This document shows positions 1-64,000 of a stretch of 64,000 nucleotides of DNA, one piece after another. Each line of letters starts with the position of its first letter. The stretch's first letter is position 1. The DNA comes from a virus (taxonomy: Duplodnaviria > Caudoviricetes). The position numbers and the translations under genes were made by a program. The DNA lies in the IMG/VR virus record IMGVR_UViG_3300020049_016424, positions 118,834 to 182,833 of that record; one strand, 5' to 3'. Under the pieces are notes generated by a model that did not search any database, was not told the origin of the DNA, and was given only the letters and a program-made list of their open reading frames with translations.

Positions 1-1
1 T

Positions 2-697
2 GCCCCGACACTCGCGAGTCCGCAGTTCGACTCCCTCTTCGAAGGAGCGCTGAAGGCAGCGGCTGCAAAGAAGAAGGACGACGACACCGACTACGACGAT
101 CTCCGCAGTACCCTGCGGAGTTTCGCGCCGTTCACGGACGATGTAGCTCGCAGGGTCACATCGCATGCGAAGAAGCGCGGCGCGAAGAGGGCGCTCGAGA
201 AGTTCGGCATGGAGCTCGCCTTCGACACGCCGCAAGAGGTGCAGCGTCACCGTGACGTGCGCGGACTCGCCCAAGGTGCGGGCGCCCTGGGCGGCGCCTA
301 CGCCGGCTTCAAGGCCACGCCCGGCGGCATGGGGCGCAAGCTCCTCGGCGGCGTGATCGGAGGCGGCCTCGGACACACGGGTGCCGGCATCGCGGTGGAC
401 TCCGCCCACGACATCCCGCAGCGTACGCGGGCGCAGTACGACACCACGCAGCAGCGCCTGCATGCAGCCGGCGGCGTTCCTGCGCTGAAGCTCGCGGACA
501 TCGCCGACGATCTCGTCGCAGCCATCGCCGAGGGCGAGGGGCACGAAGTAGGCCCTGGCACCGAGTCCTTCGCGGAGTCCGAGCTTGCGCAGCGCACGTC
601 GTCCCCGTCCTGGGGCGCGGTGGCGAACGTAGACGGCAGCGGAACGCAGGGCGGAAACATGCAGACCGGCGCTGGGATGTCCTACGGAGGCGTGTGA
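2..697 (+). CDS. 5'-truncated head-associated glycine-zipper protein
   Basis: The frame of ORF 209..697 is open back to position 2 (APTLASPQFDSLFEGALKAAAAKKK...). It contains GAKRALEKFGM, a GAGALGGAYAG/LLGGVIGGGLG glycine zipper and a KLA site. The stop overlaps the next start (TGATG). Confidence 0.7.
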   Translation, partial: APTLASPQFDSLFEGALKAAAAKKKDDDTDYDDLRSTLRSFAPFTDDVARRVTSHAKKRGAKRALEKFGMELAFDTPQEVQRHRDVRGLAQGAGALGGAYAGFKATPGGMGRKLLGGVIGGGLGHTGAGIAVDSAHDIPQRTRAQYDTTQQRLHAAGGVPALKLADIADDLVAAIAEGEGHEVGPGTESFAESELAQRTSSPSWGAVANVDGSGTQGGNMQTGAGMSYGGV

Positions 698-2172
698 TGC
701 CGCTCGAGGGCGCCGAAGCTCTTCGCACCACGCTGCAACCGCACCAGCAACGTGTGGGCGACCGGCTGTCTGCAGATGACCAGCCGGGGCTCGTAGCCAT
801 CCACGGCCTCGGCAGCGGCAAGACCCTCACAAGCATCGGCGCCGCACAGGCGCTCGGGCTGCCTGCGCACGCTGTCGTGCCTGCCTCGCTCCAGGGCAAC
901 TACGAGAAGGAGCTCGACAAGCACCTCACGACGGGGGCAGCGCGGCCTGAAGTGCACTCGCTGCAGCGCACGACGATGCGCCCCGAGAGCGTCGACCCTG
1001 CGGGCGGTTTCCTGATCATGGATGAGGCGCACCGCGTCCGCGACCCTTCGACGAAGAGCTACAGTGCCGCGAAGCAACTCGGACAACAGGCTGCGAAGCG
1101 CCTGTACATGACCGCGAGCCCCACCTACAACCACCCCGTCGATCTCGCGCCCCTCGTGAACCTTGCTGCAGGGGAGAAGGTCCTGCCGGCGAACAAGCAG
1201 GAGTTCGAAGATCGGTACGTGCGCACGCGCCGCATCGACCCTGGATTCTTCGCACGCACCTTTCGCGGCATCAAACCCGGCGAGGTGCAGGAGCTCACGC
1301 GCCAGCAGGAGCTCGAGGACGTCGCGAAGAAGTGGGTCGACTACCACGAAGGCGGCGGAGGTGATTTCCCCGACCGTATCGATGAGACCATCTCCGTGCC
1401 GATGTCGAGCGAGCAGCGCGACGTCTACGACACGGTGCTTGGCAAGGCCCCTGCCTGGATGCAGTACAAGGTGAGGCACGGGCTACCCCCTTCGAAGGCC
1501 GAAGCTGCCGATCTCAACGCGTTCATGACCGGCGCGCGGCAGGCACAGCTCTCCCCGCACGTGTTCCAGCAAGGGATGGACCCGCTGCTGGGTGCGACGA
1601 AGCAGCACGCCGCATTCGAGCGTCTGCAGAAAGCCATTGCAGAGAACCCGGAGCATCGGGCAGTCGTCTACTCGAACTACCTGCAAGCGGGCCTCGGGCC
1701 CTACCAGGCCCTCCTCGACAAGCACCAGATCCCATACGCGTCGTTCACCGGCGAAATGGGGCGCGGTGAGCGGGAGCAGGCCGTGCGTGACTACAATCGG
1801 GGCAAACTCCGTGCGCTCCTCGTCTCGAGCGCGGGCGGCGAAGGCCTGGACCTGAAGGGGACACGGCAGCTGCAGTTACTCGAACCTGCTTGGAACGCCG
1901 AACGGCTGAATCAGGTGATTGGGCGGGGGATCCGCTATAAGAGCCACGCGCATTTACCCGAAGATCAGCGCAACGTTCGCGTAGAACAGTATTTGTCTTC
2001 CATCCCGCAGGGGCATCTAGGCAAGTTCTTTGGTGTGCAACCCGAGATGACGGCTGACGCGTACCTCACGCAGGTAAGTGCAGACAAAGAACGGCTGAAT
2101 CAGCAGTTACGTCGCATATTGGAACGCGCGCAAGCCCATGCTACTCCTCCCCTAGCGCATGAAAAAACATAA
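697..2172 (+). CDS. SF2 (SNF2-like) DEAH helicase/ATPase
   Basis: Walker A HGLGSGKT, motif II DEAH, III TAS, V GGEGLDLKG, VI QVIGRGIR. Start is ATG 697 (or GTG 694). Confidence 0.9.
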   Translation: MPLEGAEALRTTLQPHQQRVGDRLSADDQPGLVAIHGLGSGKTLTSIGAAQALGLPAHAVVPASLQGNYEKELDKHLTTGAARPEVHSLQRTTMRPESVDPAGGFLIMDEAHRVRDPSTKSYSAAKQLGQQAAKRLYMTASPTYNHPVDLAPLVNLAAGEKVLPANKQEFEDRYVRTRRIDPGFFARTFRGIKPGEVQELTRQQELEDVAKKWVDYHEGGGGDFPDRIDETISVPMSSEQRDVYDTVLGKAPAWMQYKVRHGLPPSKAEAADLNAFMTGARQAQLSPHVFQQGMDPLLGATKQHAAFERLQKAIAENPEHRAVVYSNYLQAGLGPYQALLDKHQIPYASFTGEMGRGEREQAVRDYNRGKLRALLVSSAGGEGLDLKGTRQLQLLEPAWNAERLNQVIGRGIRYKSHAHLPEDQRNVRVEQYLSSIPQGHLGKFFGVQPEMTADAYLTQVSADKERLNQQLRRILERAQAHATPPLAHEKT

Positions 2173-3061
2173 GTACCGCGTACAAGAGTACCGCGCAGAG
2201 TATCATGCGCTGTGGAACGCCGTAGCTCGCTGTACAAACCCGCGCAATGCTTCGTACTCTGCATACGGCGCAAAAGGGGTCCAGGTGTGTGAAGCATGGC
2301 GCGGCTCTGAAGGATTCAACGTATTCATCCACGATATGGGGCCCCGTCCTAGTGTTCTACACAGTTTGGACCGTGTAGATGTGACGGGCGGTTACACGCG
2401 CGACAATTGTCGGTGGGCCACCCGATCAGAGCAGGCAAATAACACTAGGAATACCCGAAAAATCACGCTATTTGAAACAACTAAGACGTTCAAACAGTGG
2501 GCGGCAGTGTACGGACTGCGCGATTCGTTAGTGCACACCCGTATCAACAAACTAGGCTGGCCGATAGAGCGTGCGTTCACCACGCCTGCTGCGAAGGTGG
2601 ACCAAGCTAAGGGCGCAGACCCTGCAGCAGCCGCCCTTCGACGTGCGATCCAACGCTGCCACAACCCAAACAACCCACAGTACGCGCGCTATGGCGCTCG
2701 CGGAATCGTTGTCTGCACACAATGGCGTGGAAAGCGGGGCCTGTCGCAGTTCAAACAGGATATCGGACCCCATCCGGGGCCTGGATATTCGCTGGATCGA
2801 ATAGATACCAACCAAGGATACGCGCCGGAAAACTGTCGTTGGGCGACACGAACAACACAATTGAATAACCGTAGGTGCACTAAAACCCTAACATACGCAG
2901 GACGCTGTCTCACGTATGCGCAATGGGCGCGAGATCTGGGCATTGACGAACAGACAGTCCGCTGGCGCATCAAACAAGGGTGGCCCCTTCCGCGGGTGCT
3001 CGCGCCAAGCCCAATACAACGCGCACGCAGGCTCTTGACCGCTGCCGCAGCTACCCAGTAG
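2159..3061 (+). CDS. Free-standing HNH-like homing endonuclease with two tandem nuclease+HTH units
   Basis: Two copies of RCxNPxxxxYxxYGxxGxxVCxxW...LDRxDxxxxYxxxNCRWAT...NN followed by QWA..GW. Visibly lower GC than its neighbours. Confidence 0.75.
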   Translation: MKKHKYRVQEYRAEYHALWNAVARCTNPRNASYSAYGAKGVQVCEAWRGSEGFNVFIHDMGPRPSVLHSLDRVDVTGGYTRDNCRWATRSEQANNTRNTRKITLFETTKTFKQWAAVYGLRDSLVHTRINKLGWPIERAFTTPAAKVDQAKGADPAAAALRRAIQRCHNPNNPQYARYGARGIVVCTQWRGKRGLSQFKQDIGPHPGPGYSLDRIDTNQGYAPENCRWATRTTQLNNRRCTKTLTYAGRCLTYAQWARDLGIDEQTVRWRIKQGWPLPRVLAPSPIQRARRLLTAAAATQ

Positions 3062-3071
3062 CCTGTTGCGC

Positions 3072-3723
3072 ATGTTGATCCTCGAAATCCGTGCCGGCGA
3101 AGGTGGATCTGACGCCAAGGACCTCGTTCTCGAACAGCAGGAGATGTATCTCCGGCGCTGCGCGTTCCACGGTCTTTGACTGCGCGCTGCTCGACGCACG
3201 CCCCAGCAGCGTGACGCTCCGCATCGCAGGCTCTCGCGCCGCAGACCTGTTCCGAGACGAAACTGGCAAGCACTGCTGGATGCGTGTGCCTCCGGGCGAG
3301 AAGCGCGGTCGTGTTCACACGAGCACCGTCACCGTGGCCGTGCTGCCCGAGGTCTCTGAGCGCACGCTCTCGATCCCGGAACGTGACCTCGAGATCTCAG
3401 TGTGCAGAGGCTCGGGCGCAGGAGGCCAGCACCGTAACAAGACCGAGTCGGCCGTGATGATGAAGCACGTGCCTACAGGGATCATCGTGCGTTGTGAGTC
3501 CGAGCGCTCTCAGATCCAAAACCGCGCCTCTGCGCTCGAAGTGCTCCGTGCGCGACTCGGCGCCGCGGCCCGCACAGGCGCGCACCTCGACCGCAACGCA
3601 GGGCGTAGGGAGCAGCTCGAAGGGTCGAAGCGCCGAACCGTACGCGTACCCGACGGGCAAGTCGTCGACCACCTCACCGGTAGGGTCTGGAAGCTGCGAG
3701 ACTACCTGAAGGGGACCTGGTAA
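3072..3723 (+). CDS. Class-I peptide chain release factor homolog (RF1-like, lacks domain 1), needing a +1 frameshift at 3174-3180; ~216 aa
   Basis: ATG 3072 gives MLILEIRAGEGGSDAKD...YLRRCAFHGL then TGA. The +1 frame continues DCALL...RVPPGEKRGRVHTSTVTVAVLPE...SGAGGQHRNKTESAV...ERSQIQNR (GGQ motif). Confidence 0.85.
3174..3180 (+). other. prfB-type +1 programmed frameshift site CTT TGA C
   Basis: In-frame CTT (codon 35) then TGA-C. Slippage CUU to UUU restores the release-factor frame. Confidence 0.75.
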
Positions 3724-3739
3724 GATCCGGCCTAGCTCC

Positions 3740-5536
3740 ATGAAGACGCTCGGCCAGCACCTGCTCGATGACGCCGTACCCGCCGGCTATCGCCCACAAG
3801 GGGCTTGGACGCGCGGGGCGCTCTACAAGCAGATGGTGCGGCTCGCGCAAGACGACCCCGAAACGTACACGCAGACCATCGTCCGGGTGAAGAACCTGGG
3901 CGATGAGCTCGCGACGCTCGAGGGCATCAGCGTCGGTCTCGACGACATCGCACCGATCCACGCGACGCGGGATGCCGTGATGAAGCCCGCGATCTCCGCC
4001 TTCAACAAGGCGACGACCGACACGCAACGCCGCAAGGTCGTCATGGACACGCAGGCGAAGCTCGTCGCGCAGACCAAGGACCATCCCGGAACGCTCGGCG
4101 CGATGGCGCGTTCAGGCGGCCGCGGTAACCAGGTGCAGCTGATGAAGACGGTGGGCAGCCCCGTGGCCGCAAACGACGAGCGGGACGTGGCGCAGCCCTG
4201 GCTGATCCGCAACTCCTACAGCGAGGGCCTCAAGCCCGCAGACTGGTGGACCGCGAATCGCGAAGCGCGCATGGCCGCGGTGAAGTCGACCATCGAGGTC
4301 ACCGAGCCGGGCGACCTCTCGAAGATCATCGTCAACAACACCACCGGCCAAGTCGTCACCACGCACGACTGCGGCAGCTACAACGGCCTCGAGTTCCAAA
4401 CGACGTCGTCTGAGATCTACGACCGATACCTCGCAGGCGCCGCGGGCGGCTTCCCGCACAACACGCTCATCGACAAACGCGTCGTCGACGAACTCCGCAA
4501 GAAGAACATCACGAAGGTCATCGTGCGCTCTCCGATGACGTGCGAGGCTTCGACCGGCGTGTGCCAGCTCTGCATGGGTCGCGCCGTCACCGGCAAGCTC
4601 AACCGCATCGGGGACAACGTCGGCGTGCGCGCTTCGCACGCGATGGGCGAACCCCTCACGCAGCTCGCGCTCAACGCCAAGCACGGCGTGCGCACAGCGG
4701 GCGGCGCCGCGGGCGTCAGCGGTCTCGAGGGCTTCCGGGCGCTGATCGAAAGCCCCGTGACCTTCAAGGGCAAGGCGGCGCTCGCGCCGGTGAAGGGCAC
4801 CGTAACGAAGATCGAAGCCGCGCCCCAGGGCGGTACGTTCTTCCACATGGGCGAACACCGCGTGCACGCACTACCGGGGCTGCGCGCCGTCGTGAAGGCG
4901 GGCGACTCAGTGCATGCCGGGGACGTGCTCTCCGAAGGCACGCCGCGTCCGATGGAGGTCGTGGCGCTCAAGGGCCTCGGTGCCGGTCGGGACTACCTGG
5001 TGAACCAGCTCGGCACGATCTACAGGGACGCAGGCATCGACGTCGATCGCCGGCACCTCGAGATCCTCGCCAAGAGTACGCTGAATCACATGAAGGTCGA
5101 CAAGATCGGTCAGAACGACCATGGCGTCGTTCGGGGCGACGTCATCACCTACAACAAGTTCCGGCAGATCGTGAAAGACTCGATCGAGGACACGCCGCTT
5201 TCAGACGCCGAGGGCGAGTACCTCGCGGCGCCGGTGTTCGAGCACCTTCCAGGCACCCGCATCACTTCGGGCCTGATGGCCGATCTACGCCGGCGCGGTG
5301 TGAAGTCCGTGAAGACCGCCGCGGGCGCTCCGCAGGTGTCGCCCATCATGGCGCCTGCCACGCGTAATCCGCTCTTGAACCCCGACTGGATGGCCCGCAT
5401 GGGGCATCGCCTGCTCAAGCAGACGCTTCTCGACGCGGCGCACCAGGCGCACACGAGCGACATTCACGGCGCATCGCCGATTCCCGCCATGATCTATAGC
5501 GCCGAGTTCGGCGAAGGTTTCGACGGGCACTACTAA
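3740..5536 (+). CDS. Multisubunit RNA polymerase beta' subunit, C-terminal portion (split subunit)
   Basis: SGGRGN, SYSEGL...EARMAAVKSTIEVTEPGDL (bridge helix), HDCG and RSPMTC...GVCQLCMG (Zn site), GEPLTQLALNAKHG (trigger loop), IDVDRRHLEIL. No NADFDGD motif. Confidence 0.9.
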   Translation: MKTLGQHLLDDAVPAGYRPQGAWTRGALYKQMVRLAQDDPETYTQTIVRVKNLGDELATLEGISVGLDDIAPIHATRDAVMKPAISAFNKATTDTQRRKVVMDTQAKLVAQTKDHPGTLGAMARSGGRGNQVQLMKTVGSPVAANDERDVAQPWLIRNSYSEGLKPADWWTANREARMAAVKSTIEVTEPGDLSKIIVNNTTGQVVTTHDCGSYNGLEFQTTSSEIYDRYLAGAAGGFPHNTLIDKRVVDELRKKNITKVIVRSPMTCEASTGVCQLCMGRAVTGKLNRIGDNVGVRASHAMGEPLTQLALNAKHGVRTAGGAAGVSGLEGFRALIESPVTFKGKAALAPVKGTVTKIEAAPQGGTFFHMGEHRVHALPGLRAVVKAGDSVHAGDVLSEGTPRPMEVVALKGLGAGRDYLVNQLGTIYRDAGIDVDRRHLEILAKSTLNHMKVDKIGQNDHGVVRGDVITYNKFRQIVKDSIEDTPLSDAEGEYLAAPVFEHLPGTRITSGLMADLRRRGVKSVKTAAGAPQVSPIMAPATRNPLLNPDWMARMGHRLLKQTLLDAAHQAHTSDIHGASPIPAMIYSAEFGEGFDGHY

Positions 5537-5572
5537 TCTCTGTGGGGAGATTCGTGGTAGAAAGGGAGTAAC

Positions 5573-6079
5573 ATGGACGACTCGACGAAAGAGATGCTTG
5601 GCGGCGGTGCCCTTGTCGCAGGGGGTGCCGGCCTAGGCCCTGCGTGGCGCATGCTCAAGGAGCCCGCGGTAGCTACAGCCCAGGCGGGCGCGGAAGTTGC
5701 GCAGAACGCCCACATGCACGCAGCGAACGCGCATGAGGTAGCGTACCGGCAATTTTCCGACGCTGCACAGCGCCACCGACAAGGCCTTCCTCCGCTCCCA
5801 GGTGCGCCTGGAACCCCTGCAGCTGCAGAAGATTTGGTCCAGGCTGCGCGAGATCGCTATTACCGCGCAAGTGATTTCGCGGGGTACCGGGCGCGGGATG
5901 CAACCGCTGCTAGAGAAGCAGCCGAGAACGCTGCGCGGCGATTCCATACCGGCAGGGGCGCGCTGTACGCCCTCGGAGGCACCGCAGCCCTTGGCGGTAC
6001 CGCCCTCTTGGGCAAGGGCGTTTATGACGCCTACAACGAAGGCAAGACCGCTGCCCTGCGAACCTTCAGGGTCCGCTGA
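5573..6079 (+). CDS. Small glycine-zipper virion-associated protein
   Basis: GGGALVAGGAGLG and LGGTAALGGTALLG segments, C-terminal YNEGKTAALRTFRV, and GGGAG upstream. Confidence 0.65.
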   Translation: MDDSTKEMLGGGALVAGGAGLGPAWRMLKEPAVATAQAGAEVAQNAHMHAANAHEVAYRQFSDAAQRHRQGLPPLPGAPGTPAAAEDLVQAARDRYYRASDFAGYRARDATAAREAAENAARRFHTGRGALYALGGTAALGGTALLGKGVYDAYNEGKTAALRTFRVR

Positions 6080-6098
6080 AGGCCCTCGACGCCCCCTG

Positions 6099-6128
6099 TT
6101 GACTCGCCACCCCCTTCCGAGGCATTAT
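6099..6128 (+). promoter_or_regulatory. Sigma70-like promoter TTGACT-N18-CATTAT
   Basis: Intergenic, upstream of the head gene at 6202. Confidence 0.4.
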
Positions 6129-6201
6129 TTCCGTGTCTCGCCTGTCCACCGCCACGTGTGCGGTGCAACTGCCCCAAGATCACATCGTGGAGGAAATGCT
6201 C

Positions 6202-7386
6202 ATGACTCAGTCGCCGCTCTACAAGCGCGCATTCGTCCGAGGCCTCAACGCCCACCTCATGCAGGTCGGCGAGGTCGCGTACACGTCGAAGGAAGCGGCG
6301 GACTACGCGGCGGACTTCGTCGCGGACAACACCGGCATGCCGGACCCGTACTTCGAGGGAGACAAGGTCTCGCTCAAGGTCGCGTCCGACCTCTGCATCA
6401 GCCTGAGCCGCGCTGCGGACGCCCTGAACGCCCAGACGGGCGGGGCCTCGGCGGAGCTCAGCAAGCAGGCCGCGGCCATCGACCCCGTCGCGCAGGCGAC
6501 CGTCGACGCGTCGAACATCATGCACAAGATCGCGTACGAGACCGAAGGTCCGAACTCGGTCGAAGCTGCGGCTGCGCACAGCTCGCAGGCGGCGCTCGAC
6601 GCGCACAACCGCCCGGCCGGCTACGCCAACACCGGTGTCGGCAACTACATCGACAAGGGCCGCGGCCAGGTCGGTGTCGAAGAGCAGGTCCAGCACGGCG
6701 CGCCCACCGAGGGCGGAAGCAACTCGCCGATCGAGAACACCTCGAAGATGGGCGGCGTTCTCAAGGCAGCGGCTGCTGGCGGACGCACGGGCACCGCGCC
6801 GAACACCGTCGCGAACGCGGCGGCGCACAGCGACCAGGCTGCGCTCGACAACAAGAACCGCCCCGCGGGCTACGCCAACACCGGCGTCGGCAAGACCAGC
6901 CTGACCGCGTCGGGCTCGGCCGTCCTCGGCGCCGAGACTTCGGTGAAGCCGAAGGACAAGCCGATGACCGGCAGCAACAGCGTCAGCGCCCCGAAGACTG
7001 CGGCCGAGCGCCACCTCGAGCGTACTGCAGCGCTCCTGATCCAGTTCCTGCCGACCGCGCTCACGGACGTGCAGAAAGTCGCGCACATCCGTGCGTGCGC
7101 CGCGCTCACCCCTGCGCAGCAAGTCAACTACCTCACGAAGGTCGCCAGCGTCAGCGGCATCGACCAGGCCACCGTCGCCCAGATCCCGGACGCGTTCTTC
7201 TCGGCTGTGAAGACGGCGAGCGAGGGCGAGGACGACTACGAGGTCGCGCAGGCGCTCGAGGCAGCTGCGGCCGAGCTCGGCAATCGCGCGGAGCACAAGG
7301 AAGACGCCGCCGTGCGCAAGCTCACCGAAGAGAAGACTGCCGCGGCCCTCGCGCAGCTCAGCGCCGCGACTGCTCGCGTCGCCTGA
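6202..7386 (+). CDS. Head scaffold/internal protein with an internal duplication
   Basis: GGAGG 8 nt before ATG 6202. Two copies of AAAHSxQAALDxxNRPAGYANTGVG. 11 of 21 Lys lie in K-x-A. Confidence 0.7.
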   Translation: MTQSPLYKRAFVRGLNAHLMQVGEVAYTSKEAADYAADFVADNTGMPDPYFEGDKVSLKVASDLCISLSRAADALNAQTGGASAELSKQAAAIDPVAQATVDASNIMHKIAYETEGPNSVEAAAAHSSQAALDAHNRPAGYANTGVGNYIDKGRGQVGVEEQVQHGAPTEGGSNSPIENTSKMGGVLKAAAAGGRTGTAPNTVANAAAHSDQAALDNKNRPAGYANTGVGKTSLTASGSAVLGAETSVKPKDKPMTGSNSVSAPKTAAERHLERTAALLIQFLPTALTDVQKVAHIRACAALTPAQQVNYLTKVASVSGIDQATVAQIPDAFFSAVKTASEGEDDYEVAQALEAAAAELGNRAEHKEDAAVRKLTEEKTAAALAQLSAATARVA

Positions 7387-7405
7387 AGTCGCTTCTCGTC
7401 TCTGG

Positions 7406-7445
7406 AAGCCTGCTCGCAGATCTTGCGAGCGGGCTTTTCCTTTTT
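7406..7445 (+). terminator. Intrinsic terminator
   Basis: Stem aagcctgctcgca / tgcgagcgggctt followed by a T-rich tract. Confidence 0.8.
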
Positions 7446-7494
7446 CGGGTAGCATGCTCATGGCACGCCGCCCTTTTGCCCACGAGATTCCCGC

Positions 7495-10400
7495 ATGACG
7501 AAGATCGCTGCCCTTGGCCCGGCCATCGATGCCCTCGAGCAGACGCCGACGAATGCATCGAAGGCTCAGTTCTTCGAACAGCACGTGACCGACCAGGCCT
7601 ACCAGGCGTTCGACGCCCGGCATCCCGACCTGACCGAGTCCATCGTCACGTTCAAGATGGTGACGAGTGATCCCGACGCGGGCACGGCCGTCGGCGCCTT
7701 CATCCTCGATCTCGCTGGCGAAGCTGCTTACGTCCCCGTGACGTTCCATGCCGACGAGGTCTCGCCCCTCGACATCCTCTTCGTCGTGAACAAGGGCACC
7801 TTCGTGCCCTTCACGCAGGAGTGGGTCGAGGAGGTGCTGCGCAACAGCAGCCAGGGCCTCGGCGAAGCCCAGAAGCTGCCGCCGACGGTCGCGACCGACA
7901 TGGACATCCGCAATCTCGTCGTCCCGCCGACGACGGGTCGCTACTCCTACGCGAGCGCCGTCGAGCGCGGCACCCCCGAGCAGAAGGTGCTCTGGAAGAT
8001 CGCGGCAGACTCGACGCACCCGCTCGGTGTGTCGATGTGCAAGCGCGCAGAGGAAGCCTTCGACCCGGGCATGTGGGAAGGCTTCGTCGCGCAGTTCTCG
8101 CAGCTCAACGGCATGACGCCGGGCGTCGCGCTCGATCAGGGCCAGATGGACATGAACATCATGTCCAAGATGTACAAGAGCTACGTCAAGACCTGGATGA
8201 TGCCGCAGGAAGCTGCGGCGGCTGGCGTAGGCGGGATGGCTCCGGGCGGGCAGCCTGGCGCGCAACCGGGCATGGCGCCGGGTGCTGCGCCGCAGCAGCC
8301 CCCTGCCCCCGGTCCGAACATGCAGCAGCCGGGAGCTGCAGCCCCCGCACCGATGGCGCCGGGCGCCGCGCAGGCTGCTCCGGGACAGATGCCCGCGGCT
8401 GATCCGATGAAGATGGGCTCTGCCGCGTCACAGGGGCTGTTCGCGCGGCTCGGCGGCAAGGCCGACGACCTCGCAGGCGTCGTTGCAGAGAACGCTGCTC
8501 TCGGCGGCCTCGGCGGCGCGCTCACCAGCGTCTACGACGACGACTACTCGGACATGGGCAGCCGCGCACTCAAGGGCTCGCTCGGCGGAACGCTCGGCGG
8601 CACCCTCGGGCGCGCGCTCGGCGGCCGCATGAACACGCGCTACCCGCAGCTCGAAGGCCTCGGTGATGAGATCGGGCAGCTCGCGGGGCTCGGCATCGGA
8701 TCTATCTCCGCGGCACGCCCCGGCAGCATCTCGAACGCGCTGCGTCCGAACAGCGCACCACAGCAAGACCCCTACGGGGGCATGTACCGCTACGCGGCTT
8801 TCGAAGACCCGAAGCCGATGTTCAAGCACGCGTTCGCCGAGCCGCACGAGCGCCCGCTTCGCCTGCTCGACTACCTCGAGCGCGCGCCGAACAACGTGAA
8901 GACCGCGTTCGCGACCGTGCTGAAGAAGCACGTGCCGCTGCTCAAGCTCGCCGCTCAGATCTATGGCGACAAGGAGCTCGTCGCCGCGCTCAAGCCGCGC
9001 GCGAAGGTTGCGGGGCAGACCCCCGAAGGGGGCCTGAAGATCGTCCGCTCGACCGACGGCGTCCAGGCCTTCGGGCCTCGTGCTGGCGCGGCGTTCCGCG
9101 GCGTCGCGATGCGCGGGTACTACTACGAGGACGACGGCAAGCGCCCTGCGCGCAACCAAGCCGTCATCAAGCAGGAGTACCATGACGCGCACGATGCGCG
9201 CGAACCGGGCGTGTACCTGCTCTGGGCGTTCGACGGCAAGCGCGTGCCCGCGCTCATCGTGCAGGATCCGCTCGACCTCGAGAACAGCGAGCGGCAGTAC
9301 TCGCCGAAGAACACCTCGCAGGTGAAGCCGGTCATCACGAAGACGCCCGGCACCTTCGCGACGCACCCCGAGCCCGATTCGAAGGGCAATCTCAACTGCC
9401 CGGAGCCGGATGTGGAGCGCTCCCACAAGTCCGAGCGCCTCGTGCTGCTCGGCGACGGGCGCAACTTCACCGTAGACCAGATCGTCGGCGAACAGATGAC
9501 TGAGAAGCTGCTCGAGGGCACGCCGCTGTACGGGCGCGTCTGGGGCAACAAGACCGCGAAGGTCGCCTCAGGGTATGGCGCCTTCATCTGGCAGACGGGC
9601 TCGCACTACTACGCCACCAAGCCGGTGACGCTCGCAGAGATCGCGACGTCCGCAGACGGCGTCATCACGGGCAAGTTCCGGCACGGCAAGCGTTTCCGCA
9701 TCGACCCGCGCTCGCCGATGAAGCGGCCCGTGCGCCCGCGCGACTCCGGCTACGTCCTGATCCCTGCATCCTGGCGCTGGGTCCCGCTCAAGGATATGCC
9801 CTACGAGTCCCGCAACGACTTCATCACGACCCCGTCGCAGGTCATCGACCTCGGCATGAACGCGATGGGCGCGATGGGCGCGCGCAAGGTGCGCGTAGAC
9901 AACGCGGGTGCCCGCACGTTCTCGGTGCGCAGCGCGCTGTCCGAGGACAAGGGTCCGCTCGAGAAGAGCGCCGCCATCAAGTACCTCGCTGATCTCGAGA
10001 GCATTTCGGGCGCGGACGCTGAAGCCTGCGTGAAGCTCGCCGAGCTCGAGCGGAGTGTCACGGCGCACATCATCCCGAAGCCGCTGCTCTCGAAGTTCGC
10101 GGCGCTCGTGAAGCGTGCAGACCCCGCGATGGACCAGGCGCTCGGAGAGACTCTCGGAGGCCTCGAGCAGCAGGTCGCGCAGCTCCAAAGCCAGCTGCAG
10201 GTCCTGCAGACGGTGCAACAGCGCGCGCAAGAAATCGCATCGGGCGGCGGCATGGCCCCGACCGACATGCAGCAGACCGACCCCGCCATGCCGGCAGCGG
10301 GCGGCACGCCTGCTCCTGCGGCCCCCGCGACGCCGGCCCCCGGAGCGCCCATGGACCCGAACGCGGCAGCCGGAGCTCCTCCCGCGGCGCCCGCACCTGC

Positions 10401-10950
10401 GCCCATGGACCCTGCCGCGGCCCAAGCCCCTGCAGACCCGAATGCCCCGCCCGCAGACCCGAACGCGGCACCTGCAGACCCGAATGCTGCGCCCATGGAT
10501 CCTGCGATGCAGGACCCCAACGCGCAGGGCATGCCGCCCCAGCAGCCCCCGCTGCCGATGATGCCCGAGGAGGGCCCGTCGTCCGACGAGATCGCTCTGC
10601 AGATGAACCCCGAGTTTCTCGGGCAAGCGGCCTCGATGAAGGATCAGGGCGTGTTCGACATGTCGGCCATCACAGATCTTGAGGGCGCAGCGCAGCGCGC
10701 GGGCAACAGTCCGTCGCCGCTCGGCGACCACAAAGACAATCTGGTGGCGACAATCGACGATCTTGGTCGTACACTCTTGCTATTGCAGATTCGTGCGCCC
10801 GAACTCGAGGCGCAGCTGGGCTCCGAGGGGTTCAAGACTCTCGAAGAACAGGCACGGAACACCTTCCTCGGGCTGGGTCAGTTGCAGTCCGAGCTGAAAC
10901 AAAACAGCACGGCTCTGGTCAATGCACAAGGAACAAACAGCGCTGCGTAA
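7495..10950 (+). CDS. Large (1151 aa) head-module protein with P/A/Q-rich linkers and an embedded glycine zipper
   Basis: Long ORF with GC3-rich codons, many K-x-A sites and PMDP/PADPNA repeats. It lies in the head module; function not assignable. Confidence 0.7.
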   Translation: MTKIAALGPAIDALEQTPTNASKAQFFEQHVTDQAYQAFDARHPDLTESIVTFKMVTSDPDAGTAVGAFILDLAGEAAYVPVTFHADEVSPLDILFVVNKGTFVPFTQEWVEEVLRNSSQGLGEAQKLPPTVATDMDIRNLVVPPTTGRYSYASAVERGTPEQKVLWKIAADSTHPLGVSMCKRAEEAFDPGMWEGFVAQFSQLNGMTPGVALDQGQMDMNIMSKMYKSYVKTWMMPQEAAAAGVGGMAPGGQPGAQPGMAPGAAPQQPPAPGPNMQQPGAAAPAPMAPGAAQAAPGQMPAADPMKMGSAASQGLFARLGGKADDLAGVVAENAALGGLGGALTSVYDDDYSDMGSRALKGSLGGTLGGTLGRALGGRMNTRYPQLEGLGDEIGQLAGLGIGSISAARPGSISNALRPNSAPQQDPYGGMYRYAAFEDPKPMFKHAFAEPHERPLRLLDYLERAPNNVKTAFATVLKKHVPLLKLAAQIYGDKELVAALKPRAKVAGQTPEGGLKIVRSTDGVQAFGPRAGAAFRGVAMRGYYYEDDGKRPARNQAVIKQEYHDAHDAREPGVYLLWAFDGKRVPALIVQDPLDLENSERQYSPKNTSQVKPVITKTPGTFATHPEPDSKGNLNCPEPDVERSHKSERLVLLGDGRNFTVDQIVGEQMTEKLLEGTPLYGRVWGNKTAKVASGYGAFIWQTGSHYYATKPVTLAEIATSADGVITGKFRHGKRFRIDPRSPMKRPVRPRDSGYVLIPASWRWVPLKDMPYESRNDFITTPSQVIDLGMNAMGAMGARKVRVDNAGARTFSVRSALSEDKGPLEKSAAIKYLADLESISGADAEACVKLAELERSVTAHIIPKPLLSKFAALVKRADPAMDQALGETLGGLEQQVAQLQSQLQVLQTVQQRAQEIASGGGMAPTDMQQTDPAMPAAGGTPAPAAPATPAPGAPMDPNAAAGAPPAAPAPAPMDPAAAQAPADPNAPPADPNAAPADPNAAPMDPAMQDPNAQGMPPQQPPLPMMPEEGPSSDEIALQMNPEFLGQAASMKDQGVFDMSAITDLEGAAQRAGNSPSPLGDHKDNLVATIDDLGRTLLLLQIRAPELEAQLGSEGFKTLEEQARNTFLGLGQLQSELKQNSTALVNAQGTNSAA
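10426..10500 (+). repeat. 21-nt tandem repeat encoding (A/P)PADPNA x3-4
   Basis: cctgcagacccgaatgcc / cccgcagacccgaacgcg / cctgcagacccgaatgct. Confidence 0.75.
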
Positions 10951-11650
10951 CACCCCGAACCACCGTCAATGCGCGGTGGTAGGGGATCTGCGCGAGTTGG
11001 AGACGCCCGAAGAGCGTGCGCTCGACTACCTTCTGAGCGGCATCCTGGACGGCGAAGTCTCGCAAGAGACGCTGAGCGCCGTTACTCAGGCGTGGCAGTC
11101 CTATCAGGACGTGCGGGTCCGGGCGCTCTTCAACGCGTGCTTGCTCGGCGGCGCTACCCCCGAACAGCTCGAAGAGGTGTTCCACGTCTCCGTCGAGGAG
11201 ACCGCGGCGTACACACACCTGTTCTTCGACGTGTCCGTGTTCCAGAACAGCTTCCACGTGTTCGGATACATCGCGGGACTCGCGGAAGAGTCTGAGCGGG
11301 CGTTGCTCCAAGAAGGCTACACCAAGGGCTTTCGGGCGCTGCAGTTCCGCTACGCTCCAGCTCCCGAGGCGCTCTCCCCCGAGACGGTTCTCGGCCAGGT
11401 CTTCGAGGCAAACGCGCGCGAGTACATCCGGCAGCAGGCCATCGTCCCTCCGACGAGCAAGGCGGCGGCAGGGCTGCGCGCGCTCAACAAGCAGGTGCTG
11501 GCCGAGGCGCAGGCGCTCGACAAGCTGGGCGCAGGCGCGAAGGCTGCGGCGGCGGCCGAGAAGAACAACCTCGAGTTCATCATCCAGACCGGGCCGTCCA
11601 ACCCGACGCTCGAAGACCTTCTCCGGCACGGCGCCGAGCTCGCGCACTGA
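10922..11650 (+). CDS. Hypothetical helical protein in the head module
   Basis: 242-aa ORF with typical codon usage; start uncertain. Confidence 0.6.
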   Translation: MHKEQTALRNTPNHRQCAVVGDLRELETPEERALDYLLSGILDGEVSQETLSAVTQAWQSYQDVRVRALFNACLLGGATPEQLEEVFHVSVEETAAYTHLFFDVSVFQNSFHVFGYIAGLAEESERALLQEGYTKGFRALQFRYAPAPEALSPETVLGQVFEANAREYIRQQAIVPPTSKAAAGLRALNKQVLAEAQALDKLGAGAKAAAAAEKNNLEFIIQTGPSNPTLEDLLRHGAELAH

Positions 11651-11745
11651 CCTAGCCGCCGAGCGAGAGGCTTCGAAGCCACGAACCTCTTCCAGAGGTG
11701 TTGCAGGGACGTGTGCCTTTCTGCGATTTCTGATACCTTCCGTGC

Positions 11746-12531
11746 ATGCCTGTGCTCACAGATCGGGACTTTGCGTCCTACGCAGAAAAGGTCGCTCGCG
11801 AGCTTGTCGAGCAGAAGACGCCCCTCAAGACCTCCGTGATGAAGATCGCGCAGGAAGAGGACCTGAACGCAGAGCAGCTCGCGCGTCTGTGCGAAGCCGC
11901 GAACAACGCAGCATTCAGCGCGCACTTCACCGACAAGGGCAAGCAAGGCAGCGACGACCGTCTCGTCGACTTCGACGTGGTCAGCGCCAAGGAGCTCCTT
12001 CAGGGAGAGATGGCGGCGAGCAAGACCGCGAGTGCGCCGCCTATCGTCTCGGACTGGGACGCAGCCTGGGAGTCGCGTTCACTCGTCACGCCCGAGGTCT
12101 TCACCGAGAAGACGGCGTCTCTCGAAGAGCTCGCGGCTGAGGCACAGCGCCCCGGACGCGAGAAGCGCGCAGCCGAGCGTCGCGAACGCACGTCGTACAA
12201 GCTCGCTTCCGAGCTGCGTATCCGCGTCGAAGAGCACAAGCTCGCGCTCACGGGGCATGTCGAAAAGCTCGCGCACGAGTTCCGCCGGCTCTACGGAACG
12301 CCGTACGAGGCCTTCGAAAAGGAAGCCCTCGATGCGTACGGCGTGCAAGCACACGCGCCGCTCAACACCCTCCGTGCAGCCCTGCGCAAGCCGGAGTTCG
12401 ATTTCTACCCGGTGAAGACCGCGTCCTACCCGGACACGAGCACGATGCCGCACCGCACGTTCCAGGCGTTGCTGACCGAGCTCGACAGCGCGCGGACCAC
12501 CATGACCCGTCTCGCAGCACTCAAGGAGTGA
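11746..12531 (+). CDS. Head-module protein
   Basis: KIAQEEDLNAEQLARLCEAAN, repeated KTAS sites, and leaderless TACCTT-N6-ATG. Confidence 0.7.
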   Translation: MPVLTDRDFASYAEKVARELVEQKTPLKTSVMKIAQEEDLNAEQLARLCEAANNAAFSAHFTDKGKQGSDDRLVDFDVVSAKELLQGEMAASKTASAPPIVSDWDAAWESRSLVTPEVFTEKTASLEELAAEAQRPGREKRAAERRERTSYKLASELRIRVEEHKLALTGHVEKLAHEFRRLYGTPYEAFEKEALDAYGVQAHAPLNTLRAALRKPEFDFYPVKTASYPDTSTMPHRTFQALLTELDSARTTMTRLAALKE

Positions 12532-12534
12532 TCG

Positions 12535-13395
12535 ATGCCGCTGCTTCCTGGATCGGACAACAAGATCGTCGGCAAGAACATCGCAGAGCTGCGCTCCGCG
12601 GGGCACAAGCCGAAGCAAGCGATCGCCATCGCACTGCGTGAAGCAGGACGCGCGAAGAGCGCCGAGGACGTCGTCAGCGACATCGCGCAGGACGCCACCA
12701 AGCGTGCGGCGTTCGTCGCGCTGACTCGCGCGCTCACCGGCGAGGAGAAGACGGCGTTCTTCGGGCAGGCTCTCGGGGGCGCGCTCGCAGGCGGGCTCGG
12801 CGGCGCGGGCCTCGGAGCTCTCGGCGCGAAGATGCGCGGCGAAGACGTCGGCCAGGCTGCGCTCAAGGGCGGCCTCGGCGGCGCGGCGCTCGGCGGCGGG
12901 CTCGGCGCGGTTCGCGGCATGGGCGGCCTCCAAGGCGCCGCCTCCGGCATGATGCAGGGTGAGGGGCACCTGAAGAACGTGCTGCCGGCTCTCGGCGGCG
13001 GCGCCCTCATCGGCGCAGGCCAGGAAGCTGCAGGCGCCCTCCGCGGCGCTCTCTTCGGGTCGACGGCCGCGCAGGAGACGAAGGAGAAGGAGCTCGGCAA
13101 GATCGAGGCGCAGCAGGCGTTCAAGGCGCAGCAGCGCGAGCTGCTCGCTCCGAAGCATCAGCAGGCCTTCCAGATGGCGATGCAGGACGAGATCGTCTCG
13201 CAGGCGCCGCAAGAGATCATCCACTCGAGCTTCGACACCATGCGGCAGTTCGCGCCCAACGTGGCCGCGGACCCGAACGCGGTGCGCAGCTTCCTGCGTG
13301 AATCGGCGACCTACGGGCAGGGCCCGAGCTACGCCACCCTCAAGAACCTCGCGGACGCCGAGTCCGCTGTGACGCGCGCCGGCGGGGCGCTGTGA
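12535..13395 (+). CDS. Glycine-zipper head protein with a small basic N-terminal module
   Basis: MPLLPGSDNKIVGKNIAELRSAGHKPKQAIAIAL then KSA. EEKTAFF is followed by GxxxG repeats. Confidence 0.7.
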   Translation: MPLLPGSDNKIVGKNIAELRSAGHKPKQAIAIALREAGRAKSAEDVVSDIAQDATKRAAFVALTRALTGEEKTAFFGQALGGALAGGLGGAGLGALGAKMRGEDVGQAALKGGLGGAALGGGLGAVRGMGGLQGAASGMMQGEGHLKNVLPALGGGALIGAGQEAAGALRGALFGSTAAQETKEKELGKIEAQQAFKAQQRELLAPKHQQAFQMAMQDEIVSQAPQEIIHSSFDTMRQFAPNVAADPNAVRSFLRESATYGQGPSYATLKNLADAESAVTRAGGAL

Positions 13396-13406
13396 AGGAG
13401 TCCTCG

Positions 13407-14123
13407 ATGCTGACCGACGCGCAGCTACTGTCGTCCCCGGTGGTTTCCGGGGTCCTCTCTCATCAGACGGCCGGGCTGCACAAGTCGGCGGCCACGCTGC
13501 TCGGGGTGCCCCAGGAGGCCGAGCTCGCCGACTTCGTGCGAGCGCTCGGTACGAAGCTCGCGTATCAGACCCTCATCCAGGGTGCGATCCGCGACGGCAT
13601 CGACACCTACGCCAGCCTGAAGGGGGTCGCCAGCCCGGGCGCCCTCCCTTTCGCCCGCGCGGGGTCTAAGACCGCCAGCACCGTCGTGAGTGGGAACGCA
13701 GCAGCTCGAGCTGCGCGCCGCGCCGCTGCAGCGCATGCTCCCGCCGAAGCGCTCGCCGCGGCGGCTTCGCACGTCCCTCCGTCCGCGGTCCAGCCTTCGC
13801 ACATGCGGCTGCGCACGGACGGCAACATGCAGTTCGTGGCGCCGCATCAGGCCGAGCAGTACCTCTCGAAGGACCCCTCGCGCATCATCGCCCTGCCGAA
13901 GAGCGGCCCTGCGCTGCCTGTGCCTCCGAAGCCTCCCGAGACGGACATCTGGGATCAGACGGGCCCGGTTCGGCGCAAGCTGCGACGCACCGAGGAACTC
14001 GATCTCGGACAGCTCCGAGCGCACCTCCAGTCCCAAGGCTACAACCCCGAGGCGCTCGGGTTCGCGCCGGTCTCTCCCAAGCTCGCTGCCATGCGCGATG
14101 CTCTGCGCGCAGCGCTCCTCTGA
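13407..14123 (+). CDS. Head-module protein
   Basis: AAGGAG RBS before ATG 13407; KSA, KLA and KTA sites. Confidence 0.6.
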   Translation: MLTDAQLLSSPVVSGVLSHQTAGLHKSAATLLGVPQEAELADFVRALGTKLAYQTLIQGAIRDGIDTYASLKGVASPGALPFARAGSKTASTVVSGNAAARAARRAAAAHAPAEALAAAASHVPPSAVQPSHMRLRTDGNMQFVAPHQAEQYLSKDPSRIIALPKSGPALPVPPKPPETDIWDQTGPVRRKLRRTEELDLGQLRAHLQSQGYNPEALGFAPVSPKLAAMRDALRAALL

Positions 14124-14138
14124 GAAAGAAGCTCTTCC

Positions 14139-17096
14139 GTGGCCAACAAAATCATCACCTTCGACGACCACTTCGCTACGGGCGAGCCGACGGTACAGCT
14201 CATCAGCACGCCGGGGCGTAATGGACGGATGCTCCGCGAGGCTACGTCGCTGCACAAGACCGCAGCAGGCAACGATTCGCCCGCGCTCGAATACATCAAG
14301 AGCGTGCAGCCGGAAGAGGGCAAGACGACGGTGCTCGTCATCGGCCTCGGAGATCACGAGACGTACGGCGCGAATCGCAATGGCGACGGATTTCCGAGCG
14401 AGCCGGTGCCCGGCAAGATCGCGGCGGACGAGGTGCTGACGAAGCACTACCAGAGCTACGACAACGCGCACGTCTTCGAGCACCACGTGAACCACGACCC
14501 GGCCAAGGCCATTGGCCGGGTGAAGAAGGCGTTCTGGAACCCCCGCATGCGGCGCGTCGAGGTGGTCGAGGACTTCGACCACAAGAAGGCGCCCCACCTG
14601 CTCGAGAAGATCGGTAGCGGGGAATATCCAAGTAAGTCGATGGGATGCGGCAAGGCCGGGACCCAGATTCACACGCCGACAGGCCGTGTAGCCATCGAGA
14701 CCATCGCCGTAGGGGACGAGGTCATCACGCACACGGGTGCGGTGCGGGTCGTCACCGAGCTGCATCGACGTGAGTACCGCGGGCTGCTCTACACGATCCA
14801 CTCCGGCGTGGGTACTTCCACCATGACGCAAGAGCACCCCTACGCGGTGCTTCCCTTTGCCGCCGTCTGCGCACGCACACCCCACGGTGAGTACAAACGC
14901 CGCCCTGTGGCAGAGATCGACACCGCGCATGTGCACTGGACTCCTGCGGAAGACGTACGAGTAGGGGACTACCTTCTGACACCGTTCGATACGGCGGTGA
15001 CGGAGAGCCTGTCTGTCGAGCAATGCCAATTCTTGGGGTACTACGCCGCGGAGGGGAACCTACACTATGGCACCAGCCACTCAGTCGTGTTCACGCACCA
15101 CGTGACAGACACGTTGCGCGAAGAGATGCCCGTCCTAGCGCGCGCACTGGGAGTTCCGAAAGTGAATACCCGTCCGCATGCCGAGTCCGCAGCGGCCATG
15201 TACACCGAGGTTCGCAGCAAGGAGCTGGCAGCGCTCTGCAACACGCATGTTGGCCGGCGAGCTCCTGAGAAGCGGCTGAGCCTGGAGCTCATGCGACAGC
15301 CGCGCGAGCAGCAACTCGCGTTCCTCGGCGCCATGATCAACGGAGACGGCGGCACGGACTCCAAAGGCGATTTTTACATCGCCACCTGCAACCGTAACCT
15401 TGCGCACCAGCTTCAAACGGTGGGATTCCGCTGCGGCATCTACTCATGTGTGCACACCATCAACCACAAGCCGTCGGTGCTCGTCAAGAAATCGACCGTC
15501 GAGTACCGCGTGTGCTTCGCGCGACGGTACTGCGATGTCATCGCACCCTACTGCGCCAAGGTCTCCCCGCGAATGATGAAGGGGCCCAGCACCGGCCCCC
15601 TTCTCGGGGCGGGTTTCGTGATCTCTCGTGTGAAAGAGATCTCACTCGAGCCGTTCGAAGGCCCCGTCTACAACTTCGAGGTCGAGGGGGACAACTCCTA
15701 CGTCACGGAGAATCACGCAGTCCACAACTGCAAGATCAAGTACGACACGTGCACGATCTGCGGCAACAACGCGCCGACACGCAAGCAGTACTGCGAGCAC
15801 CTGAAGTACTCGATGGGCAAAGTTCTGCCCGACGGCCGCAAGGTCGCTGCGCTCAACCCCTCCCCACGATTCTTCGACTCGTCCTGGGTGTTCCGCCCTG
15901 CAGACCGCACGGGCTTCATGTTGAAGAAAGTCGCAGACGCCGTCGAGCTCTGGACTCCGAGCTACGAGCTCGCCGAGCGCGTCGAAGACCTACGCAGCAA
16001 GGCCGCTGCGTTCGGCAAGGCCTCTGCCATCGAAAAAACGATCTCGGGAGACCCGGTCGCGTCGAATAGCGGCCTGCCCGGCGGCTCGCTCGGTCTCGTG
16101 AAGAAGTACTCAGACACGGCGCCAGAGAAGAAGGTCTCGGGCCCATCTGAGTCTCAAATCAAGGTGATGATCGAGTACACGCCGTCTGAAGCGCTCGGCA
16201 CCGCCGATGCGTGCGGCATGCCGCTCGGCCTCAAGGACTTGATCCAGTTCTTCATGGGCCGCATGGGCGCAGGCGCGCCGGATGATGCGACGCTCGAGCA
16301 AGCCTCGAAGCAGGCCGCCGCGGTGTTCGAGCTCTTCGAGCAGTATCCGCGCTTCTACGACGACGTGCTCAAGGCGGCAGGCCTCGCGGATGACCTGCGC
16401 GTCTCGGAGAAGCTCGCAAACGAACTAGCACCGCAACAGGTGCCAGACGTACGGCTGCGCGACACGCCGCTGCACCAGTACCGCGGCATCTCGATGCTCG
16501 CGCCGCGCGATCAGCGCCCGAACACCGACACGCTCACCTACACATCCCCGCAAGGACAGGCCTACACGACGAATCTCGGACGTGCGCGGGAAACCGCGGA
16601 GTCGCTCGAGGGCCGCGCCCAGGCTGGAAAGTACCTGCGCGGCGCAGGCTACCTCGGCATGGGCACGCTCATGGGCGCTGCAGGTCTCGGCAAGCTGATG
16701 CTCGGCAAGCGCACCCCCATGAACCGCTTCCTCGGAGGGGGGCTCGCAGGGCTCGGCGTAGCGTCGGGCCTCAAGGGCATCCACGAAGGGGCCCGTGACG
16801 TGCGCATGGGTGACCTCGCAGGACCCAAGGTCATGACCAATGAAGGGGTGCCGATCTCGGCGTATACCGAGATGGTTCCGGCCAAGATGGGCTCCTTCGC
16901 TCCGGAAATGGCCTACGTCTTGGCGCGGCGGCGCGACGGCGCTTGCGCTACAGTGCCCGAGACGCGTAAACTCGCGGTGTGCGCTCACATTGCAGAGGCT
17001 GAGATCGCAGACAGCGAGAGCCCCGTGCTCGGCCCGACTCTCCAGTTGGAAAAGACAGCGCTCCTCCTGGAAACCCACATCCTCTCTTGCCTCTGA
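14139..17096 (+). CDS. Prohead maturation serine protease with Zn finger, interrupted by an intein
   Basis: NRNGDGF and VFEHHVN. The spliced junction reads SKSMG|CKIKYDTCTICGN...YCEHL...FFDSSWV..PAD, resembling HK97-type head proteases with an S-x-G nucleophile. It lies upstream of the scaffold and capsid genes. Confidence 0.75.
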   Translation: MANKIITFDDHFATGEPTVQLISTPGRNGRMLREATSLHKTAAGNDSPALEYIKSVQPEEGKTTVLVIGLGDHETYGANRNGDGFPSEPVPGKIAADEVLTKHYQSYDNAHVFEHHVNHDPAKAIGRVKKAFWNPRMRRVEVVEDFDHKKAPHLLEKIGSGEYPSKSMGCGKAGTQIHTPTGRVAIETIAVGDEVITHTGAVRVVTELHRREYRGLLYTIHSGVGTSTMTQEHPYAVLPFAAVCARTPHGEYKRRPVAEIDTAHVHWTPAEDVRVGDYLLTPFDTAVTESLSVEQCQFLGYYAAEGNLHYGTSHSVVFTHHVTDTLREEMPVLARALGVPKVNTRPHAESAAAMYTEVRSKELAALCNTHVGRRAPEKRLSLELMRQPREQQLAFLGAMINGDGGTDSKGDFYIATCNRNLAHQLQTVGFRCGIYSCVHTINHKPSVLVKKSTVEYRVCFARRYCDVIAPYCAKVSPRMMKGPSTGPLLGAGFVISRVKEISLEPFEGPVYNFEVEGDNSYVTENHAVHNCKIKYDTCTICGNNAPTRKQYCEHLKYSMGKVLPDGRKVAALNPSPRFFDSSWVFRPADRTGFMLKKVADAVELWTPSYELAERVEDLRSKAAAFGKASAIEKTISGDPVASNSGLPGGSLGLVKKYSDTAPEKKVSGPSESQIKVMIEYTPSEALGTADACGMPLGLKDLIQFFMGRMGAGAPDDATLEQASKQAAAVFELFEQYPRFYDDVLKAAGLADDLRVSEKLANELAPQQVPDVRLRDTPLHQYRGISMLAPRDQRPNTDTLTYTSPQGQAYTTNLGRARETAESLEGRAQAGKYLRGAGYLGMGTLMGAAGLGKLMLGKRTPMNRFLGGGLAGLGVASGLKGIHEGARDVRMGDLAGPKVMTNEGVPISAYTEMVPAKMGSFAPEMAYVLARRRDGACATVPETRKLAVCAHIAEAEIADSESPVLGPTLQLEKTALLLETHILSCL
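14646..15728 (+). mobile_element. Intein (361 aa) with LAGLIDADG homing endonuclease
   Basis: Starts with Cys (CGKAGTQIHT). Block B TQEHPY; FLGYYAAEG and FLGAMINGDG. Ends VYNFEVEGDNSYVTENHAVHN followed by extein Cys. Confidence 0.92.
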
Positions 17097-17135
17097 TCCC
17101 AAGATCCCCGAAACTCTCTGTGCGGAGAAACAACC

Positions 17136-17723
17136 ATGAGCTCGATCGATCGCCTTTTCGCCCTCCTGAACGACGATGCCCCGGCAGGCACGGAGAAGAC
17201 CGCTGCAGCCGCCGCGCCCGTCGCGGCTCCGGCGTCGGTCGATCCGATCCTCGCCACCGTCCAGGCGCTCACGTCGAAATCGGCGAGTGACGCGGCGGCC
17301 TCGGCCCCGGCGGCGCTCCCGTCCCTCGACAAGATGGCCTCCGATCTCGCGGCGGCCGAGACCGACGCGTTCGTCGCGCAGTCGAAGCTCGCGGGAGCTG
17401 CGTTCTGCGACAGCTTCATGGCGCGCCTCAGCGGCTACGACACGCAGATCGGCGCGAAGACGGCGTCGGCAGTGGCAGTGGCGTCGAACGTCGATCTCGA
17501 GAAGATCGCGGCCGCGGCCTACGCCAAGGGCGTCGCCGACTCCGAGAAGCATGCAGCCGACGACTACCAGGCTGGCTTCGACGAGACGGTCCAGGAGCTC
17601 CACAAGACCGCCGCCGAGATCCACATCGCGGGGCAGCAGTGCGCCGCGCGTGTCCTGTCCGAGATGACCAAGGCAGCGTCGGCGTCGGGAGGCGTCCCGA
17701 CGCGCCCTTTCGTCCGGGTGTGA
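17136..17723 (+). CDS. Putative scaffolding protein
   Basis: Ala-rich and helical; 9 of 10 Lys lie in K-x-A; GGAG RBS. Confidence 0.7.
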   Translation: MSSIDRLFALLNDDAPAGTEKTAAAAAPVAAPASVDPILATVQALTSKSASDAAASAPAALPSLDKMASDLAAAETDAFVAQSKLAGAAFCDSFMARLSGYDTQIGAKTASAVAVASNVDLEKIAAAAYAKGVADSEKHAADDYQAGFDETVQELHKTAAEIHIAGQQCAARVLSEMTKAASASGGVPTRPFVRV

Positions 17724-18199
17724 AGACAGCGAACCCGTTCGCGGACATCGATCCCGCGGTGCTTCGACAGATGTTGGAGGGCAACGAGAAGTCGCTGGCC
17801 ATGGCCGGTACGGCGCCCGCGGCTCTGTTCTCCCCGCTGGGAGCCATCCGCGGCGCGGGCGCGGCACCTGAAGGCGAAGAGGGACAAGGCGCTGTACGCG
17901 GGGGTCTCGACTTTCTCGGCGGGGTTGCGGGCGCTGCCGGAGGCTCCGTGCTCGGTTCCCGCGGCGGTGCCGAACTCGGAAGCCACCTCGGAAGAAGCCG
18001 CATGGGTCGCACGGGCGTAGTCCCTGGCATGATCATGGGAAACATCCTCGGCGGAGGTCTTGGCGCGGGACTTGGGGCGGCTGCGGGCTACCGCGGCACC
18101 GACTCGCTGCTCAGCGGCCTCGGCCTCGGCGGCAAGCCGCAGATGGGCCCCTCCGAAGAGGGTTCCGAAGAGACTCCCCCGAAGTCCCCGCAGGAGTGA
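17720..18199 (+). CDS. Glycine-zipper protein
   Basis: GTG start overlaps the upstream stop (GTGA). MKTANPF..., GGVAGAAGGSVLG and LGGGLGAGLGAAAG. Confidence 0.65.
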   Translation: MKTANPFADIDPAVLRQMLEGNEKSLAMAGTAPAALFSPLGAIRGAGAAPEGEEGQGAVRGGLDFLGGVAGAAGGSVLGSRGGAELGSHLGRSRMGRTGVVPGMIMGNILGGGLGAGLGAAAGYRGTDSLLSGLGLGGKPQMGPSEEGSEETPPKSPQE

Positions 18200-18202
18200 C
18201 CG

Positions 18203-18718
18203 GTGTCCTCGATCATCGACCTCACCAACCAGCTCATCGAATCGGTCCGTGTCTCCACCACAAAGACCGCGGCGGCCGTCGAGACGCCTGCTCCTCGCGA
18301 GCAGCTCCCGATCGTCACCGCGCTCAAGATGGCGGCCGACGCGCTGCGTCACGATGAGATCTCGGACGCGACCCTCTCCGACGTGAAGCTCGCCTTCGAA
18401 AAGGCGGCGATGTTCGCGCAGCCGGGCACCGGCGCGCAGTCTCCGAACGCCGGCGGTGGCGTGGGATCGGCACAGCCGACTCCGACGCTGCCGGCGCTCA
18501 AGACCACGAATCTCGGCGTCACAGCCGGGTCGGGCGGCGCGCCGCTCACCATGAAAGCTGCTTCGGAAGCGACGCCGCTCGGCGACGCGCTGCGCAAGCT
18601 CGCCGCCCAACTTCGAGAAGAAGACGACACGCAGCAGAAAAAAGTTGCGGCAGACGCGGTCTCCATCTTGAAGGCCGCTACGTCTCTGCGCTATCTTCAG
18701 CGAGGAATCGGACAATGA
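18203..18718 (+). CDS. Putative scaffolding/internal head protein
   Basis: 8 of 10 Lys lie in K-x-A. Confidence 0.7.
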   Translation: MSSIIDLTNQLIESVRVSTTKTAAAVETPAPREQLPIVTALKMAADALRHDEISDATLSDVKLAFEKAAMFAQPGTGAQSPNAGGGVGSAQPTPTLPALKTTNLGVTAGSGGAPLTMKAASEATPLGDALRKLAAQLREEDDTQQKKVAADAVSILKAATSLRYLQRGIGQ

Positions 18719-19050
18719 CGACCAAGCACGCAGCTCTCGCAGATCTCCTCGACCAGGTGGCCGCGCACATCGACGCGACCGAAGGTGCTCGAGCGCGCGA
18801 GAAGACCGCGGCACGTCAGGCGAAGGCCTCGGAAGCCGTTTCGGCGTTCGAAGCTGTGAGCGGTGAGACGCTCTCGCCGGAACTCCGCTCCAAACTCGCA
18901 GGACTCGATGAGGATGTGCTCGCACACCTCACGCGCACCGCAAAGATCACTGGTGGTTCTCCGGACTCGCTCGGGGGGCCCGCAGACGACAACGACTCAA
19001 CCACCAAGGTCGCCTACGTGGATCCCATCGTCGCTTTCGCGATGGGCTGA
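18715..19050 (+). CDS. Putative scaffolding protein
   Basis: Coiled-coil, KHA/KTA/KLA/KVA sites, ATGA coupling. Confidence 0.7.
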   Translation: MTTKHAALADLLDQVAAHIDATEGARAREKTAARQAKASEAVSAFEAVSGETLSPELRSKLAGLDEDVLAHLTRTAKITGGSPDSLGGPADDNDSTTKVAYVDPIVAFAMG

Positions 19051-19099
19051 ACGTCAGGCACAGCTCCCCCCGACCCTCTGACTCTGGAGACAAGGAAAC

Positions 19100-19540
19100 A
19101 TGACTGCCCTCAACGACAAGTTCGAAGTTCTTCGTGGCTGGCTGCCGGGTGGCGACTCCAACGTCGACCAGTCGTTCCCGCCGCGAATCAGCGGTGGCCT
19201 CCCGGTCACGCTCCAGCCCGGCCACATCGTCGAGTTCCGCTCGGACGGTACTGTGGACGTGTCGACGGCGACCGTGGCCATCAAGCCGGTCTACGTCGTC
19301 GTCGAAGGCAACAACATCGACAAGGACACCGTCTTCGTCGGTAAGGTCATGTGCCTCCGCGGCAAGCTGACCATCAAGACCGACAAGCTCGGTGCGGCGC
19401 AGTCCTTCCCGGTCGGCGGCGGCCTCACCTTCACCGCGGGCCTCCTCATGGACCTGGCCGGCGGCACCCAGCTCGCGGGATTCGTCATCGCGAACAACGT
19501 CTCTGTCGACGGAACCATCACCGCCGAGATCGACCTCTGA
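19100..19540 (+). CDS. Capsid decoration/cement-like protein
   Basis: 146-aa beta-rich ORF with strongly biased codons, immediately upstream of the MCP. Confidence 0.6.
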   Translation: MTALNDKFEVLRGWLPGGDSNVDQSFPPRISGGLPVTLQPGHIVEFRSDGTVDVSTATVAIKPVYVVVEGNNIDKDTVFVGKVMCLRGKLTIKTDKLGAAQSFPVGGGLTFTAGLLMDLAGGTQLAGFVIANNVSVDGTITAEIDL

Positions 19541-19588
19541 AGACGGGCCAAGCCTGATCCTTCCCCACACACACTGGAGACACCACCC

Positions 19589-20518
19589 ATGCCGTCCGTC
19601 CTCAACTACAAGACCGAAACCGAGAAGGTCTCGGCGCAGCAGCTCAACGCCAACTGGGTCCGCAAGATCGACGCGGGACAGACCAAGGAGGCCGCGGAAG
19701 CGGGCTCTGCGTTCATCCGCACCGAGCTCCGCCAGGAGGCCTCGGTCCGCGAGATCATCACGCCGGTCACGCTGGCGGACGACGAGCTCGATCGTCGCGA
19801 CGACACCGACCAGCCGGTCAAGATCGTCGAGAAGGAGCCGAACTCGTCGGCTGTCATCGTGCCGTTCTACGGCACGGCCGACCGCGGCATCATCCGCGGC
19901 CCGCGCTACACGGTGTACTTCGGCAAGGTCGAAAGCACCCGCTGGCGCAAGAGCAAGTTCGAGCTGATGACGCAGCAGAACGACATCCGCAAGATCCTCT
20001 CCGACAACGCCGTGAAGGACATGGCGAAGCAGGAGGACACGAAGTTCGTCAGCACCCTCGACGCCATCTTGGCGGCTGCCCCGACTCAGGTCGTCGGCGC
20101 CCCGGCCTGGAACGCGACTGCGTTCAAGCAGGGCCTGCAGAACATGGTCAACCGCAAGGTTCCCATCGGCAAGATGTACATGACGGACGCGTGCTACCTC
20201 AACGCGCTCGACCTTCCGTACGTCGCGATCGGCCAGGCCGCGTCGCGTCAGTACGACGAGGGCCTCTCGAAGGAGAAGCAGCTCTGGGGCTACCCGGTCG
20301 TCTCGACGATCCACAACGACATCGTCACCGGCCACGCGGGATCGACCGATTCGGTCTACATCTTCGCCCCGGAGACCTGGCTCGGGAACTTCTTCCTGCT
20401 CCAGGACGCGACGCTCTACATCGAGCAGAAGGCCGAGATCATCCAGTTCCACGCCTACGAGGCGCTCGGAATCGGCATCGGCAACACCCGTGGCGTGACC
20501 CGCCTCGACATCGCGTGA
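19589..20518 (+). CDS. Major capsid protein (HK97-like)
   Basis: 309 aa with very strong codon bias. FIRTELRQEASVREIITP and a C-terminal YEALGIGIGNTRGVTRLDI. Located after protease, scaffold and decoration genes. Confidence 0.8.
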   Translation: MPSVLNYKTETEKVSAQQLNANWVRKIDAGQTKEAAEAGSAFIRTELRQEASVREIITPVTLADDELDRRDDTDQPVKIVEKEPNSSAVIVPFYGTADRGIIRGPRYTVYFGKVESTRWRKSKFELMTQQNDIRKILSDNAVKDMAKQEDTKFVSTLDAILAAAPTQVVGAPAWNATAFKQGLQNMVNRKVPIGKMYMTDACYLNALDLPYVAIGQAASRQYDEGLSKEKQLWGYPVVSTIHNDIVTGHAGSTDSVYIFAPETWLGNFFLLQDATLYIEQKAEIIQFHAYEALGIGIGNTRGVTRLDIA

Positions 20519-20523
20519 GCCTG

Positions 20524-21000
20524 ATGTACTGGCTTCGCAACACCACTCCGGGGGTCCTCATGTACCCCCACCTTCGGGACTCCAGCAATGGAGTGCTCTC
20601 GCTGGGCCCTGCAGGTACCCACCTGCAGTGGGTGTGTGTCGCGGAGTCGGTACTCCGGGATGCGCACCTTCGGCAGCACCTCGAGCATCGCTCGGTGGTC
20701 CCCGACGCGGCCTACGATGCCGAGCGTTCCGAGCGCGATCCCGTAGCAGTGCGAACCGCTTACGAGGCCGTGTTCGGCGCCATCAGCAACGGCCAGCCGC
20801 CCGCAGCCCCGGTCGTCGAGCCGCCTGCGCTGCCCAAGGAACCGGAACCCGTGCCGGAACCCGAAGCCCCTGCACCCGCCACCGAGCCTGCTGTCTCGGA
20901 GGCGCCGTCTCCCGTCGCTGAGGAAGCGCCGGTCGCGAGTGAAGAGGCCCCTGTGTCCGAACCGGAACCCGCAGCCCCGACGACGCGCAAGAAGCGCTGA
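20524..21000 (+). CDS. Post-capsid protein with a Pro/Glu-rich tail ending RKKR
   Basis: ATG 20524 follows the MCP stop and the gene is followed by a terminator. Confidence 0.65.
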   Translation: MYWLRNTTPGVLMYPHLRDSSNGVLSLGPAGTHLQWVCVAESVLRDAHLRQHLEHRSVVPDAAYDAERSERDPVAVRTAYEAVFGAISNGQPPAAPVVEPPALPKEPEPVPEPEAPAPATEPAVSEAPSPVAEEAPVASEEAPVSEPEPAAPTTRKKR

Positions 21001-21022
21001 CCTCGAGCTCCCGCCACGAACG

Positions 21023-21052
21023 CAGCCCCTGCCCACCAGCAGGGGCTGTTTT
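21023..21052 (+). terminator. Intrinsic terminator of the capsid operon
   Basis: cagcccctgc-ccacca-gcaggggctg-tttt. Confidence 0.85.
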
Positions 21053-21080
21053 CGTTCCCCCAGCAGAGTATGCTGCGGGC

Positions 21081-21656
21081 ATGTCGCAGCGCGTCTCGTG
21101 GCTCAAGCCCTTGGGCCCCAACATCATCGCGTTCCGCCTGCAGGTGGGCGACGACGGCCCCACGGGCCCGTTCCAGGAGCTCCTGACCGTTCTGAACGTG
21201 CCGACGAGCCCGCAGTGGGTCGCTGCAGAGAACGTGTTCGCGTACGACGACATCGATGCGCCCTTACGCCTCTACCGGCTGCTTTCGGTCGATACCTACG
21301 GCAACGCGTACCAAGACCCGGAGCTCGAGCCCTTTGGCCCGAACCTGCCCCCCGTCACGCCTCCGGGGCAGAACATCGTCCAGCTCGACCAAGACACGGG
21401 CGGCACGGACTCACTCCGGTACGTGAAGCCGAATGGCGAGCCGATCTCAGGCGCGGACGTGCGCGTCTACACGAAGCAGAACTACGACAAGAAGCTGTAT
21501 TCGCAGGTGCTCGGACTCACCGTCACGAACGCAGACGGGCGCTGGACGACGCCGCTACTCCTTCCGACCGGAAACACCTACGTCGTACGGTTCTACATGG
21601 CCCCTGTCGAAGAAGTTCCCGGCTGGGGGCCCGACATCGCCGAAGTCGTTCTCTGA
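21081..21656 (+). CDS. Virion protein, beta-sandwich-like
   Basis: GADVRVY...TVTNADGRW...GNTYVVRF; leaderless TATGCT-N6-ATG. Confidence 0.6.
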   Translation: MSQRVSWLKPLGPNIIAFRLQVGDDGPTGPFQELLTVLNVPTSPQWVAAENVFAYDDIDAPLRLYRLLSVDTYGNAYQDPELEPFGPNLPPVTPPGQNIVQLDQDTGGTDSLRYVKPNGEPISGADVRVYTKQNYDKKLYSQVLGLTVTNADGRWTTPLLLPTGNTYVVRFYMAPVEEVPGWGPDIAEVVL

Positions 21657-21734
21657 GATCGTACGGTTTACAGCACGCAGCCCTCCGCGTAGACTGCGTG
21701 TGATTCCCCTCTCTCCTCCCAGGAGTCTCGACCC

Positions 21735-22208
21735 ATGCAGAGCATCACGGCCTACAACATCCGCGCCACCCCGACCGCCGTGCTGGGCCTCGGCGTGGTC
21801 AACGCAGGCTCGTCCAAGGCTGGCCTCATCCCGGCCGCCATCTTCGACATCGACGCTCTCGCGTATCGCGATCGCGCGGCGCGCATCGGCATCGTGATCC
21901 TCGACGCCAGCGGCGTCGGTGCTCCGACGGGCTACAACTCGGTCACCGGCGTCGAAGCGCTCACCGCGAGCGACCGCGCGGTCGTCGCATCGACCTCGGG
22001 CGCCGACTACGCGCTCACGCTCATGGCAGCGAGCGCGGTCCCGGCGGGGACGATCGTGTACTTCTACTTCGCGTCCGGCGCGAACACGGTCACGATCACG
22101 CGCGCGGGCGCGGACACCATCGACGGCGGCACCACGCTCGCGCTCGCCACCGGCACTCCCGTGCGGCGCCTGCAGAGCAACGGCCTCACCGCCTGGGTCT
22201 CGGTCTGA
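21735..22208 (+). CDS. Virion fiber/decoration-like protein
   Basis: C-terminal GANTVTITRAGADTIDG...LQSNG..W module typical of fiber/baseplate proteins; AGGAG RBS. Confidence 0.6.
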   Translation: MQSITAYNIRATPTAVLGLGVVNAGSSKAGLIPAAIFDIDALAYRDRAARIGIVILDASGVGAPTGYNSVTGVEALTASDRAVVASTSGADYALTLMAASAVPAGTIVYFYFASGANTVTITRAGADTIDGGTTLALATGTPVRRLQSNGLTAWVSV

Positions 22209-22248
22209 GCCACGCGCCCGTCTTCGTCCTCGAGCGCTAGGAGCCTTC

Positions 22249-22728
22249 GTGCCCGTCGTCGGAACACCCGCAGTCCCGTCTGCAGTCACCGTCGATCAGG
22301 TACGGAGGTTCATGCGCGACTACCCGAACCGCAACATCCTGCTCGACGACGTCGAGTTCACCCAGGAAGACGTGGAACAGGCGGTCATTTTCGTCACGAG
22401 CGCCTACAACGCGATGACGCCGATCTCGAGCATCGACCCCGAGGGCTGGCCTGCGTACCTGCGGTACCTACAGCTTCTCGGCATCGCGTGGTACCTCATC
22501 AAGAGCGCCACGTTCCTACAGCTGCGCAACCAGGCGACCTACCAGGACGGGGACATCGCGCCTGTCGGCGTCGATGACAAGTTCAGCCAGTACATGAACC
22601 TGTGGCAAGCGCTCAAGGCCGAATGGGACGAAGCGGTGAAGGCCGCCAAGATCCAGATGAACCTTGAGAGTGGCTATGGATCTCTCGCATCGGGATACCG
22701 CAATGTCGCTCGATACCGATATTACTAG
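22249..22728 (+). CDS. Head-tail adaptor/neck protein
   Basis: GTG after TAGGAG. VRRFMRDYP..N.LLDDVEF...LRNQATYQDG; synteny. Confidence 0.6.
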   Translation: MPVVGTPAVPSAVTVDQVRRFMRDYPNRNILLDDVEFTQEDVEQAVIFVTSAYNAMTPISSIDPEGWPAYLRYLQLLGIAWYLIKSATFLQLRNQATYQDGDIAPVGVDDKFSQYMNLWQALKAEWDEAVKAAKIQMNLESGYGSLASGYRNVARYRYY

Positions 22729-23182
22729 GACGGTACCCGAGTACACCGGCATCACCGAGCTCGGCTCGGACAATGCATTCCGGGGGCTGCCCGGCGGCCA
22801 GGCACGCCGGGTCAGCGCGATCGACCAGGCCTTCGCGAGCAACGAAGCCATTGACCCAGGCTCATCCATGCCGGAGTCTTCAAACGTGAACATCGAAAAG
22901 CGCGCTGCACGCTCTCCCGCACATCGCGCAGGTGCCGCCGCTGCGCGCGCACGCTTCGGTGTCAAACTCGCAGCCGGCATCGGGGGCATCAGCAGCCCTG
23001 TCGCGCCGACGACCTCGACCACGACCTACAAGGCCCCCAAGCCCGTGCAGTCCGTCGACCCTCGCACGGACAAGCCGCCTGGCCAGAGTCTCACGCAGGG
23101 CGTGCAGACCATGAGCTACGGCGCGGACGTGGGCGACTCCTACACCTCCTTCAGCCGCCGACTCCAAGGAAGCCCCGTATGA
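22703..23182 (+). CDS. Internal head protein candidate
   Basis: EKRAA and GAAAARARFGVKLA motif. Confidence 0.55.
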   Translation: MSLDTDITRTVPEYTGITELGSDNAFRGLPGGQARRVSAIDQAFASNEAIDPGSSMPESSNVNIEKRAARSPAHRAGAAAARARFGVKLAAGIGGISSPVAPTTSTTTYKAPKPVQSVDPRTDKPPGQSLTQGVQTMSYGADVGDSYTSFSRRLQGSPV

Positions 23183-23559
23183 CCTCGATGTACAAGCAGG
23201 CAGGCATGGACGCCGCCCTCGACCTCTACGGCCTCTCCGAGCAGGAGAAGGCCGCCTTCGTGCAGGCGCTTCCGGCGCTCGCGACCGCCGCTCGAGCGGG
23301 CTACACCGCGGTCAAGGCCTCTCCGGCGCTCGCCACGGCGGGCCGCGCGCTCGGCATCGCAGGGCGACAGGGCGTGAAGGCGCTCGGCGCAGGTGCACAG
23401 GCGATGAAGCCTGGGCTGCAGCAAGCGGGGCAAGCACTGAAGCCCGCGATGGGCGCCATGAAGGGCTTCGGACAGAAGGCGATCGGCGCGCTCAACTCGC
23501 CCATGGGCCAAGCTGCGGGAACCGCGGCCATGATCGCTCCCGCACTCACCGGCGCCTGA
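23179..23559 (+). CDS. Amphipathic Gly/Ala-rich internal protein candidate
   Basis: YKQAGMDAALDLYGLSEQEKAAF followed by amphipathic repeats. Confidence 0.65.
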   Translation: MTSMYKQAGMDAALDLYGLSEQEKAAFVQALPALATAARAGYTAVKASPALATAGRALGIAGRQGVKALGAGAQAMKPGLQQAGQALKPAMGAMKGFGQKAIGALNSPMGQAAGTAAMIAPALTGA

Positions 23560-23571
23560 GGAGGACTGTTG

Positions 23572-24468
23572 ATGACCACGGCACGCCAACAGGGACAGCA
23601 CGCAGCGCTCTACGCGCTGAAACTCGCGAACACCGCGGAAGACGTCTTCGGTGCTGCGTGGAACGCGGCGAAGTCGCGCCGTAGCGCCGTGCCGAACGCG
23701 GCCGCGGCGGGGCCGAAGATGCCGTGGCAGAGCCGTGTGGCCCCGGGTCTCGCAGCCGCGAAGGAGATGGCGCCTGCCGTGCTCGGACTCGGCGCAACGG
23801 GCGCGATTCTGACCAACCTCGCGCGCAATCCGAAGGACAAGGACGCTCCCAGCCCCTTGCGCGGGGCAGGCCTCGGCGCAGGGCTAGGCGGCTATCTTAC
23901 GATGCCCGCGGGCCTGGGCGCGTATATCCGCGAAAACAAGTATCGGAACACCCTGCACCAGGCGCAGACTCAACCTTTCGATACGCCCGGGATGAAGAAG
24001 GATTTCCGCACCTGGCTCGACGAAACTGGCAACGCCCAACCCGACAAGAACCTTCACGACATCCTGTCGCAGGATGGTCCGCTCTCCGCACAGGAACAGC
24101 GGCTCTACAACGCAGGCGTGCGGTTCCACCAGGCCGGTGGGGCGTCTCGAGGGGCTACGACCTCCCCGGAAGCGCAGCAGGCTGCTGCGTTCGTCGAAGA
24201 GCTCAAGACGCGCACGGGCAAAGACGGGCGCCGTCTCGCTGCGATCTTGCACCCAGACCAGCTACGCACGACTGCGGCCCCGCGCGAAGTGCTCGAAGAA
24301 GCGTATCGACAGCTCACCGCCCGCGGCCCTGCGCTCACCGCGGCGAGCTCCGACCCGATCGTCGATCAAATCGGGAAAATCATGGCTTCGCGCCGCGCGC
24401 TGATTCCCGATGCCCTGAAACAGTGGCGGCCGCTTTCGCCGGACACTCTGCGTAAGATCGTTGGATGA
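23572..24468 (+). CDS. Glycine-zipper internal protein candidate
   Basis: GQHAALYALKLA and GAGLGAGLGG; GAGGAG RBS. Confidence 0.65.
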   Translation: MTTARQQGQHAALYALKLANTAEDVFGAAWNAAKSRRSAVPNAAAAGPKMPWQSRVAPGLAAAKEMAPAVLGLGATGAILTNLARNPKDKDAPSPLRGAGLGAGLGGYLTMPAGLGAYIRENKYRNTLHQAQTQPFDTPGMKKDFRTWLDETGNAQPDKNLHDILSQDGPLSAQEQRLYNAGVRFHQAGGASRGATTSPEAQQAAAFVEELKTRTGKDGRRLAAILHPDQLRTTAAPREVLEEAYRQLTARGPALTAASSDPIVDQIGKIMASRRALIPDALKQWRPLSPDTLRKIVG

Positions 24469-25352
24469 TGTCCCCGCGGTCCTATCCTGTGACGCGAGGC
24501 ACCCCTGCTGTTCCGGGGCGCACACAGACGCGTGATACGGACCCTGTCGAAGACGCACGCAGCGCCTTCTTTGAGAACACGCGCATGCTCGAAGTCATCG
24601 ACAACCCCGAACCCACCTACGAGAACTCCCCGAGCAAGATCTCAGGCTGTCTCGAGGCCCTGCGCGCGTTCGGCTTTCGGGGGCAGCTCAAGTCCGCAGC
24701 GCGCAAGCTCCACGGCCGGGTGACGTTCCGCGGCCTTGAAATCTCGATCGAGAACCGCAAGGGGTCGAAGCGGCACTGGTACGACCCTCACGCGGACAAG
24801 CACGGCACGACTACGATGCTCTACCCCTACGGATACATCCGTAAGACGGTGGGCATGGATGGAGATCACGTCGATGTCTTTGTGGGACCGAACGAAAGTG
24901 CAACTCACGTCTACGTCGTCCTCACGAACAAAGCTCCCGAGTTCGACAAGGCCGATGAAGAAAAGTGCTTCCTCGGCTTCGACAGCGAAGCCGACGCGCG
25001 CAAGGCCTTCTCCGCGCACTACGACAACCCCAAGTTCTTCCGGTCGCTCCGGGCACTCACCTTCGAGAAGTTCAAGGAGAACGCCCTAGCCACGGGGGAG
25101 GGCGAACGGAAGAAAGTCGCGTTCACCGACGACGGGCTGCAGCCGACCATCGAAGGCTTCTCCGAGCCGACGCCTGTCACGGACGACACGAAGGACCGCG
25201 GGCTGCCGACGCCAGGTCTCACGCGCTGGATCATCGGAGAGCCGCTCGACAAGCAGGATCGCATCGATCGCAGTTTCAACGCGCTCGAGATCCCACAAGG
25301 TAACGCGAGCACGCCTGAGCCCTCCACCGAGGCCGGCAACCTCGGACCCTGA
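24465..25352 (+). CDS. Protein with an inorganic-pyrophosphatase-like (InPase) domain
   Basis: GLEISIENRKGS.R...MLYPYGYIRKTVGMDGDHVDVFVGP...DEEKCFLGF matches the InPase domain of phage/plasmid polyvalent proteins. Confidence 0.75.
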   Translation: MMSPRSYPVTRGTPAVPGRTQTRDTDPVEDARSAFFENTRMLEVIDNPEPTYENSPSKISGCLEALRAFGFRGQLKSAARKLHGRVTFRGLEISIENRKGSKRHWYDPHADKHGTTTMLYPYGYIRKTVGMDGDHVDVFVGPNESATHVYVVLTNKAPEFDKADEEKCFLGFDSEADARKAFSAHYDNPKFFRSLRALTFEKFKENALATGEGERKKVAFTDDGLQPTIEGFSEPTPVTDDTKDRGLPTPGLTRWIIGEPLDKQDRIDRSFNALEIPQGNASTPEPSTEAGNLGP

Positions 25353-25390
25353 ACTTCTTCCCTCGAGAAAAAGAGTGGTAGGGTAGAGAC

Positions 25391-26218
25391 ATGCCTGCGC
25401 CGTCGCTCACCATTACCCGCACCACGCCCATCTACCACACGCTCTCGGTGGGCGGGGTGTTCGTGCAGTGGCACGTGAACGACCCGGAGACCGACTACAC
25501 ATTCCGCGTCGAGCGCTCGGAGAGCTACGAAGGTCCCTTCGAAATCCTCGTGTCCGCTACCACGGACTTCCACGCATTCGACCCCCATGAGATCTCGTCG
25601 ACGCTCGAGGAAGAAGCTCGCAACTTCTTGTCCCTGCAGCGCAAGAACTACTACCGCGTGACAGCAACCGCGCCGGGCAAGGCTACGTTCTCCGACACCA
25701 AGATCCTTGGCGACGAGCTCGCGCGGCGGCAGTGGCTCTTGAAGCGCAAGATCCTTCGGGACATCACGATCGGCTTCAAGTTCAACAGCATCCCCTTCGC
25801 CATCTTGAAGCGGAAGCATGCAGGAACGCGCTGCACGGCGTGCTTCGACCCGATCAGCAAGTCCATCCTGGATAGCCGCTGCAAGACCTGCCTCGGCACG
25901 GGCTACATCACCGGCTACTACGCGCCGGTCTACGTCTCTGCCCGCAAGGGTGTGACCAACGTCACGACCACGCTCGCGCCGCAGGGAAAAACCGAAGTGA
26001 ACCAGGTGGAGCTCACGGTCCTCGACTACCCCGCGGTCGAAGTCGACGACATCATCGTCGAGGTCCGGCAGGGACGCCGATACCTGGTCAAGCACGTCGC
26101 GCGCACCGAGCTCCGCGGCGTCCCCGTTCATCAGCGTCTCGTCATGAGCGAGCTTGCGCGGGACAGCGTCGAGTACAAGATCGTGCTCCAACCGCGAACC
26201 TCCCCGGCGCTCTACTGA
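25391..26218 (+). CDS. Neck/head-closure protein with Zn finger
   Basis: RCTACFDP...RCKTCLGTGYITGY; synteny before the tail genes. Confidence 0.6.
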   Translation: MPAPSLTITRTTPIYHTLSVGGVFVQWHVNDPETDYTFRVERSESYEGPFEILVSATTDFHAFDPHEISSTLEEEARNFLSLQRKNYYRVTATAPGKATFSDTKILGDELARRQWLLKRKILRDITIGFKFNSIPFAILKRKHAGTRCTACFDPISKSILDSRCKTCLGTGYITGYYAPVYVSARKGVTNVTTTLAPQGKTEVNQVELTVLDYPAVEVDDIIVEVRQGRRYLVKHVARTELRGVPVHQRLVMSELARDSVEYKIVLQPRTSPALY

Positions 26219-26236
26219 CCGTGCTAGCCTGCTCCC

Positions 26237-27244
26237 GTGCCCGCGTATCCGCCCACACGCCCGCACGGGCCGCAGAACCCGACGAGAATCGCAGCTGCGT
26301 CGCCACTCGCGGTGACAGGCATTCTGCTCGAGACCCTGCGAGAGCGGTTCCGTCAGGACCAGAACCTGCTGTGGTTCTGGGATCCGGACCCTTCCGTCGG
26401 CACGATCCTCATCGAAACGTCGTACAACGACGCCGTCGAGCAGCGCAACGCGAGCATCGCCATCTACGTCACCCGGCTCAACACGACGCCGCAGCAGCTC
26501 CTCGTCGGCGACCGCACCGATGTGAATCTCCCGGACCACAAGGAGTTCTTCACAGGGCTGATGACCTCGAGCTACAGCGTCGACTGCGTCGCCAACGACC
26601 AGGGTGCGAGCGTGCAGCTCGCTGACATCGTGCAGCACTTCTTCATCGCCAGCCGTCAGATCTTGACGGGGATGTTCGGGCTGCAGAACATGACGCACGC
26701 GTCGATGGGGCAGTCCGCGCCGTTCGAGCAGGAGCAGGGCAAGTTCAGCACGCCCGTGTCCTTCGAGGTCAGCTACCACACGCAGTGGTCGACCGTAAAG
26801 ATCCGGCCCCTGCTGCAGAGCGTGGGGGTTCGCGTCATCGACAGCCGCACGGGAATGGACGCGGCAGAGGCCTTCGCTGACAGCGCCGCACAGTCCTACG
26901 GCCGGACCTGGCCGATCGACCCGCCCGAACCGCTGTCCGGACCCTACTCGAGCGCTCCGTATGTGCCGCCCCCTGAAGCGCCTGTTCCCGGAGCTGTCAC
27001 GTTCCCGGCGAGCGCTTTTTTCCTGCCGAATCAGCGACTTTTAGGCGTGCGCGACACCGTCAACCGCGTCTTCTCCACGCAGATTCCCTTCATCCATACC
27101 GACACGATCTCAGAAATCGTGTATCGTAACGGCATCCGGGTAGACCCCTCGGCCTACACGGTCACCTCTCCGCAGACGGTCGAGTTCGCCATTCCACCCG
27201 AACCCGACGATCTGCTCCTTCTCGATGGCTACGTGGCCCGCTGA
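26237..27244 (+). CDS. Tail completion/terminator-like protein
   Basis: Immediately upstream of the sheath; leaderless TAGCCT-N6-GTG. Confidence 0.55.
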   Translation: MPAYPPTRPHGPQNPTRIAAASPLAVTGILLETLRERFRQDQNLLWFWDPDPSVGTILIETSYNDAVEQRNASIAIYVTRLNTTPQQLLVGDRTDVNLPDHKEFFTGLMTSSYSVDCVANDQGASVQLADIVQHFFIASRQILTGMFGLQNMTHASMGQSAPFEQEQGKFSTPVSFEVSYHTQWSTVKIRPLLQSVGVRVIDSRTGMDAAEAFADSAAQSYGRTWPIDPPEPLSGPYSSAPYVPPPEAPVPGAVTFPASAFFLPNQRLLGVRDTVNRVFSTQIPFIHTDTISEIVYRNGIRVDPSAYTVTSPQTVEFAIPPEPDDLLLLDGYVAR

Positions 27245-27268
27245 GCGCCCCACTTCGGAGACCGAACG

Positions 27269-29986
27269 ATGACCCGACCGATTACTGTCGTCTTCCAAGA
27301 GCAGGCTCAGCTGACCCCCACGGTCAGCGACCCCGATCTTGATACCCTCGTCTTCGGCGCGGCGTACCAGATCCTCGACTACCTCGACGACAAGGAAGAC
27401 ATTCAGGTTGCCGACTACGGCACCCTCAATGCCGACAACCCCTACACGCCCCCGGTCGCCTCGACGCCGGCCATCGTGCTCGCGGCGCCTCCGGGCATCA
27501 CGGCGGGGGCTTGGGTCGCTCCGACCAGCATCGGCGTCATCTTCGACGATCTGCGCGCCATCCTCGTCAGCCGCACCGATGGCGCGGTCACGAACAACGA
27601 CAACCTGCTCACGTCGGCAGGCGCTACGTTCGTCACCACGGGCGTCGCTGCGGGCGACACGCTCATCATCGCGAATCCTCCGGGGCCTGCAACGCCGAAC
27701 CTCGTGCTCACCGTTCGCGAGGTGGTCAGCGAGACCACGCTCCGCGTGACCACGAACTTCCTCGCCACGGTCGGTTCGCTCGCATTCCGCGTCGAGCGCA
27801 CGGTCCAGGACACCACGATCGCCACGAGCTTCGTCGTTCCGCCGGTGTTCCGTGCGAGCAACGAGATCACGATCCTCGGCGGCGTCACCGTCACCATCGG
27901 CGGCATCCAGCGCGTCGTGTCCTACGCGAAGGTCTACGTGCAGTACCTGGCGTACCGCATGGACCTGCAGGAAGTCGACTCGGTCATCTCGGACGACGAG
28001 ATCCGCACGAAGGTCGGCAAGATCGACGCACGCAACCCGCTCGCGGCGCACCTCTGGGTCGCGCGCCAGAACGCGGGCAGCGCCCCGATCTACTTCTACG
28101 GACTCTCCTCGAACGACCTCGCCGGTTACACCGACGCGAAGGATGTCATCTCGAGCAATAAGCGCGTCTACGCAGAGATCGTCACGATCCCGGACGTCGC
28201 TGTCGTCGCCATGCTCAAGACGGACAACGTCACGCTCGCCGACCCGGTCACGGCGCTCGCCGACGGGATCCCGCAGAAGTTCCGCGCTGTCATCGGTTCG
28301 GAAGAGCTGCCAGTCACCACGCTCCTCGTCGACGAGACGGTCACGGGCACGACCGAGCAGCGCTCGGGCGCTATCCCGCCCGGCGTGCGCACCATCACGC
28401 TCGGCGCAGGCGTCAACCTGCTCACGTCGAACGTGCGCCCGGGTGACCAGCTCATCCTCACCGCGAGCGAGGGCGTCCTCGACGGCACCTACACGATCGC
28501 GCACATCAACTCGGCGTCCGTCCTCGAGACCGACACGGCGTTCCCCGCCACGGTCGGCGCTGCGGAAGGCGCGAACATCCGCGTCTACCGCCCGTCGCTC
28601 GGCACGAACCCCATCGCCGAGATCGAAGCTCGCGCGTCGTACACCACGGCCGCGGTCACCTACCGGTCGCGCGTCGCGGGCATCACCCCCGGCGCTCGCA
28701 CCATCGCACTCGTGCAGAGCGGCTCGACCCCGAACGGCATCCATTCGGTCATCGAGGTCGCAGGCGTTTCGACGGTCATCAACGGCGACTTCGCTTCGGG
28801 CCTCGTCACCGCGACGGGCATCGTCAACGCGCTCACCACGGGCGCGGGCGTCACCACGCCGTTCGTCGGCTCGGTGAACCTCTCGGCCACCACGTCATCG
28901 GGCGCCACGGTGCAGGCAGCATTCGCTGCGACTGCGCTCAGCACGGGCACGCCGGGCCTCGACTCGATCACCAGCACGGCAGCCCTCGACGCGGTCTTCA
29001 TCCGCATCTTCGACTCGACCGCGACGTTCCTCACGGACGGCGTGCAGGCGGGCGACGTCATCGAGATCCCGAGCAACCCGAACGGCGTGTTCGGAAGCAC
29101 CTACAAGAGCTTCGTCGTGAACGAGGTTCTGTCGGAGCAGCGCATCGAGATCGCGAACATCGCGACGGGCGTGTACGTGAACAACACGGGCACGGTCGAG
29201 AACGAGCTCCCCCATCTCGACAATCGCCTCGGCACGGGCACGCTCGTGACGCAGGGCTCGATCCGCTACCGCGTCCAGCGCGTCCTGAACAAGGAGCGCC
29301 AGGTCGAGTACCTCCAGTCGATCTCGCAGAGCTTGCGCTCGCAGCGCGCCGTCATGGCATGGCCGGATCTCGTCGATGTCGCCGACCTCGTCGACGGCAG
29401 CCTCCCGCGCAACGCGGACGGCTCAGCGGCGCTCGCGGCTTCGCAGGCGGGCACGTACCTCGCGGCGGCCATCGGCGGTCTCTGCGCCGGACTGCCGAAC
29501 CATCAGGGCCTCTCTCGCATCAGCATCGCGGGCGTCCGGAAGCTCTACCACTCGAGCGGGTACTTCACCGAAGCGCAGCTCTCTGCGCTCTCGGATGCGG
29601 GCTGGTTCGTCTTCGTGCAAGACACGCCGGAGTCGCTGCCCTTCTGCATCCACCAGCTCACGACGGACCCCTCGTCGCTGCAGACCGGTGAGTTCTCGAT
29701 GGTGCGCAACTTCGACTTCCTCTCGAAGTTCTTCACCGCGATCCTCGACCCGTTCATCGGCGTCTGGAACGTGAACGAAGAGACCCTCGGCTTCATGCGC
29801 CAGGCGGTCAACTCGGGCATCGACCAGCTCAAGCTGCGCAAGGTGGCCCGCATCGGAGCTCCGCTCATCGACGCGCTCATCACCTCGCTCGACGTGAGCG
29901 ACGCCTCGCCCGCCCGTGTCGAGCTCTACATGACGGTCAACCGCCCGGTGCCGTTGAACGTCATCGGTCTGCACCTGGTGGGCTGA
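27269..29986 (+). CDS. Contractile tail sheath protein
   Basis: 905 aa, Thr/Val-rich. C-terminal sheath core HQLTTD...EFSMVRNFD...RPVPLNVIGLHLV. Confidence 0.8.
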   Translation: MTRPITVVFQEQAQLTPTVSDPDLDTLVFGAAYQILDYLDDKEDIQVADYGTLNADNPYTPPVASTPAIVLAAPPGITAGAWVAPTSIGVIFDDLRAILVSRTDGAVTNNDNLLTSAGATFVTTGVAAGDTLIIANPPGPATPNLVLTVREVVSETTLRVTTNFLATVGSLAFRVERTVQDTTIATSFVVPPVFRASNEITILGGVTVTIGGIQRVVSYAKVYVQYLAYRMDLQEVDSVISDDEIRTKVGKIDARNPLAAHLWVARQNAGSAPIYFYGLSSNDLAGYTDAKDVISSNKRVYAEIVTIPDVAVVAMLKTDNVTLADPVTALADGIPQKFRAVIGSEELPVTTLLVDETVTGTTEQRSGAIPPGVRTITLGAGVNLLTSNVRPGDQLILTASEGVLDGTYTIAHINSASVLETDTAFPATVGAAEGANIRVYRPSLGTNPIAEIEARASYTTAAVTYRSRVAGITPGARTIALVQSGSTPNGIHSVIEVAGVSTVINGDFASGLVTATGIVNALTTGAGVTTPFVGSVNLSATTSSGATVQAAFAATALSTGTPGLDSITSTAALDAVFIRIFDSTATFLTDGVQAGDVIEIPSNPNGVFGSTYKSFVVNEVLSEQRIEIANIATGVYVNNTGTVENELPHLDNRLGTGTLVTQGSIRYRVQRVLNKERQVEYLQSISQSLRSQRAVMAWPDLVDVADLVDGSLPRNADGSAALAASQAGTYLAAAIGGLCAGLPNHQGLSRISIAGVRKLYHSSGYFTEAQLSALSDAGWFVFVQDTPESLPFCIHQLTTDPSSLQTGEFSMVRNFDFLSKFFTAILDPFIGVWNVNEETLGFMRQAVNSGIDQLKLRKVARIGAPLIDALITSLDVSDASPARVELYMTVNRPVPLNVIGLHLVG

Positions 29987-30975
29987 TGCCGGACGGCGGG
30001 CGCACCGACGGAGAGAAGACGGCGTTCATCGCTGGCGGGCTCGCAGCCCTCCGGCGGTTCTCGCCGCAAGCTCTCGGTATGGTGCGCCAGGGCGTGACCA
30101 CGGGCGCGCGCATGGGGCGCCGCGCGCTGTCAGGCGTCGGAGGCGTGCCCCAGCTGAAGTCGGAGATGCTGAACCAGGCCCGCATGGGCGGCGGCATCGG
30201 CGCGCTCGCGGGTGGCGCTCTCGGGGCGCTCAGCGCCGAAGAGGGGCATCGCGGCGAAGGTGCGCTCAAGGGAGCCCTCGGAGGCGCGGCGAGCGGCGCG
30301 CTCGGCGGCGCTCTGAGCGGTGCCGTATTCACCGGAGCTCGAGGACTGCGGCACCACGCTCTCACGGCGCTGGCGCCCGGGGCGGACATGGGTGCACGCC
30401 GCGCAGCAGCGACCGAGGCGCTGAACCGAGGCTGGCTTCGCGGCATGCCCGACATGGCCTTCGGAGGGCCTGCGGGTCGCGGAGGGGCTGCATTCGAAAC
30501 GCTTGCAGCTCCCGCTACTGTGGCCGCGGACATGTACCTCGGCCACAAGCTCATGGGCGCGCTCCCCGAGACCCTCGGCGGCGCTCCTGCAGAACCCCCA
30601 GGCCCCGCGAAGGTCGCGGCCGAAGAGACGGACGGCCCGCTGTCCTTCTCGGCGCGGCTGCACCCTGCGGCGCTTGCGGCGCCTCTCGGAGCGCTTGCGG
30701 GGCGGGTGGGCGCCGAGGAGCTCCTCGAACGCCACGCCGACCCGCGCATCGCCATGGGCGGTGACTGGGCGCGCCGGATGCCCGCCAAGGGCCACCTGCG
30801 CAAGCGGATCTTGCCGGGCCTCGCCAGCATCGTCGCAGGCGGCCTGACCTACGGCGGGCTCAACGCCCTGTCGCCAGAGCCCGAGTCGCCGGAGCAGAAG
30901 GCGCTCAAGGAAATCGACCTCGACACGCTCAAAGCCGTCCTGCCGAAGCAGGGCGCTCCGGGAGGTCCTGTATGA
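29986..30975 (+). CDS. Glycine-zipper protein
   Basis: GEKTAFIAGG, GGGIGALAGGALG and GALGGAASGALGGALSG; KVA site. Confidence 0.65.
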   Translation: MPDGGRTDGEKTAFIAGGLAALRRFSPQALGMVRQGVTTGARMGRRALSGVGGVPQLKSEMLNQARMGGGIGALAGGALGALSAEEGHRGEGALKGALGGAASGALGGALSGAVFTGARGLRHHALTALAPGADMGARRAAATEALNRGWLRGMPDMAFGGPAGRGGAAFETLAAPATVAADMYLGHKLMGALPETLGGAPAEPPGPAKVAAEETDGPLSFSARLHPAALAAPLGALAGRVGAEELLERHADPRIAMGGDWARRMPAKGHLRKRILPGLASIVAGGLTYGGLNALSPEPESPEQKALKEIDLDTLKAVLPKQGAPGGPV

Positions 30976-31304
30976 CGGCTCTAGGAACGTGGGAGCTCCT
31001 TGATCACGACGTAGTGACTAGCGGCGGCACCATACTGCTCTTTGAGCAGTTGTTGGGACCAGAAGCAGCCGTAGTCGTCTCTACCTTGGTCCTCGCCGGG
31101 TGTCCAGACCTGGATACCTTGCCCGGGCGCATGGCTGCCGGCGGAACTTTGCGGGTGCACTTTCCTGCGACAGATAGCCACGTAGAGATTCCGCCGGGCA
31201 CGAAATGTCTTTTCCACGAAAAGGAGGCTGCGGCAGACTCGCGGCTCCGGCTCGTCTGGTTGCGCCCCCGTGCGCGATCTTTTCCCCCTCCATCCCGAGT
31301 CTGA
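30972..31304 (+). CDS. Hypothetical protein
   Basis: ATGA-coupled 110-aa ORF with lower GC. Confidence 0.45.
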   Translation: MTALGTWELLDHDVVTSGGTILLFEQLLGPEAAVVVSTLVLAGCPDLDTLPGRMAAGGTLRVHFPATDSHVEIPPGTKCLFHEKEAAADSRLRLVWLRPRARSFPPPSRV

Positions 31305-31328
31305 TACACTTTTCCCGGAGATCTCACC

Positions 31329-32081
31329 ATGCCGATCGGAATCACGAAGGGCCTCACCACCTGGCGTTTTCAGGACGCCTACGTCGAACGTATCGGCGAC
31401 AACTCGGCGTACACGGCCGCGCATCCGGACGACACCCTGGTGCTCGCCGGTCCTCCGCGCGCCGACATCGCACGCGCCGACGACGTGGCTGCGACGAGCG
31501 TGAGCTCGCTGCTGGCCATCGGCATGTTGCAGGCGTTCCAGATCTCGCAGCAGAAGCCGACGACTCCGGTCATGGCGATCGGCTCGGGCCGCAGCTTCTT
31601 CGTCTCCGGCAAGGCGCAGGGCTCGGGCTCGCTCCAGCGTCTGTTCATGAACGGCCGCAACCTGCTCCGCGTCCTCTACCACAACGCGAAGACGGTCAAC
31701 GTCCGCTGGGACAACTTCGACGACATCGCGGCGAAGAGCGTCAACTCGGGCTTCCTCACGAACCTCGATTCCGAGCTCTACCTCGTGCCGTTCGGTCTCG
31801 CGTCGCTGTTCCGCAGCAAGATGCACGACTCGCTCGGCGGCTTCTACGCCGAGCTCACGATGATCAACAGCTACCAGATCGGCTACAACGCCGGTGCGAC
31901 GATGATCGCGGAGTCGGTCAGCTTCATGTTCGACCGCCTCATGCCGTTCACCGCCGACGACGTCGCGCAGGGCAACGTCCCGCGCGCCACGGTCGACGCG
32001 GCACTCGGCCTCATCGACCCGACCAACGACAACGTCGCCACCGAGAACATGGCGAACGGCGCGGTCACCAGCACCGTCTGA
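31329..32081 (+). CDS. Tail tube protein
   Basis: IGMLQAFQISQQK...AIGSGRSFFVSGK...SLQRLFMNG; follows the sheath; strong codon bias. Confidence 0.7.
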   Translation: MPIGITKGLTTWRFQDAYVERIGDNSAYTAAHPDDTLVLAGPPRADIARADDVAATSVSSLLAIGMLQAFQISQQKPTTPVMAIGSGRSFFVSGKAQGSGSLQRLFMNGRNLLRVLYHNAKTVNVRWDNFDDIAAKSVNSGFLTNLDSELYLVPFGLASLFRSKMHDSLGGFYAELTMINSYQIGYNAGATMIAESVSFMFDRLMPFTADDVAQGNVPRATVDAALGLIDPTNDNVATENMANGAVTSTV

Positions 32082-32099
32082 CCGGGGCTCGAACCTAAA

Positions 32100-32129
32100 G
32101 AAAAGGGGCTCCTCACGGGGCCTCTTTTC
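32100..32129. terminator. Bidirectional terminator
   Basis: gaaaaggggctcc-tcac-ggggcctcttttc between convergent genes. Confidence 0.8.
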
Positions 32130-32139
32130 GTTTAGCCCT

Positions 32140-32316
32140 TCACCGGCGCTTCTGTCCCCGCGCCGGCTCGGCCATCGGCAACGTGGGGCCGTATGCCGGC
32201 GCGACGTACGCGTGGCAGCGCTGGCACTGGGGGATCGCGGGCAAGACGCCCATCCAGATCTTGGGTGTGGTGACGGCGCCGCCGCAGCGGCCGCAGGTTC
32301 CGTGAACGTATTGCAT
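32140..32316 (-). CDS. Small Zn-ribbon protein
   Basis: GTCGRCGG...PQCQRCH; GAAAGAAA RBS. Confidence 0.6.
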   Translation of the reverse strand: MQYVHGTCGRCGGAVTTPKIWMGVLPAIPQCQRCHAYVAPAYGPTLPMAEPARGQKRR

Positions 32317-32327
32317 GGTGGTTTCTT

Positions 32328-32597
32328 TCAGGGGGTGGAAGGAGAAAGAGGGCGACGGCAAGCCGCGAGGTCCTCACGCAACAGGCGATTCTCCATGAGG
32401 AGCACCTGCTGGCGGCGAATGAGCTCCCGGGTGACACGCTGCTCGAGCACGTCGGCGCGCTCGTGAAGACGGCGTGCCTTGTGCCCCGCGTGGATCGAAA
32501 GCGCGATGCTGACGGCGAGGCCGAGGTAAATGGCTCCGACAATCCAGTTCGCCCGACGGCGACGCGCGGGGTCGGTGTCTGCATGTTCTTCTGTCAT
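32328..32597 (-). CDS. Small single-TM coiled-coil protein
   Basis: WIVGAIYLGLAVSIAL TM segment; GGAGG RBS. Confidence 0.6.
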   Translation of the reverse strand: MTEEHADTDPARRRRANWIVGAIYLGLAVSIALSIHAGHKARRLHERADVLEQRVTRELIRRQQVLLMENRLLREDLAACRRPLSPSTP

Positions 32598-32649
32598 AGT
32601 TCCTCCAGAGAAGACCCCTTCTTTTACCCGCATCGGCTAGACTTTTCGC

Positions 32650-34122
32650 ATGCCTGACCATACCCCGACGACAGCGACCACGACCCAAGGCCGGACGAAG
32701 TTCGGCGGCATGGGCCAGGTCTACGGCCCTCCCGAGTTCGGAACCATCAGCGCCGTGGCGCCGAATACGTATACGTACTCGGTGCGCACGATGTCTGGCC
32801 GTGCACTGCCGGGCGTGCCCCGCAAACGCATGTCGCCGTCCGACCTCGCGCTGCTCCCGGTCGGAACCACGGTCATCGTGCGGTACGACATCGGCATGCC
32901 GTACATCGACGGCGTGCTCGATCAGCCGGCGACGCTCTCGACGACGCCAGGCATCCCCGCCACGGAGTCTGCGCCGCCTTTGAACCCTGCGGACACCTAC
33001 GATCTCGGCAACCACCGCGCGCCACACGAACCGAACGACCTGCTCGGAGGCGACCACCTGCTCGGAAACATGTCAGGTGTGCGGGTCGGCGCCCTAGCGG
33101 GCGGCGTAGCGCTGCTCCGAGCTTCTGGTGGCGCTCAGATCCGAGCACACGCCCTGAACGACCTCATCGAGATGGTGAGCCGGAACTACCGCCACATCAC
33201 CGACATGGGCTTCTTCGAGGTCAAGAACGACGGCGGCCGCGTCAGCATGAAGTTCCGGGGCGCGTCCGACCAGACGAACGAGGCGGGCGCCGACGAAGAG
33301 CACTGGACCATTCGCATGGACCTCGGCGCCGCAGGAGATCTCTTCAACTTCGAGCTCACGACGCCCCAGGGTGCAACGCTCTTCAAGCTCCACGTCGACA
33401 GCAACGGCCGCTGCGAGCTCTTCGGCCTGGACGGTGTGATCATCCAGTCCGGCGCGCAGAACGGCGAAGAAGCCGTCAGCGAAGCAGGCGGAGACACGCG
33501 GGATACCGTCCAGGGCAACCGCACCGAAACGACGAAGGGGAGCTCCACCGAGGAAGTCTCGGGGGACCTCACGAGCTCCGTTGACGGCGTGCGTAGCGTC
33601 ACGACCAGCAGCGACGTCGTCACCGTCACCGGGCGCGATCTCGGAGTCACCGTCGCCCGAAATGTCAGCGCTGTCGTCGGAGGCGACCCCACGTCCCCCA
33701 CCACGCCGGCCGTTCGCGCAGAGGTGCGCGGCGGCGACGTCGAGCTCTCGCTCGGACAACCCACGACACCGAACCCTGGCATCAAGATCAACACGCAGAA
33801 GGGCGGCCTGAAGTTCGACTCACGCCTGGGAGGCAACGTCGAGCTCACCTCTTCGCTCGGGACCATGAAGGGAACCTTCCGCAAGGTCATCATCAACACG
33901 GCTGCGCCCGACAGCGTGATCATCGGCGGCAGCACTCTCGCCAGCCATCTCGCGAAGTTCGAAGAGCTCGAGCAGATGCTAGGCGTTCTCCTCCGTCTGC
34001 TCGACTCGCACGTGCACCCGCACCCCACGGCGCCCACGGGCCCGGTCGTCGTTCCCTTCTCGTCCACGATCAAGCCGCTCATCGCGCGCATCAAGAGTCT
34101 GCGCGCCGGCGTCGGCGGATAG
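32650..34122 (+). CDS. Baseplate central spike (gpV/gp5-like)
   Basis: N-terminal OB-fold (GTTVIVRY..G.PYI.G), a beta-helix repeat region, and a C-terminal DSHVHPHPTAPTGP (HxH metal site). Confidence 0.75.
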   Translation: MPDHTPTTATTTQGRTKFGGMGQVYGPPEFGTISAVAPNTYTYSVRTMSGRALPGVPRKRMSPSDLALLPVGTTVIVRYDIGMPYIDGVLDQPATLSTTPGIPATESAPPLNPADTYDLGNHRAPHEPNDLLGGDHLLGNMSGVRVGALAGGVALLRASGGAQIRAHALNDLIEMVSRNYRHITDMGFFEVKNDGGRVSMKFRGASDQTNEAGADEEHWTIRMDLGAAGDLFNFELTTPQGATLFKLHVDSNGRCELFGLDGVIIQSGAQNGEEAVSEAGGDTRDTVQGNRTETTKGSSTEEVSGDLTSSVDGVRSVTTSSDVVTVTGRDLGVTVARNVSAVVGGDPTSPTTPAVRAEVRGGDVELSLGQPTTPNPGIKINTQKGGLKFDSRLGGNVELTSSLGTMKGTFRKVIINTAAPDSVIIGGSTLASHLAKFEELEQMLGVLLRLLDSHVHPHPTAPTGPVVVPFSSTIKPLIARIKSLRAGVGG

Positions 34123-34135
34123 CGCTCTCACACCT

Positions 34136-34160
34136 AGAAAAAAGGCATGGCCTTCTTTCT
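34136..34160. terminator. Bidirectional terminator
   Basis: agaaaaaaggc-atg-gccttctttct between convergent genes. Confidence 0.6.
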
Positions 34161-34178
34161 GAGGACGCGAAACATGCG

Positions 34179-34505
34179 TCAGAGCGAGACGCCCTGGAGC
34201 TGTTCCGCGAGCGTCTTCGGAGGCGCCACACGCCGACGCTCGATCTTCGGCGGCTTCTTCGACGGCGGCTTCTTCGACGGCGGCGTCTTCGGGAGCGGCG
34301 CCGAAGCGCCCTCCGTGTCGGTGGCCGGAGAGGCGTCCGTCTCCGGAGCCGCGACGTCGACACGCCGGTTCTTCTTGCGACGTACCGGCGCGATCTCGGC
34401 CGAGGTCTTCGCAGCGCGTCGTGCACGGAAGACCGTGACCCCGTATTCGACGCTGCGGAGAACTGCGTAGCCGCCGAGTGCGGCACCTGCGATGATGGGA
34501 AACAT
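34179..34505 (-). CDS. Small basic protein with a hydrophobic N-terminus
   Basis: MFPIIAGAALGGYAV; PPSKK x2 repeat. Confidence 0.55.
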   Translation of the reverse strand: MFPIIAGAALGGYAVLRSVEYGVTVFRARRAAKTSAEIAPVRRKKNRRVDVAAPETDASPATDTEGASAPLPKTPPSKKPPSKKPPKIERRRVAPPKTLAEQLQGVSL

Positions 34506-34736
34506 GGAGACCTGCTTTCGATGGTGGGGAAACTAATACCCTGGATACATCCTTTTACCGTAAACCCCCTTGTTTTTAGGACGAACCATGTGGCAAACGC
34601 CTCCCATCCTGAAGCTACTCCTGCACCTACAGCACCACGCAGCAAAGCTGCAACAAACCCGGGTTGAAGCAGAGCTCGAGGCTTTGGCCTCTCTGCTAGA
34701 CTCCACGGAACCTCTCTCGAGCGAGCCTACTCCTCC

Positions 34737-36341
34737 ATGTGGCACAGCTTCGAACCCGCTGCCTTCTTTCCCGCGCCCTTCCAGCGCGCCACCCAGGCCT
34801 TCCGTGCTGCTACGGAGCTCACGACCAAGGCGCTGACCGTCACCGAACGCGCACTGCGCACGGTTCAGCGTCTGTCGCAAACACGGCCACCCTCTGTCGC
34901 CGAGGGGCTGCTGCGCCGTGCGCTCGATGAAGTCGACCAACTCGTAGGCGGCCTGACATCGAACACGCAGATGCACATGATCATCGTGCCTGTGCGGAAG
35001 CGCCGTGCAGGAAGCGGAGACCTGCCCGAGCTCGAGGTGAACCCAGGCACGCCGGCGTACACCTACGTGCAGGGAGCGCAGGCCGCGACGGGGGGCACGC
35101 AGGTCTTCTTCCGCACGCTGCTCGAGTCGGTGCAGGACCCCGGTGACCTCTCGAAGCCGGACTTCCCGTCCACCTACGCCACCGCCGGCGTATGCCTCAT
35201 CGCGGGCGCCGAGACACTCTCCGATCTGCAGGTGCCGTTCCGACTCATCCAAGGGCTCTTCGCCAGCAACCTCCGGATGCCGGTCTCCGGCGCGATCCTC
35301 CCTGTCGTCGAGGGTTTGCGCGTGCGCACGGTAGCGACACGCTCAGGTACCCGGGCCATGATCACGTGGACCCCCGTTCCGCCCGTCACGAATACGCCGT
35401 TCTTCGCAGGGGACACCCTGCTCGCCAAAGAGGTCTTCATCATCCGCATCAACGCGAGCCTCACTACGGGCTGGCGTTCATGGTCAGATCTCTTCACGCA
35501 CGAGCCTTCGAGCTCCGCGACCGATCTGCCGCGCAAAGCTGGCGCCGAAGTCGTCGCCCGCATCCGCAACCACGGCTTCGTCACGAGCTACACGGACATG
35601 GCGCACACGCTCGATCCGAAGGACACGTACTACTACACCGCGTGCGTGCGCTACACCATCAACGGCGAAGTCCAGCCGATGGGTGCACTGTCGAACACGG
35701 CGCGGGTCACGCGCGTGAACCCCAGCCCGTCGACGCGCGAGGCCACGCCTCCGGACTGGTATGCGACGCCGACGTTTGCGAAGCTCTTCCCGCCGCTCGA
35801 GCAAGCGCTGAACGCGGTGCGCTTGGCCGTGTCGCGGGCCGGGGCGCGCACCACCATCAACACCGGCACCTCGCAGATGGTCGATGCCACGTTGCGCCAG
35901 CTGCAGCGCACGATCGCACAGTACGAAGCCACCGCCGCCGAGGTCACCGAGATCGCAGACAACCTGCAGGCGCTCACGGACGCGCCGCCGACGGGCATCC
36001 ACGCGACCGTGATCAGTAAGAGCTCCGGCGGGGTGAACGGCTGGATGAGCGAACTGTCGAAGCGCCTCTCGGACACCACGGACCCGTCGCTGCCTTCGTA
36101 CTCCCCGTCGTCGATGACTCTCGGCGTCGTCATCCTGGCGGGAGCTCCGACGATCTCCGGCCTCCGCGACGTGATTCGGCTCCTGCAGCTGTTTTTCGGC
36201 CGCAGCCAGGGCAACCCGCTCAAGACCATCGTCGACTCGTTCGAAGACGGCCCGTCTCCGGGTACGCCGACGACTACTGCGACCGCGCCCGTTCTAGGGT
36301 ACGATGCGGCTATGCGTCCCACCCGGACGCCGCAGTGCTGA
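34737..36341 (+). CDS. Baseplate-region virion protein (FN3-like segment)
   Basis: 534 aa; SYTD...TYYYT motif; located after the spike gene. Confidence 0.6.
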   Translation: MWHSFEPAAFFPAPFQRATQAFRAATELTTKALTVTERALRTVQRLSQTRPPSVAEGLLRRALDEVDQLVGGLTSNTQMHMIIVPVRKRRAGSGDLPELEVNPGTPAYTYVQGAQAATGGTQVFFRTLLESVQDPGDLSKPDFPSTYATAGVCLIAGAETLSDLQVPFRLIQGLFASNLRMPVSGAILPVVEGLRVRTVATRSGTRAMITWTPVPPVTNTPFFAGDTLLAKEVFIIRINASLTTGWRSWSDLFTHEPSSSATDLPRKAGAEVVARIRNHGFVTSYTDMAHTLDPKDTYYYTACVRYTINGEVQPMGALSNTARVTRVNPSPSTREATPPDWYATPTFAKLFPPLEQALNAVRLAVSRAGARTTINTGTSQMVDATLRQLQRTIAQYEATAAEVTEIADNLQALTDAPPTGIHATVISKSSGGVNGWMSELSKRLSDTTDPSLPSYSPSSMTLGVVILAGAPTISGLRDVIRLLQLFFGRSQGNPLKTIVDSFEDGPSPGTPTTTATAPVLGYDAAMRPTRTPQC

Positions 36342-36349
36342 GGAGCAAC

Positions 36350-36682
36350 ATGACACAAGAACGGGCATGGGGGCGCGTAGACGCGTTGAGGCGGTTCGGG
36401 CTTGGGAAGCCCGAGGCTGACTCGCTCTTCACGTCGTTCCCCATGCCTGGAGCGCGTCAGGTGGGACAGCGGGCCGCCGAAGCGGCGGGCGCTGCAGGCG
36501 CTGCGGGCGCTGCGGGCCCGGGATTCGGCGCCCGTGCGGTCAACGCAGCCACGCGGCGGCTCACCCCCGGCAAGGGCGCGCTGCTCGGGCTCCTGGCGGG
36601 TGGCGCGCTCCTCGGTGCCCGGAAGTCGGAGCCGACGTACACCCTCAACCCCTCCTCGGGATACGCCCCGATCTACCCGTGA
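36350..36682 (+). CDS. Small glycine-zipper protein
   Basis: GAGGAG RBS; WGRVDALRRFGLGK and GALLGLLAGGALLG. Confidence 0.65.
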   Translation: MTQERAWGRVDALRRFGLGKPEADSLFTSFPMPGARQVGQRAAEAAGAAGAAGAAGPGFGARAVNAATRRLTPGKGALLGLLAGGALLGARKSEPTYTLNPSSGYAPIYP

Positions 36683-36719
36683 CCCTCCGCCACCCCCTCT
36701 CACCCCTCGCAGGTTGCTG

Positions 36720-37103
36720 ATGCCCACGCTCACCGTCAAAACCACCATCACCTACGGGGACCCGGTCGCCACGGGCGTGACTCCGTGGTCGCAGCCGTTC
36801 TCGTTCTCGCTGACCTACACCGAAGAGTCGGTGAAGACGGTGCAGATCGCAGCGAGCACCGTGGACTTCCCGATCCCGCTCGACACGGTCTCGCTGCCGA
36901 AGTTCCTCTTCGTGCGCGCGATCGAAACGGGCGTCACCGTGAAGCTCGTCAGCGGCGCCGAGCAGTCGGCCACCGCCATGGCCCCACTCGATGGCTGGGT
37001 CATGGTCGCCGCGAGCGCGGGCCAGGCCATCAACTCGCTCCTCGTCTCCACTCCCGCGTTCCCGACCACGGGAGCTCGAGTTCAGGTACTCGCCTTCGAG
37101 TGA
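36720..37103 (+). CDS. Small beta-rich virion protein
   Basis: MPTLTVKTTITYG...; GC3-rich codons. Confidence 0.6.
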   Translation: MPTLTVKTTITYGDPVATGVTPWSQPFSFSLTYTEESVKTVQIAASTVDFPIPLDTVSLPKFLFVRAIETGVTVKLVSGAEQSATAMAPLDGWVMVAASAGQAINSLLVSTPAFPTTGARVQVLAFE

Positions 37104-37111
37104 GGTAGTTC

Positions 37112-37510
37112 GTGGAAGAGATCCTCCGCACGATGCTCAGTGGAGGCCCCTTCGGCCTACTCGCGGGGGTGTTCTGGTACATGTACCGTTCTGAGAAGGA
37201 CGAGTTCAAGGCGTACCGGGAAAAGACCGAGTCGACGCTGCAGCAGCTCTACACGTCGACGCACGCGGAGCACGCGCGTCTGCGCGCGGACTATGACCGC
37301 GACGAAGACCGGATGCGGGAGCTCCATGCGGCCGAACTCCGAGAGCATCGGGAGCAGATGAGCGACCTGCGAAACGCGCACGCTGCGCGTGAGCAACAGT
37401 CGATGGCTACCGTAGAGTACTTCGCCAAGGCCGCTGTCGAAGCGGTCGAAGAGCTCGGCAAGATCGCGGAAGCACTCCGGAGGGCGTATGACAGTTCACG
37501 TCGTCGATGA
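37112..37510 (+). CDS. Holin-like protein (N-terminal TM plus coiled coil)
   Basis: GGPFGLLAGVFWYMY followed by a charged coiled coil, at the end of the late operon. Confidence 0.45.
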   Translation: MEEILRTMLSGGPFGLLAGVFWYMYRSEKDEFKAYREKTESTLQQLYTSTHAEHARLRADYDRDEDRMRELHAAELREHREQMSDLRNAHAAREQQSMATVEYFAKAAVEAVEELGKIAEALRRAYDSSRRR

Positions 37511-37856
37511 GAGCATTGCGGACGGCCAATACCAGGCCCTGCAGCTGCGCACGAACGCGAAGATCGCGCGCTACCAGGCGCGTCTCGAGCTCGCCAAACG
37601 CGGGCTGCGGGACACGCTGATCGCAGTGCGCGCCGAGAGCCCGCTCGAGGGCGCAGAGCCGTTGCCCGCGCTCTCGATGCCGCCGCCGCTGCCGATGCTC
37701 GACCGGACACGCACCTCGCGCAAGCCGGCGGTGCCTCCGGCTCTGACCGAGGCCACCGCAAAGTCGTCCGGCTGGGTGGCCAAGATCTCTTCCGAGACCG
37801 GACTTCCCGCCGTCATCCCCATCTCCGAGGAACGCCTCGGGCGCCGCAAGGGCTAG
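37488..37856 (+). CDS. Hypothetical protein
   Basis: GGAGG RBS; overlaps the upstream gene. Confidence 0.55.
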   Translation: MTVHVVDESIADGQYQALQLRTNAKIARYQARLELAKRGLRDTLIAVRAESPLEGAEPLPALSMPPPLPMLDRTRTSRKPAVPPALTEATAKSSGWVAKISSETGLPAVIPISEERLGRRKG

Positions 37857-38143
37857 GCTTTCTTCCCGCCTGAAAGCCCCGTGGTGCCTGCCATCGAGAT
37901 CTGACGGCCCGCCTTCTCAGCGGGACGACGCAGGGCAGCGCCATGTCCAGCGGTATTTCGCTTCGAGCCGGGATAGCTTGGAATGATGGTGCTGAGGGGC
38001 TTGGCCCGCGCGAGCTGCCGGACGAAAGGGCCGACCGCCTGGCACTGGGGGCACGCGTCAGGCACGCCTTCCGCACCGACGACGAGCTCTTCGAAGGTGG
38101 TCTTGCAGCCTTGGCATTCGAAATCGAAGTAGCGGTAGCTCAT
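37853..38143 (-). CDS. FmdB-family Zn-ribbon protein
   Basis: YFDFECQGCKTTFEELV...CPQC. Confidence 0.75.
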   Translation of the reverse strand: MSYRYFDFECQGCKTTFEELVVGAEGVPDACPQCQAVGPFVRQLARAKPLSTIIPSYPGSKRNTAGHGAALRRPAEKAGRQISMAGTTGLSGGKKA

Positions 38144-38145
38144 GA

Positions 38146-38508
38146 TTACCTGCTCCGGGTACGGTACTGCCGGGCGATGCCGGGGGGTTTGCTGAAGGGG
38201 TCGTCCGGCGGCTCGAAGCTACCGTCGTATTCGCTGCGCAGCGCCTGGTACTTGTCGCTCAGGTCTGCGAGTAGCTCGGCAGCGTCATTCGCGTCGTAGA
38301 GCGACAGGTGCCCGCTAATGCGGGTCTTGCCGTCTGCGAGGAGTTGCGCCGTGCCTACCCGCATCGAGTAGTAGGGCGCACCTCCGCGCGGGTTCGCGCG
38401 ACTCGAGACCTGCGCCATGACGCGGCGAAGCACCCGGGTTTCGATCACCGCCCAGCTCATCGGGGGGCGATCTTCGGGATCGGGGTCGAGAGGCCCGTCG
38501 TGTGTCAT
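38146..38508 (-). CDS. Hypothetical protein
   Basis: MTHDGPLDP...YYSMRVG; typical codon usage. Confidence 0.55.
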   Translation of the reverse strand: MTHDGPLDPDPEDRPPMSWAVIETRVLRRVMAQVSSRANPRGGAPYYSMRVGTAQLLADGKTRISGHLSLYDANDAAELLADLSDKYQALRSEYDGSFEPPDDPFSKPPGIARQYRTRSR

Positions 38509-38565
38509 CGGAGGGTCCAGGAAAGAGGAGTAGATGGGGTGAGGTGCGTGCAGTATAACAGAGAC

Positions 38566-38781
38566 ATGGATTGGCGCGGAGCAGGCAAACAAGCCGCCCT
38601 GAGCAAGCTCGGGTTCGCATCGACACACCCCCTGATGAAGGGTGTGAAGGTGTCCCCGGACGCGAAGGGCGAGACGTCTGCCGAAGAGCCCGCCCCGGCG
38701 CCTGTTGCCCGGGTGTGGCCACCTCCGCCCCACGCCACGAGCGGTACGTTGCTCAACCCCAAGGTTGCAGCTCAGACCTAA
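38566..38781 (+). CDS. Small late protein with the G-x3-AL-x2-LG motif
   Basis: TATAAC-N6-ATG; MDWRGAGKQAALSKLGFAS...PKVAAQT. Confidence 0.55.
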   Translation: MDWRGAGKQAALSKLGFASTHPLMKGVKVSPDAKGETSAEEPAPAPVARVWPPPPHATSGTLLNPKVAAQT

Positions 38782-38802
38782 AAAAGAGGGACGCCTCTTT
38801 TT
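38781..38802. terminator. Bidirectional terminator
   Basis: aaaaagagg-gacg-cctcttttt. Confidence 0.8.
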
Positions 38803-38808
38803 CGCAAG

Positions 38809-40810
38809 TCACGAACTGTTCTTCGTGGGCTCGGTCAGCGGGGGCGGGATGCGAAACACGCCGTGTGCTTCGGCGTAGTTGCTGAGCAGACGCTGCACTT
38901 CCGGGGTCAGGTCGTCGAGCAGCGTCTTCATGTCGACCGCGCTGCACTCGCCGGGGACGAGGGCACGGACGATGAGACAGAGACCGGAGTCCGGCACGTC
39001 GGACTCGTTGAGCACGAACTTCATGTGCGCGACGGTGTTGCCCGCGCGGCGGGCGCTGTCCACACGCACGGTGGGCTTGAAGCGGATCATGGAACACTCT
39101 CTTTCTTTGGTGGGAGGAGAACTACGTGCTCTCCGCGGAGCTCAGGACCGCGGTCCTGAGATCAACGCAAAGCACTAGGGGCGAATCTCGAGCGCTACGT
39201 AGAGCCCGAGCGCAAGCTGTCCGAGGACGAGGAGAACCACCGCACCGAAGGTCTCGTCCATACATAGAAACGTGCAGGCCGCCCCTGTGGTGGAGGTATG
39301 CACGATACGGAGTCCTGCGCGAAAATCTTCGAGACGCTGCCGCGGGGTCACGGCTCCTCCTTCTCTTCGGAAGGCACCGTCGCGGGCCCTGGGGGAATCG
39401 TGATCGCCGCGAGGACGAACCAGAAGGCAGCTGCGCCCCACGCGGCTGCCTTCGCACGGTCGGCCGCGAAGCCGCACGCAAGGAGCGTTGCAGCGTACCG
39501 AATCACGTAGATTCGGAACTCCGCCCAAGACCCGCCCTGCCACACGCGCCGGAGCGCGTAGGCCCCGGGAAACAGCAGCAAGAAGGCAAGCACCGTGAGG
39601 CGGTACTCCCACTCTTCGGACAGCGTCACGGCCCCGCGCCCTTCAGCCGGGGCCAGACGTACGCGCCCGGGATGTGAATCCGGCCGGCGTACCCCTGCGC
39701 AGTGGGCGAGAGACGGAGAGACTCCCAGGCCTCGAGCTCCGTTGCGAACGGTCCTCGAGATCGCGTTTCGGTCGAGCCGGCCCAGAACTCGAGGTCCTGG
39801 GCCGGCTTCCCCGCGTCGCTCATCACTTCGTCGCCTCGGGCGTCATGAGATCGCAGATGTCGGCCTCGGACAGGACGACGTGCCGCGTACGCGCACCGGC
39901 GAGCGCCTTCGCGGTGTCGAAGACGCGGCCGTTCGCGTGGCGCTTGACGAGCTCGGTGCTCCCGTCGGGCGCGTAGTAGAGGATCGTCGCGCGAGTGCCC
40001 GACGGCGTGAACGCGAGGATCGACGTATCGACCGGCACGTTCTCGAGGTTGAGCGCCTGCTGCGTGACCGCCCGCATGCCGGGCACGCCGAAGGTGGCGG
40101 GCACCGGGTAGCGGAGCACGAAGAAGTGCGCCGCATGCATGTAGGTCTTGTAGTTCTTCTTGGCCATGATGCTTGTCTTTCTTGGAACGAATCGTTGAGG
40201 TGAAGCGTTGAATGGGGCGTTGAAGGCGCGCTCAGAGGAGCGCTTCGAGGAGCTTCACCGCGCGGGCGACGTCGTCCTTCGACGAGATCGTCAGCGCGAG
40301 AGGCTCCGCGAGTACGGAAGCCAAGATGGTGCACCGCACGGCCGTGACGACCGGCTTGCGGGGCGCCGGCACCTGCGGCGCGAGCTCGGACGTCTCGAGC
40401 GCGGCCGTGGTGTGCGCCGGGAGTTTCGTGGTGGCACGGAACTGCGCGCGGGCGCCTTCGATTGCGGCAGTGATCTGCAGCCCGATCTTGCCCGAGCGGT
40501 CATTCGGGATGGCGCGGCTCTCCGGGGAGAGGATGCCGTGCTTGCGGCGCGCGTTACCGATGTCGTTTCCCGAGCGCCCGAAGGCAATACAGAGCCCCCA
40601 CCAGGAGCAACCCAGGCTATCCGCGAGGCGCATGAAAAAGCGCGTGTCCTTGCGAGACCAGGAGTGGCCCTTCGGCAGGGCGTCGATGCGGGCGACGACC
40701 TCCGGCGTGAGCTCGGCGAACGCGCGGTCCGTGGTGAGGGCGCGGTCGGTGTGCGGGAGTGCCTGCTGCTTCGAGCTGGCGGGGGTGTTGTTGAGAACGG
40801 TGATTTTCAT
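38809..40810 (-). CDS. Cluster of small early genes (38809-39090, 39175-39351, 39348-39629, 39626-39826, 39823-40167, 40232-40810)
   Basis: Head-to-tail ORFs, several with (A/G)TGA overlaps and AGAAAG RBSs. Two are membrane proteins; 40232-40810 may be DNA-binding. Confidence 0.55.
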
Positions 40811-40889
40811 GAGTATGGTCTTTCTGCTCGAGGGGATTAGAGATTCCTCGGCAAGACCTTCTACCCTCAAAACCAGGCGTTTTCGGGCA

Positions 40890-41408
40890 CTACAGCTTGC
40901 GAATCCAGGTCGCGTGGCTGAGATCTATGCCGTAGTACACCGGAGGCTCTTGTGCGGAGAACCGCGCTTCGAACTCCGCGTACGGAAACGGGGACAAGGC
41001 AGGCGTCCACCTCGGCACCGCCTGGTCGACCGTGAACACGTGCGCGGTGTGTGCCAGCGGGAAGAACTGCTCGAACACGGACGCTCCCCCGATGATCGAG
41101 ATATCCGGAGATCTCGTCGAGTTCGCAAACGACATCGCTTCCTCGATGTCCCGACAGCACACGAGCGAGGTGCGTGCAGGGAGTGCTGTCCCTGCGGGAA
41201 CCTGGAGCGCGTGCGACGACAGCACGATGTTGTCGCGGCGACCGAGAATCGACCAGGATTTGCGCCCTACGATGCAGGGGGTTTCTTCCGTCAGGTCTCG
41301 GAACGCTTTCTTCCACGTACTTTGCCCGAAGACCACGCTGCTCAGGTCTAAGAGCTGTTTGTCTTTGGTGAGCGAGATGATCAATTGAATGTGGGGAGTA
41401 AGTCGCAT
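40890..41408 (-). CDS. Divergent dihydrofolate reductase-like protein
   Basis: FRDLT...CIVGRKSWS..GRRDNIVLS...ISIIGGASVFEQFFPLA matches the DHFR core, but the N-terminal PW..D motif is lost. Confidence 0.7.
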   Translation of the reverse strand: MRLTPHIQLIISLTKDKQLLDLSSVVFGQSTWKKAFRDLTEETPCIVGRKSWSILGRRDNIVLSSHALQVPAGTALPARTSLVCCRDIEEAMSFANSTRSPDISIIGGASVFEQFFPLAHTAHVFTVDQAVPRWTPALSPFPYAEFEARFSAQEPPVYYGIDLSHATWIRKL

Positions 41409-41579
41409 AGATACCTAGGGAGTAAAAGACGCCTGCCAGTGGCAGGTATGGCACGCGGGCGTGGGCGTCGAGCCCTTCGGCCATCTCACGGGGACATACA
41501 GAGGATCGCCACATCGTGGGCAGATCCCAGCCGCGATGTACTTCGGAGAGGGGGACGCTGGCTGCATCCCGAAAGCGTA

Positions 41580-41972
41580 TCACGGAGACGTCGGCGCGGG
41601 AACCTTTCCACGCCCATGGCACTTGCCACAAGGTCTGGAAACAGGCTGTGCGCCGCCAAGTACTTGCAGGTAGACCACTCCAACGCCGGCACAAGGGTCG
41701 CAGCGTCGATGCGGCACGTAGTTGCGTCCGCCGGAGCGCGCGCGGGGGGCGACGCCCTTTCGGCGCGGGACCGGCCCCGGGGCTCCGGGGAGCGCCAGCT
41801 TCACGAGACGCTCCGCCGCGCGGACCGCCTTAGCTTCTACCTGGAGACTCACCTTTGTCCGGAGCACTTCTGCACCGACCAACTGCCGACGACGATTCGT
41901 CGTGAATAACAACTTCAGGAGCGAAAGCTCTTCGGCGCTGAACGACAAAGAGGCGGTGGGACGTCGAGCCAT
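41580..41972 (-). CDS. Protein with a DnaJ-type CxxCxGxG Zn finger
   Basis: CDPCAGVG...CGKCHGRG. Confidence 0.6.
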   Translation of the reverse strand: MARRPTASLSFSAEELSLLKLLFTTNRRRQLVGAEVLRTKVSLQVEAKAVRAAERLVKLALPGAPGPVPRRKGVAPRARSGGRNYVPHRRCDPCAGVGVVYLQVLGGAQPVSRPCGKCHGRGKVPAPTSP

Positions 41973-41990
41973 GTAGGGTCCTTTCACATC

Positions 41991-42014
41991 AAAAAAGAAA
42001 CGAGATATCGTTTC
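41991..42014 (-). terminator. Intrinsic terminator
   Basis: Stem gaaacga/tcgtttc with T6 on the - strand. Confidence 0.7.
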
Positions 42015-42020
42015 AGGAAA

Positions 42021-43525
42021 TCAGGCGCGACGCATGCTCTCACGAGCTCGCTCGAACGAGCAGATCGCACAAGGGCAGCGTACGACCTGCGCGCGCACGC
42101 AGCGCTCGAGATACGGCGAGCGCGCTTCCTGCGGCACGGGTCGCGGCTGCGCAGGGCGCTGGGCCGTAGGCAGCGGCTTCTCCGTCGGGGTCTCGAAGAT
42201 CATCGAGACGAGCAACAGGAAGAGGAGCGGAGAAGCGAGAAGGGTCAGTCCGATGATTTGCATGGGTTGGGTTCTTTCTGGGATTGGGGATGGTCAGGGG
42301 AAGACGGTTGCAGAGGAGAGAAGGAAGGAGAGAATGGCGACCGGGAGACGAGGTCTGTGACTGCGAGGCCGAGCGCGGCGAGCCGCACGATCTCAGCGAT
42401 CGCGGCACGCTCCTCATCGATCTCAGCAAGCGTCGCGCCCTCGTGGATAGCCGCGGCCTCGAACAGCGCCTCGAGATGCGCTTCAATCTGCGACGAGTCC
42501 CGGAACCTGAACAGGCTCACGCCGTCGCTCCGGGCATCGGTTTGCCCGTGATCTTCTCGTAGGCCTGCTGCGCCGCCGAGTAGTCGTACTTGCGCGAGGC
42601 CCACTGGTCGACGATCGCAAGGCACACCTCGGCGGTGGCGTGGCGGCCTTCGGGGCTGTTCGCACCGGCCTCGAGCACGTCACAAAGGCCGTCGGGGAAG
42701 AGATGCACGAGCACCGCACTACGCTCGGTGACGTAGCCGAAGCTCACGTACTCGGCGTCTGCGCAGGTGTATGCGAGCTGCCGGACCATCGTCTCGTGAC
42801 ACGAGAACGCGTGGTCGACAGCCAGAAGCTGTTGAACAGAATAGGTCTGCATGGGGTTAGATTCTTTCTTGGAGAGTAGGAAATAGAAGCCTCAGGGCTG
42901 GCCGTCTTCGACGGTTTCACCACGAGGCGTGGCGGGAGACATGGACATGCGCTGCTTCTGCGCGATGAAGTGCCGCGCGGCATCGTAGACGTACGACGAC
43001 GCGAGACCTGCGAACGCGTAGTACAGCGCCTTCGGTGCGAAGTCGCCGACGAGCGGCATTGCAGGGATCGCGCCGAGAAGCGCACCTGCGCACGCTGCGT
43101 GAAGCGGCAGCGAAACCTGGTACGCCAGACGCCAGCCGCGCACGAGCTTGTCGGGCGGGAGCACGAGCGGCTTGACGACAGCGCCGAAAACTCCGAGGAG
43201 CAGGGAGACCGCGATGAACGGCCAGTGGGTGAGTGCGAGATCGAGCATCAGCCCAATCTACCACGCGCCCCTAGCGCCTCGGAACACAGGTGGTCGTCAC
43301 CGAAAGGTCCCCGTGGACCGTGTGCCGTACGTGCGCGCAGTTCGTCGCCCGCAAGTCCGCGCGCACGTAGTTGTACCCGAGAACCGCGTTGAAGAGCAGG
43401 AACGCTCCCGCGCAGAACACCGCGGCGCGGTAGTACGGGCGCTTCTTCTTCGCCGCATCGACGAGCGTGAAGAGCAGCGCCAGGGTGAAGATCGACGACA
43501 AGGTCGAGAAGATCAGCAAGGGCAT
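42021..43525 (-). CDS. Cluster of small genes, several membrane proteins (42021-42263, 42517-42852, 42892-43248, 43271-43525)
   Basis: Hydrophobic segments; 42892-43248 has about 3 TMs (holin-like). Confidence 0.5.
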
Positions 43526-43635
43526 GTTCGGCCTTTCGAGAAGGTGCAGGGCCGAACAACCAACCGCGGTTCTTCGACACTATCTTTTACCCGAAAGCTG
43601 AGTCCTTTTCGGCACTTACCCTAAGCCCCTCTCCC

Positions 43636-44337
43636 TCAGAAAATCTTCACCCGAACCTGCGTGTGTGCAGTGCTCTCCCCGCCCTCGGGCACTACCTCTA
43701 CGCCCGACTGCCCCGGAATCCGGCCTCCCGTCCCCGCCCCGCCCCGGCGAGTTGCAAGGGAGACCAGAATGTCGCGCCCCTCCGACGTGAGCAGCGCCAC
43801 GCGGTAGAGCTCCGCCGCGCGCTCGAAACGCTCGAACGCTTCTTTCCGCACTCGGACCAAACGATCCATGCGCCGTTCGTGGAGCTTCATCGCCTCGAAG
43901 TAGTGCTGCGGGTTCTGCCAGTCGGTACGGAGTGGCGCCTCGAGCTCGACTTGCGCACAACGTGTGAGGGCGCTCTGGTATTCGACGTCCGCGAGCACGA
44001 GCTTCTCCGCGGTGACACGCACGTACGCCTGCGCCGCACCGAGGGGGTCCGACAGCGCCGTGGTGTAGCGCAAGACCGCGTCCTCGGTGGCCTCAGCCGC
44101 GTCAGGGGATGCCACCGCCAGGGCGGTAGCCGTGAGCAGGTTCAGCGGGGCCGTGCGGAGCATCTCCGGGTCGATCCGCTCGAGAACCTCCTCGCGGGAC
44201 ATCGCCGGGTCGAGGAAGCTCTGCCGCGCCTGCAGGGCGCCCGCAGGGGCCGCCACGATGCCGCAGGCCTCCTTCGTCGCCACCGGCATGGGCTGGAAGG
44301 CGTTCGGGTGGATCACGGGCGGCGAACCGTCAGACAT
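43636..44337 (-). CDS. Helical protein under a late-type leaderless promoter
   Basis: TACGCT-N6-ATG at 44337; MSDGSPPVIHP...; coiled coil. Confidence 0.6.
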   Translation of the reverse strand: MSDGSPPVIHPNAFQPMPVATKEACGIVAAPAGALQARQSFLDPAMSREEVLERIDPEMLRTAPLNLLTATALAVASPDAAEATEDAVLRYTTALSDPLGAAQAYVRVTAEKLVLADVEYQSALTRCAQVELEAPLRTDWQNPQHYFEAMKLHERRMDRLVRVRKEAFERFERAAELYRVALLTSEGRDILVSLATRRGGAGTGGRIPGQSGVEVVPEGGESTAHTQVRVKIF

Positions 44338-44540
44338 GGCCCTAGCGTAGCGCAGCGGCTGAGAGGCGTCAGGCGGGCGCAGAGCGCCTGCGCAGGCCCG
44401 TGCAGCGCGCAAGGAGCGCTGCGGGCCGCCTGAGGGCTGCAGGGCGCCCGAATCGCCCCTGGAACCCCACTGGCAGGAGTGTGGGCTGCCGCAGCCAGGG
44501 CGGCTCAAAAGCTCCGACAACCGAAGTGGTTGCGGGAGGA

Positions 44541-45090
44541 GTTTGGTTAGGGGTCTGGTTAGGGATTTGGTAAGCGCTTCCGACCGAAAAGGCCCCTATA
44601 TATATGTGTGTTTTCAGAGAAACACTCATATATATAACCACTCAACCGGTCTAACCAAACACCTTCACACGCAACCCCCACTACTCCTCCCACACCCCTG
44701 TACTCCCCCTGTCCCCTCTCTCCTATACACCCTTACTTTTTCTCACAGGTAACTCTTACACTTACCTATGCCTACATCCCCTCCTCCCACTCTCCCAGTC
44801 TCTCCCCCTGCTCCTATACACCCCTGTGTTCGGTGAAATTCGGTAAGTTCGGTTAGCCTCAGAGAATCGCCTTGTTTTCAAGGGGAAAACGCGATTACCG
44901 AGGGCCTAACCAGGGCGTTTCGATAACCACACGGAGTGGTGCGAGGTCGAAATGGCGCTTTTCGCGGGAAAATGGGGTATTCGCCCCGCGACGAGAGTCC
45001 GCGCGGAAAACCGGTTAGTTCGGTTAGCCGCGAGATACTGCCTGAAAACAAGGGGTATTCGCGGCTTACCGGATTCCGGCTAACCGAACT
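44541..45090. other. Putative replication origin
   Basis: Non-coding region with GGTTAG/CTAACC iterons, an AT-rich 17-bp inverted repeat (44597-44636) and a pyrimidine-skewed tract, downstream of the helicase/primase genes. Confidence 0.65.
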
Positions 45091-45256
45091 TGTAGGAGCA
45101 GGGTGAGCTCTCGAGGACTGCAGACTTCGAGCTCGTACGAGGCCCCCGCCGCGGGCTAAAAAGTAGGTGCGTGTACGCTTATCACCACAGGCTCCGCCTG
45201 AGATGTTGCGACGCACCGACTCCGTGCACGTATCTTGTCGTACCTGTCCCTACGTG

Positions 45257-48200
45257 TCAGACTTCGTAGACTTCTGTGGGATTCAGGTCGGGGAACTTGT
45301 ACAGCGATGTGGGATCGGGTATGGCGGTTTCCGACACAGCCTTCGCCGCGATCGGAACCTTGGGGGTCTTGGGCAGGTCCCGGACGACCCCGCGGCCTGT
45401 CTTCTTGGGCCCCTCGCCCCCTCCAGACGGCGGACCGCTGCCTCCTCCTCCGTCGTCTCCACCCCCGCCACCGCCGGGGGGCTCGACCGAAAGGGTGGTG
45501 CTGTTGTCCGTGAACAGCCGCCCGTCGAGGATCACGTAGCGGCCGACGACGCCTTCGAAGCTGCAGACGGTGTCGGTTCGACCTTCGGAGGCCTTCAGCA
45601 CGTAGTGGCGCTTGGCCCAGGCTGCCCGCACGGACCGTGGGTTGAAGCCCTCGCTCTTGAGGAACTTGCTGAGCCACGCAGACGTGAACGCAAGGTTCTT
45701 GTCCACGCGCTCACGTGCGACGACCTTGCTCCGTTCCTTCACGTCGTCGGAGATGCCCAGCACGGTGCCCGGGTTCGTGAAGATGTAGCTCTGCAGGGCC
45801 TCGAGCGCGCGCTCGTGCTCGTGCCGGACGTCGGCACGCGCGAAGCGATCGCCGGTGAGGATTTCGATGAGCTTGTCTTCCAGATTCGCAGGGAGATAGA
45901 TCTTGTCGCCGAAGCAGCGCTTGAGAGCCCAGCCGCCGAGCGTGAGCGTTGCGAGGTTGTTGGCGACGCGCGCGTTGATGTTCAGCGCGGTGCAGCGTGC
46001 GATGAAGCGGCGGAGGATGTCGGCGTAGGTCGCGTCGAGCGCGTCGAAGTCGCACGCATCGAGCATGGCCTTCATCGGGACGATCATGTTCCCGTGGTTG
46101 GCCACGATGCGGTCGTACATCTGCGGGATGTAGCTCGGTGAGAGCTCTTCGCATTGCACGTTGAGGACGCGGACCTGAACGCCGTTCTGCGAGTTGTCAT
46201 CGGTGATGGGCTTCTCGCCGGTCGACAGCACGCCGTTGTTCCACTTCTTCGGCTCGCGAGCTCCGCCGGTGCGCGTCGCGCGGGTTTTTCCGACGCCGTC
46301 GTAGGCCATGTAGACACGCGGGGGCACGTCTTCGGGATTGATCAGTGTCGTCTCGTCGATGGGGATGATCGTACCGCTGAAGGTGCCGAGCGCCTGTTCG
46401 AAGCCCGCAGCCGTCGCATCGCCTTTGAGCATCAGCTCCTTCGGATGCCCGTGCAGGCTGCTAGCGATCGCGAGGAAGAGGGACTTGCCAGACGTGGTCT
46501 GGCCGTAGGTGTGCAGCCAGACGTTCGTCGCGGCCTTCACGCGACCCAGAAGCATCGACCCCGCTGAGGTGAGAATGGCGAGCAGCCCTGCGTCGTAGCT
46601 CTGCATGACCTCGGAGAGGATCGAGAGCTGCTCCTCGAGCGTGCCCGCCTTCGAGTCTCGAGCCTTGAACTGCGCGGCGTGCCCGTTCTGTGTGTCGAAC
46701 GACAGGCCTGGTACTCCGGGGCACGCGTAGAACGGCGTGCCGTCTTCCTTCGCGTGCCAGCCCGTGCGCACGAAGTTGTCGATCACCGTGAAGCGCTGTT
46801 CGAGGTCGTTGAGTTCCCGGAAGTCGTGGAACCAGCTCACCGCAGCCGCGGCGTTCTTGTCCGACACGGGCACGCCGAACTCGCTCAGTCCCACGATCTG
46901 ATTTCGACGGAAGACCTGCTCAGAAGGGACGACGCGTGTGACCCAGGTCGTCCCCTGCTTGTACGCGATTTCGCACTTCTCTTTGCGGGACTCGAACTCG
47001 CGGTGGATGCGGGTGATGAAGAACGGCGCGAGGGAGATGCGCTGAGCGTTTTGGAAAGCGCCCTGCGCCGTCTGCGTCGTCGTGTACTGGATGAGCTCGC
47101 CCGTGGGCTTGACCTCGTAGTCCTTGGGAATGAGCAGGTGCAGGTCGGTCGCAGGCATGTCGGTGCCGAGGATGTCTTGCAACGTGAGCGCCGCGGTGCG
47201 GAGTTCGTTCGGATTCGGCACCCGCGCGGTGAGCACGGTGCGGTCGAGCGAGGCCTGATCGGTGACGACGCTCGGAAGCGCGGCCTTGAGCTCGACGAAC
47301 GCGATGCGGCAGGCGCCCAGGTCGGCGAGCATCGCGCCGAGCTTGTAGGCCTCGTGTCGCTTCTTGCCTGCGATCTTCGGGTAGCAGAAGATCGTGACGT
47401 TCACGTCTTGCAGAGGGACGTTGTCGGTGAAGCAGGTGCGCAGTCGTTCATCGCCGCCGGTGTCCATGCGGTAGTTGGTGTCGAAGAACGCGTCGACATT
47501 CTCGCTGCCGACGACCTTCGAGTAGTGCTGCGAGAGATAGAGTGCGTCGATCTCGTCGAGAACGATGTAGAGATCGCCGTCATCATCGTAGGCGCCATCC
47601 TCGAGCGTCTTCGGGAGCAGGTAGGGCTCTCCCGTCGTTTCGGCGCTCCATACGGCGTCGACGGACAGGTGCTGCGTGACGGGGACTCGTGTGTCGGACA
47701 ACGCCCGGAATGGCGCCGTCTGCAGGTCCGTCGAACCACAGCCTGGGTGCGGGAAGCAGCAGACGGAGCCGTGGTTCCACCGCGGACGACTCAGGCGCTC
47801 TGCGATCGTCTTCTTCGCCGAGATCGTGTAGATGCCGGCGGATTCGATGGTGGCTTCGGTCAGCCCCCGTGCGCGCAACTTGTTCAGGTGCGCGTCCGAG
47901 ACGCCCTTCTTCGCGTCGGCGGGATCGAGAGAGCTGCTGCCCCCTCCGCCATGCAGTGCGGGTTCTGCGAGCTCGTCGCCGTCCCCGCCTGCGCGAAGAC
48001 GGGAGAGCACGCCGCGGGCCTGGTCGAGCGACACCATGTTCGCGCGCACGTCCTTGCCGCGCACGTCATGCGTTCCGGGGAGCCGCACGTACTTGCCGCG
48101 TGCCGCCTCGACGAAGACGCCGTGTCCCTCGAGCTGTTTGATTTCGAGGATGCCGCGCAGTTGCTCGACGCGCAGGTCCTTGAAAGCCTCGTGCGCGCCG

Positions 48201-48310
48201 TAGCGCTCCTCGCCCGACCGCTCGACGACGAGCCGGAAATGCCAGGTCTTCTTCGAGGAGTCGACCTCTGCGAGAAACGCTGTGATCAGCGCGAAATCAG
48301 GGGCGAGCAT
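45257..48310 (-). CDS. DUF927-family replicative helicase with a degenerate primase-like N-terminal region
   Basis: FVRTGW, Walker A GQTTSGKS, Walker B IPIDET, GVGKTRA, LSTGE, NHG. N-terminal HLNKLRARGL...AGIYT. Confidence 0.8.
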   Translation of the reverse strand: MLAPDFALITAFLAEVDSSKKTWHFRLVVERSGEERYGAHEAFKDLRVEQLRGILEIKQLEGHGVFVEAARGKYVRLPGTHDVRGKDVRANMVSLDQARGVLSRLRAGGDGDELAEPALHGGGGSSSLDPADAKKGVSDAHLNKLRARGLTEATIESAGIYTISAKKTIAERLSRPRWNHGSVCCFPHPGCGSTDLQTAPFRALSDTRVPVTQHLSVDAVWSAETTGEPYLLPKTLEDGAYDDDGDLYIVLDEIDALYLSQHYSKVVGSENVDAFFDTNYRMDTGGDERLRTCFTDNVPLQDVNVTIFCYPKIAGKKRHEAYKLGAMLADLGACRIAFVELKAALPSVVTDQASLDRTVLTARVPNPNELRTAALTLQDILGTDMPATDLHLLIPKDYEVKPTGELIQYTTTQTAQGAFQNAQRISLAPFFITRIHREFESRKEKCEIAYKQGTTWVTRVVPSEQVFRRNQIVGLSEFGVPVSDKNAAAAVSWFHDFRELNDLEQRFTVIDNFVRTGWHAKEDGTPFYACPGVPGLSFDTQNGHAAQFKARDSKAGTLEEQLSILSEVMQSYDAGLLAILTSAGSMLLGRVKAATNVWLHTYGQTTSGKSLFLAIASSLHGHPKELMLKGDATAAGFEQALGTFSGTIIPIDETTLINPEDVPPRVYMAYDGVGKTRATRTGGAREPKKWNNGVLSTGEKPITDDNSQNGVQVRVLNVQCEELSPSYIPQMYDRIVANHGNMIVPMKAMLDACDFDALDATYADILRRFIARCTALNINARVANNLATLTLGGWALKRCFGDKIYLPANLEDKLIEILTGDRFARADVRHEHERALEALQSYIFTNPGTVLGISDDVKERSKVVARERVDKNLAFTSAWLSKFLKSEGFNPRSVRAAWAKRHYVLKASEGRTDTVCSFEGVVGRYVILDGRLFTDNSTTLSVEPPGGGGGGDDGGGGSGPPSGGGEGPKKTGRGVVRDLPKTPKVPIAAKAVSETAIPDPTSLYKFPDLNPTEVYEV

Positions 48311-48371
48311 TTCGGCGTACTTTCGACGGAAAGAGGTGCAGGACCTGGGGATTCTTCGGAGAAGTGACGCA

Positions 48372-49397
48372 TCACTTCTCTCGTACGTGTGCGGTGTCTT
48401 CGGCGGCGCGCGGGGTTTCCCAGCCGCGGTTGAGCTCGTACTGCGACTTCCAGCCGGGGGGAAGGCGTTCGCCCCAGCCCATGTGCCAGGCGCTGAGGAT
48501 TTCGTCGCTGGTGCAACCGTGTTTGCCGGCAGCCTGGCAGAACACGAAGATCTCGCCGTTGTCGCGCAGCTTGATGACGGCGCGGGCGCTCTTGTGGTCG
48601 CGCAGCGGGCAGCGGGCGATCCATTCGCCGACCTGGTTGCCGTTCGGCTCGTACTTCACGCCGACGCGGCGGAGCTTCTGGAAGAAGTCGATGACGTGCT
48701 CGGGCCACTGGGTGCCGCCTGACCAACTGGCAGCGGCCTTCGCGCGCGCTCGCGGCGGGTTCTCGTAGTAGGGCCGCATGTCGATGCCGTGCGCGGTGAG
48801 GATGAGATCTCCGCGGTCGGTGAAATGCGCAGGCGGCACGCGGTGCTCGAGGATCGTGACCGGGAAGGGGTTGTTGATGTCCTTGAGGTGGCAAGCGCCG
48901 GGCATGCGCATGACGCGCGCGGGGTCACAGACCTGGGGATCTCCGCCGAACTCGAGCGCCAGCACGTCCATCTGCAGGCGCCACGTTTCGGGGTGCGGCT
49001 GCGTCTGCCCGCAGATGGCCTGCCAGTACCAGTGCTCGCCGTTCTTCGTCTGGATACGCATGTCGGGCGGGTAGATTTCGGCGGGCCGCTTCGACGGCCC
49101 TCCGTCGAAATCGAGGCAGTACGCGCGGAAGACCTTCATGTCCTCGTTGCGGCGCGTCGACTTCGGAACGCCCGGGGAGTTCACGCTGACGAAGGGCTGG
49201 AAGTGCTGGTGGTGGAGCTGCGGCAGCCGTGCGAGGTATTCGTCACGGCGGAGGAACATCTGCCAGCGCAGGCGGGGCGCGGAGGGATCTGCGTTGAGCC
49301 AGAGGAACACGGAGCCGCGGTCTTCCGGGTCGAGGAAGCGGAGAAACTCCGCAGCCATGTCTCGATCGATGGGGTATCTGCAGGGGGAGTGTTTCAT
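48372..49397 (-). CDS. RepB'-type (AEP) DNA primase with a C-terminal Zn-binding domain
   Basis: YCLDFD, GEHWYW, GGDPQVCDPARVMRMPG..H.K; RCPLRDH...FCQAAG..GC. Confidence 0.8.
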   Translation of the reverse strand: MKHSPCRYPIDRDMAAEFLRFLDPEDRGSVFLWLNADPSAPRLRWQMFLRRDEYLARLPQLHHQHFQPFVSVNSPGVPKSTRRNEDMKVFRAYCLDFDGGPSKRPAEIYPPDMRIQTKNGEHWYWQAICGQTQPHPETWRLQMDVLALEFGGDPQVCDPARVMRMPGACHLKDINNPFPVTILEHRVPPAHFTDRGDLILTAHGIDMRPYYENPPRARAKAAASWSGGTQWPEHVIDFFQKLRRVGVKYEPNGNQVGEWIARCPLRDHKSARAVIKLRDNGEIFVFCQAAGKHGCTSDEILSAWHMGWGERLPPGWKSQYELNRGWETPRAAEDTAHVREK

Positions 49398-49529
49398 GGA
49401 GGTAGAGGGGTATCGAGTAGGGTAACCGAAGGGCCCAGGGGGGCGCTACCGGAGACGTAAACCCTGGGATTTACGCGGGAAAGCGGGTGAGGGGGTTCCA
49501 ACGAGGCGTGCGCGAGGTACGATTTGCAG

Positions 49530-50177
49530 ATGGATGAAAATCTCCGCGCACGCTTGTGCGACTTTCGGTCGAAGCAGAAACCTGAGGGCGAGGACGGCGC
49601 TGTCGAGCGCGTTCGCGGCAAAATGGTGATCCGCGACATCCGCGCCGTCACCGGCGTGACCCTCCACCAAACCGCATGCTGGTACGGCCTCGCCAAATAC
49701 CAGCTCGCAGCCGCGAAGGGAGACGAAGAGCTCGCTCGGCACACCCGAGCGCTCGAAATCAACGCGCACATGACCGCGATGCGGCACGGGAAGTGCGTCA
49801 TCACGTACGACCCGCTCGCCTACGTCTGGCACGGCCATGGTTGGAATCCGACCGATGTGGGGCTCGAGCACGAAGGCCTGTACGACGCGGACGGCAACCC
49901 GCTCAAGAAGCCCGGCGACGTGAAGATCGATGAAATCATCGAAGCCGGGCGCGCTGGTATGGCGTTTCTCTGTGAGACGCTTCCGCACTTGCAGTGGGTG
50001 CATGCTCACCGACAAGCCATGCGCGTAGGTAAAGCCGCCAAGAGCGCAGACCCTGGCAAGAAGATCTTCCAGGAAGTCGGCATGTGGGCGTGCAAGAAGT
50101 ACGGCCTCTCGGCGCAGCCAGAGCGTCGCATCGGGTCAGGCCTCGCGCTGCCCCCCGCATGGTACAGTGAGGGTTGA
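49530..50177 (+). CDS. N-acetylmuramoyl-L-alanine amidase (Amidase_2) endolysin
   Basis: GVTLHQTA, NAH, WHGHGWN..VGLEHEG, HAHRQ...KSADPG; TACGAT-N6-ATG. Confidence 0.75.
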   Translation: MDENLRARLCDFRSKQKPEGEDGAVERVRGKMVIRDIRAVTGVTLHQTACWYGLAKYQLAAAKGDEELARHTRALEINAHMTAMRHGKCVITYDPLAYVWHGHGWNPTDVGLEHEGLYDADGNPLKKPGDVKIDEIIEAGRAGMAFLCETLPHLQWVHAHRQAMRVGKAAKSADPGKKIFQEVGMWACKKYGLSAQPERRIGSGLALPPAWYSEG

Positions 50178-50504
50178 GCGGGCGTACCCTTTTGCGGCGC
50201 TATATGTGCGGGCGTGCATCGCGTCGAAGACTATAAGAACAGCTGGAAGCGACAGGGCTTTGTGCTGTGCGTACCGGTACGTAAGGCTGCTAGGCCCACT
50301 GTACAGCCAAGGGAGTCGTCGCGGGCTCTCTCTCCTGTGAGGAGTTCGCGCTGTGTATTGGCAGAACATCGGCCAGTACCCCTCTCGAGCGTGGCGATAC
50401 TGCAGGAGTGTGCGGGCTTCTAAGAAGTATGTCCCGCCTCGCACACGGCGTTGTTCTCCTTCTATGTCGTACCACTCCCACGGCCCCGCGAACGTATGCT
50501 TCAT
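50136..50504 (-). CDS. MKH..W family paralog
   Basis: MKHTFAGPW...EARTLLQYRHAR. Confidence 0.7.
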   Translation of the reverse strand: MKHTFAGPWEWYDIEGEQRRVRGGTYFLEARTLLQYRHAREGYWPMFCQYTARTPHRRESPRRLPWLYSGPSSLTYRYAQHKALSLPAVLIVFDAMHARTYSAAKGYARSTLTVPCGGQREA

Positions 50505-50900
50505 CGAAACCTCTTCTTCTTCCGGCGTCCCCGCGGATCAAACTCGGGTTTGTGGCGCAGGAGCGCGGCGCAGCTTAGTGCGTACAGGTAAGCCCGGGTC
50601 TCCGCGCTATAAAACATGGTAGTCACCGTGTGGTACGTCTGCGCGTAGCCGTAGCGGTCCCAGTAGCGATCTCTGAGGCTGGACGGGCGGCTTCCCAGCT
50701 CCCGGACGCGCGGGTTGGAACACAGAGGGCGTGAAGCATACAGTTCCCCCCCGATGCAGTTCAGGCTCGAAGTGATCCCGAGCCTCCCGCCGCACAGGAA
50801 GTATTCGGATCTCTGCGGGGTAAATATGCGCGTAGCTAATGCGACGCTGCTGCTCGCCAGGACGGCGCCCCGTCCAGCCGGATACGAACGTGTGCTTCAT
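50501..50900 (-). pseudogene. MKH..W paralog, frameshifted (probably at the G7 run 50746-50752)
   Basis: The MKHTFVSGW frame stops at 50607. The +1 frame ends LRHKPEFDPRGRRKKKRFR and overlaps the next ATG. Confidence 0.6.
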
Positions 50901-51012
50901 CAAAACACCTGCTTTTCGGCAAGAGCGTGCGCGACGGCTGCGCTGCGACGTCTGAGGAACGTATAGAGTATTTCCGGCAGGGGAGCGTCTTTGTGAATCG
51001 CGTATGCTTCAT
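50900..51012 (-). pseudogene. Internally deleted MKH..W remnant
   Basis: ATG AAG CAT ACG is fused out of frame to the family-like C-terminus YAIHKDAPLPEILY...KQVF. Confidence 0.55.
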
Positions 51013-51035
51013 CTAAACCTCTTCTTCTTCCGGCG

Positions 51036-51395
51036 TCACCGCGGATCGAACTTGGGTTCGGAGCGCAGGACCTTTCGTGCGTCCCATGCGGAGCCGTCTG
51101 CAACAACGCGGTATCGCAAGATGCGCGCTTCCGCCTCCGTCTCGGAGATACCCCGCCAATTGCTATACAACACGTACAGTTCCGGAAGGCTGACAGCGCG
51201 CAGAATCCGCTGTCGGGGGCTGGGCTGTTTGCGCGGCCCCGGACTTCCCGGTTGAACTCGGAGGACCGGAACATGTTGCGCATGGCGATATGCGGGGTAG
51301 TGACGCGCTTCGCAGAGCCCTGGTCGTGCCCGAAAGACCCGTTGGTTTACCTCGCCAGTTGTCCAGGCCCACGGCCCTACGAAAGCGTGCTTCAT
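51036..51395 (-). CDS. MKH..W family paralog
   Basis: MKHAFVGPW...EARHYPAYRHAQ. Confidence 0.7.
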   Translation of the reverse strand: MKHAFVGPWAWTTGEVNQRVFRARPGLCEARHYPAYRHAQHVPVLRVQPGSPGPRKQPSPRQRILRAVSLPELYVLYSNWRGISETEAEARILRYRVVADGSAWDARKVLRSEPKFDPR

Positions 51396-51409
51396 CGGAA
51401 TACCTCTCT

Positions 51410-51787
51410 TCAGCGGAAGTACGCCCGCTGCTTGAACACATTCTCGTACGCACACTGCTGAAACCGCACAATGGCTGCGTAGGCATCCTTGAAGGAGCAG
51501 TCTTTGTGCATGGCAAAGCGAATGTGCAGCGTATCGGACGCAGCCCGCAGATACGGCATGAGCGCGGAGCTGTCTGATTTTCGCGCAAGGTGTTTGCGCT
51601 TGCGGAAGAAGGGCTGGCCCGCCGCGCAGTGTCCGTGCGTCGGAAGATCCCGAGCATGCCTAAACTGATTGTACTCTCGTGTCTCATGTATTCCTTGCGA
51701 AGTCGCACGCGTACGGCTGCCCAGCATGCGCTGCTCCCGTTCTCGAGTCAGGCACATCTTCCAAGGGCCTACCAAGACATGCTTCAT
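51410..51787 (-). CDS. MKH..W family paralog
   Basis: MKHVLVGPW...ETREYNQFRHAR. Confidence 0.7.
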   Translation of the reverse strand: MKHVLVGPWKMCLTREREQRMLGSRTRATSQGIHETREYNQFRHARDLPTHGHCAAGQPFFRKRKHLARKSDSSALMPYLRAASDTLHIRFAMHKDCSFKDAYAAIVRFQQCAYENVFKQRAYFR

Positions 51788-52134
51788 CGAAAGACTCCTG
51801 GGTGAACCCGGGTGTGCTCTACCGCGATCCTGCGCAACTCGTTGAGGCTGTCGAGGAGCTCTATTGCGGACTTGTGCTGCTTTTGCGCAAGGCGCGCATG
51901 GATAGAGCATAGCGCGATGTTCATGCGCGGGATTCGTCGTGGAGCCAGCTTTCTACAGCAGACCCTGGAGGCGCCGAGGCTCCCCGCGTATACCGTCTCC
52001 GGAGTCCAGCGCGCATGCCGAGCGTACGGGTATCTCCGTGTTTCCCACATGTTTATCGCGGACATGTGGACGTATCGCTGCTCCGTTTGCTGGGAAGGCG
52101 TAGGACACCACGGCCCTACAAAGGTGTGTTTCAT
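51784..52134 (-). CDS. MKH..W family paralog
   Basis: MKHTFVGPW...ETRRYPYARHAR. Confidence 0.7.
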   Translation of the reverse strand: MKHTFVGPWCPTPSQQTEQRYVHMSAINMWETRRYPYARHARWTPETVYAGSLGASRVCCRKLAPRRIPRMNIALCSIHARLAQKQHKSAIELLDSLNELRRIAVEHTRVHPGVFR

Positions 52135-52502
52135 CGGTGCTCATTGTGCCGGAGGAGGTGAGAGAAGTCCCACGCAGCGTCACGCCCCTTTTTACGGGCT
52201 ACGATCAAGTAAGCGTACGTCGTTGCGAAAGGGATATCCTGAAGCTCGGACCACCGGACCGCGAGCGGCCGCACGTCTTCCGAGTAGTCGTGTTGTGCGA
52301 GCCCATGGGGGGTGTACGCGCATCTTTGCAGGGGTAAGACCGGCGCGAGAGCAACGCAACGCAGTTCGGAGTAGCTACGCACCGCCCGCGGGCCGCGGGT
52401 CATTTGTCGTGCCTCTCCTTGTCTCCGTGCGGAGTCAAGGCGGCGCCACTCAAGACCGTCCAAGACGGTCTGTCCCCAAGAACCCACAAAGGCATGTTTC
52501 AT
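52131..52502 (-). CDS. MKH..W family paralog
   Basis: MKHAFVGSW. Confidence 0.7.
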   Translation of the reverse strand: MKHAFVGSWGQTVLDGLEWRRLDSARRQGEARQMTRGPRAVRSYSELRCVALAPVLPLQRCAYTPHGLAQHDYSEDVRPLAVRWSELQDIPFATTYAYLIVARKKGRDAAWDFSHLLRHNEHR

Positions 52503-52849
52503 GGCAGCCTCCTGCAGGCGCGGTACGCGTTGTCTTTAGCCCGCATGATGCGGGTGTACGCGGTTTGGTAGGAGATTCCTGTCCGTGCGGCCCAAACGGC
52601 CGCAAGGGGGGCTGAAGTTGGTACTCTTGCCGCGCCGCGTAGGTAGTTTGCTGTGTAGCCCTTTCGCCGTAGGTGGGGCTGTACACAGTCGGTAAAGTAC
52701 TGTATCCGTGCGTATCCTCGTTCTGCGCCAGAGCCGCACTCCATGTGTCGAACCTCGCCAGGGCCGCGCTGTGTATCTCGACGGAGGCTGCGGAGCTCAA
52801 TCCCGTCCACTGAATACTGCCTCCAGGGGCCTGCAAATGCGTGCTTCAT
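52499..52849 (-). CDS. MKH..W family paralog
   Basis: MKHAFAGPW. Confidence 0.7.
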   Translation of the reverse strand: MKHAFAGPWRQYSVDGIELRSLRRDTQRGPGEVRHMECGSGAERGYARIQYFTDCVQPHLRRKGYTANYLRGAARVPTSAPLAAVWAARTGISYQTAYTRIMRAKDNAYRACRRLP

Positions 52850-53220
52850 GGCACCACGTATGTGCGGCGCAGGTCCCCTGCCCGCGCGGCGTCATGCGCG
52901 TGGTCGTCTGCGAGCTCCCGCCCCATTTCGAGCGTCTCACACGGCCCGGCTTCCTGGCACAGCAACCGCAGGGCAAGTCGCCGGGCAATGCCGTAGTCGT
53001 CGGGGAAGCAAAGCTGTCGCACGTAGCGGCGTCTCTGCTTCGGGATGCTATTCCAAGAAGCGGCATCTCCATTTCCGTCTGTGATTTGTAGGACGCTGTC
53101 TCGGGCAGTGCGGATAGGGGACAACCGCCGCACTTGGATTCGGGACGTTCCGATGAGGACGTCACGCACTTCGCAGCCGTACATGCGCGGCACCCATGCG
53201 GTGACCATCGTGTGCTTCAT
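52846..53220 (-). CDS. MKH..W family paralog
   Basis: MKHTMVTAW...QVRRLSPIRTAR. Confidence 0.7.
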   Translation of the reverse strand: MKHTMVTAWVPRMYGCEVRDVLIGTSRIQVRRLSPIRTARDSVLQITDGNGDAASWNSIPKQRRRYVRQLCFPDDYGIARRLALRLLCQEAGPCETLEMGRELADDHAHDAARAGDLRRTYVVP

Positions 53221-53591
53221 GGGGGCACCTTGGCGTAGGGGTTTGTGAGATAGGGACGGGCCTTTCGGGCATTGTTGCGAGCTCGGACATGCGCCTCCGC
53301 GGCACGGTGATGATTCCACGGGTCGGGGAAGCCCTGGAGGGCCGCTAATCGCAACCACAATGCACGGTTGGTACTCGTAAGATATGGACGGAGGCGCGGT
53401 GGCCGCTTTCGAGACACCGTGTCGTGCGTTCGAAAGCAGGCTTCCTGTACGGTTACACAGGGAGACATCTGTTCGCGCGCGGCGCGTGTTTGCTCCAGAA
53501 CACGGCTCTCGTGCATGCGCGGATGCGTAAGTAGCCGGATCTCAATGTGCGCCGTGATCAGCTGCCAGCGTGCGGTGAACGCGTGCTTCAC
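53217..53591 (-). CDS. MKH..W family paralog (GTG start)
   Basis: MKHAFTARW...ESRVLEQTRAAR. Confidence 0.7.
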   Translation of the reverse strand: MKHAFTARWQLITAHIEIRLLTHPRMHESRVLEQTRAAREQMSPCVTVQEACFRTHDTVSRKRPPRLRPYLTSTNRALWLRLAALQGFPDPWNHHRAAEAHVRARNNARKARPYLTNPYAKVPP

Positions 53592-53974
53592 GGCTGCACC
53601 TTGGCATAGGGGTCTTTGAGTCGCGGCGCCAGCAACCACGCAAGCGCTGCAGCTTTGCGTATCCGCGTATCTGGCAGGTACAGGCCGCTGCGCGAGGGAT
53701 CCTTTACGTGCCGCACGTGCAGCAGATAGGCCCCTCCGTCGTACACCATGGGGACACGCGATGGCGGACGTAGTTTCCGCGTGTCCCGCGGCAGCGCCGT
53801 AGCCACCACTGTGCTCACACTGACGCGGGTATAGGTTGCGCGAGCATACCTATTGATGTGAAGGCTGCGCTGTTCGATCTGAGCAAGCGTAGCGCCGCGG
53901 GTTGGGAACCTCGGCACACGCACTTCGTGTAAAAGATCTTGGGTATGCCACGCGCTCACGAACACGTGCTTCAT
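53588..53974 (-). CDS. MKH..W family paralog
   Basis: MKHVFVSAW...EQRSLHINRYAR. Confidence 0.7.
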   Translation of the reverse strand: MKHVFVSAWHTQDLLHEVRVPRFPTRGATLAQIEQRSLHINRYARATYTRVSVSTVVATALPRDTRKLRPPSRVPMVYDGGAYLLHVRHVKDPSRSGLYLPDTRIRKAAALAWLLAPRLKDPYAKVQP

Positions 53975-54339
53975 CGTTTTCTCTTGGCCGGAACACGGAT
54001 GGGAGTGTAGAAGACGTAGGCTGCGTCGTCTGCGTGAGCTCGAGCTCGAGTCCGCGCGTCTTCGTACGCAGATATATGGTAGATGTGCCCGGCACGCCTC
54101 CAGAGACTGTGCGCGCACTCTAAATCTTCGAATAGTAGTGTGGTGGGGCGTATTCGAAGAGGGGGAGGCGCGCTGCGCGGGAACCCCGGGCCCGGGTTCC
54201 CGGCACGAGTGTCGTGCGTAGGCGTCGTTCGAGCGTAGCGAATTGTCGCTAACCGCCGCTCTTCCCAGCAGGTTCCTACGTCTCGAACCCAGTAGGCTGC
54301 GCTCTCGAAGACCCAAGGCCCCGTAAGTGCGTGTTTCAT
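53971..54339 (-). CDS. MKH..W family paralog
   Basis: MKHALTGPW...EERRLATIRYAR. Confidence 0.7.
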   Translation of the reverse strand: MKHALTGPWVFESAAYWVRDVGTCWEERRLATIRYARTTPTHDTRAGNPGPGFPRSAPPPLRIRPTTLLFEDLECAHSLWRRAGHIYHISAYEDARTRARAHADDAAYVFYTPIRVPAKRKR

Positions 54340-54683
54340 AGTGGCGTTCCTTTGCGGAAGAGCTCAGGTGCGCGTCTCGCCAGCACGGCCGCGCGATTAC
54401 GAGCGTGGTCATACGCCCGGACGAGATGCGGAGCACGTGCGTGCCAGTTGACCCGTGCGTCATAGTCTCGGGAAGGGCAAGGGAAGTGTGTGAACATGCG
54501 GCGGTGTATGTATGTCCGCGCGGACGTCTCCGGTACATATGGCCCGAACCAACTTCGACTCTTAGGCAGGTCTCGTGACGTACGCATAGGCGGCAACACG
54601 CGTTCTTCCCAGCCGCCAGGAATGGTGCGCCCCCAGAGGCTGCTGTTCACGGCGTACCACGGGCTCACAAATGCGTGCTTCAT
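54336..54683 (-). CDS. MKH..W family paralog (first of the main array)
   Basis: GGAGG RBS; MKHAFVSPW...EERVLPPMRTSR. Confidence 0.7.
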   Translation of the reverse strand: MKHAFVSPWYAVNSSLWGRTIPGGWEERVLPPMRTSRDLPKSRSWFGPYVPETSARTYIHRRMFTHFPCPSRDYDARVNWHARAPHLVRAYDHARNRAAVLARRAPELFRKGTPL

Positions 54684-54696
54684 GCCAGCCTCCAAG

Positions 54697-54734
54697 AAAA
54701 AGAAAACGCCCCCTGGAGTTGTCCAGGGGGCGTT
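54697..54734 (-). terminator. Strong intrinsic terminator
   Basis: 13-bp perfect stem aacgccccctgga/tccagggggcgtt with a T tract on the - strand. Confidence 0.85.
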
Positions 54735-54755
54735 CGGACTCCGCGGACTGTGAAG

Positions 54756-55181
54756 TCAGGCCGCGGCGCTGTCTGCCATCCCGGCGACCGGCGCTGCGGC
54801 CTTGCGCTGCTCTGCGGCACGCGCCGTGATCAGGCTCGAGGAGCAGCCATGCATGCCCGCGAGGGCTGCCGTGAGCTGCTTGACGGTGCAGGCCGGGAAC
54901 GCTGCCGCGAGGACCGCGAGCTGGCCAGGAAGGTCGACGCCCTCGAGCTGCGCCTTGCGGCCCTTCGGGTGCTTCGGGATGTCGAAGCCGAGAACCTTCG
55001 CCTGGACCTTGATGGCCTGGATGGCGCCGGGGCGCGTCACCTTGGCCCCGTCGACGACTTCGTCGATGGTCGGCAGCTTGCGGTTGTCGAAGCAGAAGCG
55101 CTGCACGAAACGCGCAGCGTTGTTGTGGCGCTTGGGGTTGCCGGCGACGGCAGTGTGGGTAGTGGCGGCGGTTTCAGACAT
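54756..55181 (-). CDS. Basic Ala/Lys-rich protein, possibly DNA-binding
   Basis: MSETAATT...LPTIDEVVDGAKVTRPGA; strong codon bias; has its own terminator. Confidence 0.6.
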   Translation of the reverse strand: MSETAATTHTAVAGNPKRHNNAARFVQRFCFDNRKLPTIDEVVDGAKVTRPGAIQAIKVQAKVLGFDIPKHPKGRKAQLEGVDLPGQLAVLAAAFPACTVKQLTAALAGMHGCSSSLITARAAEQRKAAAPVAGMADSAAA

Positions 55182-55216
55182 GGTTGGTGTAGTCTCCGGC
55201 CACGGAAATATCATGC

Positions 55217-55516
55217 TTACGGTACGGGTGCAAGAGGCTCTGTGGGGCCTCGGAGTGCTGCCCCGAGTCCTTCGAGCAACGCGATGCTGAGGGTCGTCGG
55301 GGACGGGCGCTTGGTGATGCGAACGCCTGCAACCACGGCGCGGGCAAAGGGGTAGCCGAACACTTCGAACACGCCGTGCACTCTTCCCATGAGAATCTGT
55401 CCCCCCGGGTCCTCCCAAATCTGCAACTCCGCGAGCTCGATCCATGGAGAGTCTTTGGGAAGAGCGTCGCGTAGAAGGAGCAGTAGTCGCGCTGGTTGTA
55501 TCCCCGGAGGCGTCAT
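55217..55516 (-). CDS. E[VI]FGYP family paralog
   Basis: RVHGVFEVFGYPF. Confidence 0.55.
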   Translation of the reverse strand: MTPPGIQPARLLLLLRDALPKDSPWIELAELQIWEDPGGQILMGRVHGVFEVFGYPFARAVVAGVRITKRPSPTTLSIALLEGLGAALRGPTEPLAPVP

Positions 55517-55718
55517 CGGGTGTATGGGGGACGACACGACTAGCCTGACCTGGATTGGAGATAAGTGGGGTAGCCCCACGTTTCGTATTGTGTGAGCGTG
55601 ATCTCACCGCCCTTGCACAAGGCGTCGATGAAGACGCCCCAAGATTCACGCGCTGCGCTGCGGTCTTGGGCAGGAGACGGGTACTGGGTACGGAAGAGCC
55701 GTTCGGCTTCTTGGAAGT

Positions 55719-55991
55719 TCATTTTTTGAGCACCATCTTTCGGGGAGAGGGGACGGGAAGAGGAATATGGCGACGGCGGGCATGTTTCCGTGGCACGAAG
55801 CTGCCGAGGTACGGGAGTGGTTCGACGCGTGTGATAATCGTGCCGCTGTGTTCGCGAAAACTGCGGCGAATGTCCCCGCCTCCGTACCCCGCGTATCCGA
55901 GTCGCATGTCGGCGTCACGGTACACCGCTGGGGAGTGTAGGCTTGTCGTGTAGATGCAGCGCTGCCACGCGTCTACGAAGGTGTGCTTCAT
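55719..55991 (-). CDS. MKH..W family outlier
   Basis: MKHTFVDAW. Confidence 0.6.
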   Translation of the reverse strand: MKHTFVDAWQRCIYTTSLHSPAVYRDADMRLGYAGYGGGDIRRSFREHSGTIITRVEPLPYLGSFVPRKHARRRHIPLPVPSPRKMVLKK

Positions 55992-56299
55992 CGCGCAGCC
56001 TTTCGTCTGTTGGCCTTGAACACGCGCAGCCGTTCCCAGATGGCACGATCGTTCTCGATGCGAGCAAACACCGCGTCGCCCTTCTTCCATGGGCGCAAAT
56101 ACTCGGTTACGTCTTCGGGCGTGGACAGTTTGTAGCACCGCGTTTGTTCCCCGTTGGGGTATTTGCCGTATCCGTGTATGTCGGAGATGGGCAGCTTTCC
56201 CCAGACGCGCACGCGCACTGTGCCTCTATTTTCTTTCATACCTGGGGACGCCCACGACATGGTGTACCGTTTCCACGACTGCACGAACGCATGCTTCAC
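55988..56299 (-). CDS. MKH..W family outlier (GTG start)
   Basis: MKHAFVQSW; AGGAGG RBS. Confidence 0.6.
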   Translation of the reverse strand: MKHAFVQSWKRYTMSWASPGMKENRGTVRVRVWGKLPISDIHGYGKYPNGEQTRCYKLSTPEDVTEYLRPWKKGDAVFARIENDRAIWERLRVFKANRRKAAR

Positions 56300-57827
56300 C
56301 GGAGCCTCCTAGTCGTCTTTTCGCCAGCCTGCTCGAGCGTTGCGCCACAAGAAGAAGACCGCAACGCCGAGCACGCCCATCCACAGCGCGTCTTCAAAAA
56401 GCTCCATGTCAGGCCTCCGGAGACAGGCGGTAGTGCTGCAAGAAGAGCGACTTCTTCAGCTGAAGGAGTTCGGTGCCCGTGCCTCTGCGGTACAGGACGA
56501 GGGTCTCTCGCACCTGCTCCACGTAGGCGGTGGCGCCGTCGCGCATGCGGATATAGGGCCGGCGTCCCGTGAAGCGTGTGGGGGTCGGCGAGATTTTCTT
56601 GGGACGAGGCATCAGGGATCTCGGAGTAGGTGGTTGAGATAGTTGCGCAGATTCACGAGGACTGCGCGTTGGTAGTGCGACAGCGCGGTCGCCGCCCGGA
56701 TACGTAGCAGCATCCGTGACATGTTCTCGGTGGCGCCGCCGAGCGTCTTTGCTTCGCCTTCTGCGCGCAGGGCGCGCTCCACGGCCTTCCATCCAGGGTG
56801 ATCGGGGTGCACCATCCCAAGATCGGCGATGGACTGCCCTGGAGGGGCGTGGGCGCGATTCTCCGCCCCACAGCGTGCGCAGACGTGCTCGGGCGGAACG
56901 AGCGCGCTCCGGGAGTACGGGCAGTTCAGCGCCCGCAGCAGGTCATCCGGGGTCATCGGGCGTCTTGGACAGGGTGGTCGGAGCGCTGCCTTCGAGTGTG
57001 ACAGGCGCACAGGCGTCGAGGCGGTTTTCGAGCTCGGCAACATGCTCGAGCAGCGCGTGCCGGTCGATCTCTGCCTGTCGACGTACCTTTGCTGAGCGGA
57101 GCTCCCAGCGCCGGTCGCGTTCTTGGATGGCTGCCAAGGCCTTATCGTCCATCCGTGGCCTCTCCGCCTGAGGACTGTGCGGCGTCCTCGATGCAGCCGT
57201 AGGTGACCCCCGCCTTGCCGTCGTAGATGATGGAATAGCCTGTGGGGCCCCAGGACCCGCCCCGTGCCTCACAGGCCCGCTGCAGCTGGTCCATTTCTTC
57301 GACCTGCGTCCTGGCTAGGAGCACCGCGCCGCCGATGATGGCGAGAACTGCGATCACGATGGCGGTGAACACGATGGAATCGTTGTCGGCACTTCTCACG
57401 TCGGGGTCTCCTGTTCGGCGCGCTCCTGGGTAACGGCGGCTACTGCTTCGAGCACGCTTTCCGCTTCTCCCTGTCCGGTCATCTTCCGGACTTCGAACTT
57501 CCAGACGAGATCAGGCATTGAACTTCTTCACGAGGTAGATGGGGGTGAGGAACCGGCGCAGCACGGTTTCCCGCGCCTGCCACAGCTGCAGTCCGTGGAA
57601 GAACTCGACGACACCGAACGCCGCTTGCGCCTTGAGCCCAGAGAGCTCGGTACGCGGAATAGCGATCCAGGTGCTGTCGACGTGATTGAAGTAGACGAGG
57701 CCCCGCGAGGCTTCGGCTGCCTGCATGCGGACGATCTCTTCGCGGAGCTTCTCCACTTCTCGTTGTTGTGGGGTGAAGGCGCCGACCCGCGTGAACAGGT
57801 GCGTGAGCCACGCAGGCATAGGAGGTT

Positions 57828-58136
57828 TCATGCGGGATTATCTCTGGGGTAAAAATCGTACAGAGCATTGATAATACGACGAGCTACTGCGGCCGCGAGT
57901 CTGCTTGTAGAATACCTCTCATCAATGCCGATGACGGTGTGTTTGGAAACGCGCCAGCGGAACGGGTATCCGAAGACTTCGTATACGCCCGTGGCCACAA
58001 ATGTATAGCCGCTACCCCTCCTGGTAATGATGACCCGGTCGCATTTGTGGCACGGCCAAGTCGTGCGCAAGGACCTATTGAGCCGGCCGGTGGTGCGTTC
58101 TGCAGCAGCCTCCACGAACGTTTTGAGCGCGGTCAC
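57828..58136 (-). CDS. E[VI]FGYP family paralog
   Basis: GTGA-coupled; ATGVYEVFGYPF. Confidence 0.55.
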   Translation of the reverse strand: MTALKTFVEAAAERTTGRLNRSLRTTWPCHKCDRVIITRRGSGYTFVATGVYEVFGYPFRWRVSKHTVIGIDERYSTSRLAAAVARRIINALYDFYPRDNPA

Positions 58137-58465
58137 TTGGAGGCCCCGCCGCGGACATGGTGTCGGAAACGGGAGATCACGGTGTCTAGCGGGGACATAG
58201 GGATCTGTGCGGGGACTGGTGTGGGGAAGGAGCCCGCGATGCCCCACGGCACGGGGTAACCAAATATCTCAACGCTTCCGTGTACCGCTATCCTGAGTGC
58301 AGCGGGCACCCCGGACATGCTCGCTGTGACCTCGGTGCAGTTCACCAGGGGGAGTTCGTCTTGGAGCATTTGACAGAGCCGTTCATGCAAAAAGGCGTCC
58401 GAGACCTTCAGATATTGCAAGACGGGCGAGCCCGGGATGTTAGTCCGCGGAGGGAGGTGCGGCAT
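58133..58465 (-). CDS. E[VI]FGYP family paralog
   Basis: AVHGSVEIFGYPV. Confidence 0.55.
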   Translation of the reverse strand: MPHLPPRTNIPGSPVLQYLKVSDAFLHERLCQMLQDELPLVNCTEVTASMSGVPAALRIAVHGSVEIFGYPVPWGIAGSFPTPVPAQIPMSPLDTVISRFRHHVRGGASK

Positions 58466-58949
58466 AGGGGTCGAGGGGCCGGCCTGTGGCCGTGGAGACG
58501 CAGGTGGCGCGCTGCGGGATGTAGTAGACGGGAACGCCGTGGAGCTGGCGGCAGTTGTGGTGCCAGCGCCGTATGCGGGCGCGCTCTATTTCGTAGGCCG
58601 CTACCTCTTCTTCTGTTGTCCTTTCGACTAGCACTACGATTGCGAAGAGGCCGCACGCGAGCAGCAACAGCAGTACACATGAGGTGATGTTTTCCCGCGT
58701 CATTCATCCCCGCTTTCTTCTTTGTCTTCGGCTGCATGCAGGGCCTTGAGTTGTTCAAGGACCTGATCGACGGTAGGCACCGGGCCTTGTTCCAGCGCCA
58801 GAAGTCGTGCTAGTTGTTCTTCGAGACCTTTGCGGTGTTGAAGGGCTTCGAGTGCGAGATCGCAAAGGGCATAGATCTTTTCGACGCGTCGTTTCGCGGC
58901 ATAGTGCGTATGTGCACGGTCCGCTTGCGTCAGATCGTGTCGCAGCTGC

Positions 58950-59294
58950 TCAATCTCCCGAGGCTATTGCAACAACACGCACCTCTGTTTCCTTTTTGAG
59001 TTTCGTTGCTCCGGGGCATTGGCGATGTTCCTGCACCGGTGTGACGCTCATCTCCGGGCCGTAGGCGGTGGTGTGACACACGAAGTCCCCGGACCCGAAG
59101 AGCACATCGAGATGCATACTCTCTCGCGCAGACTCGACGATCTCGCTGTCGGGATCGACGTCGGGGAGGTGGTTCTTGCGTCGCAAGGCGTTGACGACGC
59201 CTGCGAACGCCTTGTCGTTGTCGTCGAGGAAGGGGCAGGACGCGCATTGCCCGCCCTCACGTTCACGGCGACGAGGCAGCCACCCAGCGCTCAC
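58950..59294 (-). CDS. Cys/His Zn-binding protein
   Basis: CASCPF...FVCHTT...QCPGA. Confidence 0.55.
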   Translation of the reverse strand: MSAGWLPRRREREGGQCASCPFLDDNDKAFAGVVNALRRKNHLPDVDPDSEIVESARESMHLDVLFGSGDFVCHTTAYGPEMSVTPVQEHRQCPGATKLKKETEVRVVAIASGD

Positions 59295-60064
59295 GCGCCC
59301 CTCTTCTTCTTCTTCACGGGACGCTTGAACGCCTGGAAGACCGTGTGTTCCTTCGCGAGCGCCTTCTGGTTGTCGCGCAGGCGGCATAGCTTGTCGAGAG
59401 TGTTTTCGATCTCGCGGGTGACCGACGTCTCGAGCGTGGCCTGCCCCGAGCTGAGCTCGTTCGTCACAAGCCGCTCGAGAGCCCTCTCGGCGGAAGCCTC
59501 GTAGGTGAAGCGGTTGAACAGCGTCGCGCGGTACCGCGTATCGGCCCCGGCTACTGGGATGCGCAACGATAACGGCGAAGACGTCCAGGGCAGTGTGGCC
59601 GAGAACAGGTGCGTGTCGGTGTCGGGCCGTGTGAACTCGAGCGTGTGCCCGAACACCGTGATCTTGGCCTTGAGGGCTTTCGTCCCTCGCGGCAGCGTCA
59701 TCTTGTGCTTCTTCTTTTCTCTCACATCGTCCTCACTTCATCGCCTGCATCCAGGCTTCATGGTTGGCTTCCGGCGCGGCTTCCGCGTGCGCCTTCACGA
59801 ACCCGCGCTCGACTGAGATCACGGGCCCTTTCACGTGCGTCTCGAGGCGCTTGGCGTAGAGACGCCAAGTCGCCGCGAGCTGCTCGGCTTTCTTCGCGCG
59901 GCGCTCTGCGGCGTCCATCCGCGCCGTGAGACCGTTGCGCACCTGCGTGTACTTCTTCTGCCACTCGCGCAGCTTCTCTACCTCCTTGGTGAGGCGCTGT
60001 TTGTCATCGACCAAGGCCTTCGCCTGGTCGACGATGCTCCCTGTCGTGCACTTCTTCTTGGACA

Positions 60065-61051
60065 TCACTCGGCCGTGCGCGGTGCGTTGGCGAACTCCCG
60101 AAGCCGCGCCAGGAGGGTTCGCGGCATCCACACGTACGCGTGCGTGGAGGACGTCGACGGGTCCGCAGGCGTGACGTCGGCGGCTTCTTCGGGCGTCAGC
60201 TCGAACGCCGGCGTGGTGGCGGGCTCTGCGATTGCGTGGATGTCGCGGAGCGCTTCGAGCTTACGAAGTGCCGTGAGCAGCTCGTCCCGCTCCTCTACGG
60301 GGAGCCCGGCGTCCTCGACGCAGCCGTGAAGCCTTCCGAGAGCGTTGCAATGCGGCACGTGCGCGAGGATGGAGGCCCGCATCGCCTCCCGCATCAGCAG
60401 GGCCTGCATTCGCGCCTCGACCGCGCGCTGGGCGCGCTCCCCGCGCTTCTTGAGCTGCCGCTCGAGCTCCGCGATGCGCGCCTCCGCCCCCGCCTCTGCA
60501 TGCCCGGGTGTCGGGGCAGCCGTGTGCTTCTCCGTTGCGAGCTCGGCCTCCGCCGTGAGCAACGTCTGGATGCGCGCCTGCGCCCACGTCATCGAGGCCG
60601 CGTAGACTTCGCTCCGCCAGCGCTCGGAGCTCCCGCCGTCGAGGGCCACGATGAGCTCTCCGACGTGGTGATAGAGGCTCCGGTACTCCGCGCGCACCGC
60701 GTCTCGTTGGCGTGCCACGTTCCGCATGTAGTTGTCGCGGCCGATCTGCACCTCCGTGAGGTCCTCCGTGAGTTGTTTGACGAGCCGATCGCGCATGATG
60801 CGCAGACTTCGCTCCGCCGCGAGGTCGGTGGTGAGCGCCTCGATAGTCGCGCGGTCGACCGGGGACACGGGAGTTGTCGGCTGCACGGACAGGCCCACGA
60901 GAGCCGCGTCGCAGAGCGCGAGGAGGGTGTCGGGGTGCACGGCCTGTCCGACGGGGGCGCGGGGGCCATCGGCCTTCTTCTGGGCCACGAACTGTTCTAC
61001 GGTGTCGCGGAAGAACCTGAGAGATTCGAGATCGAGGGCTTCGTAGGTCAT
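60065..61051 (-). CDS. Coiled-coil hypothetical protein
   Basis: 328 aa; AGAAAG RBS. Confidence 0.6.
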   Translation of the reverse strand: MTYEALDLESLRFFRDTVEQFVAQKKADGPRAPVGQAVHPDTLLALCDAALVGLSVQPTTPVSPVDRATIEALTTDLAAERSLRIMRDRLVKQLTEDLTEVQIGRDNYMRNVARQRDAVRAEYRSLYHHVGELIVALDGGSSERWRSEVYAASMTWAQARIQTLLTAEAELATEKHTAAPTPGHAEAGAEARIAELERQLKKRGERAQRAVEARMQALLMREAMRASILAHVPHCNALGRLHGCVEDAGLPVEERDELLTALRKLEALRDIHAIAEPATTPAFELTPEEAADVTPADPSTSSTHAYVWMPRTLLARLREFANAPRTAE

Positions 61052-61415
61052 GGTCTTTCTTTCTGAGTAGGAGGCAGGGTGGCGTAGTGCGCACGTACGA
61101 TCGCCGCGTACGTGTGCGCGTCTTCGATGTCAGCACGGCCGCGCGCGGCTTCAAGCAGGGCCCGTACCTGTTTACCGAACGCGGCGTCTGACTCGAGTCT
61201 GGCGAGGTGCCCTGCCCGGGATACTTCTCGTTCGTAGGCATCGGCAGCGTCGACGACCTCTCTGCACGAACAGGGACGGTTGGGCAGACATCCTTCGCAG
61301 CCTTGAGCCAGTACATTCGCGCGGCACCAGGCGATGTACGCGGGATCTTGCGTAGGGCGCGCTTGCGTTGCCTGCGCAAGCGCGCGGCGATTGAGCTCGT
61401 TGATGCGATCTGACG

Positions 61416-61619
61416 TCATGGCGGGGCAGGCTTCTTTCTCGTAGGCGTCCTGCGGTTCCAGCTGGCGCAGGACCCCGCATGGTTTTCGTCCTCGGACGTT
61501 CGGGGAACCACGCCGCAGTACGAGATAGCCGAGCATCCCACGCTTACGTAGGGGCCGTTGACATAGACGCGCGCTTTGGCGCCACAGAAGGGGCACGGTT
61601 TGAGTTTCGGTGGCTTCAT
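61416..61619 (-). CDS. Lar-family restriction-alleviation-like Zn protein
   Basis: LKPCPFCG...VGC....CG...SWNRR. Confidence 0.65.
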   Translation of the reverse strand: MKPPKLKPCPFCGAKARVYVNGPYVSVGCSAISYCGVVPRTSEDENHAGSCASWNRRTPTRKKPAPP

Positions 61620-62010
61620 GTCCCGCCTCGTCGTATGTTCTTGTCTCGCTGTTCTTCGTCGTCTTCGTCATCGTTCAACGCACAGGTCGCGATGGCATTG
61701 TCCCTCGAGAGTGCCCAAACGTCCTCTGCCGACAGGCGCACGCCTGTGCCGTTGCGTGCAGCACGCATGATGCGCTGATGTGGTGTCAGCGGTTGCTGGC
61801 GTCTTTTCAAGGCTCTTCGCCTTCCGCGTCCTCGGGGGACTTCCAGGTATTAAGGATAGCGTCAGCTGCGGCTCTGGCCGCCTTGGGCAGGGCTTCGTAG
61901 CCTCGCTGTGACTCGAGAAGGTGCGCACTGAACCCGGCGGGCGAGGTCTCATCGAAAGAGACTGGCGGGGTCTGTTGTTTTGTGTCTGTTGGCATCGCCG
62001 CCCTCAGCTC

Positions 62011-62232
62011 TCACACCTCCTCGATCAGCGCGCGAATCAGCGGCGGGGCGGCGGCGATCAGATCGCGATCGCATGTCGAACCATCAACGGCCGAATCGAT
62101 CGTGCCTTCGCAGACCACGACGCTTCCGCCGCCGCCCCAGATCGTCGACAGGTCGTCATCGTCTACGACCCACGGCCCCGGCGTCGCCTCATCCAGCATC
62201 AGCTCGGCGGCTTCAAGGTCTACTCGGGTCAT
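62011..62232 (-). CDS. Ead/Ea22-like protein
   Basis: EATPGPW...DRDLIAAAPPLIRALIEEV. Confidence 0.65.
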   Translation of the reverse strand: MTRVDLEAAELMLDEATPGPWVVDDDDLSTIWGGGGSVVVCEGTIDSAVDGSTCDRDLIAAAPPLIRALIEEV

Positions 62233-62582
62233 CGCGCTGCCTCCGATTTCATCCACTCGCCGAACGTCAGGTTCGAGTCCGCTTCCAGGTATCGCCGGTA
62301 GCGTTCCTTCGATCGTGTGACCTTCGGACGCCCGGGACTGTTCGCGCGGACCGCATCGCGACCACGATCGGTCACGACGAATGTGGAATACTCCTGCCAC
62401 GACGCATGCGGCTGGTGCTCGACCATGAACCCGGCGTCGACGAGTTCGCGACAGAGGGCGTAGTGATCGCAGCCCGGTCCGCTGGCGAAGTGGTTCCGAT
62501 AGCCATCGCGCGCGCCGTTGTAGATCCCGTAGCGATCGAGGCCGAGCGAGTGCTGCAAGATGTCGAGTAGATCCGGTTTCAT
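62229..62582 (-). CDS. Conserved phage protein
   Basis: ILQHSLGLD...YRNHFA...LVDAGFM...VTDRG. Confidence 0.6.
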   Translation of the reverse strand: MKPDLLDILQHSLGLDRYGIYNGARDGYRNHFASGPGCDHYALCRELVDAGFMVEHQPHASWQEYSTFVVTDRGRDAVRANSPGRPKVTRSKERYRRYLEADSNLTFGEWMKSEAAR

Positions 62583-64000
62583 CGCCCCTCCAATCCGTGC
62601 CGTCGCGCGATGCTCCGCGGGATCCGAATCCCGCCCGCGCTCGCTTCGTTGATGATTTCGTATCCGTCGAACACGGCCCGCTTCACGATGCACGCATCGA
62701 ACGCGCACCCCGCCGCGTGGACGAGATCGCGACGCTTCATGCGACGTTCGCGGGCCAGTTTGCGGATGACGTTTCGTCGCTCGCTCATCGCACCCTCCCG
62801 CATCCGAGACAGCGCGTGTACGGCTTCGGATCTTGGTAGTCGTACTCGTCGCGCTCTTCATCGTGGAGACATCGCCCGGACAGCTCACGAATCGTCTTTT
62901 CGTGCTTCGCGATCTTCGACCGCAGACGATCGCGCTCGGCGCGCACCTCGGCGCACGAAAGCTTCGTGTCGCTCATCTCCCCCTCCCATGCTCGCGCAGT
63001 GCCTTCACGATCGGCGCGAGCTCGAGGACCGACTCCTGATGCTCGGCGAGCTGCTCTCGGAGTCGATCGATGTCGCGGAGCATCACGGTGATGCGGCTCG
63101 CGGCCCATCCAGGCTCGCGCAGGCACATCACCGCGAGGTCGCATTGGCGTCCTTCGCTGTCGGTGTAGACGTCGGTCATCGATTCGCCTCCATCGCCTCA
63201 ATCTCGTCATCGACGAGATCCCAACAGATCGAGTAGTCGTCTCGCGTGCGGGCCTTTGCGCGGGCGATCTGGACGCCCTCTCGGATGCCGCGCATGCGCG
63301 CGTCGGCAACGAGCCGGCATTCGCGCGAGCCGCGCGGCCAACACACGCCGGGATCGTCGGGAGGCAGGTGCCCGCCCATACCGCCATGGGATTGCCACGC
63401 GGGCCGTCCGCATTGTGGACATCGGGTCATCGCTGCACCTCGTCGACGATGACCACGCCGGATTCGCGAAGTTGCGCGTCGCACGCGGCCTGCGCCTCCT
63501 CGCGCGTGCTCCAGTCGATCGGCAGCGCGTCGCCGCGCTCGTCAACATCTGGGGGCGAGACGACGGTGTCTCCGACCACCGCGGTCCATCGTGGGCGTCC
63601 GCGCTTGCCTTGACCGACGCGACGCACCGACGCGATTACGTCGCGGTACCCGTCGCGCACGATCTTCGTCGGCTCGCCGTCGCGCATGTCCACGATGCGC
63701 CACGGCTCGGCGAGCGTCGGCAGATGCGCTAGGAGCGTCCGCGTGAACCACGGCGAGCACTGCGCGAGCTCGGTCGAGAGTACGACGTCTGCTGGTACCC
63801 CGGATGCCGCTTCCTCGTGGACGCGATCGTGTAGTGCGCGCTCGAGTTCGTGGATCGCGCGTCGTACGTAGCCGGCGAGGTTAGCCACGGAATTCCCCCG
63901 CGTGATCCCAACGTTGTGTCCTCCGGATGCATTGCGACCGAAGACGTGGATGCTCTTCTCGGCTGGATCACGCTCGCTCATCGCTTCGGCTCCTTGCAAT

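Follow-up and report, generated by a model that had tools for sequence, protein, structure and literature searches.

Why would a phage carry, head to tail, a dozen small genes whose products all begin with the same few residues and then diverge? The question is raised by a 64,000-nucleotide stretch (the window) of the 182.8-kb genome of an uncultured jumbo phage, in which a preliminary description had pointed out an array of 14 to 15 such genes. We consider in turn the extent of the family, the evidence that its genes are translated, the selection acting on them, and what their products might do.

A family of tagged genes in tandem arrays

A six-frame scan of the window with the pattern [M/V]KHxxxxxW returns exactly 14 open reading frames, none of them on the plus strand or outside 50136-56299. 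The main array comprises twelve, arranged head to tail between 54683 and 50136 (one has 97 amino acids, the other eleven 115-128), and a further pair, of 90 and 103 amino acids, occupies 55719-56299; a 58-amino-acid remnant, beginning MKHT, is found besides these at 50836-51012. Count and positions are those first proposed, with one correction: the 97-amino-acid member of the twelve carries a frameshift, and the corresponding gene of other strains is intact, at 132-133 amino acids. The features of the locus are listed below, other strains and lineages being designated by L and a number.

55988..56299, minus: tagged gene, 103 aa, GTG start, GGAGG Shine-Dalgarno; body unrelated to main array (-0.3 bits, shuffle level)
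55719..55991, minus: tagged gene, 90 aa; ATGA overlap with upstream gene; body unrelated to main array (1.2 bits, shuffle level)
54704..54735, minus: terminator-like hairpin, 14-bp stem and T-run, upstream of the start of main-array gene 1 by some 20 nt
54336..54683, minus: main-array gene 1, 115 aa; allele of other strains differs by 34 nt and 21 aa, ORF intact
53971..54339, minus: main-array gene 2, 122 aa
53588..53974, minus: main-array gene 3, 128 aa; divergent allele (21 nt) in L001 and L003
53217..53591, minus: main-array gene 4, 124 aa, GTG start
52846..53220, minus: main-array gene 5, 124 aa
52499..52849, minus: main-array gene 6, 116 aa; C-terminal part HTH-like by eye, without Pfam support
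52131..52502, minus: main-array gene 7, 123 aa
51784..52134, minus: main-array gene 8, 116 aa
51410..51787, minus: main-array gene 9, 125 aa; AlphaFold2 model with beta-meander, disordered linker and three helices
51036..51395, minus: main-array gene 10, 119 aa; L001, L003 and L005 have another MKH cassette, of 75 aa, in its place
51001..51070, minus: duplicated gene junction, copy 1: C-terminal ...FDPR, Lys/Arg run and ATGAAGCATACG; 90% identity to copy 2
50836..51012, minus: remnant, MKH start joined to a body lost by deletion; its ORF of 58 aa continues out of frame into the following gene
50607..50900, minus: main-array gene 11, 97 aa, copy frameshifted at a G7 run (50746-50752); intact (132-133 aa) in L001-L005 and L012
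50493..50562, minus: duplicated gene junction, copy 2
50136..50504, minus: main-array gene 12, 122 aa; allele of L001, L002 and L004 differs by 68 nt (18%) and 39 aa, ORF intact

The array announced in the window is thus present, but it is just one of about six: the genome holds 81 tagged genes, or 11.4% of its length, in several arrays of 5 to 30 genes. The proteins are 48-128 amino acids long and basic (over the 81 members, median pI 10.7 and 14.7% arginine). The lower GC content attributed to the block turns out to be a modest drop, 0.60-0.62 against 0.647 for the genome, and its GC3 is 0.60-0.73 versus 0.80-0.92 in core genes. The family is also found on one other metagenome contig; the tag is wholly absent from the nearest deposited phages, Arash and Vibrio D69, whose RNAP-beta shows about 31% identity.

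Comparison between strains reveals cassette replacement, a frameshifted copy, a deletion remnant and a duplicated junction, in agreement with the suggestion of a gene accordion. Blocks that are 10-20% divergent adjoin identical flanks, a pattern suggestive of recombination among alleles that the population maintains. The array is best explained as one cluster of a lineage-specific multigene family evolving by birth and death.

Translation, and selection on tag and bodies

Strict Shine-Dalgarno motifs precede 51% of the 81 starts, against 8.4% in the background, a six-fold enrichment, and these sites are located in the 3' end of the preceding gene. A stop-start junction of the form xTGA occurs at 80 of the 81 starts; four-nucleotide overlaps account for 61 of 82 junctions in the genome and, as ATGA or GTGA, for 9 of 13 in the window, where they had been said to prevail. 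An open frame of 120 codons has an estimated chance of about 2% in random sequence of the same composition. Stop codons are absent from the bodies when shuffled DNA predicts 2.9% (z = -14), and the translation of the same shuffled DNA brings out a composition biased to Tyr, Arg, Trp, Phe and Glu (Tyr z = +23, Glu +11, Phe +10, Arg +9.7, Pro -14). None of 229 SNPs creates a stop, about 9.8 being expected (P = 5e-5): all real alleles are open. Judged by these genomic signals, the tagged genes are shown to be translated, and chance open frames are excluded as the origin of the array. The overlaps suggest, in addition, that its proteins may be produced stoichiometrically.

The ten N-terminal residues follow the consensus M-[K/M/I]-H-[V/A/T]-F-V-x-[G/P]-W; all 81 genes have His3, and the N-terminal length never varies. 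Residue 2 is always K, M, I or Q, while Pro and small residues do not occur there; it is also limited by the xTGA junction, because its codon must begin with A. Synonymous variation, reported earlier for the motif, is seen genome-wide and at every tag codon (AAG 38 and AAA 27, CAC 59 and CAT 22, TTC 38 and TTT 26). In strain comparisons the ratio of nonsynonymous to synonymous changes is 6:6 in the tag and 155:58 in the bodies, and only 6 of 161 nonsynonymous changes fall in the tag when 17.7 are expected, a three-fold deficit (p = 0.0008). The tag is thereby shown to be under purifying selection at the protein level, as had been proposed.

For the bodies, omega comes to about 0.8 in array D and to about 1.3 in arrays B and C, where the DNA polymerase, taken as control, has 0.14, and changes are spread evenly over the three codon positions (79/79/71, versus 5/4/23 in the polymerase; Fisher p = 1.4e-5). 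The bodies are shown to be near-neutral, apart from their open frame and biased composition. They may be the variable specificity surfaces that had been imagined, but diversifying selection is not demonstrated, because an omega near 1 fits relaxed constraint equally.

Relationships and predicted structure of the bodies

Invariant columns in the main array are M1, K2, H3, W9, R20 and R37, with E35 at least 90% conserved, and the E-x-R and E-x-R...R-x-A-R motifs already noticed are present. Leave-one-out scores of the twelve bodies range from 10.5 to 42 bits, where shuffled sequences reach 9.2 at most, so that an alignment exists beyond the first nine residues and, on these scores, the twelve genes are mutually homologous beyond the tag. 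No homology is detectable between main-array bodies and those of other arrays or of the two upstream genes: the paralogy claimed for the whole set holds for the twelve, while the upstream pair have the tag alone in common with them. Across the family the bodies fall into distinct classes, not mutually alignable, each with its own conserved motifs and lengths; the motifs of class D are retained in a second, distant lineage, L015.

AlphaFold2 models of two classes, D (pLDDT 75) and B (pLDDT 84), are alike: a strand or bridge at the N-terminus is followed by a meander of three strands and then by helices. The predicted plan would be a tag, a mini beta-meander and a class-specific helical tail. 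Searches of Pfam, PHROG, NCBIfam, PADLOC, PDB and viral structures returned no match for the family, which had indeed been described as unrecognised. All structural matches of the models have Z below 5; the N-terminal halves of both weakly match the same propeller blades, of DDB1 and APC1, with Z at most 3.9. Among 15 C-terminal modules one gave a weak helix-turn-helix match, and membership in a DNA- or RNA-binding family is not supported; nor is any protease-type site after the tag conserved across classes.

Thrombospondin type-1 repeats, with their Trp/Arg ladder, resemble these proteins by a motif of the GPW...E-x-R type: the class D profile matched 11 repeats within a single eukaryotic protein (E = 1e-4), and such repeats are among the weak Foldseek matches. 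However, the conserved cysteines are absent and the structural scores not significant; we reject homology and read the likeness as motif convergence.

What the tagged proteins might do

The array shares its orientation with a Lar-like gene for restriction alleviation, a series of small orphan genes, and genes for primase and primase-helicase; array C starts 11 nucleotides past the gene for DNA polymerase. The strand opposite to the arrays carries the terminase. Our preferred reading, to which we give a probability of only about 0.35, is that the arrays encode a library of small basic binders, made early and translated together, with one common N-terminal handle. Gene order suggests the early timing. 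The tag would be the first strand of the fold, its exposed N-terminus read by one shared, putative partner, and the bodies would be binding modules able to replace one another, directed at nucleic acid or host proteins; Trp, Arg and Tyr enrichment is typical of binding hot spots. A strong terminator-like hairpin directly upstream of the main array counts against this reading.

A tag at the extreme N-terminus of small basic bodies fits at least as well the main rival, a doubtful but serious one: the tag would target the proteins to the capsid or particle, like the CTS of T4, for ejection with the DNA as anti-defence proteins or filler. The internal proteins of T-even phages (IPI, IPII, IPIII and Alt) are likewise a highly diverse set with the conserved CTS alone in common, their loci vary from one related phage to another, and members counter host defences or are believed to do so (PMC3012670). 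Here too a tag of roughly ten residues sits exactly at Met1, the bodies come in mutually unalignable classes that accept almost any change, single copies are dispensable, and strains exchange cassettes. Yet the arrays lie with replication and early-type genes and face away from the terminase, the models place the tag within the fold and not in a detachable propeptide, no protease site after the tag is conserved across classes, and PHROGs revealed no relation to these or any other phage proteins; known CTS sets amount to a handful of genes, far fewer than 81. It is unlikely that the arrays provide mere dosage of generic nucleic-acid-coating proteins, bulk being selected, with the tag as fold nucleus, an open frame and a basic, aromatic composition sufficing while copies drift neutrally. 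An omega of about 1 with flat codon positions, in open frames of strongly constrained composition, and the high pI and arginine content, agree with it. For phages G and 121Q, whose arrays exceed 30 genes and are likewise tens of tandem paralogs in phages of at least 180 kb, tandem duplication is the published interpretation (Hua et al. 2017, PMC5646251). Those differ in tag, bodies and phage lineage, the present units are much smaller, and selection on tag versus body is measured here. Against dosage stand the distinct motifs and lengths of the classes, the persistence of class D motifs in L015, the swapping of whole cassettes instead of mere loss, and the divergent blocks beside identical flanks, which suggest maintained alleles.

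With a free N-terminus, M-x-H constitutes an ATCUN (amino-terminal Cu/Ni) motif, and the Arg-rich proteins might carry a putative Cu(II)/Ni(II) centre, an improbable reading though compatible with the three above. It draws on a His exactly at position 3, in L015 genes as well, and on the constant N-terminal length; a small second residue triggers Met removal, and neither such a residue nor Pro is found. The H2N-X-X-His arrangement at a fixed N-terminus is known from serum albumin, histatins and protamine P2, the last also Arg-rich (PMC7701195). Nevertheless, the xTGA junction also limits residue 2, and Phe5, Val6 and Trp9 are conserved without being needed for metal binding. Free Cu(II), moreover, is scarce in the cytoplasm. 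Very improbable is the idea that each 45-residue N-terminal meander is one blade and that neighbouring products, delivered together by the coupled chain, form propeller-like rings displaying variable helical tails: both models match single beta-propeller blades almost exclusively, and the same ones, but their Z scores are in the range of any four-strand meander, arrays of 5 to 30 genes suggest no fixed ring size, and copies are freely lost or replaced among strains. Least credible of all is a translated spacer or relay, whose open frames would serve only the passage of ribosomes, avoiding polarity, and whose proteins would be functionless. Near-neutral bodies, strong avoidance of stops and frequent overlaps could be so explained, but not the conservation of the tag as a peptide with free synonymous change, the non-random composition, or class-specific motifs with confident fold predictions; the chain also tolerates a frameshifted copy and a remnant.

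To return to the library of binders, its proteins would be synthesized inside the infected cell alongside early and replication genes and may act in host takeover or counter-defence, copies being gained and lost through unequal recombination at conserved junctions. Polyimmunity and polymorphic-toxin cassette loci, reportedly described by Zhang et al. in 2012, share with these arrays their tandem, small, fast-diverging paralogs, turnover by recombination and a setting of conflict; they are bacterial, however, what stays constant in them is something other than a decapeptide at the N-terminus, and library searches detected no toxin or immunity family in the tagged proteins. What the phage carries in these arrays is a peptide held constant by selection while the remainder of each protein varies almost freely.

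The MKH genes and their surroundings

The viral record is 182,833 bp long, complete according to CheckV, and the window is its final 64 kb. A six-frame scan of the window finds 14 open reading frames that start with [M/V]-K-H-x-x-x-x-x-W, all on the minus strand and every one inside 50136-56299, together with one remnant: the tandem array of the preliminary description is recovered in full. The block and its neighbors are as follows.

Window 61416-61619, minus strand: Lar-like restriction-alleviation protein (PF14354, E = 4e-8)
Window 55719-56299, minus strand: two MKH genes, hereafter the upstream genes, closing a chain of small orphan genes
Window 54683 to 50136, minus strand: head-to-tail run of twelve MKH genes, the main array (class D)
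Window 50836-51012: MKH remnant of 58 amino acids
Window 50746-50752: G7 homopolymer with a frameshift
Window 49524-50177, plus strand: Amidase_2 (N-acetylmuramoyl-L-alanine amidase-like) gene, its 3' end reaching 42 nt into the last MKH gene
Window 48372-49397, minus strand: RepB-primase-like protein of 341 amino acids, beginning MKHSPC...

Upstream of the array, the Lar-like gene stands at the head of the orphan-gene chain, which runs into the MKH genes. A hairpin with a 14-bp stem and a T-run, at 54704-54735, lies about 20 nt ahead of the first main-array start and may be a terminator or a 5' stabilizer; downstream of the array are the convergent Amidase_2 gene, the RepB-primase-like gene and a DUF927 primase-helicase. 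The RepB-primase-like gene has its first nine nucleotides in common with the tag, though its protein lacks Phe5 and Trp9; this M-K-H start may be coincidental or stem from the capture of a junction.

A profile built from the 14 proteins also matches other regions of the same genome. The census reaches 81 MKH genes, on the minus strand throughout, at 73-80, 84-92, 94-97 and 169-175 kb; together they span 20.9 kb and make up 11.4% of the genome. Array C starts 11 nt past the DNA polymerase gene, with the terminase on the opposite strand. Array A, with 30 genes, has the following neighbors, listed by their positions on loci L013 and L014.

L013:13932-14501 and L013:6186-7253 (genome 79931-80794 and 72185-73252): DUF2201_N putative metallopeptidase and DUF2201 vWA-like genes, on either side of array A
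L014:2519-3781: AAA_5 (MoxR-like) ATPase, upstream of array A
L013:4673-5716 (genome 70672-71715): RVT_1 reverse transcriptase, downstream of array A, with some 100 kb between it and the main array

In Pfam, DUF2201_N and the DUF2201 vWA are modelled as domains of one protein type. A Cys-rich ORF lies, like the reverse transcriptase, downstream of array A, and the module is candidate machinery for the tagged proteins.

Consecutive genes mostly overlap. ATGA or GTGA overlaps are found at 9 of the 13 junctions of the window, overlaps of 4 nt at 61 of 82 junctions genome-wide, and at 80 of 81 starts the motif xTGA makes the start codon hold the stop of the preceding gene. GGAGG- or AGAGG-like sites lie 6-8 nt ahead of the MKH starts of the window; over all MKH starts, strict Shine-Dalgarno motifs precede 51%, against 8.4% of internal control positions.

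The genes share a ten-residue N-terminal tag. His3 is present in all 81, Phe5 in 64, and a Trp at position 9 or 10 in 78, while residue 2 is K in 65 genes, M in 10, I in 5 and Q in 1. The xTGA junction demands that codon 2 begin with A, and thus partly accounts for the pattern at residue 2; it does not account for His3, Phe5 or Trp9. Every codon of the tag varies synonymously (AAG 38 and AAA 27, CAC 59 and CAT 22, TTC 38 and TTT 26, all four Val codons), so that the conserved thing is the peptide, not a DNA or RNA element. A DNA repeat in place of a protein is thereby ruled out over the 81 genes, as the claim of protein-level selection on the motif would have it. A non-coding RNA or tRNA array was likewise rejected, Rfam at gathering thresholds and ARAGORN returning nothing in the window.

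The remainder of each protein, or body, also departs from what its DNA would give by chance. Compared with translations of the same DNA after shuffling, and with the tag left out, the bodies are enriched in Tyr (z = +23), Glu (+11), Phe (+10), Arg (+9.7) and Trp (+5), and depleted in Pro (-14), Ser (-9) and Gly (-7); stops stand at 0% against 2.9%. Relative to the core proteome of the phage, MKH proteins are enriched 3.4-fold in Trp, 2.5-fold in His, 2.2-fold in Arg and 1.9-fold in Tyr, with a median pI of 10.7. Their GC3, 0.60-0.73 against 0.80-0.92 for core genes, fits a weak constraint at the codon level. The MKH ORFs are established as a real, translated, lineage-specific protein family.

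Selection and turnover among related strains

Exact-protein look-up yields 18 contigs of closely related strains from independent metagenomes, at 96.6-100% identity to this genome. The phage occurs in samples SRR25018323-388, SRR20000430-441, SRR13208909, ERR1356728 and JGI 3300020037/46/47. In the window, the array holds 183 SNPs, against 0-1 in the primase genes on its flanks, which amount to 1,360 codons. The divergence is patchy, blocks that differ by 10-20% adjoining unchanged ones, and the substitutions are of an ordinary kind (156 transitions, 86 transversions, no adenine bias). Together, these two features indicate recombinational exchange of alleles. Mutagenesis by a diversity-generating retroelement (DGR) was rejected, since its adenine-specific substitutions are not seen: 73 of 242 start from A, a share near those from G, C and T.

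SNPs of the array in the window are spread evenly over codon positions (65/58/60; omega about 0.8), and by this measure its MKH frame is indistinguishable from the other frames. Among the MKH genes of arrays B and C, omega is 1.3, with 37 nonsynonymous changes to 9 synonymous ones (positions 14/21/11); in the adjoining DNA polymerase of the same strains it is 0.14, with 10 to 22 (5/4/23). All MKH genes taken together differ from the polymerase (Fisher's test, p = 1.4e-5). Alleles are equal in length even when their divergence reaches 18% at the nucleotide level and 39 residues out of 122, and the sole indel that separates intact alleles is of 3 nt. About 9.8 stop-creating changes are expected in 229 SNPs, and real alleles contain none (P = 5e-5): three apparent stops were spurious, each SNP having been scored singly in a BLAST alignment with gaps, and the alleles in question are open. 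In codons 1-10, the ratio of nonsynonymous to synonymous changes is 6:6, these being 6 of 161 nonsynonymous changes where 17.7 are expected (p = 0.0008); in the bodies, it is 155:58. Selection thus acts on the tag, the open frame and the composition, and hardly on the remainder, which agrees with the constant N-terminal motif on a variable remainder that was proposed from the sequence of the window.

Copies come and go. The 97-amino-acid gene at 50607-50900 is a copy frameshifted at the G7 run, from 132 amino acids to 97; six other contigs carry the intact form of 132-133 amino acids. The G7 form is shared by this genome and contigs L006 and L007, the run being in frame in other strains; its presence in two independent samples means that it is not a sequencing error. 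The G7 run could be a site of slippage-prone on/off variation. In three strains, the 119-amino-acid gene at 51036-51395 is swapped for an unrelated MKH gene of 75 amino acids, and a 70-bp gene junction exists in two copies, at 51001-51070 and 50493-50562, with 90% identity, beside the remnant. Single members of other arrays have, in some strains, lost their start codon or changed His3 to Arg. This is birth-and-death evolution at conserved junctions, with copies replaced through recombination.

Strain variation takes other forms nearby. In arrays B and C, adjacent units are called in some strains as single ORFs of 186-197 amino acids (L202:1535-2095, L199:11847-12440), in place of the pair of units, or the unit and gap, seen in this genome, which suggests fusions or read-through variants. 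The non-MKH segment between the two MKH blocks of the window, 55200-55700, varies as well, with 15-17 SNPs in 500 bp and a gene call of 69 amino acids in L006, identical to the window allele, versus 106 in the variants L008-L010. Beside array C, the DNA polymerase gene contains in some strains an insertion of about 0.93 kb (L199:4453-5386, genome 98003/98004; also in L201 and L203) that splits it into 828, 184 and 376 amino acids. The inserted ORF of 184 amino acids has no Pfam match, and the insertion may be a mobile intervening element.

Homology, predicted structure and distribution

Deprived of residues 1-10, all 12 main-array bodies score 10.5-42 bits against a leave-one-out profile, for a shuffle maximum of 9.2; those of the two upstream genes do no better than shuffled sequences. 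The kinship claimed for the whole set thus extends past the first nine residues in the main array, and not in the upstream genes. Across arrays, bodies recognize each other only between A1 and A2 and between B1 and B2, hhalign giving at most 15% otherwise and no match of class D bodies to any other class. A consensus plan nevertheless recurs in the class lines: tag, x-R, E-x-R, [A/G]-R.

The AlphaFold2 model of a class D member (17 paralogs and alleles) has predicted strands at 17-22, 33-38 and 51-56 (pLDDT 67-82), then a disordered Pro/Arg linker and three helices at 78-120 (pLDDT 93-95). That of a class B member (21 paralogs) follows the same plan, at mean pLDDT 84, and both show a tag bridge at residue 6. 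A fold common to the family, which the preliminary description had left to structure prediction, is suggested by this shared layout for the two classes modelled. The N-terminal parts, about 46-58 residues, weakly resemble single propeller blades (class B, Z 3.6, rmsd 2.4, 46 aligned; class D, Z 3.9, rmsd 2.2, 46 aligned), and the same DDB1 and APC1 blades are matched by both. The helices of class D come closest to MatP (best Z 4.6, rmsd 2.8, 48 aligned) and to RHH antitoxins (Z 4.0-4.5), values below the reliability range of VIA-align. Since Pfam gives only one match in 15 C-terminal modules, the HTH family Sigma70_r4_2 at a marginal E = 0.046, no DNA-binding family is assigned. Structure searches reach at best E 0.66 (Foldseek, PDB) and 0.12 (Foldseek, BFVD), wide VIA-align searches a maximum Z of 4.6 and 3.6, and the ESM atlas, whether queried for shape or for features, yields nothing beyond chance levels.

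The family was not recognized at first sight, and databases concur: Pfam, PHROGs, NCBIfam and PADLOC offer no match better than E of about 0.05, and the PDB none by sequence. An HMM search run exhaustively over 1.84 billion representatives, the kind of search suggested at the outset, retrieves only this lineage, two genes on contig L015 and a spurious eukaryotic protein with thrombospondin type-1 repeats (TSR). L015 is 1.2 kb long, with four MKH genes joined by 4-nt overlaps, and represents a second, more distant lineage. Membership in the TSR family was rejected: the class D profile matches the eukaryotic protein over the W...E-x-R stretch only, and MKH proteins are without conserved cysteines, whereas TSR has a six-Cys framework with a WxxW / RxR ladder. 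Scans for the tag pattern return 60 single matches in IMG/VR and at least 120 in metagenome contigs, both at chance level, with no array in IMG/VR and none among the metagenome matches listed. Relatives sought in IMG/VR via the primase-helicase, or by megablast against deposited phages, were not found. Salmonella phage Arash and Vibrio phages of about 187 kb (D69 among them), which come nearest of those deposited (about 31% RNAP-beta identity), do not carry the tag.

Possible roles of the tagged proteins

The most economical mechanism would be a common N-terminal handle carried by interchangeable small basic modules. The reading that we favor, with a probability of about 0.35, is that MKH proteins would act inside the cell, together with early genes and those for replication, to take over the host or counter its defences: the gene order, and models in which the tag lies inside the fold, point in this direction. 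Cargo of the virion, on the pattern of the T4 internal proteins with their capsid targeting sequence, is possible though more doubtful; it would account equally well for the extreme N-terminal position of the tag and for the tolerant bodies. The likeness lies in a short peptide shared at the very N-terminus by small basic proteins that are otherwise unrelated (here 81 of 81, median pI 10.7). Homology to known internal proteins was not found: there is no PHROG match below E = 0.08 (14 members) and no viral structural match at E < 0.1. In T4, the prohead protease cuts the tag at a conserved Leu/Ile-x-Glu site just past it; no Glu-based site directly after the MKH tag is conserved across classes, E-x-R at residues 17-19 being found in classes C and D only, and the T4 rule may not be that of the protease of this phage.

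The other readings are less probable. That the arrays serve the dosage of a coating protein made in bulk is unlikely. Less likely again is an amino-terminal Cu/Ni (ATCUN) site at the tag, compatible with the other readings: at the level of sequence, His3 is invariant in 81 of 81, residue 2 is never Pro and Met1 is expected to stay, but the residue-2 pattern is partly due to the xTGA junction. A slightly longer shot still would see in the invariant Met-x-His3 a Cu/Ni site that turns 81 Arg/Trp/Tyr-rich binders, each with a redox-active metal at its tip, into a combinatorial metallo-protein library. Were this true, the candidate roles would be site-directed cleavers of nucleic acids or proteins, or metal sponges, and the MoxR AAA+/vWA/metallopeptidase genes within the sister arrays might service the MKH proteins. 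Assembly of single blades into a ring is very improbable, and a mere translated relay is the least credible reading.

Large tandem arrays are on record for jumbo phages (Hua et al. 2017, PMC5646251), and sets of diverse bodies behind one tag are known among the internal proteins of T-even phages (PMC3012670). New here are the MKH family, its tag, its scale and the measured selection contrast. A virus under strong pressure for genome economy commits one ninth of its genome to 81 mini-proteins, and they form an unusually clean natural case of an address with interchangeable cargo, the selection contrast being measured within one operon. If the bodies are truly specificity surfaces, the arrays would offer a library of minimal binders that an arms race has already shaped. 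The tag might be read by a component of the particle, a host factor, a metal ion, or the AAA+/vWA/peptidase genes of the phage itself. Identifying the reader would uncover a new means, in large phages, of delivering or organizing many small proteins; it would also turn these 10 residues into a handle that can be used elsewhere, and account for some of the dark matter in jumbo-phage genomes.
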